IMG/VR virus record: IMGVR_UViG_3300037313_000669
Coordinates: 1-37,287 of that record
Direction: 5' to 3' (one strand)
DNA length: 37,287 nt
From: a virus
Taxonomy: Duplodnaviria > Caudoviricetes
In this document: positions 1-37,287 of the stretch, one piece after another
How the letters are laid out: every line of letters starts with the position of its first letter
Position numbering within the stretch: the stretch's first letter is position 1
The notes under the pieces: model-generated
Told to the model about the DNA's origin: nothing
Databases searched by the model: none
What the model saw: only the letters and a program-made list of their open reading frames with translations
Made by a program: the position numbers and the translations under genes

Positions 1-102
1 GCGCTCAAGAAAGGCCGGCTCGCCATGAAGGGCGCCAACAAAGAGCACTGGGATGCGTTTCGCACCGCCCTTGCCGCATTCGACGAAATGGAGGGAAAGT
101 AG
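1..102 (+). CDS. partial hypothetical phage early protein (3' end)
   Basis: Open frame ALKKGRLAMKGANKEHWDAFRTALAAFDEMEGK ending in TAG at 100-102, directly abutting the ATG at 103. Confidence 0.6.
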   Translation, partial: ALKKGRLAMKGANKEHWDAFRTALAAFDEMEGK

Positions 103-519
103 ATGACGATCACCGCAAAGGAACTCGCTGCGCTGCTCACCGGCCGCGAGTACGGCAATGAAATCACGAGCGCTGAAGAGGGCCAAGCGAAGGCGGACGG
201 CCTCGTCGTGGTGTACGGTTACAGCGACGACAACATGGAGTTCGCTGGCGCCATACACGATGAGGTGGGCTGCTATGACGGCGGCACAGCCTACCTGACG
301 CGCGACGGCCTGCTGCAGAACGAATGCGAGAACGACGACTGCCCGAGCTTCGCGCGACTCAAGGCGTGCGCCGCGACCATTGAGGCGCTGTGGTGCGAAG
401 AGCCCGTTTATTCGTGGACGTACCGCACCACGATCCCGCACGAGACGTTTGAAATCGTTGAGGACGGAGCGCCCTTCTGCCGTGGCATCGTCTTTTCTCT
501 GGCAGAGGTGCCGGCATGA
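103..519 (+). CDS. hypothetical phage protein
   Basis: 138 aa ORF, GGAGG RBS upstream, ATGA overlap with next gene. Confidence 0.8.
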   Translation: MTITAKELAALLTGREYGNEITSAEEGQAKADGLVVVYGYSDDNMEFAGAIHDEVGCYDGGTAYLTRDGLLQNECENDDCPSFARLKACAATIEALWCEEPVYSWTYRTTIPHETFEIVEDGAPFCRGIVFSLAEVPA

Positions 520-839
520 CCACATCCCCCGACAAGCTGCTGTCCCTCGCGCGTGAAAGCGGAGGCGCGGTTCACGACATGGGCCGTGGCCTGTACGCCG
601 TCACGTTCGGAGAAGTGTCGCTGCCGGAATTTGTCGAGCGCATCCGCCTGGACGTGATCGAGAAGTGCGCCAAGGCCTGCGATTCGCGAGCCGAACTGAA
701 TGCGGAGGCGCGCCGCAAACTCGACGGAAGCGAACTCGTCGCCCTCGCCATCGTGGACGGTCGAGTTGCCGAAGCTGGACGCTGCGCCGCTGCCATCCGC
801 TCTATCAGCACCACCGAAAGTAAAGGAGGCGGGGCGTGA
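516..839 (+). CDS. hypothetical phage protein
   Basis: 107 aa ORF translationally coupled on both sides (ATGA, GTGA). Confidence 0.7.
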   Translation: MTTSPDKLLSLARESGGAVHDMGRGLYAVTFGEVSLPEFVERIRLDVIEKCAKACDSRAELNAEARRKLDGSELVALAIVDGRVAEAGRCAAAIRSISTTESKGGGA

Positions 840-1255
840 GGCTAACCAAAGCTCAGCGCAAGTACGTCTTCGGCAAGTTCGGAGGTCGATGTGCGTACTG
901 CGGCGCAGAACTCGGCGACCGCTGGCACGCCGACCACATCGAACCGGTGGAGCGAAAGCTGGAATTCGTTCGGGATGGTTCCAGCGCACGGCTTCGCACA
1001 ACAGGCGAGGTGCATCGCCCAGAGCGCGATTGCATCGACAACATAAACCCCGCCTGCGCGCCGTGCAACATCGACAAGCACGCTATGCCGCTGGAAGCGT
1101 GGCGCAAGAAGCTGCAGCAGGCGCCGGACGTTTTGAAGCGCAATCAACCGACTTATCGGCACGCGTTGCGCTTCGGTCTCGTGGCTGAAACGCAAGCATC
1201 GATCACCTTCTACTTTGAGCGCATCGCCGCTGAAATCGCAAAGGCCAATCCATGA
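836..1255 (+). CDS. HNH endonuclease
   Basis: GRCAYCG...WHADHIEP...NINPACAPCNIDK HNH/Zn motifs. Confidence 0.9.
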   Translation: MRLTKAQRKYVFGKFGGRCAYCGAELGDRWHADHIEPVERKLEFVRDGSSARLRTTGEVHRPERDCIDNINPACAPCNIDKHAMPLEAWRKKLQQAPDVLKRNQPTYRHALRFGLVAETQASITFYFERIAAEIAKANP

Positions 1256-1590
1256 CACCCACTGATGCACAGCGAGAGGGGATTACACCATGCCCATTCT
1301 GCGGAGGGCACGCCTCTGTCGATGAGGACACGCCGCTGATGGTGACGGTGGAATGCGATGACTGTATGGTGACCACTTGGACTTATGGCGATGCACACGA
1401 AGCCATCGCCGCATGGAACCGTCGCGCATCCCCCGACGAACACCTGCTGCGACAGGCGGCAGAGGCGCTGGAGGATGTCGTCGGCTGGGTGCCGGGAAGC
1501 AACTGGCACGCCGATGCACCGCTGGAATCTGTGAAGCGTGCTCGCAAGATCGCCGCCGCGCTGCGTCAGCGCATGGGAGGCACAAAGTGA
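1252..1590 (+). CDS. Lar-family restriction alleviation-like zinc-ribbon protein
   Basis: PCPFCGG...VECDDC...AIAAWNRRA signature. Confidence 0.8.
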   Translation: MTPTDAQREGITPCPFCGGHASVDEDTPLMVTVECDDCMVTTWTYGDAHEAIAAWNRRASPDEHLLRQAAEALEDVVGWVPGSNWHADAPLESVKRARKIAAALRQRMGGTK

Positions 1591-1889
1591 GCGAAGTGAT
1601 GGAGCTTGAAGGCGGGCGCATCGCCGTGGACTGCTTCCGCTGCAAAGGCTGCGGCGAGGCGGACGCCAGCGGCTTTGCCTGCCCGTCCTGCGGCGGGAAG
1701 GGCTATTTCGTCCACAAGAAGCCGACCCGCGACTACGAGGCGGAAGGCGCGCGGGCCTATGCGGCAGGCAAGAGAATTGGCGCGAATCCGTATCGCTACG
1801 GCTGGCCGATGCACGGTTGGACGCTGGGCTGGATCAACGCGCGGGATCTCTCGCGCACTCCCCCGCAGGACTCCGGGAGCAGCAAATGA
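1587..1889 (+). CDS. zinc-finger protein with C-terminal Rmf/CrpP-like domain
   Basis: GTG start overlapping upstream TGA; CFRCKGCG and CPSCGGKG repeats; YEAEGARAYAAG...NPY...WTLGW motif. Confidence 0.65.
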   Translation: MSEVMELEGGRIAVDCFRCKGCGEADASGFACPSCGGKGYFVHKKPTRDYEAEGARAYAAGKRIGANPYRYGWPMHGWTLGWINARDLSRTPPQDSGSSK

Positions 1890-2266
1890 GCGAAGCACCG
1901 AAGCGAATCCAACTCAGTCGGGCGAAGGGCTGGCGCATGCCGGAAAACACCGTCAGCGTCGCGCGTCCCGGCTTCTGGGGAAACCCGTTCTATGTGTCGA
2001 AGTGGCGTGACGCAGCAACCTGTGTAGCCCTGTTCCGAAACGCCATGCGCGGTGTCTGGAATCCTGCTACCAGCGCGCATTGCCCAACGGTCTGGAATGG
2101 CTATGGCGAGCATCAAGGCTGGTTGTTCAAGTTGGGCAACCACCCGATGGACATGGTGGGTCAGCTGCGCGGAAAGAACCTGGCCTGCTGGTGCAAGCTG
2201 GGCGAGCCGTGCCACGCGGACGTGCTGCTCGAACTTGCGAATGCGGACTCCGTGAGCAAGGAATAG
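1886..2266 (+). CDS. DUF4326-like phage protein
   Basis: PKRIQLSRAKGWRMP...RPGFWGNPF...LRGKNLACWC...PCHADVLLELAN; ATGA-coupled start at 1886. Confidence 0.85.
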   Translation: MSEAPKRIQLSRAKGWRMPENTVSVARPGFWGNPFYVSKWRDAATCVALFRNAMRGVWNPATSAHCPTVWNGYGEHQGWLFKLGNHPMDMVGQLRGKNLACWCKLGEPCHADVLLELANADSVSKE

Positions 2267-2272
2267 GCAGGA

Positions 2273-2503
2273 ATGAGCAGTAACGGGAACGACGCGCCGC
2301 TGTTTCTGGACGATGCCGAACTGGTCGCCCTGACCGGCCGGAAGCTCAAGAGCAAGCAGGTCGAATGGCTGCGGCACAATGGCATCGCCTTCAGGGTCAA
2401 CGCCACTGGGCATCCTGTCGTCACGCGCTCCGCAGTGGAAAGCCGCGAGACTACGACGCCTGCACCCATTCGCGGCTGGACACCGAGGGTGATCGGAGCA
2501 TGA
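2273..2503 (+). CDS. xis: excisionase-like DUF4224-type protein
   Basis: FLDDAELVALTGRK...QVEWLRHNGIAF; lies directly upstream of, and overlaps, the integrase start. Confidence 0.8.
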   Translation: MSSNGNDAPLFLDDAELVALTGRKLKSKQVEWLRHNGIAFRVNATGHPVVTRSAVESRETTTPAPIRGWTPRVIGA

Positions 2504-3669
2504 GCATGGGTCGCAAGCCGACTCGCTGGCTGAACCTGCCGAAGGGCATGCGTGCGCGCCCGCGAGGCAACAAGGTCTTCTACTACCTGGACACGGGCGC
2601 CAAGCCGCGCAAGGAGATCCCGCTTGGCAGCGACTACGGTGTTGCCGTCCAGAAGTGGGCTGACCTCACCAGCAAGCCCGCGCCAGCACCGGACGCGCCG
2701 AACACGTTCCTCGATGCCGTCGACGGCCGCGGCATGGTGAAGGGATACCGCAAGGACGTCATCCCGAAGAAGGCGCCACGCACGCAGCAGGACAACGAGA
2801 CCGAGCTCGAGTGGCTGCTGAAGTTCTTCGGAGATCCGCCGGCACCGCTGGAAAGCATAGAACCGGTGCACATCCAGCAGTACATGGACTGGCGCGTGCA
2901 AGCCGCGCGCGATCTAGCGGATAAGAAGAACGCCGAACGACGCCGCGATGGGCGCCCCGAGCAGCCGATCGATCCCGACATCGGCCAGGTGCGCGCGAAC
3001 CGCGAGAAGGCCCTGTTCTCGCACATCTGGAACTACGCCAGGCGCAAGGGCCTGACCAAGGATTCGAACCCCTGCGCGGGCATCAAAGGCTTCAGCGAGG
3101 ATGGCCGCGACGTCGTGCCAGATGCTGAGCTCGTCGCGCGCGTGCAGAAGGAAGCTGACACGCCGCTACAGTTCGCGATGCGCCTTGCGGACATCGTGGG
3201 CCAGCGCCCGGCCGATGTGCTGCGCGTGAGCGAGACCGACATCGATGGCCAGATCCCCGGGGGCGTGCTGAAGGTGCGCCAGGGCAAGACCCAGACGAAG
3301 CTGCGCATAGTGATTGAGGGGGCGCTGGCCGATCTGCTGCTCGAGATCCGCGAATACAAGCGCGCCATCGCAAAAGAGCGCGCCGAGGCCGACAGGCCAG
3401 CCGTGCACACGCTGAAACTGCTGGTGCGCGAGGACGGCCAGCCGCTGACTGGCGGGATGCTGCGCTCGCGCTTCGATGACGCACGCGAGCGCGCCGGCGT
3501 GCAGAAGGACCTCTTCCAGTTCCGGGACTACCGCGCCAAGGTCGCGACCGAGGTGGATGAGGCGGAAGGCACCCGAGCTGCCCAAGCACTACTGGGCCAC
3601 ACGACCGAGTCCATGACGGTCACGTACATCCGCCACAAGGTTGGCCGGAAGGTGCGCTCAAGGAAATGA
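2500..3669 (+). CDS. int: tyrosine recombinase / phage integrase
   Basis: GQRPADV (R), VRQGKT (K), FRDYRAK, LLGH, MTVTY (Y); N-terminal arm-binding-like YYYLD segment; ATGA-coupled start. Confidence 0.95.
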   Translation: MSMGRKPTRWLNLPKGMRARPRGNKVFYYLDTGAKPRKEIPLGSDYGVAVQKWADLTSKPAPAPDAPNTFLDAVDGRGMVKGYRKDVIPKKAPRTQQDNETELEWLLKFFGDPPAPLESIEPVHIQQYMDWRVQAARDLADKKNAERRRDGRPEQPIDPDIGQVRANREKALFSHIWNYARRKGLTKDSNPCAGIKGFSEDGRDVVPDAELVARVQKEADTPLQFAMRLADIVGQRPADVLRVSETDIDGQIPGGVLKVRQGKTQTKLRIVIEGALADLLLEIREYKRAIAKERAEADRPAVHTLKLLVREDGQPLTGGMLRSRFDDARERAGVQKDLFQFRDYRAKVATEVDEAEGTRAAQALLGHTTESMTVTYIRHKVGRKVRSRK

Positions 3670-3672
3670 ATT

Positions 3673-3693
3673 GCGGAACAACCCGCTTTTTTT
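3673..3693 (+). terminator. possible weak intrinsic terminator after int
   Basis: GCGG-AACAAC-CCGC followed by T7; overlaps the first arm repeat. Confidence 0.4.
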
Positions 3694-3739
3694 GCGGAAG
3701 TCCGCTGCGAAATTGATAGCGCCAAAGCCGCTCCGTTAT

Positions 3740-3787
3740 TGGTAGGACGTGCAGGATTCGAACCTGCGACCAACGGATTAAAAGTCC
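3740..3787 (-). mobile_element. att core: 3' 48 nt of tRNA-Lys(UUU)
   Basis: Minus strand GGACTTTTAATCCGTTGGTCGCAGGTTCGAATCCTGCACGTCCTACCA gives anticodon loop TTT, T-arm and CCA; the 5' half of the tRNA is absent. Confidence 0.92.
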
Positions 3788-3804
3788 ATCGCAAACTCAA
3801 GGCA

Positions 3805-3817
3805 AATCAATGACTTA
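3805..3817 (+). promoter_or_regulatory. IHF binding site
   Basis: AATCAATGACTTA matches consensus WATCAANNNNTTR exactly, between the core and the right arm repeats. Confidence 0.7.
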
Positions 3818-3903
3818 CGTCTAAAATTGTTCCGCAAACACAGAGAAATCGCCCCTCGGAGAGCTAGTATTGGCGCGGGCCTGCGAAAATTTGCGGAACA
3901 TCT

Positions 3904-4110
3904 ATGAGCCACCCCAAGCCGCGCGAAATCACGCTCTCCGACCTCACAGAATTGCTCGAGAAGGCCGAGCGCGGTGAGCTCAAGAACATCGCGGTCAGGT
4001 TCGTCGACGACAAGGGCCAACTACACGAGCACACCGCCGGGTTCGATAGCGAGGCCGAAGCAGAGGCGGCGCTCACCGCACTACGCGAGGCCCAGGGCGA
4101 CCTGCACTGA
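3904..4110 (+). CDS. small hypothetical protein
   Basis: 68 aa ORF with protein-like composition, first gene of the post-att moron. Confidence 0.65.
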   Translation: MSHPKPREITLSDLTELLEKAERGELKNIAVRFVDDKGQLHEHTAGFDSEAEAEAALTALREAQGDLH

Positions 4111-4113
4111 GCC

Positions 4114-4368
4114 ATGAGAGAGCCGCTGGACATCCCCGTCCTCCCCAAGCCCGGCCCCACCCAGACCATCGAGGAATACGGCCGAGAGTGCGCCGCGGTG
4201 GGCCTTTTCAACGAACGCGCCGCAGTGCTCCGGGAACTGGATCTTCTTGCTCGTGAGTTCGATGCGGCCGGCAAGCCGAATACAGCGCGAAAGGTGCGGC
4301 AGACGGCCGAGAAGATCAACGCGCGGCTGCGCGAATCGTCACCCCCTGCGCCTTTCGCCGGCTCGTGA
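4114..4368 (+). CDS. hypothetical protein
   Basis: 84 aa ORF, GTGA-coupled to the ligase gene. Confidence 0.6.
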   Translation: MREPLDIPVLPKPGPTQTIEEYGRECAAVGLFNERAAVLRELDLLAREFDAAGKPNTARKVRQTAEKINARLRESSPPAPFAGS

Positions 4369-5033
4369 GCACGGTCGACAATTTCCGGCCCATGCAGGCG
4401 GCTGAGTCGCCCGTCAAGGCCTTCACCGATCCAGACTGGATATTCGAGATTAAATTCGACGGTTACCGGACCCTGGCCGGGATAGAGGTGGATGATCAGT
4501 TTTCGGACCTAGGACCTAGGTCGAAAAACTCATCATGCGTCCAGCTGCGCACGCGGACGGGCAAGGACTGCACGCGCTGGTATCCAGAGGTGGTCGACCA
4601 GCTCGCCACCCTGCCCGGTGGCCCGCACATTCTGGACGGCGAGGCGTGCGTTCTGGACGACATCGGCCGGGCCGACTTCAACCGTCTGCAGGACCGCGCG
4701 CGCCGGCGCTGCTGGTACAAGGACTGCGATCCGGTAACGCTGTGCCTGTTCGACATCCTCGTGCACGACGGGCGCGAAGTAACTGGCCTGCCTCTGGTCG
4801 AGCGCAAAGCGTTGCTGCAAAAGCTGCTGGCGCGCGCGCCGAAGCGATCACTGCTGTACGTGGGCGACTTTCCCGCCGATGCTGGCCTGTTCTCGCAGGT
4901 CGTGCTCGCGCTGAAGCTCGAGGGGTTCGTGGCGAAGCGCAAGGACAGCATCTACGTGCCGGGGGAGCGCACCTTCGCATGGCGGAAGGTGAAGAGGACC
5001 GGCTGGCAGAAAGGGCGGCGCTGGAAAGGGTGA
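4365..5033 (+). CDS. ATP-dependent DNA ligase (LigD/LigC-like), adenylation domain only
   Basis: Motifs I EIKFDGYR, III LDGE, IIIa FDIL, IV EGFVAK, V WRKVK; ends about 12 aa later with no OB fold. Confidence 0.88.
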   Translation: MSTVDNFRPMQAAESPVKAFTDPDWIFEIKFDGYRTLAGIEVDDQFSDLGPRSKNSSCVQLRTRTGKDCTRWYPEVVDQLATLPGGPHILDGEACVLDDIGRADFNRLQDRARRRCWYKDCDPVTLCLFDILVHDGREVTGLPLVERKALLQKLLARAPKRSLLYVGDFPADAGLFSQVVLALKLEGFVAKRKDSIYVPGERTFAWRKVKRTGWQKGRRWKG

Positions 5034-5283
5034 TGCGGGCCGGGCGCTACTCCGGCTGTGTGGGCGATAGGCGTGTGCCGACGCCTCGTTTTACCCTTCT
5101 GGCTGCTCTGTGGTCGGCCCTTCCAAACTAGTCCGTATCCGCTGGTCGGCGGGTAACACGCTTTCGCGCCTCCATAGAGGGCGGGCCATCACGCTCTTTC
5201 GGCAGCCGTCATCGTTACGCAGTCTCACCGAACGAAGTCTCGCTCCACTGATTAGCGTGTCTGCTCTCCACGCCGCCGCATCA
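5031..5283 (-). ncRNA. candidate structured ncRNA with tRNA-like four-way scaffold and large insert
   Basis: Terminal 8-bp stem TGATGCGG/CCGCATCA, D-like and T-like 5-bp hairpins, closing helix GTGG(A)GCGA/TCGCCCAC, internal GAAA hairpin and crossing helices; no credible ORF; strand inferred. Confidence 0.6.
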
Positions 5284-5310
5284 GGCGATATTGTCGTTCG
5301 GCAGCACCAA

Positions 5311-5348
5311 AGAGAAAAGCCCCTCCAGCCCGCGAAGGCCAGAGGGGC
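5311..5348 (-). terminator. intrinsic terminator at the end of the late operon
   Basis: GCCCCTCTGGCC-TTCG-CGGGCTGGAGGGGC-TTTTCTCT on the minus strand. Confidence 0.8.
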
Positions 5349-5392
5349 GCGAAAGCGGCGGATTAGCCGCTGGAGACAACTGCAATCAGGTT

Positions 5393-5692
5393 TCAGCGGG
5401 CTCGGCGCGCTCGCTCGTCGATGCACCACTGCACCGTCTCGAAATATCCTGCGCCGTCGACGCAGTTATCTCGCTTCGGCGCGTTCACCTGCCGCGAGAG
5501 CTTCACGCAGACCATGAACATGCCGACCTCTTCTGCGGTCAGGGGCTCTTTGAGCTTGTGGGCGAGCATGGCGCTGACCATGCCTGCCGTGCGCGAGAAG
5601 TCGTCGAGCGGATTTCCGTACGCCGCGTTGCGATCCCCATGGACCAAGCCTTCGGCCTCAACGAGCACACTGATGCGATCGGATGTAGTCAC
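5393..5692 (-). CDS. DUF6378-like phage protein
   Basis: EAEGLVHGDRNAAYGNP...F...KLSR...DNCVDGAGY pattern. Confidence 0.8.
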   Translation of the reverse strand: MTTSDRISVLVEAEGLVHGDRNAAYGNPLDDFSRTAGMVSAMLAHKLKEPLTAEEVGMFMVCVKLSRQVNAPKRDNCVDGAGYFETVQWCIDERARRAR

Positions 5693-6113
5693 GAACTTTC
5701 TCCGCCAATGATGCGTCGTCGCGGAGAAACCCGACGGCGCGGTTGCAGTGATTGCACAAGAGCGACCGAATCGCCCCTGTCGTGTGGTCGTGGTCGACGT
5801 GGAGCACGCGATGGTGTGGCGGCCAGTCTTCTACGGTAGAAGGGTCAAGGCCGCAGATCGCGCACTTCCCGCGCTGCGCTGCGGCCATTTCGTTGTACTG
5901 CTCCAGCGTGATGCCGTAGCGCTTCTTGAGGGCGTAGCGCTTGTCCTTGTCGACCCAGTATTCCTTCTTGCGAGTGCGCCGATATTCGACTTGCCTCCTC
6001 GCCAAGCAGGGGTAACACTGCTTCGTCTTGCGCTCTGGGAATTTCGTTGGGTCAGTGCATCCGCAGTCTATGCAGACGCGCGGGGACGGAGTGCTATGCT
6101 CTGTGACAGCCAT
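5658..6113 (-). CDS. endonuclease VII-family (probable free-standing homing) endonuclease
   Basis: YGITLEQY...Q.GKCAIC...VDHDHTTGAIRSLLCNHCN; N-terminal CxxC..C zinc ribbon. Confidence 0.9.
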   Translation of the reverse strand: MAVTEHSTPSPRVCIDCGCTDPTKFPERKTKQCYPCLARRQVEYRRTRKKEYWVDKDKRYALKKRYGITLEQYNEMAAAQRGKCAICGLDPSTVEDWPPHHRVLHVDHDHTTGAIRSLLCNHCNRAVGFLRDDASLAEKVRDYIRSHQCAR

Positions 6114-6143
6114 CGTTGCCTCTCGAACAGGTGATGGTGGTTA

Positions 6144-6190
6144 GGGGCGCATCCGGGTGTTCCACCACTCGGTGCGCTCCGCCTATTCTA
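6144..6190 (-). promoter_or_regulatory. putative -10 box and leader hairpin of the endonuclease gene
   Basis: TAGAAT (6190-6185) followed by inverted repeat GGAGCGCACCGAGTG-GTGGAA-CACCCGGATGCGCCCC. Confidence 0.5.
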
Positions 6191-6292
6191 TGTAGGCCGC
6201 CCATCTCGGACAGCAGATTTACACGTTTGGTCCGCGTCGCCGTGCACGAGGCCCTGCGCTTCGGTGAGGACGCTGATTCGTTCGGTCGTCAT
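6188..6292 (-). pseudogene. truncated original 5' end of the DUF6378-like gene
   Basis: Translates MTTERISVLTEAQGLVHGD(ADQTCKSAVRDGRPT*) with AAGGA RBS; matches N-terminus MTTSDRISVLVEAEGLVHGD of 5393-5692. Confidence 0.85.
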
Positions 6293-6356
6293 GGGTTTCC
6301 TTCTGGAAATCGTTTCTCATGCTGATCAATGTCAACAATGAGAAACACTTGCTCGC

Positions 6357-7616
6357 TTACGTGAGCATCTCCGGTGAAAAGTGAAGCGTCTGCGCCATCG
6401 CGCCATTCGCGTGATAGCTGTGGCCTAGAAGCTCGCGCGCTGCGGCCAGCCCCTTGTCAGCGGCCCACGCGTTGCGCGCGGCAAGCGTCGGGTGCTGGTA
6501 GACCATCATCCCGCGCTCTTCCTTGCCGCTGTGCACGATGAAGTGCTTGTGGTGCATGTGGCCCGTGTGGCAGATGCGGTAGGTAGCCTGCCCCCACATC
6601 TGGGCGAAGTCCGCAGCGAAGATGCCCGGCAGCTCACCCAGCCGCGCCTTGTCGCCGTGATGCGTGGCGATCATCGTCTTGCCGAACAACATCGCCCAGT
6701 ACGGACGGATCGACTGCTCCACGATCACGCGCGGCTCGCGCTCGAAGATGCGGGTGAACAGTTTGCGCATCCACCACGCCGATAGCGGATCGTGATTGCC
6801 CGGCTTGATCACCAGCCGCACGCGAGCGTACCGACGCAGGCCGTGCGTGACGGCCGCCTCGATCACCTCTGAGCCGACGTCAGCGATCTTGGGATAGCGG
6901 CCATCGACGTCCAGCAAATGCTTGCTGGCGGGGGTCAGCGGCGCATAGCCGTCCGAGTCAGTGAAGTCGCCCAGGATCACAAGCACCAGTTCCTGCGCCG
7001 CAGGCAGGTTGTCCATCAGCCAGCAGGCACCGGTCAGAAGCGTTTCGCGGGCGATGCCCAAGTCCCAGCTGCCAGAACCGGTTTCCTTGTCCCAGGCAAG
7101 CGCGCCGACATGCCCATCTGCGATCGTCACCTGGTTGAGGATGTTCGCAGGCCCCAGAACATCCGGCAGCGGCTTGGGTTGCACTGGCTCGACGCAGGCG
7201 ATGCGCCGGTCTAGCGCCTCTTCGATCGCTGCCTCGCGTCCTTCTGGGCTTTGCCGCTCCCAGGTTCGTTCTACCCCTCCATCGGCGCCGCGCTGCACCG
7301 TGACCTTGCCCATGAGGTAACCGGGCGCTACGCCGCTGTCCCAATGTCCCGGCGCATGCCCTTTTCGCGCCTCGTCCACCGTTTCCCGGTAGGAGGAAAG
7401 GCGCTCTTTCAGTTCTTCGTACGAGGGCATCGGTTCGCCCTCAAGCGTCTTTCGATCCTCGCGCTTGACGAATCCGCGCTGCACGGCCATCGCAACGCGA
7501 GAGTCGAAGGTGCGGGACTGAACGCCATCCAGCAACTGCCAGCCGTGGGTGCCCTTGCGCTTATAGGCTTCTGCCGCCTGCAGCGCCAGAACGTCGGGCA
7601 GCGATGGCGTGGGCAT
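6357..7616 (-). CDS. calcineurin-like metallophosphoesterase
   Basis: DGH, LGD, GNHD, HHGD and GHMH metal-binding motifs. Confidence 0.85.
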   Translation of the reverse strand: MPTPSLPDVLALQAAEAYKRKGTHGWQLLDGVQSRTFDSRVAMAVQRGFVKREDRKTLEGEPMPSYEELKERLSSYRETVDEARKGHAPGHWDSGVAPGYLMGKVTVQRGADGGVERTWERQSPEGREAAIEEALDRRIACVEPVQPKPLPDVLGPANILNQVTIADGHVGALAWDKETGSGSWDLGIARETLLTGACWLMDNLPAAQELVLVILGDFTDSDGYAPLTPASKHLLDVDGRYPKIADVGSEVIEAAVTHGLRRYARVRLVIKPGNHDPLSAWWMRKLFTRIFEREPRVIVEQSIRPYWAMLFGKTMIATHHGDKARLGELPGIFAADFAQMWGQATYRICHTGHMHHKHFIVHSGKEERGMMVYQHPTLAARNAWAADKGLAAARELLGHSYHANGAMAQTLHFSPEMLT

Positions 7617-7619
7617 CGC

Positions 7620-8033
7620 TCACCCTTTCTTGACGAAAGTCGGCTCGGCGACTGGAACGCACACGCGAACAGCCGCATGGATCACCGCATGCTCGGCGCT
7701 CGCGATCTGCTCGTCGGTGGACGCAGGGTTGCGGCAGACTTCGATGAGTTCATGCAGTCGGACATGCCACACTTCATGACACGCGATCTGCTCGATGCTC
7801 ATGTCGGTGACTGGCGTGTTGCCGAAGTCCGAGCCGATGCGATAGGTGGCAAGCCGCGCCGCCAAGTCGAAGCTGTCGACCTCGGCCATGTTCTTCTTGG
7901 CGGCGGGCTTGGTAGACAGCTCAATGCGCCAGTCGCCCAGGCTCAATTCGCTTTGCCACTTCTGCACGTACAGAGCAAAGCAGTCCCGCCCCTGAGGGGT
8001 GACTGGATTCAGAGGTGCAGGCTTCTTCTTCAC
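7620..8033 (-). CDS. HEXXH-containing hypothetical protein (zincin-like)
   Basis: CHEVWH...EH motif. Confidence 0.65.
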   Translation of the reverse strand: MKKKPAPLNPVTPQGRDCFALYVQKWQSELSLGDWRIELSTKPAAKKNMAEVDSFDLAARLATYRIGSDFGNTPVTDMSIEQIACHEVWHVRLHELIEVCRNPASTDEQIASAEHAVIHAAVRVCVPVAEPTFVKKG

Positions 8034-8035
8034 GG

Positions 8036-8347
8036 CTACGCACCCGGCTTGTACTTGAACGATCCTGTGCTGATGCGCTGCTGGTCGCCGTCTTCGTAGA
8101 GGATCAGAACCTCTTGCTTCTCCGGCTCGACGGCCCAGCAGGCATAGAAGAATCGGTGGTTCACCTTCGCCCAGGCGCCACGAAATTGAGAGCGCAATTC
8201 CTCTTTGATGCGAGCCAGCGTGGCGGCGTTGTCGCAGGGTCGGTCGACCAGATGCACTTCATCGCCGCTGATGTTGCTAGCGACCATTTCGTCGGCGGCC
8301 GCAGGCAGCGCGAAGGCGAGAGCCGCGACGAGGATCAGGTACTTCAC
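8036..8347 (-). CDS. secreted/periplasmic hypothetical protein
   Basis: Signal peptide MKYLILVAALAFALPAAA; two Cys. Confidence 0.75.
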   Translation of the reverse strand: MKYLILVAALAFALPAAADEMVASNISGDEVHLVDRPCDNAATLARIKEELRSQFRGAWAKVNHRFFYACWAVEPEKQEVLILYEDGDQQRISTGSFKYKPGA

Positions 8348-8862
8348 GGCTTGTTCCTTACGGTTTCGTAGATCCGCTCGCAGACGGTGCCGGCCTGGTG
8401 GCTTTCGTCAGCAAATCGGATAGTTCCGTTCTCAGCCTCTTCCAGCCTTCGCTGCACGTCGGCGAGCAAATCGGAGGTGGGGTCGGCTGGCGCGCTTCCG
8501 CCGGCAACGGTGACTGCGATGCGGGCTGCACGTACGGCTTGGGCTCGGGCTTCGGTAAGGGCGCTGGACAGCCGCTCACCAGCAGCGACAGAGCCGTCAT
8601 AGCTGCTGCGAAGAGCAGCGTTCTCAGTGCGTGCATGATCCAACTCCTGTTCGATGGCTTTCGCCTTCGCGCGCTCTTCGGTGCGTACTTGATTGACAGC
8701 CGCGAGTTCGCGCTTCGCGTATTCGTCCTGTGCGCGCTTGTAGCCAGCCGCATCGCCGCGCGCGATGAGCGAGTCGGTGTAGTGGTTCCAGCCCCAGATG
8801 CAGCCGACGATCAGGGCGGCTCCGATCGCGACCTTCAGGAGCAGTGCGCCGATCGGGCTCAT
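8344..8862 (-). CDS. Rz: i-spanin (Rz-like, DUF2514-like)
   Basis: N-terminal TM, coiled coil, C-terminal FAD...AGTVCERIY; downstream of the endolysin. Confidence 0.85.
   Translation of the reverse strand: MSPIGALLLKVAIGAALIVGCIWGWNHYTDSLIARGDAAGYKRAQDEYAKRELAAVNQVRTEERAKAKAIEQELDHARTENAALRSSYDGSVAAGERLSSALTEARAQAVRAARIAVTVAGGSAPADPTSDLLADVQRRLEEAENGTIRFADESHQAGTVCERIYETVRNKP
8358..8636 (-). CDS. Rz1: o-spanin (Rz1-like lipoprotein) embedded in Rz
   Basis: AGGAG RBS, MHALRTLLFAAAMTALSLLVSGC lipobox, proline-rich mature part, alternative frame inside Rz. Confidence 0.85.
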   Translation of the reverse strand: MHALRTLLFAAAMTALSLLVSGCPAPLPKPEPKPYVQPASQSPLPAEARQPTPPPICSPTCSEGWKRLRTELSDLLTKATRPAPSASGSTKP

Positions 8863-9083
8863 GGCGTCGTGCTCCCGGTGATTTCAGGGCCAGTGTGGTC
8901 TGGGTCAGGTGCGATGCGCCCTTCCGCACAGTCGGTCATGTATTGGCAGATTTGCTCATGGGTCAGCCCATTGGGTAGCGTCCAACGCGGGCCAGCTAGA
9001 GCCCTCTTCATGCGTTCAATGTCGATATGGACAGGCGGGAGATCGCGCCCGTACTCTTCTGCAATCTGTTCGAAGTCAATCAC
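8859..9083 (-). CDS. small hypothetical protein in lysis cassette
   Basis: GTG start coupled to upstream stop; MIDFEQIAEEYG...GSTTP. Confidence 0.6.
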   Translation of the reverse strand: MIDFEQIAEEYGRDLPPVHIDIERMKRALAGPRWTLPNGLTHEQICQYMTDCAEGRIAPDPDHTGPEITGSTTP

Positions 9084-9286
9084 GGCGTGGTGCTCCCGAC
9101 GGCCGCGGGCGAAGCCTTGGCTTTGAGGTTGGCGTAGTTGTACAGAGTGAGAACGCCTGCAATTGCGCCGGCCGCGACCGCATCGAGCTTGCCGACTGCC
9201 GCGAGCGCCGTGATCGCGACGAGCGCGCACAGGGCAACGCCGAACTTGCGCATGCCGCGCTGATTCTTCAGGTCGGTGTCGTTCAT
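9080..9286 (-). CDS. two-TM membrane protein (holin/antiholin-like)
   Basis: MNDTDLKNQRGMRKFGVALCALVAITAL...IAGVLTLYNYAN; ATGA-coupled. Confidence 0.65.
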   Translation of the reverse strand: MNDTDLKNQRGMRKFGVALCALVAITALAAVGKLDAVAAGAIAGVLTLYNYANLKAKASPAAVGSTTP

Positions 9287-9582
9287 CCCGGGAAGTCCTC
9301 CATGTGCCGCTGCTGGTTGGCCAGCGGGTGCCAGCACTCGGGCGCGAAGTACAGGACGCCGGCGCGCAGCACGTACGCGCACGGCCCGCGCTCGGTGTCG
9401 TGGCGCAGCGTCTCGCCGATGCTGGGGCGATCCAGGTCGCCATCCCATCCGATCACGCGGCCGTTCTGGCTGATGGCGTGGATGTCGATCTCGTGCGAGC
9501 CACAGCAACCTGGGCACCAATGCCGCAGTACTCCGGGGCGCACCAGCTGGAACTTGCCGCCGCGGCACAGGCCGATTGTCAT
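9283..9582 (-). CDS. DUF6527-like Cys/His protein
   Basis: HWCPGCCGSH...WDGDLDRPS...C.YVLRAG...F..ECWHPLA. Confidence 0.7.
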   Translation of the reverse strand: MTIGLCRGGKFQLVRPGVLRHWCPGCCGSHEIDIHAISQNGRVIGWDGDLDRPSIGETLRHDTERGPCAYVLRAGVLYFAPECWHPLANQQRHMEDFPG

Positions 9583-10085
9583 CACTGCACCGCCAGACAC
9601 TGCGCGTGCAGCTCGAGTCGGTCTTTCCACAGCCCGGCGCAAACCTTGTTCGGCTGCGAGCAGTCGATGCCGTGGTACTTGCGCCAATCGAGAATGTGCT
9701 CGCAAGCCGATGCGTAGTGCTGCTGATTCAGCTCCCGCACGATCGTCGAGCCGCAAAAGCTGCTCGTGCCGATGTTGTAGGTGAGGGAGACGTAGAGGTC
9801 GAGCTCTTCCTGCGTGAGCGGAACCTTCACGCACCGCTTCACCGCTGCGGTGTATTTCGTGTCGATCGCACTGATGGAGTCGTGCAGCGCGCGCACTGGC
9901 GTAGTTTTGTCGCCGATCTTGACCGGCGAGCCATCCGCTTTTTCGGTCTGCCCAAAGCCGAAGGTGGGGACGTCACCCTTCGTCGGGATGATGGCGTTAT
10001 CGGTGTAGCTCTCGCGATCAACGAGGCTCAGGTAACCGACTGCTGACAGGCTCAGGGCCGCGACGGCGATGCGCACGCCTTTCAT
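9582..10085 (-). CDS. GH24 lysozyme, probable SAR endolysin
   Basis: Weakly hydrophobic N-terminal SAR-like segment, then RES...GDVPTFGFGQT and YNIG. Confidence 0.92.
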   Translation of the reverse strand: MKGVRIAVAALSLSAVGYLSLVDRESYTDNAIIPTKGDVPTFGFGQTEKADGSPVKIGDKTTPVRALHDSISAIDTKYTAAVKRCVKVPLTQEELDLYVSLTYNIGTSSFCGSTIVRELNQQHYASACEHILDWRKYHGIDCSQPNKVCAGLWKDRLELHAQCLAVQ

Positions 10086-10092
10086 GGCTTAC

Positions 10093-10380
10093 TCAGTCGT
10101 CGCTATCGGGGATGTCCGCATCCAGCCGGGCCCGCAGAAGCTGCATGTGCTTTTGCTTGTACACCCAGCTCAGGATGAAGCCGCCCGCAGCGAACGCCAT
10201 GCCGACCAAGATGCCCAGCACCGTCCACTGATTAACCGTCAGGCCGAAGACGACATCGGCCGCGACCGAAGGCCCTGCGGCAAGGGCTGCTGTCGAAACC
10301 GAAGCGACGGAAGTGCCCCCCCATTGCGCAGCACTTGCAGCTTTGGCCGCGAGCGTGTCTGGACTGGTCTGGATACCCAT
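10093..10380 (-). CDS. holin (HP1-like)
   Basis: GLTVNQWTVLGILVG...SWVYKQK TM segment; directly upstream of the endolysin. Confidence 0.8.
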   Translation of the reverse strand: MGIQTSPDTLAAKAASAAQWGGTSVASVSTAALAAGPSVAADVVFGLTVNQWTVLGILVGMAFAAGGFILSWVYKQKHMQLLRARLDADIPDSDD

Positions 10381-10394
10381 GGCGAAGGTTCCTT

Positions 10395-10712
10395 TCACTG
10401 GCTCTGGGGAGGTTGGGTTCGCGCGCGCTCGGCCTCGTAAGCCTTGGCGCAGTGGTTCTTCTGGACGTAATCAAGCAGCCGGCAAAGCACGCAGGCCCAC
10501 TTCGCGCCGTCCTTCATGGCGCGGTACGCTCGCGCGCTAATCGTTTCCTTGGGGTCTCCACCCGTCGCAGCGTTGGAGAGGTAGTCGTAGCCGATGGCGA
10601 TGCGCCAGGCGCGCGGGCTGTTTCGCACAGCTCCAATAAGCATCCACGTAGAGGCAATGAGATGCGCCGGATGCGATAGCAACCACACGACGATCAACAG
10701 CAGCGCTCTCAT
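10395..10712 (-). CDS. conserved-type phage hypothetical protein
   Basis: D..NAATGGDPKETISAR...WACVLCRLLD...HC pattern; N-terminal hydrophobic segment. Confidence 0.75.
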   Translation of the reverse strand: MRALLLIVVWLLSHPAHLIASTWMLIGAVRNSPRAWRIAIGYDYLSNAATGGDPKETISARAYRAMKDGAKWACVLCRLLDYVQKNHCAKAYEAERARTQPPQSQ

Positions 10713-10839
10713 ATGGATGAGGCTAGGCAAAAATCCGCTGTTACTGTTGTGCTGTTACGAGTTCAGCGGGACAAACCTCCTATGCGAGCGGGACGAATTG
10801 CCCACCATGCAAGAGGTCGAGCGGCGATGTAATGGAGCG

Positions 10840-11322
10840 ATGCGCCCGAATCTGCACTTGCTGCGTACGCTGGCTGTTGGTTTCGCTCTATTGGTTGCGG
10901 GGTGCTCGCAACAGTACGAAGTCGCCGTCAAGCAGCTCCTGAACGACCCGGAGAGCGCCAGGTTCTCGGAAGTGACGAAAGGCGTTTCATTGGGTGATGT
11001 GTGCGGCTACGTGAACGCCAAGAACGCTATGGGTGGTTATGTGGGAAAGACGCCGTTCTACTACCGGGCCAACGGTGAGACGGCCGTCGTTCCCCCCATC
11101 GAAGACAACGACTTCCGCATCTACCTTTGGAACATCACGGGCAGCGATTCGGACAGGAGATACGCCGACCTTAGCCAGCGGTGCGTAGCCGTCAGGCAAT
11201 GGAAAGAGGTGTGCGGCTTTGACCATCCCGGAGGCGTCCACCGGCTGTGTGACGTCCTTGTGCGGCAAGGCAACACCGCCAGCCTGTATCTCATTCTCGA
11301 TAAGGAATTCAGATACCGATGA
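10840..11322 (+). CDS. moron lipoprotein
   Basis: GGAG RBS, lipobox LVAGC, LNDPESARF...VCGYVNAKNAMGGYVG. Confidence 0.8.
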   Translation: MRPNLHLLRTLAVGFALLVAGCSQQYEVAVKQLLNDPESARFSEVTKGVSLGDVCGYVNAKNAMGGYVGKTPFYYRANGETAVVPPIEDNDFRIYLWNITGSDSDRRYADLSQRCVAVRQWKEVCGFDHPGGVHRLCDVLVRQGNTASLYLILDKEFRYR

Positions 11323-12380
11323 AGGCCAGTCCCAACCTCGACGTCCTGCGCGCCATCGCCGTCTTGCTGGTGGTCGCCAGCCATATAGGCTTCAACCTCG
11401 GTTGGGGCGGCAGCAGTTACGACATTGAAGCGGTAGGGCGCGTCGGAGTCGCGATCTTTTTCGTACATACGAGCTTGGTGTTGATGCAGTCGCTGCAGCG
11501 CACCGGAGCCGCGCCCCTGTCCTTTTACGTGCGCCGCGCGTTCCGGATCTATCCGCTCGCTGTCGTGATGGTGCTGCTCGTCGCTGTCGGCAACTGGCTC
11601 GGAGGCATACCCTTCACGGGCTGGGGCATCGTGAGCAACCTGCTGCTGGTGCAGAACCTTACCGGCCACGAGTCGATCCTTGCGCCGATGTGGAGCCTGC
11701 CTTACGAAGTGCAGATGTATCTCGTGCTGCCCGCGCTGTTCTTGCTCGCGCGCTCGCACGGTGCGCGCGGCGTCGGCATGCTTCTAGTGGGATCGATAGC
11801 GACCGTCCAGGTACTTTGGGATTTCGGCGTACCCGCTACGCTCGTCCTGTACGTCCCCTGCTTCGTCTGCGGCGTGCTCGCCTTCGCAATCCCGCGCCGC
11901 CCTATCCTGCATCCGGCCCTCCTGTTCGCCGTCGTGGCCACCGCAGCGATCGTTGCGCCCGCTGCGATTGCCAGCGGCATTCAGGAGGTGCCGGTGCTCT
12001 GGGCTCTCTGCGTCGTTATGGGTGTGACAATCCCGCACTGCCGGGAAATCGAATTCCAGCCCCTTGCGCGCGCGGGCGCGTTCGTGGCGAAGTACAGCTA
12101 CGGCATCTATCTCACGCACCTGTTCGCTATCCGAGCCGGTTTTCGCTTGGCACCCGGCATCCCGGCTTGGCTGGAGTGGGTGATCTTCGTCGCCGTCCTC
12201 GCAGCCTTCGTGCGCGTGGCCTACCGATGGATCGAAGCGCCAGGAATCGCCTTGGGCGTGCGCTTGGCGGTCAGGCTACGTGCAAACGAACACTTGCGGC
12301 CTGACGGAGCCGCCCGCAGCAGCGACACCGGGAAGCCACAAGCGACGGGGTTCCTGAAAGATGCCCCACGGGTTCGCTGA
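11319..12380 (+). CDS. acyltransferase-3 (OafA/Oac-like) membrane O-acyltransferase
   Basis: LDVLRAIA..LVV.SH, GVAIFF, FYVRRAFRIYP, WSLPYEVQMY, SYGIYLTH; multiple TMs. Confidence 0.92.
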   Translation: MKASPNLDVLRAIAVLLVVASHIGFNLGWGGSSYDIEAVGRVGVAIFFVHTSLVLMQSLQRTGAAPLSFYVRRAFRIYPLAVVMVLLVAVGNWLGGIPFTGWGIVSNLLLVQNLTGHESILAPMWSLPYEVQMYLVLPALFLLARSHGARGVGMLLVGSIATVQVLWDFGVPATLVLYVPCFVCGVLAFAIPRRPILHPALLFAVVATAAIVAPAAIASGIQEVPVLWALCVVMGVTIPHCREIEFQPLARAGAFVAKYSYGIYLTHLFAIRAGFRLAPGIPAWLEWVIFVAVLAAFVRVAYRWIEAPGIALGVRLAVRLRANEHLRPDGAARSSDTGKPQATGFLKDAPRVR

Positions 12381-13070
12381 CCATTCGGCAATCTCGGAGT
12401 CGGACCAAGCGCGAGCGACGACGCCTACAAGGTAGTTTTCCTCAAGATCGCCGCCAATCGATACGTCCGCTGTCGATGAAGCAGTGGAAGCCGCATTGAT
12501 CGAAGTGCTCCCGGCAAGTTTGATGCCGTTGCGCCAGATCTCGCGACCTTTTGCCGCTCCGGCGACGAACACCAGCGCGTGGACGTTCGTGTTCTTCGTC
12601 CCCCACGATGCGCTGATGCGGTGCGTTCCGTCGGTTGAGCCGTAGTCCCAGTAGCAAACGCCGTCCGAGAACGGCGCACTCAGAATGATGCGGTTGCTGT
12701 TGGTGATAGTGAACCCAAAGCTGGTCGCAGCGCGCAGGGTCGTGTCCATGTGGCGGCGCAACATGAACACTGTGCACTCGGACGTGTTCGGGAACACCAC
12801 CCCCGAATCCTGCGAAGCCACAACATACGCCGCGCCCAACGCATTCGATACGAACGCCATCCCCATCGCACGTCCGTTGATTACGGCCGAACTGCTGGAA
12901 GGGACGAAGTTGTTGCTGTTGATTCCCTTGAACCAGCTGCGCGACCAAGTGCGCCCAAACGTCGGCACAGCGAGCATCGTCGCGCCATTGAGCAAGTGAT
13001 GCCCGAGGTTGATTTGCCCCCACGATGCGGGCTGAACCCGCATCGGCTGCGGCTGGATGATCGATGCCAT
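12276..13070 (-). CDS. LamG/concanavalin-like jelly-roll virion accessory protein
   Basis: Beta-rich; HALVFV...EIWRNG...IGG...RAWSDSEIAEWSANPW; sits in the fibre module. Confidence 0.6.
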   Translation of the reverse strand: MASIIQPQPMRVQPASWGQINLGHHLLNGATMLAVPTFGRTWSRSWFKGINSNNFVPSSSSAVINGRAMGMAFVSNALGAAYVVASQDSGVVFPNTSECTVFMLRRHMDTTLRAATSFGFTITNSNRIILSAPFSDGVCYWDYGSTDGTHRISASWGTKNTNVHALVFVAGAAKGREIWRNGIKLAGSTSINAASTASSTADVSIGGDLEENYLVGVVARAWSDSEIAEWSANPWGIFQEPRRLWLPGVAAAGGSVRPQVFVCT

Positions 13071-13517
13071 TTAAGCGACCGTGGCGCCGATTTCCGCCGT
13101 CTTGATCGCACCCGCCGTGAACGAGGCGCCGCTGTCGTTCTTGACGACGAACTTCAGCTTCGCCGGCAGCACGCCGCCGAAGGCGTTTGCGACGGAGAAG
13201 AACTTGCGCTGCTGCGTGGAGTTGGACGGCAGCGGCAGTGTCCCGACGTACGTGAGAACCGCTTCGTCAGTGGTCGTCAAGCCGCTGGTCGGGCCGGTCT
13301 GGTAGTTCGTGCCGTCGCTCGTGATCGCGAACACGATGGCTTGCTTGTTGCCGCTGACGGTGCCCGGCGTGGCTTCGAGCATCACCAGCAAGTCAAGCGG
13401 CTGGTTGGTCGTGTTGTCGACCTCGTTGGACAGCACATAGGTAGCCGAAGCCAGCGTGGACAGGCCGGTGACGGTGACGGCGTTGAAGGAGCCGACTGTT
13501 TGCTTGACGGTGCTCAT
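13071..13517 (-). CDS. hypothetical tail-associated beta-rich protein
   Basis: ATGA-coupled start MSTVKQTVGSF; Thr/Ser-rich. Confidence 0.75.
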   Translation of the reverse strand: MSTVKQTVGSFNAVTVTGLSTLASATYVLSNEVDNTTNQPLDLLVMLEATPGTVSGNKQAIVFAITSDGTNYQTGPTSGLTTTDEAVLTYVGTLPLPSNSTQQRKFFSVANAFGGVLPAKLKFVVKNDSGASFTAGAIKTAEIGATVA

Positions 13518-13969
13518 TGGATGACTCCTGCGGCCCGCAGGTTGCTTTCGGTGATGGGGGGAAGAGCGAGCTGTTCGGCGCGCGAGCAGTCCTGAACTGC
13601 CATCTCTTTGAGGGCGTCGGCTTCGGCTTGCACGAGTACGTCTGGCACGAGCGCCTGGATGGATGCCTGTGTGACGGGATGGCCAACGTCCAGCCCGCCT
13701 TCTTGCTGAAGGAACTTCATCGCCCACTTCACGGTGCTGACCTGCGTGGCGGCGGCTTCGAGCTTGTCAAGGATCGTGGAGGCCTGCGCCCCGCACTCGG
13801 CAAGCACGGTGCGCGCGGAAACGAGGCGCGGCTTGACCATTGAGCTGGTCTGCGCGTTGAGCAGTTCACACACCATCCCCGGTGCGTCTGGCAGGTGCTG
13901 CGCATAGCCCAGCCCTGCCGGGTCGCCCTGCACTTCTGCGGCGAGAGCCGCGAGTTGATCGCTTGTCAT
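13514..13969 (-). CDS. hypothetical tail-associated protein
   Basis: 151 aa ORF with RBS, in the fibre module. Confidence 0.75.
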   Translation of the reverse strand: MTSDQLAALAAEVQGDPAGLGYAQHLPDAPGMVCELLNAQTSSMVKPRLVSARTVLAECGAQASTILDKLEAAATQVSTVKWAMKFLQQEGGLDVGHPVTQASIQALVPDVLVQAEADALKEMAVQDCSRAEQLALPPITESNLRAAGVIQ

Positions 13970-13985
13970 GTGAGCCTTTCAGGGA

Positions 13986-15029
13986 TTAGCGGGTGCCCAC
14001 GAGCACACCGCCGATGTCGGCGAGAGTTGCGTCTGGCGAGGTAGGCGCGATGATCGAAAGGACGTCTCCCGCCGCGAAGGTGGTCTGGCTCGCGGCGATG
14101 AAGGTGGCAGTCGTGCCAGCGGCAGCAAAGCGGATCGTGCCGAACGAAGAGCCGTTCTTCTGGACATCGAAGTCCGTCTGTGCAGTGGCCGCGACTCGGG
14201 CCTTGAAGACGCTGTTCGTCAGGCTGGCGGGGAATACCACGGCGCGGGCGAGCGGTACGCGCGTCACGAGGGCGCTTGCCGTGGGCACGCCGGGATAGAA
14301 CGCGGTGAGGTCGAAGGGCGGCGAGGTCCATTGTGGATTCGCCGCTGCGCCTTGCGTCTGCAACACCTGGCCCGAAGTCCCGGCCGCGAGCCTTGCCCAG
14401 CCCGCCGCACCGCGGTACAGGATGTCCCCCTGCGCCGCCGACCCGATGAAGTCCAGCAGATCGGACAGCGTGAGTTCTTCGGGATCGCCCGCGCCTGCTG
14501 TCTTTCGCCCCAGCACGCGCGAGGTAGCGGACACGTTCTGCATCTTGGCGTACGTGACGACATCGTTGTCAATCGCCCATGCCGTACCCGAACTGGAGAC
14601 GGTGATGTCTCCCTTGTCGCCATCGGTGAGCGTGCCGCCCGCACCGCCCGAGGCATACAGCCCACCGGGGCCTACGCGATGATCCTCGTAGCTGCTGACG
14701 GTCGACGAGCCGGTCACGACCTTGTACAGGCGAGCGTAGTTGCCGGTGTCGGTCCAGTTCGTCGTCGCGGTGGAGGCGGTGATTGCGCCTGTGGTGCGAT
14801 TGGCGACGATGTAGCTGGTCGTGCTTGCGCCGAGGGTGAGGACCGCGTTGGAGACCGTGGAGCCGCCCCAGCGTCCGCCATACAGCCCGAATGAGAGACC
14901 GCTACTCGCTTCGGCGTGTCGGCCGCCGAAGGTCGAGGCGGAACCGGCATCGAACAGGGCATTCGCAGTCGTTTCTTTCGAGGCCTGCGAAGCGGCGATG
15001 GTTTCGAGGTTTGTTGAACTGTCTGCCAT
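13986..15029 (-). CDS. tail fibre protein (DUF2793-like N-terminus)
   Basis: L..IAASQASKETTANAL N-terminus; DGDKGDITVS, GDILY...WARLAAGTSGQVL fibre motifs. Confidence 0.8.
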   Translation of the reverse strand: MADSSTNLETIAASQASKETTANALFDAGSASTFGGRHAEASSGLSFGLYGGRWGGSTVSNAVLTLGASTTSYIVANRTTGAITASTATTNWTDTGNYARLYKVVTGSSTVSSYEDHRVGPGGLYASGGAGGTLTDGDKGDITVSSSGTAWAIDNDVVTYAKMQNVSATSRVLGRKTAGAGDPEELTLSDLLDFIGSAAQGDILYRGAAGWARLAAGTSGQVLQTQGAAANPQWTSPPFDLTAFYPGVPTASALVTRVPLARAVVFPASLTNSVFKARVAATAQTDFDVQKNGSSFGTIRFAAAGTTATFIAASQTTFAAGDVLSIIAPTSPDATLADIGGVLVGTR

Positions 15030-15041
15030 CGGTTTCTTTCG

Positions 15042-18000
15042 TCAGATGCTGCCGTCTGCCGAATGCCCGCGGCCGACGGTGGCCGAGAGCATGTAGACGC
15101 GGAAATAGATCGGGTTGCCCGGGGTAATCCCATCGGATGTCTGCGAACTGGCGCTGTAGCTCGCCGTGGGCGATGTGAGCCCGGTGATCGCGCGCAGGCG
15201 GGTCGTGTAGCTGCTGCTGGAGTAAATCTCGACCTCGTAGGCCTCGCTCGCTTCGCCGAGGGGGACGTCAACACCCGAGCGCCATTCACCGGAGATGCGC
15301 GAGCGGCGCGTCCACGTCAAAGTGGCGTTGTTCGATGCGTCCCGCCCCCCGCCCAGGTGCACAGGCGCGTAGGGCTTGAGCCCCGTTCCTTCGTTGGTGA
15401 AGTCCTGCGCGTTCGCCGTGGCCAGCGTCATGCCGTTTGTGACGGCCTTCCACTGCTTGGCGATGCCGATGTCGGCCGTGGCTTGCGTGACGCGAACGAA
15501 CTTGGCGGGATCGACGAGGACGAACCGATCGCCGATGGCGTGCCCGCTCATTGCGTATTCGCTGCCCCTGCGGCCCCGAAGGAACCCGCGCAGCGTGTAG
15601 GTGCCGTTCGTCTCCAGCGTGGCATCTCGGAAGAACAGGATCTCGTCGCCAATGACGGCCATGTTCACGCCAGACAGCAGCCCGGCGTTGCTCGTGGACG
15701 AGAGCGAGCCGTTGTGCATCGACACGTTCACATGCGAGAGCTCGTCGACGATGTTTCCGCCGGGAAAGTCCGACAGGACATCCGTCGTGTTCCCCATCGT
15801 CGCTTCGCCGGTCACGGTGAAGGCCACGGTCCAATTCGCCCCGCCATCGACAGACACGTACACCGTGCAGCCCGCCCAGCCCGTTGCGTTCGGGTCTGCT
15901 GCGCACGCTGCGGCATAGAACCCCGCATCGTCGTCCGCATCCCTGAGCATGTCGATGTTCAACAGCTCCAGCAAGGTCAAGGACGGCGGCGTGATCGTTT
16001 CATCCGGCGGCGGCGTTTCCGCCACGATCACGTTCGGCACGTACGTGTCGGAGTCGTCGCGAACGCACTGCAATTCGAAGTACGCGCCCTTTTGCGTCAT
16101 CTCCGTGATGCGCATGGTGTTGCCCGCGACCCCGATGAGATCGGTGGGCATCAGGTAGGCGTACTTGTAGCCCAGAGACAGCTTGCGGGTGACGCGCGAG
16201 ATCCACGGATCATGCAGATTGACCTGCGCGACCTGCAGCGCCTTCTCGTCGGTCATCACCATCGCGAGGTCGATGCGTTGCTCGTCGCCGCTGTAGCCCA
16301 CCAGACGGCGCGCGTACTTGCTGGCCTGAGAGTATTTCGTTGCGGCCAGAACGTAGTTCACCGACATCGTGGAGGGAAGTTCCTCGTCCATGATGCGGGT
16401 CGTCTCGTACAGGTCGCTGTGGTCTTCGCTGCTGTCGTGCGCGCCGAGGTCGTCGTCGGGAATCTCCACAGCGATGTCGCCGCCGCGCTTGATGAACTTG
16501 ATCTTGCCTTGGTCTTCGACGGCATCGAAGAAGTACGCCGCCATCAGTTGGCTGATCGCATCGCGCACCGCGACCTGATTGGCGATGATGTACCCGTCGA
16601 CTTGATCGGTCAGCTGGGAAACGTCGATCTGGTCGGCACTCAGGCCTGCCCGTTCCGATAGGTCGGTGACGACCTCCGCGAGCGTCTGGTATTGCAGGGT
16701 GGAGTCGGAGCCGCCCAGAGCCGCTGTGATGTACGGCAGCGTCGGCGGCGAGTCTTCGCCATTGGCATAGAAGCCGTTGAAGCGCAGCGCCTGCACCTGG
16801 CTGGTGACATCATTCCACATGACATCGTTCAGCCTGTTCGTGCCGTGGTACACGCCCGTCTGGGCCTCTCCGGTGAGCGGGACCCCGGCATCCGAGTTGA
16901 AGCCCACGAACTGATCGCGCGCGAGCCATACCTCGCCGCAGTACCACGCCTGATTGGGCGAGCTGGGGATGAAGCACCACGGCTGATCGGCCGTCCCGAA
17001 GAACGGGTCCGCCATCGAGCCCGAGCCGACCGTGGTGGTCGAGTCGTAGCAGCCGTAGTAGAACGTGCCCGCCGCGCGACTTGCCAGCCACAGGTGCCCG
17101 CTGTTCGGATCGACCGCACCATCCGTGGACCCGGCAAAGTTCGTGGGCATCGTGCCCACGGTGATGGAGGATGTCGTGGTGTGGTCAAGGTCGTAGCGCG
17201 CGACGTTGCCGTTTGCAAGCACCGCCCACGCAATCCCGCCGCTCGGCCCGGTGTACACCCAGCTTGCCGCCGATCCACCGGAGTCGATCGTCTGCGTGGC
17301 TGAAAGCGTGTGCGTGCCGGTGTTCACGTAGTACAGCTTTGAGCCGCCGCCCGAAAGCGCGAAGACGAAGACGTACTCGCTACCCGAAAGCACGACGCCC
17401 TTGAGCGTCTCACCCGAGGCTGGCGTGAACGGCGCGTGCCATGTCAGGGCGCCAACGGCTAGGTTGATCGTGAAGTAAACCCCGTCCGGCGATGTTGCAC
17501 TCGTCAGGTTGCGGTTCGTGATCAGCACATTGCCGTGCACGGCGTCGTACACGATCGACTGCTGCGGAACGTAGTTCTCGTCGACCGGCCAGTTGTGCAC
17601 GAGGCTCATCGTGGCCTTGCTGTACACCAGCAGGCCATAAAACGAGCCGTGGTAGGCGATGATCCAGTTCGCCCCGCCGTCGATCATGGCGTTGAACCAC
17701 ACCGTCCCCAGAGAAGGCGGAGCCTCGCCGCCCTTGCGCCCGACCTCAATGGTCAGGAACGGGATGCGGTTGCCGTCGTGCGATGAGACGTCGAAGTTCT
17801 CCCACACGATGTAGGCATAACCTCGATAGGCGGGGACATTGCCCGCGCCGAAGAGCGACTCCAGATACGGGTCGGGCAGTTGGTCTTCGTTGCCGTCATA
17901 AAAGCGTAAGGTGCCGCTTTCGACGCTGGCACCCACGGTATCGCGAACAAGGCGTTTATCCGGCCCCGCCCATATCCTGCCAAGATCAAGGTCTCCGTCG

Positions 18001-18326
18001 CTCTCGCCGATCAGGATCGCGAAGTTCGCGACATAGGTGGGGCCGTCGGTTTGGGGGCTGCCTCCCTTGCCGCCGCTGGCACCGGTCTGCACGAGGTCGG
18101 AGGCGGAAATCACGTTGCCGCCCACGGCCATGATCGAGTAGATGATCGGGATCGGCCTGCCGTACTCGGATGCCTGCGGGCGCAGGTCGACCATGCCCGG
18201 ACCGCTTTTGCTCCTGCTGTCGACCAGCGAGCCGAGGGTGGAGCCCACCATCCAGCCGAGCTGCGGGCTTCCGAACGAAGAGCCGATGACGGCCCCAACA
18301 ACGCCTCCAACGAGTGCGCCGCTCAT
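15042..18326 (-). CDS. central tail/host-specificity protein (GTA megatron / gpJ-like)
   Basis: SEYGRPIP, VPAYRG.AYIV, GNRIP, L.AAYFFDAVE, LRGRRGSE, LKPYAPVHL, WTRRSR, VPLGEASEAYEVEI. Confidence 0.9.
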   Translation of the reverse strand: MSGALVGGVVGAVIGSSFGSPQLGWMVGSTLGSLVDSRSKSGPGMVDLRPQASEYGRPIPIIYSIMAVGGNVISASDLVQTGASGGKGGSPQTDGPTYVANFAILIGESDGDLDLGRIWAGPDKRLVRDTVGASVESGTLRFYDGNEDQLPDPYLESLFGAGNVPAYRGYAYIVWENFDVSSHDGNRIPFLTIEVGRKGGEAPPSLGTVWFNAMIDGGANWIIAYHGSFYGLLVYSKATMSLVHNWPVDENYVPQQSIVYDAVHGNVLITNRNLTSATSPDGVYFTINLAVGALTWHAPFTPASGETLKGVVLSGSEYVFVFALSGGGSKLYYVNTGTHTLSATQTIDSGGSAASWVYTGPSGGIAWAVLANGNVARYDLDHTTTSSITVGTMPTNFAGSTDGAVDPNSGHLWLASRAAGTFYYGCYDSTTTVGSGSMADPFFGTADQPWCFIPSSPNQAWYCGEVWLARDQFVGFNSDAGVPLTGEAQTGVYHGTNRLNDVMWNDVTSQVQALRFNGFYANGEDSPPTLPYITAALGGSDSTLQYQTLAEVVTDLSERAGLSADQIDVSQLTDQVDGYIIANQVAVRDAISQLMAAYFFDAVEDQGKIKFIKRGGDIAVEIPDDDLGAHDSSEDHSDLYETTRIMDEELPSTMSVNYVLAATKYSQASKYARRLVGYSGDEQRIDLAMVMTDEKALQVAQVNLHDPWISRVTRKLSLGYKYAYLMPTDLIGVAGNTMRITEMTQKGAYFELQCVRDDSDTYVPNVIVAETPPPDETITPPSLTLLELLNIDMLRDADDDAGFYAAACAADPNATGWAGCTVYVSVDGGANWTVAFTVTGEATMGNTTDVLSDFPGGNIVDELSHVNVSMHNGSLSSTSNAGLLSGVNMAVIGDEILFFRDATLETNGTYTLRGFLRGRRGSEYAMSGHAIGDRFVLVDPAKFVRVTQATADIGIAKQWKAVTNGMTLATANAQDFTNEGTGLKPYAPVHLGGGRDASNNATLTWTRRSRISGEWRSGVDVPLGEASEAYEVEIYSSSSYTTRLRAITGLTSPTASYSASSQTSDGITPGNPIYFRVYMLSATVGRGHSADGSI

Positions 18327-18754
18327 TCTTCGATCCCCGCATAGCGCCAAGCCGCGACGATGCGCGAGCGCCAGATGTCATCGAGGCGATGCTCCACGAC
18401 TTTCATCAGCCCTGCTCCGTTGTAGGCGTGGATCAGCGACAAACCGCCGTGCACGTAGTCGCCGACGATCCCCAGGTGCTGGGGTTCGCCGTCAAAGCGC
18501 ATCCACACGACGTCCGCTGGTGCGATGTCCTTCTTCGGCACGCGAACAAGGTGTGCGTCGAGCGCGGCGCGCATTTCGGCGGGAACCGGCGTGCGGCCGT
18601 AGCGCGTGTAGTCCGTGAGCGGGATGCCCAGCGTCTTGGCGACGTGCACGGGCACGCCTGCGCAGTCGAGCGCGACACCGGCCACACGGCCCTGGTGTTG
18701 ATAGCGCGTGCCGATGGTTTGGCGCGCGATTGCGATGACTTCGCAGGCCTTCAT
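18323..18754 (-). CDS. NlpC/P60 tail-associated peptidase
   Basis: GTRYQHQGR...LDCAG...QHLGI...LIHAY catalytic Cys/His/His. Confidence 0.9.
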   Translation of the reverse strand: MKACEVIAIARQTIGTRYQHQGRVAGVALDCAGVPVHVAKTLGIPLTDYTRYGRTPVPAEMRAALDAHLVRVPKKDIAPADVVWMRFDGEPQHLGIVGDYVHGGLSLIHAYNGAGLMKVVEHRLDDIWRSRIVAAWRYAGIEE

Positions 18755-21700
18755 GGAGTCCACCAGTTCCCGGAAACGACTATCGCGCTCAGCAGCTGAA
18801 TCTCAGTGCTGTAGTAGGTCGACTCGGGATGTGCTTTGGCGTGCGTCCACAGCGCATCCAGCCAACTCTGGAAGCGCACGTCGCATATGGCCCCGACCAT
18901 CATCGGGCAGTAGAAGGCCGCATCGATACAGAACGGATTTGCTCCAACCAGACCGCTGCCGTCCAACGCGTAGCCGTTGATGATGTTTGTCACCGCCCCG
19001 CCGGTCGTCGAGGAGAAGAACGTCTCCATACGAGTGAGGTAGGTCTTGACGTCCGTGTCTCCCGTCATCGCGAAGTCAGTGCCGAAGCGCCACGGGTCGC
19101 GGCACGCGTTGTACCAATAGCCGTCCTCGTGCGGGTTGCCGCCATCGTTCACGGCGGTCGTCAGGAACGGATTGGCAGTATCTACACCGCCAACCCAATC
19201 GGGCAACAGACCCGTGGCTGGCGCGTAGTTGCGCTGCATGTAGTCGGTGATCCGCTTTTGCTGCGCGATCGCGTTGTCCCAGAACGAATCGCCTGTCGCG
19301 CGCTTGAATGCGCGGAAATGGCCGAACATGTAGTCGGACGTGCGCCCCTCGTGCATCACGCCTGCCGTCTCGACAATGTTGCCGTTCACATCGAAGGCGT
19401 ACGACTTGATCTGCGCGAGCATCGCCTGCGCGATGGACTTGTAGTTCCACGTCCCGCCCGATCCCCACTGCACGTCAGCCATCAGCAGCGCGAGCGCGAT
19501 GTCCATATCCCCGTCCAACGCGGGCCATTGAGCTCCGGCATCGGTGCCGTTCGCGTAGACACGCCAGCTCATAAGCTCGCTCATGTTGATGACGCCGCCG
19601 TAGTCCTTTGAGCGAACCGCGCGCACCGTGGACAGCAGTGCATCGAACTTCTGCTGTGCGCCCCCGTCGTAACCGGACATCAGCACGGTGATCAACATGC
19701 CGTAACCCATGCCCTCGGACACGGTTGCAAATGTTGGGTCCGAGTACTGCACCCACGCAGCACCAGCCGGCAGCAGCCCCATGCCACCGGGCGTGGTCTT
19801 GTACAGGTTCGCGACCCACGTGTCGTACTGCTGCTTGATGAACGCGTCCATGCTGGCCAGCGTGTCGGAGGGCGTGCTCACGCCAGACGCGTACGCCACA
19901 CGACGCGAACCGAACGGATAGCCACTGCCGCTGGAGCCAGCGGTCCCGCCGCCGCTGCCCACGCCGGCGTAGGCGTTGATTTCGGCGTCGGTGAACAGGC
20001 CCCGGCTCGTAAGCTCCGCGCGCTCCGCCGAGGACAGCGTCCCGCCGGCAAATGCGGTGGCGATATACAGCGTGACCTTGGGCGTGGTCATGTTGTAGAG
20101 CAAGCCGAAGCGACCTTCCGCGCCGCCGCCGCCCTGGTCGACGAGCTCATAAAACACGATCGATTCGACAAGCGTCTGATTGGCGATCAGGTACTTGCCG
20201 TGCAGGACGTTGCCCGCCCACCCCTGCTCGGTCAGCGTGTCGCCGGCCGCGTTGCCGTAGCCCGAATCGTAGATTTCATTGGCGTTGAACTCGTTGATGG
20301 TGACGGGCTTGCCCAACCGCTCGATCATCCCCAGCGCGCCTGTCGGATACCACCACGTATCGTTCGTGGCCTCGGTCTGGTCCGGGTAGTAGTGGAACGA
20401 AAGCACGTCCCACGACACGCCTTTGGAATCGAGAAAGTCGATCCACGCGTAATCGCGTGTGCAAAGACCATTCAACACGCGCAGCGCGCGACCGCTGGCC
20501 GTGGCCTTGTCGCGGATCGCCTGCGCCATGCCCTTCTGGTACGCCGCCATGGTTTCGCAACCCGGCTGGCCCGTATACAGGTCGGTGCCCTGTGCGCTGT
20601 TGCGAGGGACCTCGTTCGTGATGATGGCCCTGTTCTGGACCTCGTTCATGATTTCGAAGTCGAGCACGACGTCGTAAACGGAGTTGAGCAGCGTCGTCGT
20701 GTTCGCGTAGGCCGCGTTGTAGGTGGCCGTCAGGTCGCTCGAAGGTGCGAGCGTCCACGACCCAGCAGGCTCAAGGACAAGCTGCACCGCGCCGCCATAA
20801 GCGTTCACCTTGGCGATCATGTCGCGCAGGTTGGTGACGTTCGTGGTGTCGTCCATCAACATCCGGACGGCGCGCATGTTGCGCGCTTGCAGGATCGTTG
20901 CGATGGCCGCGTTGGTCGTGCCGTAGAACGATCCGCCATCGTGGATGTTGATGCCGATGCTCACGCTCGAAGGCGACGGCGGAGGCGTACCGGGCGAAGG
21001 GGACGGCGGCGGTGGGGCAGGAGGTGGCGGCGAGCCGGGAGGCGGCGGCGGCGAATGCGCAATCACCGGAGTGGGTGTCATCGTGGTCCCGGGGCCGCCG
21101 AAGACGCCGACACCCGGCAGATGGGGGAAACCCCGAAAGTTCAGCGCGTTGTTGAACTTGCCGATGCAGTCTTCGTAGAAGCGCTTTTGGCAACCGGCGT
21201 ACACCGTGAAGCTGTCGGGAACGCTTGGCGCCGGGTCGCTGCCGCTGCCTGGTGGCGGAAATGGCATCCCCGGGGTGTCCGCTGCGGTGATCTCTTCGGG
21301 CATTCCCTCGAACAACTCGAAGATGCCCGACCCACCCGAGAGGGTGTACGCCTTGACCTCCATCGACAGGCCATTGTTCAGGCCGGATGTGAAGGTGAGA
21401 AGCCCCCCGGTGAACCAGTCCGTGGGCTCGGTGCGATCAGGTGCCGTGATGACCTTGTTGTCGTCGACATGGGCCACGTAGCCCGTCACCGTCCACGGCG
21501 CAAGGTCGATCTTGCAGCGCGCATCGCCCAGATTGGCGTTGCACTCCTGCGTGACCAGCCGCCCGATCTTGCGCGAGTAGGCCTGCGTCAGGCCCCGAAG
21601 CTCGGTCTTGAACTGGCTGCGCCCGGCGGTGACTCTGCCCAGCGTGCCGCTTCGGACGATGTTCTTGCCCATCGTCAGGTCGGCGAAGTTGACCTCGAAG

Positions 21701-21999
21701 ATTTCGATCTGCGCGTAATCCCAGCGCCCGCGCTTGATATCGTGCTCGGTGATCAGCGGAGAAGCGAGGAAACCATCGACCTCGAGGTTGTCCACCGACA
21801 GGTCGGCCGCGCTTTGGTTGTCCGAGCCGTTGAAGCCGTTGTTGGCGAGGTACGTGACGCCATCGATCAGAAGGTCTTCGGTGTACGTCGTGCAGGCGAT
21901 GACGCTGCCATCGCGCAGGTTCGCACGCCAGCAACCGGCGATCTTCGTCGTCCCGAGGGCGTATGCCGCCTTCAGGGTGCTCGAGATGTCGCGGGTCAC
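18751..21999 (-). CDS. baseplate hub (DUF2163/BR0599-like) fused to clan GH-A and GH8 glycoside hydrolase domains
   Basis: Hub motifs (DLSVDNLEV, ELRGLTQ, C.A.LGDARC, AGC.K...C..KFNN.LNFRGFPHLPG), Pro linker, TIM-barrel NE/HYY/NE motifs, GH8 TVSEG.GYGML and ALDGD.DIA. Confidence 0.88.
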   Translation of the reverse strand: MTRDISSTLKAAYALGTTKIAGCWRANLRDGSVIACTTYTEDLLIDGVTYLANNGFNGSDNQSAADLSVDNLEVDGFLASPLITEHDIKRGRWDYAQIEIFEVNFADLTMGKNIVRSGTLGRVTAGRSQFKTELRGLTQAYSRKIGRLVTQECNANLGDARCKIDLAPWTVTGYVAHVDDNKVITAPDRTEPTDWFTGGLLTFTSGLNNGLSMEVKAYTLSGGSGIFELFEGMPEEITAADTPGMPFPPPGSGSDPAPSVPDSFTVYAGCQKRFYEDCIGKFNNALNFRGFPHLPGVGVFGGPGTTMTPTPVIAHSPPPPPGSPPPPAPPPPSPSPGTPPPSPSSVSIGINIHDGGSFYGTTNAAIATILQARNMRAVRMLMDDTTNVTNLRDMIAKVNAYGGAVQLVLEPAGSWTLAPSSDLTATYNAAYANTTTLLNSVYDVVLDFEIMNEVQNRAIITNEVPRNSAQGTDLYTGQPGCETMAAYQKGMAQAIRDKATASGRALRVLNGLCTRDYAWIDFLDSKGVSWDVLSFHYYPDQTEATNDTWWYPTGALGMIERLGKPVTINEFNANEIYDSGYGNAAGDTLTEQGWAGNVLHGKYLIANQTLVESIVFYELVDQGGGGAEGRFGLLYNMTTPKVTLYIATAFAGGTLSSAERAELTSRGLFTDAEINAYAGVGSGGGTAGSSGSGYPFGSRRVAYASGVSTPSDTLASMDAFIKQQYDTWVANLYKTTPGGMGLLPAGAAWVQYSDPTFATVSEGMGYGMLITVLMSGYDGGAQQKFDALLSTVRAVRSKDYGGVINMSELMSWRVYANGTDAGAQWPALDGDMDIALALLMADVQWGSGGTWNYKSIAQAMLAQIKSYAFDVNGNIVETAGVMHEGRTSDYMFGHFRAFKRATGDSFWDNAIAQQKRITDYMQRNYAPATGLLPDWVGGVDTANPFLTTAVNDGGNPHEDGYWYNACRDPWRFGTDFAMTGDTDVKTYLTRMETFFSSTTGGAVTNIINGYALDGSGLVGANPFCIDAAFYCPMMVGAICDVRFQSWLDALWTHAKAHPESTYYSTEIQLLSAIVVSGNWWTP

Positions 22000-22610
22000 T
22001 CTCTGACTTCCTGCAGGGTGACGGTGGAGCTGTAGAAGCGCCCATCGGGGTCGCTGCCGGCTACGTTCATCGACCACTCGATCTGGTCGTTCAGGAAGTG
22101 CACGGGCACGTAGAACTGTCCGGTGACGGTGACGAGAGCCGCCGAGGGCGAGCCGGTGATCGTCATCTGCCCCGTCGCGTAGTTGACGGTCGCGGAGGTC
22201 GCGACACCGGACACGAACACGGTGATGGTCCCGGTCATCGGCCGCGTGATCTTGCGGTCCTTGTGGCGGCCGGCGACGGTGTAGCGCTTGTACAACTGGT
22301 AGTTGCCACCACCCAGATCTGCCACGCGCCCGCTCGTGCCCAGGCTGTTGTCCTTCGGGTCCAGCAGCAGGAACCCGTACGCGCCGGCTTCGGTGTTCTC
22401 GAAGATGGCGTCGAACTGCTCGCGGATCGCGCGGCGCAACGGGCCGACGTTGACGTCGTACTCGCGCAGGGTCTTGTCCTGCACGATGTTGATCGACTCG
22501 AAGCCGTTGGCGGTGGTCACGCGCTGGTTTTTGCGCATCAGCCGGCCGGTGATGTTCTGCGCGAACTCCTGGCCGGTGACGATGATGTCGTCAAGGACTT
22601 CGATGCTCAT
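21996..22610 (-). CDS. distal tail protein (DUF2460-like)
   Basis: T.NGFE..N, GFLLLDPKD, YQLYKRY, RKITRP, VNYATG, GQFYVPVHF. Confidence 0.85.
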   Translation of the reverse strand: MSIEVLDDIIVTGQEFAQNITGRLMRKNQRVTTANGFESINIVQDKTLREYDVNVGPLRRAIREQFDAIFENTEAGAYGFLLLDPKDNSLGTSGRVADLGGGNYQLYKRYTVAGRHKDRKITRPMTGTITVFVSGVATSATVNYATGQMTITGSPSAALVTVTGQFYVPVHFLNDQIEWSMNVAGSDPDGRFYSSTVTLQEVRE

Positions 22611-25600
22611 ACGCGCTTTCCATTCCGGCGCGCGGCGTCCATGCCGCCACGCACTGCTGCGGCACCCATCTGTGTCGCCGTGGCGCGATTGGTGCCCGGC
22701 GGGAAGGTCATGTGCATGTGGAAGGTCTGCGACGGCTCGCTCGGCCCCGAGGGAGCCGACTTCACTTCACCGCCTTGATTGCCCGTCATCAGGTAGTCCC
22801 TGCCGGCGATGGATAGCAGTTCGGGGCCGCGCTCGTTGACGCGGTACAGGGAATCGGACGACACCGGGCCGCCGAGTTCGCGAGCACCGGCCACGTAATG
22901 GATCGTGCTCATGAGCGCGTCCTGCTCGCCACGCTGCGCCTTGTCGTGCAGTTCCTCCAATGTGCCGCGGCCGATTGAGCGGACAGCGGGAGCGGAGAAG
23001 ACGAACTCCTTGCCGTGCACGATGCCTGCGGCCTTCTTCGGATCGACATCGCCCGTGAAGCCGCCGGCCGCGAAGAATTGGCCGTAGTCCTGGTTGCCGA
23101 AGTCCGAACCAGTGCCGAACCCGCTGCCACCGCTGAACAGGCTGCCCAGACCACCCGCGCCGCCAGACGCGCTCATGCTGGCGAGAGAAGCCGCAGCCGA
23201 CTGCGCAGCGGCCGCGAGTGCCGTCAGGGCAGCAGTTGCCGCGCTCGATGCCGCCGTCTCGGCCGACATTGCAGCCGTCTGCGCCGTCGTGGCGGCAGTG
23301 GCAGCCGTGGTCGCTGCGGCCTGGCTGGCGATCGATGCCGCCCCAGCCGCCCCGGAGGCGTTCTCTGCGCTGATCTCGGACAGTCGGAATGCTTCCTGCG
23401 CCGTGTTTGTGATGGCGGGTGCAGCCTGCCCGCCGCGATTCTTGCCGCCGAACAGGTCGGCGAAAAAGCTGCCGACTCCACCTAGGCCGCCGCCGTTGCC
23501 GAACAACTGCTGCGACAGCTGCTTGCCGACTACATCGTTGATCTGCCGGCTTAGGCTGTTGGCGAAGTTGCGGATCGCATCGCGCGGCTTCGTGCCGTTC
23601 ATCAGGTCCGAGAAGAGGTTCGCGCCCGCGTCCTTGAAGATGCCGTCGAACTTGTCCTTCAGCGGGTCCAGCGAAGCCTGCAGCTTTTCCAACTCCAGCC
23701 GCGCGCGCGAGGCGTCCAACTTCAGCTGCAGGTCCAGCGGGCGCTGCTTGGCCTGGTCTTCGAGGGTTTCGACCTCCTTCTGCAGTTCGGCCAGGCGCGT
23801 GGCCCGCGCTGCACCGAGGCGGGAAAGCGCCTCGAGCTCGCCGATTGCACCCGTGCTTTGCAGGAACGTGATGCGCTCTTCGTCGATCGCCAGCATCGAA
23901 TCGGTGGCGGACAGGCGCTTCTTGGCCGCGTCGATCTGGTTGGTCTGCTCGATCAGCTTCTCGTTGGCGGCAAGTTCTGCCGGGCTGATCGCGATGCCGC
24001 TCTTGCTGGTTTGCGCGGCGAGATCGCGCGCCTGGTTGATCGCGATTTGCGCGCGCAGCTTCGCGGCACCTTCTTCATCCCCCTGCAGCTGCAGCAGGTT
24101 CGCGCGGTAGTTCAGGACTTGATCGGTCAGCTGCTTGAACGAGGCGGCCTGCTCCTGGTTCGCCAGCTGCGTCTCGCGGTCGGCGTTCTTGCGCAGGCGC
24201 TCTTCTTCGCGATCGATGTCACCGAGGCGCTCGCGGTCCTGCTGCTTCTTGGAGGGGTCGGTCGTCTTCGCGAGGTGCGCCTGCACCGCTGCGCGTTCCT
24301 TCTCCAGCTCCGCGATCTCGGCTGTCGTGCCTTGGGCGATGGCCTGGCGCTTCTTCTCGTAGAAGTCCACCAGCGACACCTGCCCGGCCTGGTACATGCC
24401 TTGCAGGAACCGCTGCTGGAAGCTGATCTCGTCACGCTCGTTCTGCAGCCCGTCGCGCGCAGCCTTGATCGAACCGGCCAGCTGCGCATCGAGCACCTGC
24501 TGGCCCTCGCCGTTGGCGCCGCGCTTTCCTATCGAGGTGATGCGCTCGTTCACGCCGGCCAGTCGGCCCTTCAGGTCATCGACGACAGAAGCGGGCTGCT
24601 TTTCTTCGGTCGCTTTCTTGATGTCCGCCGTCAGGCGCTTGCGCAGGTCGACCAGCTCCGCGATCTGCTCCTTCTGGCCCTTGTAGCCTTCCGTGACTTT
24701 CTGGACCGACTTGATCTCGTCGTCCAAGGCGGTCTTCGTCGCGATGGAAGCGCGCGCCACGCTGCCACCGGCGCCAGCCGTCTGGTCCGTCACCTTGCCG
24801 CCGGAGGTGCGCTGCTCCTCGGTGGTGGGAGAGACCGCTCCCGCGAGCTTGGCTGCCGCTGACACGGCGGCCGCACCCGGGATCAGGTTCAAGCCTGCGC
24901 TCGCCCCTCCGCTGAGGATCGGGCCGACGACTGGAATCTTCGGGATCTTCGGGATGTTGTCGATCAGCCAGGCTATGCCCTCGATCGTTTTGGCCAGCAG
25001 CGCGTTCATGTTGCGCAGGCCATCGGACTGGCTGAGGCCTTGCTGTGCGCGTCCCCATGCCTTGCTGAGGTCGTCGATCGCGGTGCCCAGCGGCGTGAAG
25101 CCGCGGGCGACAGCGCCCTGGACGCGCCCTTCCACCACTCCGAACATGACGGCCTGCGCGCCCATCGTGTCGCCCAGTCGCACTGCGTCATTTATGGCGT
25201 TGATCTGCGCCGCACGAAATGGACCGTTGAGCGTCTGCTCGAACGTCTTCGCGCCCTGCACCGGGTCGGCGAACGCGCGCGCCAGTTCCTTCGTGGCGCT
25301 GGGGATATCCTGCCCCGTCGCCTTGGCATAGTCGGCCGCGATGCGCGCGAGATCCTTGAACAGGCCGGCGCTGATCTCGTGGGACTTCGACAGCTCCGAT
25401 ACGATGGCCGTGGCGGCGTCGTGAGAGACCCCGGGCACCTGTGCGAGCTGGCTGATGAACTCGCGCAGCTCCTTGGTGGAGAATAGATCCGAGCGGCCCG
25501 TGCCGGCCAGCTGCGCCTGGATCGCAGCGAGGTCGCGCGCCTTGGATTCGGCATCAGCCATCGCAAGGCCCAGCGCGATCGCTCCAGCGGCTGCGGCGCC

Positions 25601-26629
25601 CATGGCGATGCGCATCGGCGTCAGCAGCGACAGCACGGCGCGGAACGCGTTGCCCGCCCCACCGAAGGTGCCGGAAAGCTGCGAGCCCTGCTGCACGAAC
25701 GCGGTGAGCGGGTTCTGCCCCGAGATCACTTGCACCGCGAAGTCGTGCAGTTGGAAGCCCAGCTGCTGCGACTGGAAGGCGGTGAGGCCGGCTTGTTTGC
25801 CGAGCCCCGCCAAGGCGGCTTGGTGCGCCGCGCTCGCCTTCGCGGCGGCCTGCTGGTTGGCGACCAGACCGGCCTGCGCGGACAGCATTGCCGCATTGGC
25901 TGAGGCGGCGCGCGCCTGTGCCTGCGCGATCTGCTCCTGGGATGCTGCGGCGTTGCCGTTGACGGCGGCCAGTTGCTGCTGCGCCTGCGCGTTGCGAGCG
26001 ACGGCAGCGGTCAGGACTGCTTGAGACGACGCCACCCTCGCATCGGCCAGGGCCAAGGCTTGCTCGGCTTGGCGCAGCCTCTCGGTACCAGCAGCGGCCT
26101 TTTCGGCGGCGGCACCTAGGCTCGCCGTTGAAGCAGCGCCAGACGACGCAGCACCGGACGAAGAGCCGGGCGGCAGAGGCGGCGGCGAGGGTGGCAGCGG
26201 TGGGGGTGTGATCGTGGGCGGAGCCGGCGGGCGTCCACCGGCCCCACCAGCAGCCGTCGCGAGCGCCGCATTGGCCTTCTGGCCGGCTTGCGCTGCATCG
26301 TCGCCCATCTTGCGAAGGGAAGCGGCTGCGGCGTCGGCTTTGGCCTGCGTGGTCCCGAGATCACCAGCCACCTTCGCCAGTGCCGCAGCAGCTTTCGGCC
26401 CGAGCGCGGCCTGTGCTTCCTCAAGCGTCTTGAACGACAGAGCCGTTTTGGATGCGGCCTGACCGGATGCAGCTAGAGCTCGGCCCTGCGCATCCACCGC
26501 CGGCTTGAGCCTCGTGGCTGCTCCTTCCGCCCGCGTGCCCGCGGCGGCCATCTTGTCGAGGGCCACGGACGCAGTGTTGACCTGCGTGGAATCTACGGCA
26601 AGGGCGAGAGTGGTGACATCTACGGTCAT
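22607..26629 (-). CDS. tail tape measure protein
   Basis: 1340 aa Ala-rich helical protein; QLHDFAVQVISGQNPLTAFVQQGSQL; C-terminal FAAGG and GGPV..VNERGPE motifs. Confidence 0.93.
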   Translation of the reverse strand: MTVDVTTLALAVDSTQVNTASVALDKMAAAGTRAEGAATRLKPAVDAQGRALAASGQAASKTALSFKTLEEAQAALGPKAAAALAKVAGDLGTTQAKADAAAASLRKMGDDAAQAGQKANAALATAAGGAGGRPPAPPTITPPPLPPSPPPLPPGSSSGAASSGAASTASLGAAAEKAAAGTERLRQAEQALALADARVASSQAVLTAAVARNAQAQQQLAAVNGNAAASQEQIAQAQARAASANAAMLSAQAGLVANQQAAAKASAAHQAALAGLGKQAGLTAFQSQQLGFQLHDFAVQVISGQNPLTAFVQQGSQLSGTFGGAGNAFRAVLSLLTPMRIAMGAAAAGAIALGLAMADAESKARDLAAIQAQLAGTGRSDLFSTKELREFISQLAQVPGVSHDAATAIVSELSKSHEISAGLFKDLARIAADYAKATGQDIPSATKELARAFADPVQGAKTFEQTLNGPFRAAQINAINDAVRLGDTMGAQAVMFGVVEGRVQGAVARGFTPLGTAIDDLSKAWGRAQQGLSQSDGLRNMNALLAKTIEGIAWLIDNIPKIPKIPVVGPILSGGASAGLNLIPGAAAVSAAAKLAGAVSPTTEEQRTSGGKVTDQTAGAGGSVARASIATKTALDDEIKSVQKVTEGYKGQKEQIAELVDLRKRLTADIKKATEEKQPASVVDDLKGRLAGVNERITSIGKRGANGEGQQVLDAQLAGSIKAARDGLQNERDEISFQQRFLQGMYQAGQVSLVDFYEKKRQAIAQGTTAEIAELEKERAAVQAHLAKTTDPSKKQQDRERLGDIDREEERLRKNADRETQLANQEQAASFKQLTDQVLNYRANLLQLQGDEEGAAKLRAQIAINQARDLAAQTSKSGIAISPAELAANEKLIEQTNQIDAAKKRLSATDSMLAIDEERITFLQSTGAIGELEALSRLGAARATRLAELQKEVETLEDQAKQRPLDLQLKLDASRARLELEKLQASLDPLKDKFDGIFKDAGANLFSDLMNGTKPRDAIRNFANSLSRQINDVVGKQLSQQLFGNGGGLGGVGSFFADLFGGKNRGGQAAPAITNTAQEAFRLSEISAENASGAAGAASIASQAAATTAATAATTAQTAAMSAETAASSAATAALTALAAAAQSAAASLASMSASGGAGGLGSLFSGGSGFGTGSDFGNQDYGQFFAAGGFTGDVDPKKAAGIVHGKEFVFSAPAVRSIGRGTLEELHDKAQRGEQDALMSTIHYVAGARELGGPVSSDSLYRVNERGPELLSIAGRDYLMTGNQGGEVKSAPSGPSEPSQTFHMHMTFPPGTNRATATQMGAAAVRGGMDAARRNGKRV

Positions 26630-26960
26630 GTTTCGTCGTCCTTGTGGATTTCCTCAAGCGCGCCCTCTTCGAGCGGTCTGAGGTCGGGAAAGATGCACCG
26701 CCACTGCTCGGTGGTGATTCCGAGCGCTAGGCGCACTTCGCGATAGGCTTCGGGGCGAATGCCCGCAGCGCCGTTCGGGCCGAGGTTCCAGGCACCGGAG
26801 CCCAGCGCGGAGAAGAACCGCACCGCCGGCCAGCAGTCAGGCCACAGGCGAACGGTGTTCTGCTGCTCGTAGTCCTTCGGGCTCAAGCCCCAGAAGGCCA
26901 TCTCGCGCAGCTGCTTTTTCGTGAGAGGCTTCTTGTATAGCGCCGCACCCGCGCTCTTTA
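26626..26960 (-). CDS. tail assembly chaperone C-terminal extension (gpT/DUF1799-like), frameshift-expressed
   Basis: LWPDCWPAVRFF...W..G..GAAG...FPDLRPLEEGAL; lies in the -1 frame of the upstream chaperone. Confidence 0.8.
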
Positions 26961-27362
26961 GTTTTCCCGGCGTCTCTGCGTCAGGCCGTCGAACCAAGCC
27001 TCGCAAATCTTCTTGGCCGTGAGGTCGTGGTAGTTGGCAATCAGCTTGCCCATGGCATCGCGGCTGAACTCGGCGTCGACGTCTTCCCAGCCAACGACCA
27101 CTTCCATGATCTCGTCCAAGCCGGTCTTTTCCATCTTCGGTGCAGGCGGCAGCACCGAGCCCTCAGCGAGCGCGGCAATCGCCTCGGCGTGCTTGGCGAG
27201 CGCCTCTCGGTACTTCGCGTAGCGCTCGATCGCCGCCGTCCACCACGCGTCGTGCTCTTCGACGGTCATGTGCTTGAACAGCAGCTTCAGCGTCTGCTCG
27301 CCTTCGGGCGTCTTGAACTTCACATCCCACTTGAAGGTGGGATTCGGGTCGATTTTGATCAC
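26958..27362 (-). CDS. tail assembly chaperone (gpG-like)
   Basis: KIDPNPTFK...FKH...VVGWEDVDAEFS...RRREN; between tail tube and TMP. Confidence 0.88.
   Translation of the reverse strand: MIKIDPNPTFKWDVKFKTPEGEQTLKLLFKHMTVEEHDAWWTAAIERYAKYREALAKHAEAIAALAEGSVLPPAPKMEKTGLDEIMEVVVGWEDVDAEFSRDAMGKLIANYHDLTAKKICEAWFDGLTQRRREN
26961..26968 (-). other. programmed -1 frameshift slippery site GGGAAAAC
   Basis: CGG GAA AAC TAA; a -1 shift reads GGA AAA CTA AAG into the downstream ORF. Confidence 0.75.
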
Positions 27363-27380
27363 GGGTTCTCCTGCGGAGGA

Positions 27381-27419
27381 AAGAAAAGGGCCCGCAGGTT
27401 TGGAAACCTTGCGGGCCTT
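27381..27419 (-). terminator. intrinsic terminator-like hairpin after the tail tube gene
   Basis: AAGGCCCGCAAGGTTTCCAAACCTGCGGGCCC-TTTTCTT. Confidence 0.75.
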
Positions 27420-27447
27420 CTAGATGCCTCCCTGGTCAGGAGGCGGA

Positions 27448-28098
27448 TTACGACGAGTAGCGGGTCGTGCGGTTGATGATCGAGATCGTGACCTTCAGGC
27501 CCATGATCTCGTTCTTGGTCAGCGTGGGCGTGCGTTGCAGCGTCACGTAGGCCGAGAAGTAGATCGGCGAGCCAGAGGGCAGCAGCACGCGCATCACGCG
27601 TTGCAGGCGGTCGGTGTCGGCGGTGTCCAGCACCGAGTAGTGCGGCAGGGTCGCGTCGTCACCGATCGTGAACTTGAACACCGTCGGGGTCTTCACCGTC
27701 GGGATCTGGTGCTCTTCGCTGTCCTCGAGGAACGAGTAGGTGACGAACTGCTGCTCGCCTCCTTCCGTGGCGGTGTCCAGGATCTGCGTGATCTGCGTCC
27801 AGGCCGTGACCTCGCGGACCGTGCCAGTGCCCGTACCGGCCGGGAAGTTGGTCGTGCTCGAGGTGTTCAGACCTTCGACCGAGACGTCGTTGGTGGCCAC
27901 CGCCGAAGCGCGGTACACGTTGCCGTTGGCCTTCGACCAGCCCGAGGTGACTTCGAAGATGTCCGACACGACGATGCCGTGGGACGCTTCGAGGGTCATC
28001 ACGCCGGGGTTGGCGTTGGAGAACGCAGAGATTGCTTTGGTGGCGCCATAGGTCGATCCGATCGAGATCGTGGCGCCGTTCGGGAGAGAAACAGCCAT
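27448..28098 (-). CDS. major tail tube protein
   Basis: MAVSLPNG...SNANP...SGW...WTQITQI...GGEQQF...IPT.K. Confidence 0.92.
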   Translation of the reverse strand: MAVSLPNGATISIGSTYGATKAISAFSNANPGVMTLEASHGIVVSDIFEVTSGWSKANGNVYRASAVATNDVSVEGLNTSSTTNFPAGTGTGTVREVTAWTQITQILDTATEGGEQQFVTYSFLEDSEEHQIPTVKTPTVFKFTIGDDATLPHYSVLDTADTDRLQRVMRVLLPSGSPIYFSAYVTLQRTPTLTKNEIMGLKVTISIINRTTRYSS

Positions 28099-28237
28099 GG
28101 TGGGCCTCACAGAGAAAAGGCGCTCTTCGGAGCGCGTTTCGGGGTCTGCGAGGCATCAGGTGCGCGGGGGCTCTTGCGAGCGCGGCGCACCGCGAGGCAG
28201 GGACGTACGAATCAGCCGCCAGCGCGGCCGAGACGAT

Positions 28238-28333
28238 CTATTGCTGGGAGAGCCATTTCTCCCAGGCGGAAAGGATTCCCTTGCACAGCCGGATCAGGGC
28301 TTCGTGCAGGGCACGGGTGGATTGGGTCATCAT
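28238..28333 (-). CDS. 31-aa small protein (below ORF-track cutoff)
   Basis: MMTQSTRALHEALIRLCKGILSAWEKWLSQQ*; ATGA-coupled to the tail terminator gene; amphipathic helix. Confidence 0.6.
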   Translation of the reverse strand: MMTQSTRALHEALIRLCKGILSAWEKWLSQQ

Positions 28334-28734
28334 GCGAAGGCCCTGTACTGCGCCGAGGCCGGCACGACGAATCGGTCCGGATGCGGCAGCGGCGGTGCAG
28401 CGCTGAATGGCGAGGTGAGCCAGATGCGCAGTCCGTCGGCGGTGATGGTGATCGCGAACGCGGCGTCAAGCGAGTCGATCAGCGCGCGCACGGTGCCTGC
28501 TCCGGTGCCCTGCGGCATATAGAACTGCACTTGGAAGATGCCCTGGCGAGCGCGGCCCGAGCCGTCGAAGAAAAGCCGCTGCGCGTCGTTCGGGACGAGG
28601 TGCGCGTAGACGTAGCGGCCCGCTGGCGGGGTGAATTGCACGTTCTCCCACGCGACCGGAATCGCGGGCGTCTGCGCGTCGGCCCACGCCTTCAGCGTCG
28701 TTTCGAAGGCTTGCGCGATCAGGGCGTCGGACAT
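28330..28734 (-). CDS. tail terminator protein (DUF4128-like)
   Basis: PVAWENV.F.PP...QGIFQV...P.G.G...PASAQYRA; position before the tail tube gene. Confidence 0.85.
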   Translation of the reverse strand: MSDALIAQAFETTLKAWADAQTPAIPVAWENVQFTPPAGRYVYAHLVPNDAQRLFFDGSGRARQGIFQVQFYMPQGTGAGTVRALIDSLDAAFAITITADGLRIWLTSPFSAAPPLPHPDRFVVPASAQYRAFA

Positions 28735-28737
28735 GGA

Positions 28738-29406
28738 TCAGCGGCGCTTCTTGTTCTTGCGCGCGGGTGCTGGCGCGGGAGTCGATGCGGGCGCGGGTTT
28801 GGGCTCGGCCACAAACACACCGGAGAAGCCGGTATCGATCGGAGCAGCGGCCGTGGGCTCCTGCTGCGCAGCATCGAGCAGAAAGCCGACCGAGCCGTTG
28901 AGCACCGAGCCGTCTTTCAGCACCACGCAGCGGCGGAAGTCGTCGGCGATGGCCCAGTCGTCGACGTGCTGGTCATTCACCGTCACGCCGAGCACGCGCG
29001 GGTTGTATTCGGGGCTGGTGGGATCGCTGGAAACGCGCATGCATTTGCTCCGTTGTGCTCTGGCCTCGGCCTCGATCAGCTCCATCGCCGCGCGATACCA
29101 GCCGACCTCGTTCATGCGTGCCTGCAGCGTAGCGTCCCGCTTTGCGTACTCGCGGAACCTTTCCTCGTGCTGGCGCTGGAATTCCGCTTCTCGTTCGCGC
29201 TCTTCCCGCTCGCGCCGCAGGCGTGCCGCTTCTTGTTCCTCCGGCGTACCGAGGGTGTTGTCATAGATGGAAGCGAGCGGCAGGCTGCCGTCCGCATCGC
29301 TCACCATGACTTCAGCTTCGTCGTAGCCGATGGCGCCGAGCGTTACCCCGTGCTCTACGCACAGCGCCGCCAGCGCAGCCTTGAACGCTCCGAACTTCGC
29401 GGTCAT
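28738..29406 (-). CDS. hypothetical protein
   Basis: 222 aa coupled ORF with charged coiled coil and SSDPTSPEYNP..V...ADD segment. Confidence 0.7.
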   Translation of the reverse strand: MTAKFGAFKAALAALCVEHGVTLGAIGYDEAEVMVSDADGSLPLASIYDNTLGTPEEQEAARLRREREEREREAEFQRQHEERFREYAKRDATLQARMNEVGWYRAAMELIEAEARAQRSKCMRVSSDPTSPEYNPRVLGVTVNDQHVDDWAIADDFRRCVVLKDGSVLNGSVGFLLDAAQQEPTAAAPIDTGFSGVFVAEPKPAPASTPAPAPARKNKKRR

Positions 29407-29831
29407 TCGCTCACCACCCGGCGCACGTACGCCTCGTATTCCTGCGCGGACAACCGCACCATGCCCTGCGGTGCCTGTTTCGAGAAGCCGTTCACCGTCT
29501 TCCCTGTGGGCTTCTTCGGCGGGTTCGGGTACTCGCCGTATTCAAGCGTGCGGGCGTACGGCAGTGAGTTCGCGAGGTAAACGACGCCGCCGGCTGGCAT
29601 GGCCCCTGCCCTCGCCGCTTCGGCCGCGCCGCGCGCCTGATCGGTACTATCGGTCGTCGTCGTGTCAAGCGCGCCTTGGCTGGCATTCCAGTTCGCGCGG
29701 GCGCGGCCGGTGTCCACTGGCGTGCGCTTCACTACGGCCGCGAACACCTGCTGCGTGGACTTCTGCACCGTCGTTTGCAGGTCGGCCTTCACCTTCTCGG
29801 CGAGCTTGGCGATGGGGATGGAGAAGCTCAT
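29403..29831 (-). CDS. neck/tail-completion protein (HK97 gp10-like)
   Basis: TPVDTGRARANW...NSLPYA..LEYG...SKQAPQGMVR. Confidence 0.9.
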   Translation of the reverse strand: MSFSIPIAKLAEKVKADLQTTVQKSTQQVFAAVVKRTPVDTGRARANWNASQGALDTTTTDSTDQARGAAEAARAGAMPAGGVVYLANSLPYARTLEYGEYPNPPKKPTGKTVNGFSKQAPQGMVRLSAQEYEAYVRRVVSE

Positions 29832-30100
29832 TTCGCGGCTTTCTCGCAGGCGTTGAGCTTTTGCTGCACTTCCCAGACTGCGAGAGCCTTGGAGCCTTCG
29901 GCGGCGTCCTTGATGTCCTCGATCGCCTCTTCGGCCTTGTACTTGGCCTGGATGGCGGCGCGCAGGTCGGATTCGGCTTTTGACACCTTGCCCGCGAGCG
30001 ATGCAGCCGCGTCCCTGCTCTGCGCGTACAGCGTGCCCACGATGCCGAGGCCCACGGCCAGCACGACCGGCAGCAAGTGACGGGTGAACCATTCCTTCAT
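29828..30100 (-). CDS. membrane-anchored coiled-coil hypothetical protein
   Basis: N-terminal hydrophobic helix; coupled to next gene. Confidence 0.65.
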   Translation of the reverse strand: MKEWFTRHLLPVVLAVGLGIVGTLYAQSRDAAASLAGKVSKAESDLRAAIQAKYKAEEAIEDIKDAAEGSKALAVWEVQQKLNACEKAAK

Positions 30101-30108
30101 GGCGGGCC

Positions 30109-30393
30109 TCAGTTCGGCAGCAGGATGCGCGGGACGTTCAATCCGTTCGGAGCGACTGCCGAGACGTTGCAGGCAGGCTGGCCGCCGACGCAGGCGAGCT
30201 CCACCTGTCCGCCTTCGAGCAGCATGGCGAGTTCATGGGGATCGGGCTTCCAGCGCGTGAGGAACACCTTGACGCCCTGGTGCTCGCCCTGCATCGCATA
30301 CAGGCCTGGCAGGCGCAGCGCTCCGCCCTTGTCATCCCAGTCCTTGGGCGGGTGGCAGAACGTGTTCTGCTTGGGGTGCTTTTCGGGGGTCAC
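30109..30393 (-). CDS. hypothetical phage protein
   Basis: PPKDWD...TRWKPDPHELAML..GG.V.L...GGQP. Confidence 0.7.
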   Translation of the reverse strand: MTPEKHPKQNTFCHPPKDWDDKGGALRLPGLYAMQGEHQGVKVFLTRWKPDPHELAMLLEGGQVELACVGGQPACNVSAVAPNGLNVPRILLPN

Positions 30394-30674
30394 TTCTTAC
30401 CCTTCGGACGGCACTTGCGCGGCTTCTCGTAGCCCATGACGACAAGCTGCCAGTGCTCGTAGTCGGATGGCTTCAATCCAATTGCCGCCATGTCTCGTTC
30501 CAGCCGGAAGCGCCGTTCGGCCAGCGTTTCAGGGTTCGCGAGAGATGCTCTAAGAAGCGCCTCGATCCGCTCCAGCGTCCGAAGGACTCTGGCGAGATCC
30601 ATGTCCCGCGAACTGCCTATGTCGCGAGGCGGGCCACTGTGGAAGTTGACGACGTTGTTGAATCGATTGGTCAT
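30390..30674 (-). CDS. hypothetical protein
   Basis: ATGA/GTGA-coupled ORF MTNRFNNVV... Confidence 0.55.
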   Translation of the reverse strand: MTNRFNNVVNFHSGPPRDIGSSRDMDLARVLRTLERIEALLRASLANPETLAERRFRLERDMAAIGLKPSDYEHWQLVVMGYEKPRKCRPKGKK

Positions 30675-31036
30675 GTGCGGACTTGGAGCTCGTAAAGGAC
30701 GTTGGTGCCGGCCGGGCCGAGAACCTTGACGCTGATGGCGGTGTAGCTCTTTCCGCCCCACGAAAGGACGGAGCCGGGCTTGGGCTCAGTGATCCCCTGC
30801 GCGCTGACGTACGCCTGCTCATCGCCTGTGAGGATCAGCGTGCCGTCGACGAACTTGTCCGCGTACGGGAAGACGGCGGCCGTCACGGTGTCGACCGTTG
30901 CTGCGGCAGGCGTTGCCGTGCCTGTGGCCGGATCGTAGGCTGGTGCCGTGTCGCTGGGCGTGGTCAGCGTCGTCGTGGCGCCGTACTTCGCCAGCATCCT
31001 CTGCACGGTGGCGATGGCGCGGGTGTAGAGGGTCAT
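30671..31036 (-). CDS. head closure / head-tail joining protein
   Basis: RMLAKYG...YDPATG...DGTLI..GD...P..G...LYELQVR. Confidence 0.85.
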   Translation of the reverse strand: MTLYTRAIATVQRMLAKYGATTTLTTPSDTAPAYDPATGTATPAAATVDTVTAAVFPYADKFVDGTLILTGDEQAYVSAQGITEPKPGSVLSWGGKSYTAISVKVLGPAGTNVLYELQVRT

Positions 31037-31404
31037 TGCGACAGCCTTGTCTTCGAGTAGGCCGCGATCAGCTCGCTGGATATTCGCTGAATCGCGTAAG
31101 CCTCTGTCTCGCGCGACGGATTGCTGTCGCCGACGTGCTGGCACATCTCCTGCCAAACGTGGACGGCCTCGTGCACGAGCAGGCAGACGATGCCAAGCGG
31201 ATCCTTGCCGTCCAGGCGGTCAGCAAGAGTCACGTAGACGCGCAGCTTGCCGTCATTCTCGAAGGCCATGGTCCGAGCATCCGATGCGGGATAGTCGTCC
31301 GAAGCGTTCAGTCGGCGCATCTCCGCGCGCCACGCTCTTTCGTTTGGGACAAAGGCGTATGGGACCGGATACCAGCCCTGCCGACACCACACCACCTTGC
31401 TCAT
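31033..31404 (-). CDS. HEXXH-containing hypothetical protein
   Basis: LLVHEAVHVWQ...ETEAY zincin-like motif; ATGA-coupled. Confidence 0.7.
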   Translation of the reverse strand: MSKVVWCRQGWYPVPYAFVPNERAWRAEMRRLNASDDYPASDARTMAFENDGKLRVYVTLADRLDGKDPLGIVCLLVHEAVHVWQEMCQHVGDSNPSRETEAYAIQRISSELIAAYSKTRLSQ

Positions 31405-31718
31405 ACCATTGACTTGAAGACACCGCGCAGGAACCGCTGCAGGCCGACCTCGTCGCGCTCGCGGTACAGGAACAGCGCCTCGTTCACCCAGCCCTCGATG
31501 TTGTGGGCCGGTACGTGATCGCCGCTCTTGGTGGCCGGAATGCGCGAGATCATTTCCACGCGAGACTTGCAGATGCACGCTGCAATGGAGCGGTGGCACA
31601 CCTGGCACACACCAGCCGCTGTCTTCGGGATGACGATGTGCGGCTTGTCGCAGTCGCAGCCCACCAGATGGCAATGAGGACAGGTCAGCTCCTCTTCGCT
31701 GACAAGATCGCGGCTCAT
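31401..31718 (-). CDS. Cys-rich hypothetical protein
   Basis: CPHC..GCDC and CQVC..ACIC; ATGA-coupled. Confidence 0.6.
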   Translation of the reverse strand: MSRDLVSEEELTCPHCHLVGCDCDKPHIVIPKTAAGVCQVCHRSIAACICKSRVEMISRIPATKSGDHVPAHNIEGWVNEALFLYRERDEVGLQRFLRGVFKSMV

Positions 31719-32242
31719 GCCCGTCTCACCGGAATGGATCCGCTGGAGCCCTCCAGCAAGGGCGACAGCATGGCTTCGATCTGCGGATAGGCTTTGGTCT
31801 GGCGCGCGCCCTGAGCGTAGCGCGTGGTAATCGGACCTACCGTCTCTTCTATCACAGGCGGCTCCAGGTCGCCCAGCAGGTCGCCGTCGATCGCGCGCAA
31901 GGCGAGTTCGGCGCAGGCGCGAGCGACCAGTGCAGGAACCGAGTCGGATGGGTAAAACGGCGCGTAGCCGTACATCCCGCCGACGGCGTCCTTGATTGGC
32001 ACCGCATACCGAGGCCAATCAAGGGCCTGATCCATCGAAACGCGAAAGCCTGCCCATCTCTCACGGTAGGCGCTGACCATGTAGTCGGTCGCCTTCCTGA
32101 GCATCTGCTCGCGGATGGTGTCGCTGGCAAGGCCCGCCCACCCCGCATTACCGCGCGCGGTGTGATAGGTGGATGCGTCAGCAACGCTGATGTAGCTCTC
32201 GGCGTCGGCCTTGGCGGTGCCGTCTTCGACTTCAATGGCCAT
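31715..32242 (-). CDS. head-tail adaptor (DnaT-like/gp15-like)
   Basis: VEDGT...AESY.SVA.A..YH..RG...QALDWPR...ACAELAL...VGPI...Y. Confidence 0.85.
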   Translation of the reverse strand: MAIEVEDGTAKADAESYISVADASTYHTARGNAGWAGLASDTIREQMLRKATDYMVSAYRERWAGFRVSMDQALDWPRYAVPIKDAVGGMYGYAPFYPSDSVPALVARACAELALRAIDGDLLGDLEPPVIEETVGPITTRYAQGARQTKAYPQIEAMLSPLLEGSSGSIPVRRA

Positions 32243-32303
32243 GCGTACCTCCGCGCAGCGTGCTCTGCAAAGCGCCCGACGGGCGCTTCACGCAGCAGCA
32301 GGC

Positions 32304-32468
32304 TCAGATGACCGGCCTCCAGCCAGCCTTTTTATGGGCCTCGACGCACGAGGGGTGAACTTCGATCACCTCACCATCCTTGACCATCGGAACAAGGCCG
32401 TTGTCGACCCGCTTCTCTGGAACTTGGACTTCGGTGGCGGTGTTCGGCGTACTCTTGACTCGCGGCAT
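32304..32468 (-). CDS. small capsid-adjacent protein
   Basis: AAGGA RBS; LVPMVKDG...EVHP..V..HKKAGW. Confidence 0.7.
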   Translation of the reverse strand: MPRVKSTPNTATEVQVPEKRVDNGLVPMVKDGEVIEVHPSCVEAHKKAGWRPVI

Positions 32469-32526
32469 CGTGGTTTCCTTCGTGCGTTCAAGGAGCCGGG
32501 AGCACAAAGCCCCCGGCCACCCTTCA

Positions 32527-33690
32527 TCAGCCCATCAGGGTCGCGATGTGCGCGTCCTTGACGGCCTGTGCGCCCCACGCCAGACGAACGTGGTAAACCA
32601 ACTGCATGAACTGGCGATACACGGCGATCTCGAACGCGATGCCCGAAACCGGATCGACCACCGTGAGGATGTCGTCGGCCATGTCCATCGCCCTGCCATC
32701 CGGCCCGATGGGCATCTGCGGCACGCGCGTGATGAGCTGAACCGCCGACTTGGAGAACGCCATGTTAGGCGTGTAGCTGTTGCCGATGGTCATCGCGTTG
32801 GCCGTGGCAATCGTCACCAGCGCACCCGGGTTGTTCAGGCTGATCGTGCCGGGTGCCGACACACCCGTACCCACAACGTACTTGTTGTTGCTGTCAGCCG
32901 CGAACGTCACCACGTCACCAGCCAGCACCGTGCCCGTACCCGTCACCAGGGCGATATCGGTCACGCCTGCGGCCGTGGAGCCAGACGTGACGTAGCTCGC
33001 ACCCGTGCCCTTGGTCACTTGGGCGACGGAGTTGGAGTTGTGCACGTCGAAGCCTTCCAGCCGGCCAAGCACGCCATCGCGCAGGAGGCTGTCCGTGCCG
33101 GCCTCGTTCACCTTGAACAGAACCGACTGCTTGCCGCGCAGGTTCTGCATGGCGGCCGAGCCGACCACCAGTTGCAGATCGCTTTGCGGGGAACCGTTGT
33201 CGTCCAGGATGCGACGCACGCCAGCGATGTCGCTCAGATCGCCCGCGGTCCCGAAGGGAGCGGTGCCGGCGGCACCATAGGCGCGGGATGCGTTCTGGTA
33301 GGTCGTGGCGAAGAGGTCAGCCTCGATCAGGTTCGTCAGCGTGCGGAACGCCTGCACGAACTGGCCGCGCAGGATGCCAGCGTAGGAGCCTGCATTGATC
33401 AGGCCTTTCTGCTCTTCCCCGTTCCAGCGGATCGGAACGTGCTTGGACTTGTTGATGGTCATCGACACGTTCGTGATCGTCTGGTCGCCCGTGTTGGGCG
33501 CCGTCACAGCGGCCGTGTTGTCGGCAGCAGTGGAAGCCGGGGTGACCGGAACCAGGATCGACTGGTTCAGCGCGGCGCGTTCAGCGCTGGAGTTGCGCGT
33601 GACGGCGGGGATGAAGCCAACCATCTCGCGCGAGACGACATCGAGCGCCTCGTAGATGGTGGGGATAAGAGAGGTCAGAGTATTGGCCAT
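32527..33690 (-). CDS. major capsid protein (P22 coat-like family)
   Basis: MANTLTSLIP.IY.ALDVVSRE.VGFIP...; position after the scaffold gene. Confidence 0.92.
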   Translation of the reverse strand: MANTLTSLIPTIYEALDVVSREMVGFIPAVTRNSSAERAALNQSILVPVTPASTAADNTAAVTAPNTGDQTITNVSMTINKSKHVPIRWNGEEQKGLINAGSYAGILRGQFVQAFRTLTNLIEADLFATTYQNASRAYGAAGTAPFGTAGDLSDIAGVRRILDDNGSPQSDLQLVVGSAAMQNLRGKQSVLFKVNEAGTDSLLRDGVLGRLEGFDVHNSNSVAQVTKGTGASYVTSGSTAAGVTDIALVTGTGTVLAGDVVTFAADSNNKYVVGTGVSAPGTISLNNPGALVTIATANAMTIGNSYTPNMAFSKSAVQLITRVPQMPIGPDGRAMDMADDILTVVDPVSGIAFEIAVYRQFMQLVYHVRLAWGAQAVKDAHIATLMG

Positions 33691-33700
33691 GGGGGTCTTT

Positions 33701-33733
33701 CGGGAAAAGAAAAAGCCCGCTCATGGCGGGCCG
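33701..33733 (-). terminator. terminator-like hairpin between scaffold and capsid genes
   Basis: GCCCGC-CATGA-GCGGGC-TTTTTCTTTT. Confidence 0.65.
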
Positions 33734-33757
33734 TGGATTGAGGAGACGTGCGCAGGA

Positions 33758-34540
33758 TCAGTCGGTGATCGTCGTGTCCTTGACCGCGGCCGCCTGCGCT
33801 GCCGGGTCGAGTGCCTGGAACTGGGCTCGAGTCATCGACTTCTTCCCGCCAGCACCGCCAGAACTTCCATTGGCCCCGCCACCGGACGCGCCCGAGCCCC
33901 GAAGGATCATTTCCTTGTTGGGGTAGGCGTTCACCATGACGGAGATGGCTTCCTCGAAATCGGCATGCTCGCCATGGCGCGTCGCGGAGAAGATCGGATT
34001 GCCAACCGGGTCCATGGGGACCAGCTTGCCGTTTTCGACCTTGAAGCGATCGCCGAAGACCTTCTGCGCGATGTCCGCCGGAATGGCGAGCTTCTCGCTG
34101 ATGAACTTCGAGCTGGCGAAACTTCCGCCGACAATGTGACTATTCAACTGGTTGGTCAGCGTCGCGTTCTGCTCGGAAAGAGCTTTCTCGCGCGCCTCCG
34201 CAGCACGGGTCGCATCCGCAACCGCCTGCTTGGCCGACGCCGCAGCCGCGTCCTTGATTTCCTGGACCTTGCCGGCAGCAACCAGTTCGCCGTCCTTGAT
34301 GTTCTTGACGGTCTCCAGCGCCTTGCGGGCAGCCTCAGCATCGTCAATGCCCTCAAAGGCTTTGAGCCTGGTCTCCGCCGCCTCCTTCGCCTCGCGATGA
34401 GACTTGGCTTCACCGTTCAGCCGCGAGATGGTCGCCACAGTCGCCGCAGCGTCGTGGGCCACCTCCCGGCCGTCGTCCAGAACATAGACGGGCTTGCCGT
34501 CCTGAACCACCACATTGCCGTTTTCGAGTTTGAGTTTCAT
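33758..34540 (-). CDS. capsid scaffolding protein (DUF6651-like)
   Basis: MKLKL...VVQDGKPVYV..DG.E...ISRLNGEAK.HRE...A.F.EA...SG.G. Confidence 0.85.
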   Translation of the reverse strand: MKLKLENGNVVVQDGKPVYVLDDGREVAHDAAATVATISRLNGEAKSHREAKEAAETRLKAFEGIDDAEAARKALETVKNIKDGELVAAGKVQEIKDAAAASAKQAVADATRAAEAREKALSEQNATLTNQLNSHIVGGSFASSKFISEKLAIPADIAQKVFGDRFKVENGKLVPMDPVGNPIFSATRHGEHADFEEAISVMVNAYPNKEMILRGSGASGGGANGSSGGAGGKKSMTRAQFQALDPAAQAAAVKDTTITD

Positions 34541-34630
34541 GGGATTTGCTGTTTCCTCGGGTCATCCGACCCTCAGTGCGGGAGCGGCATCCGCCGCGGT
34601 GCGCCCTACTCCGCTTCCACGTTTCAGGCA

Positions 34631-34666
34631 TGAAAAAGCCGCCCTGCGGTTGCCCGAGGCGGCTTG
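34631..34666 (-). terminator. intrinsic terminator-like hairpin
   Basis: AAGCCGCC...GGCGGC-TTTTT on the minus strand. Confidence 0.7.
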
Positions 34667-34691
34667 TCTTGGGCGGCCTGTCGGCCAGTGT

Positions 34692-34952
34692 TCAGGTAGC
34701 GAGCTTCACGCCCGGTTGCATCGGAACGATGACGCCTCGCTTGTAGCAGTCCGCGCAGACGTCGGTATCGATCTTGGTTCCGTGCTGGCGCCGGCCGTCT
34801 TTGACGAGGACGCCGTTTTCGGTATTCAGCACCGTGCGCCCGCCGCAGCGGTTGCACTGCAGGATGCCGTCAGGCTTGGGCATCGCCCGCACGCGTGCGC
34901 GCGAGCGCTCGTTCGCATCAGGCCGGGAAGGTGGGACCAGTTCAAGCGGCAC
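34692..34952 (-). CDS. small zinc-ribbon protein
   Basis: LQCNRCGGR...CADC; GTG start just after the minor head stop (start uncertain). Confidence 0.6.
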   Translation of the reverse strand: MPLELVPPSRPDANERSRARVRAMPKPDGILQCNRCGGRTVLNTENGVLVKDGRRQHGTKIDTDVCADCYKRGVIVPMQPGVKLAT

Positions 34953-34959
34953 AGCGCCA

Positions 34960-36078
34960 CTATACGCCGGCTCGGGTGAATGCCCTCGCGTCTCGCTGGC
35001 GTAGCTCATCAACGGTAAGGTAGGACCCTCGGTTGTTGTAGAACGAATCCAGCTCCAGGCCGCCGTCGCGAAACAGCTTGCCACGAGTGGGACCGAGAAT
35101 CTCATCCTGCCTGGCCGCACTCTGCTTGCGCAGCCACTGGGCGTACGTCATCTCCTCTGGCACCTCGCCATCCATGCTCGCGCGCGTGCTGGGGCTGAAT
35201 TCCTCGATGTCGACGCCCGTGAGCTGCTTCCAACTCTTCGTCACTGGCGTGCTGGTGGACCTGCAGCACCAGTGCAGCGCACCGGGTCCGGCCCCCCAGG
35301 GGATGGCGTGTCCGATCGGCTTGTGCGTGTCCTGTGTGTACTGCTTGCCATCGCGGATCCTGCACATCGGGGTTGTGCGGTTGTCCAGGGTGCTGACCCA
35401 CTGAAGCGCCGCGATGACCTTTGAATTGGCCTCGTAGAACCGATCACGCGTGAAGGCCGCCGTATGGCTGATGGCCGTCCTGACCACAGCTTCCGTTTCC
35501 GTGCGGCTGCGGTTGAAGATGCCGTCTTCGTAGCGCAGCGCCCTCGTGCCGCGCAGTTTCCGCACAATGGTGCCGGTCGGCTCGCCGGAAACGTAACCCT
35601 GCGCGATCGTCTCGCGGATGCGCTTCGCGCGCGTGGCCTCCAAGTCGGCGAGAACGCCGCGCAGCAGCACACCCTGAAAGGGCCTTGCCATCGCCGCGGC
35701 GTACACCTGCTCGATGTTGATCGGCGCAATGCCGACCTGCGCAACCACTTCCCCGGGCAGCGCATGGCGCATCAGCCCGGTCTGGAAATCCGCCTCGTAC
35801 ACCGTCAGGTCGTGCAGGTCAGCGGTGAGCTCGCGCTGCACGGCTTCGTAGGCTTGCCGGTTCACCGCCCGCACCGAGTAAAGCAGGCCTTCGAGGTGAT
35901 CGACAGTGAAGGAATCGGCCGGCAGGCGCTCCAGTGCAGCTATCAGGTCCGCGAAGAGTTGCGCATCCGTGCGGTTCAGGACCGCGATGATGCGGTGAAC
36001 GACTCCGTTCGAATAGTGCTGCAGGTCGACCGCGTGGTTGATCGCGGCGTCGTGCAGCGCCTCATTGACCGTTGGCAC
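34960..36078 (-). CDS. minor head morphogenesis protein (SPP1 gp7 / Mu F-like)
   Basis: VVRTAISH...WVSTLDNRTT..C..RDG...HWCCRS...RASMDG.VP...TY..WL. Confidence 0.92.
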   Translation of the reverse strand: MPTVNEALHDAAINHAVDLQHYSNGVVHRIIAVLNRTDAQLFADLIAALERLPADSFTVDHLEGLLYSVRAVNRQAYEAVQRELTADLHDLTVYEADFQTGLMRHALPGEVVAQVGIAPINIEQVYAAAMARPFQGVLLRGVLADLEATRAKRIRETIAQGYVSGEPTGTIVRKLRGTRALRYEDGIFNRSRTETEAVVRTAISHTAAFTRDRFYEANSKVIAALQWVSTLDNRTTPMCRIRDGKQYTQDTHKPIGHAIPWGAGPGALHWCCRSTSTPVTKSWKQLTGVDIEEFSPSTRASMDGEVPEEMTYAQWLRKQSAARQDEILGPTRGKLFRDGGLELDSFYNNRGSYLTVDELRQRDARAFTRAGV

Positions 36079-37287
36079 CGGGGCCTCCGACCGGCGGCTC
36101 GTTCATCGTGCCCAGCGCCGGGCCTTCGGCCTCGATCTTGGCCTGCTCTTCTTCGAACGGGACGCCCTGCTGGGCGATCTCGCCGCGCTGCAGGTTGTCG
36201 TACAGCGTCTCGTGGCTGATCGCGCCAGCCTGCCACGACTGCACCAGCGCCAGCAGCTCCTGCGCCGAAAGGCCAGTGGGCAGATAGTCGGTGTTCAGTT
36301 CGACCTTGGCTTCTTCCTGCACGCCCCCCCACTGCGCACACCAGTTCAGCGCTCTGCTGATCGCCTGGCTCGCACCGATGGCAAGGGAGGCGAGCACGCC
36401 GTTTTCGCCCGAGCGGTGAATGGCCGCCGTCTCCGCAGCTTCCGCCGTGCGCTTCTGTGCTCCCAGCAGGCGCGCACCGAGCGCGGCCATCATCTCTTCT
36501 TTCTTCTCCAGGCGCTTTTCCAGTCCGCCGAGGCCCGCCCCGGTGAACTCCATGAAGTACGCCTTGGCCTGCGTATTCTCGAAGGCCTTTACGATCGAGC
36601 TACCCAGCGCGAACGTCTCGCCCGTATCGAAAGTGTGCCCCGTCACAACGGGCGTCGGCAGGCCGGTGAAGTGCAGGCCGTGCTCGAGGTCGGCTGTCGT
36701 GCGGTAGTGCGACAGGTTGACATCCGCCAAGTCCAAGATCGGCGGCTTGGCCACACACACATCCATGCCCATGGGGCCGCAGATCAGGAACGGGATGAAA
36801 TCCATGGGCTTGCCACCCAGCATCGGAAAGACGGGGTAGCCCTCGACCATCTCGAATTCATCCGCCGCGCCGACCGTAGCGCCTTGCTTTTTCTGCCAAA
36901 GCTCCTGCGAATACACGCGATTGACCAGCCGCAGCACCCGCCACTGCTGCACGCGCTGGCTGGTGTATTCGTCTTTCGCCACCTCGGCCTGCTCGAGCAG
37001 TACCACCATCGTGAGCATTGAGCGATTGCCCATGCGCTCAACCTTCCAGTTGATGATGCTTTCTGCGCAGTAGGTCTTGATGTACGGTCGCGCGCCCACG
37101 GCCCGTTCCTCAGCCAGCGTGCGCACGTTGGGCATCGGCGGGAAGTCCACCAGCAGCCCGACGCGCCCCACTTGGAGCAGCTCGTCGACCACCTTCTCAC
37201 AGAAAGCGGTCAACGGCGTGTCCGCGGTGTCGACGTCCTGCTCGAGGTAGTCCGTCGCGGCAGGTACTTCAATCGAAGGCGGCCGGC
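36062..37287 (-). CDS. portal protein (DUF4055-like), 5' part outside window
   Basis: GRVGLLVD.P, RPY...Y.AESIINW, IPF, KPPILDLA..NL.HYR..AD.EH.LH..GLP. Confidence 0.88.
   Translation of the reverse strand, partial: RPPSIEVPAATDYLEQDVDTADTPLTAFCEKVVDELLQVGRVGLLVDFPPMPNVRTLAEERAVGARPYIKTYCAESIINWKVERMGNRSMLTMVVLLEQAEVAKDEYTSQRVQQWRVLRLVNRVYSQELWQKKQGATVGAADEFEMVEGYPVFPMLGGKPMDFIPFLICGPMGMDVCVAKPPILDLADVNLSHYRTTADLEHGLHFTGLPTPVVTGHTFDTGETFALGSSIVKAFENTQAKAYFMEFTGAGLGGLEKRLEKKEEMMAALGARLLGAQKRTAEAAETAAIHRSGENGVLASLAIGASQAISRALNWCAQWGGVQEEAKVELNTDYLPTGLSAQELLALVQSWQAGAISHETLYDNLQRGEIAQQGVPFEEEQAKIEAEGPALGTMNEPPVGGPGANGQ

Follow-up and report, generated by a model that had tools for sequence, protein, structure and literature searches.

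The question raised by this locus is why the beginning of a small phage gene is found there twice, once on either side of an endonuclease gene, and why the two copies are written in different codons. The locus lies in what is called here the window, viz. the whole analysed stretch of 37,287 nucleotides, a 37-kb virus record that is ~56% complete and that, having genes for an integrase, lysis, tail and head, resembles a temperate tailed phage. It is located on the minus strand, with a phrog_704 exonuclease-like gene (6357-7616) on one side and a terminator-like hairpin on the other (Table 1). A sequence-only reading of this DNA had described a mini-ORF that duplicates the N-terminus of the downstream DUF6378 gene, and this description is borne out by our analysis: 13 of the 15 aligned residues (6280-6236 versus 5677-5633) are identical, different codons are used at 10 of these 13, and the nuclease ORF overlaps the GTG-started DUF6378 ORF (5393-5692; PF19905, E 2.1e-18) by 35 nt. 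As the ungapped score of the duplicate is 68 and exceeds the maximum of 42 seen among 600 mismatched flank pairs, the duplication is not due to chance. The mini-ORF gave no match in a PHROG search, and its TAG stop forms part of the -10-like box of the nuclease cassette.

If an element was inserted after the HGD codons, as the same reading proposed, then an empty allele is predicted in which the upstream copy is joined directly to the remainder of the DUF6378 gene. Such an allele was found. In a public metagenome (run X10) a 118-nt contig joins 6236 to 5632 exactly, with zero target bases lost, zero ambiguous and 3 differences to either side; an equivalent joint, in which the next seven codons are variant, is present in run X9. 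Further, the nuclease is absent at all 12 viral loci with DUF6378 relatives (46-91% amino acid identity), the close loci among them read unbroken through HGD-R, and 15 of 16 further pattern matches in viral contigs are also uninterrupted DUF6378 genes, many of them on the same contigs as the 12 loci. Based on the uninterrupted alleles, the exact X10 joint and the equivalent X9 joint, the insert extends from 5633 to 6235, and its size and borders are as had been claimed. The X10 contig is ~94% alike, and its onward sequence matches by eye the upstream flank of locus L008, hence it derives from a related phage and not from the phage of the window. Runs X1 and X3, the possible sources of the window, contain the filled form only, and no empty allele of the window's own phage was seen in runs X1, X3 and X10; run X11 has a 99%-alike contig that starts close to the joint (at 6238), but the end of a contig is no proof. 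No record in the annotated phage collection covers the locus at the DNA level (the DUF6378 relatives there are <60% identical), and a pattern scan of genome contigs for the duplicated motif gave 105 matches, with no evident DUF6378 gene among them.

The uninterrupted alleles also distinguish between the two copies. Over 45 nt, the orphan is nearer than the working copy to the 8 close empty alleles (Table 1), and it is the closer of the two to 10 of 11 empty alleles. Where the same residue is encoded, codons identical to those of the 8 close alleles are found in 70 of 110 cases for the orphan and 32 of 101 for the replacement, the Fisher P of 5e-6 for this difference being overstated because the 8 alleles are related and not independent. 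One distant allele (L075) reverses the pattern, with 51% identity to the orphan and 69% to the replacement. Judged by these alignments, the upstream orphan is the displaced native start of the DUF6378 gene. Nuclease-free relatives with both N-terminal copies, which had been named as the observation that would speak against an insertion, are absent among 95 DUF6378 loci, where the search for a second copy gave three weak matches (<=6.1 bits).

Table 1. Features of the filled DUF6378 locus in the window and terminus duplicates at other leader-bearing loci.
Feature	Position	Strand	Basis or description
Orphaned native 5' end of DUF6378 gene	6236..6292	-	19 codons, last = HGD; 80-91% identical (45 nt compared) to the 8 close alleles without insert
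Native ribosome-binding site of the orphaned 5' end	~6298-6302	-	Sequence
Mini-ORF, 34 codons	6188..6292	-	19 native codons, then insert sequence up to TAG
Inserted cassette, 603 bp	5633..6235	-	Joint 5632->6236 in run X10 contig (skips 603); uninterrupted alleles
Predicted sense -10 box TAGAAT of nuclease promoter	6185..6190	-	Inference; -10-like hexamer at the equivalent place in 40/59 related leaders
Predicted SymR-like cis-antisense RNA, 76 nt, two hairpins	6108..6183	+	Rfam symR 35 bits, E 3.6e-4; folding
Predicted extended -10 promoter of antisense RNA	6092..6100	+	Sequence; TAnnnT in 47/59 related leaders
EndoVII-motif (F-CphI/DHHRN-like) endonuclease, 151 aa	5658..6113	-	PF02945, E 2.8e-20
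Replacement 5' end, 20 codons, GTG start	5633..5692	-	62-76% identity to the same 8 alleles as the orphan; its first 35 nt also encode the nuclease C-terminus
Native 3' part of DUF6378 gene, first residues RNAAYG	5393..5632	-	3 differences/51 nt to empty-allele contig; <=91% aa identity to empty alleles
Intrinsic-terminator-like hairpin closing the operon	5319..5348	-	Terminator-like hairpin prediction
L189/L204/L224			Phosphoesterase C-terminus duplicate, 36 aa, 66% nt
L199/L243			GIY-YIG, head morphogenesis gene
L256			NUMOD4-HNH
L222		opposite	Score 44, barely above null

The downstream DUF6378 ORF, as judged from its sequence, is complete by itself without splicing. It encodes 99 aa, matches positions 2-74 of the 81 in DUF6378 and is modelled with a pLDDT of 93. 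The insertion falls exactly between the D codon and the R codon of the conserved motif HGD-R, within G19-D20-R21-x3-Y25, where G19, R21 and Y25 are invariant in 15 of 15 sequences. It falls inside predicted helix 9-25, the first part of which is covered by the replacement. Because this motif is the most conserved in DUF6378, and due to the position within the helix, the modelled fold probably requires the substitute codons. No match at E<=0.001 was obtained with Foldseek for either the DUF6378 or the nuclease model. VIA-align of DUF6378 to MazG-like proteins gave Z-scores of 4.6-5.7 (2p06, 5.7; 4qgp and 7ody, 5.1), and a MazG-like fold was not adopted, as these scores are not above those of unrelated helical bundles; the weak matches of the model are a hint of a role in nucleotide metabolism. 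In L048 and L075, and probably in L051, DUF6378 is fused to DUF4406.

How the replacement acquired its different codons is a separate matter. The working start, whose GGAG is at 5703-5700 within the nuclease gene, was considered in the sequence-only reading to be a recoded copy with atypical codons. The second part of this proposal holds to the extent that the codon-adaptation score of the working 5' copy is low (0.50); the codon differences, on the other hand, are not clearly above those between two unrelated spellings, for which 7.0 of 13 differing codons are expected under this genome's usage (P(>=10)=0.07). If the start had been duplicated in place and recoded under selection, with the element spreading by destroying empty competitors and rescuing an essential gene, then one can point to the other codons used at 6 of 7 identical residues outside the overlap, and to the replacement being further from the close empty alleles than the remainder of the gene. 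However, besides the value of P=0.07 relative to synonymous saturation, the V-E-A-E-G variant of the replacement occurs naturally in L004 and L075, the DNA of the replacement is nearer to L075 than is that of the orphan, and its codon usage is near that of the nuclease gene (0.54) and unlike that of the host gene (0.69 for the rest of DUF6378; orphan, 0.72). A cleave-and-rescue drive, moreover, acts on an essential target gene and spreads by the loss of non-carriers, not by copying. Since the essentiality of DUF6378 is an assumption only, this designation, used in the sequence-only reading, is overstated; the expected mode of spread is homing, and recoding in place is in our estimation quite improbable. 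With 7 of the 15 aligned codons lying wholly or partly within the overlap with the nuclease frame, the start termed recoded looks rather like a captured donor or foreign allele under a dual-coding constraint, and these two factors explain its divergence without selection for recoding. Resistance to cutting is presumably a condition for the persistence of the element.

A captured foreign allele is also compatible with passive mosaicism, in which a module consisting of leader, nuclease and DUF6378 start was acquired via one homologous and one illegitimate crossover, with the nuclease having another target or none and no homing taking place. The resemblance of the replacement to a foreign allele, the codon divergence that is not above saturation, the absence of a second filled allele among the 95 DUF6378 loci and the existence of donor-like layouts (L388) are all in accordance with this explanation. 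However, the joint is precise and is situated inside the most conserved motif, and this together with two observations described below, viz. that relatives of the nuclease abut DUF6378 genes and that the layout recurs with unrelated nucleases, makes mosaicism unlikely.

The nuclease is matched by PF02945 over residues 62-145 of 151, with N-terminal Cys motifs and a C-terminal catalytic motif, and its profile matches T4 EndoVII (E 3.4e-7). In 6 of 6 nuclease relatives C84/C87, D107-H108-D109-H110, R116, C120/C123 and N124 are invariant, and these residues correspond to those required in T4 EndoVII and F-CphI (PMC6083498). The F-CphI/DHHRN motif (CX2C, DHDH, R, CX2C, N) is complete in the window nuclease, and a motif in the final helix is common to its relatives; by sequence, the catalytic motif is intact. 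The nuclease resembles the F-CphI/DHHRN group in having the EndoVII motif C-terminally and in being free-standing and adjoining its presumed target gene (PMC6083498). It has to be considered whether it is instead a housekeeping resolvase beside a split or regulatory arrangement, where the 34-aa upstream peptide functions as a leader peptide or as one half of a split protein, given that the mini-ORF retains a good RBS and that the nearest solved structure is that of T4 EndoVII, which is a resolvase. However, the downstream DUF6378 ORF is complete alone, the tail of the mini-ORF is insert sequence, the leader type found here also heads HNH and GIY-YIG genes, and the C-terminal location of the catalytic motif is the arrangement of the endonuclease clade (PMC6083498). 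Hence, we consider this arrangement very improbable.

Information regarding the target comes from the nuclease relatives. The best-scoring relative with DNA context is that of L048 (127 bits versus 91 for the next), and its gene and the partial one in L051 lie directly behind a DUF6378 gene, these being 2 of 53 loci that were retrieved via the nuclease; in the available flanks of the other 51, DUF6378 was not found. Judged by gene order, the adjacency in L048 and L051 suggests that this nuclease clade targets the DUF6378 gene. However, as these nucleases lie on the other side of the DUF6378 gene, the exact target site may differ. In a quick tree, from which the F-CphI/DHHRN and resolvase reference sequences were left out, the window and L048 nucleases are not joined with starred support. 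In the closest nucleases (P0002-P0005), inspected by eye, no such overprinted start is obvious at the C-terminus.

Upstream of the nuclease, the sequence-only reading had noted a promoter and a hairpin, which are best read as a two-way cassette with a SymR-like antisense leader. The match of the leader to SymR (RF01809) scores 35 bits, below the gathering score of 61 bits, and an Rfam scan of the insert gave sub-threshold symR and R1162 matches only. A group I intron, or any other structured RNA of a known family, was considered and rejected, as no Rfam match is above threshold and the insert contains stop codons in the host frame. The antisense strand folds with -44.6 kcal/mol (z -5.5), compared with -29.3 kcal/mol (z -2.1) for the sense strand. 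The predicted antisense RNA begins 7 nt after the extended -10 box, which is hidden in codons 5-8 of the nuclease, and covers the nuclease RBS and start codon. In E. coli, SymR is a ~77-nt cis-antisense RNA of symE, whose promoter is located in the first codons of the regulated gene (PMC1891008). The leader in the window is thus similar to SymR/symE in the predicted cis-antisense RNA over the RBS and start codon and in the promoter inside the first codons. It differs in that its score does not reach the Rfam threshold, the gene under its putative control encodes a DNA endonuclease, and the RNA is a prediction from sequence.

A pattern derived from this leader identified 76 viral loci. The antisense -10 (TAnnnT) occurs in 47 of 59 dereplicated leaders, a control place having it in 4 of 59; in 55 of the 59 the antisense strand is the better-folding one, compared with 18 of 56 for the control. 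Consensus folding of 20 leaders gives the first hairpin only, whose invariant pairs are partly set by the search pattern and whose covariation is weak, with two-sided changes in 3 of 12 pairs. A strict sigma-70 scanner returned 0 sites at the predicted nuclease promoter. Among 12 runs, none is listed as an RNA data set that contains this sequence. The sense -10 box often lies on or at the stop codon of the upstream ORF (L293, L237, L264 and, in the window, 6190-6185), in which case the -35 region would come from the upstream coding end. A SymR-like antisense RNA probably holds down translation of the nuclease. Of 58 downstream proteins scanned, 37 are HNH, GIY-YIG or EndoVII, 2 have AP2 or NUMOD3 only, 1 is TnpB-like (a TnpB/Cas12f-like gene with the same leader type, L236:684-1805), and 18 have no match. 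In L199/L243 and L242/L262, which represent two contigs, a near-identical leader of ~80 nt heads both a GIY-YIG and an HNH gene of one phage, which indicates that the cassette moves between nuclease families.

The sequence-only reading had further suggested a search for flanking duplications at other nucleases. The 76 leader loci and the window include 68 with adequate ORF and flanks, forming 51 clusters. In an ungapped duplicate scan, which covered leader-bearing loci only, 4 of the 50 other clusters exceed the null maximum (5 of 51 with the window), whereas a same-strand gapped scan, dominated by low-complexity matches, gave a clear flanking duplicate at 0 of the 53 distant EndoVII loci. All four of the other duplicates are of 3' ends (Table 1); the L204 and L222 nucleases have no Pfam match and are HNH-like by eye. 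For the L189/L204/L224 family, 30 close loci comprise 3 filled, 13 nuclease-free, 7 more distant and 7 not resolved by pattern, and the C-terminus of the 13 nuclease-free relatives shares 86-99% identity with the orphan, compared with 65-69% for the in-frame copy. In L293, a distant member of this family, a 55%-identical nuclease comes right after the stop with no orphan, and such a donor-type layout is also seen in L219 (versus L243) and, for DUF6378, in L388. The recurrence of the layout with unrelated nucleases in 4 of 50 clusters speaks against passive mosaicism.

The reading that we prefer, to which we assign a probability of about 0.7, is that a one-sided invasion from a donor was followed by two-armed homing, with the filled allele protected and the nuclease damped by an antisense RNA. 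If this is correct, then the nuclease would cut empty DUF6378 alleles at or near HGD|R, and the filled allele would escape cutting because its site is interrupted and, as rebuilt, no longer equals the empty one (6 of 15 and 10 of 25 bases differ left of the joint). The cassette would be copied when the break is repaired with the filled allele as template, the homology arms being the orphan side and the native 3' part. The layout itself would have arisen once, probably by one-sided invasion from a donor phage in which the nuclease abutted its own DUF6378 start, with the downstream broken end recombining into the donor gene and the upstream end being joined without homology. The start of the donor allele would have been shaped further by the bases that it has in common with the nuclease frame, and the antisense RNA would damp nuclease output.

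The principle involved is already known from replacement-terminus elements in yeasts (PMC7282813) and fungal mitochondria (PMC3630166). The WHO elements of Torulaspora and Lachancea encode LAGLIDADG endonucleases, replace the 3' part of the essential gene FBA1 and form clusters, and their allele-specific cleavage has been demonstrated (PMC7282813). The window element is similar to them in that a free-standing endonuclease gene lies between two copies of a host-gene segment, the host gene is restored by allelic replacement without splicing, and empty alleles exist (here in related phages) by which the orphan is the native copy. Resistance in the WHO elements is due to an allelic difference (PMC7282813), and the same is proposed for the window element. 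Unlike WHO elements, the window has an EndoVII-motif nuclease in a phage, the 5' 20 codons are replaced, the replacement overlaps the nuclease ORF, and the element is present in a single copy. It is thus not a WHO element in the strict sense, having a PF02945 nuclease and the 5' end of DUF6378 in place of a LAGLIDADG-zinc finger protein and the FBA1 3' end. In fungal mitochondria, mobile endonuclease ORFs make gene hybrids of atp6 in Allomyces and of atp6, atp9, cox2 and nad3 in Glomus (PMC3630166). As in these hybrids, a foreign terminus is in frame and the orphaned native terminus matches empty relatives better. However, those hybrids are C-terminal and in organelles, whereas the window element is N-terminal, in a phage and has a predicted antisense leader. 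The mention of a GIY-YIG gene that was duplicated together with the N-terminus of atp9 (PMC7487136) suggests that 5' cases may exist in mitochondria. The window element most likely homes without splicing, in the manner of the WHO elements and the Allomyces atp6 hybrids but as their mirror image at the 5' end.

In phages, SegF, mobE in Aeh1 nrdA and mobA of T4-like phages are also free-standing nucleases in or near conserved genes with no intron or intein (PMC2988022). However, those insertions lie between genes or split a protein into two chains (PMC2988022), whereas in the window one full-length chain is encoded via a substitute start. The layout described in PMC11855218, an out-of-frame HNH gene inside an in-frame insertion, is different. 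In a literature search of partial coverage, no description was found of phage nuclease cassettes that replace a gene terminus, nor of SymR-like leaders on homing nucleases in phages, and term searches inside PMC10448857 and PMC12724721 gave no such case. In yeasts, homing elements that replace a gene terminus have been recognised as a rare third category (bioRxiv 10.64898/2026.08.13.744650). The window element differs from the known kinds in its host (a phage), nuclease family, replaced end, overprinted start and leader.

In phages the layout is present in 5 of 51 clusters of one leader type, with at least 3 nuclease types and at both gene ends. If these elements home, they would represent a common and overlooked entry of selfish nucleases into tight phage operons, making chimeric genes. 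Because the orphan shows where the nuclease likely cuts, pairs of nuclease and target could be recognised directly from sequence, and the common antisense cassette suggests how such nucleases stay quiet in a temperate phage. We see the chances as evenly balanced that a portable SymR-like antisense cassette, combined with a nuclease of any family (HNH, GIY-YIG or EndoVII), constitutes a widespread third class of phage homing element that invades either gene end with a substitute terminus. In the 5' version, the host RBS and first 11 codons lie inside the last codons of the nuclease, and due to this the 3' end of the nuclease gene could not be deleted without beheading the host gene.

Some other features of the window may be noted. 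A partial tRNA-like sequence with a UUU anticodon is present at 3750-3806 (-), beside the integrase gene (2365-3669); its Rfam score is 27.6 bits (threshold 29), no full tRNA was found there by ARAGORN, and by sequence it is a likely attP core for a tRNA-Lys gene. A small ATP-dependent DNA ligase gene (4365-5033, +) is located between this attP-like site and the end of the late operon. A nested ORF with a lipobox-like motif (8358-8753), probably Rz1, lies inside the Rz-like spanin gene (8344-8862, -). Further, a baseplate-hub protein (18751-22077, -) carries fused glycosyl hydrolase domains of families 8 and 53, and an acyltransferase 3 gene of opposite orientation (11319-12380, +) possibly serves in surface-polysaccharide conversion.
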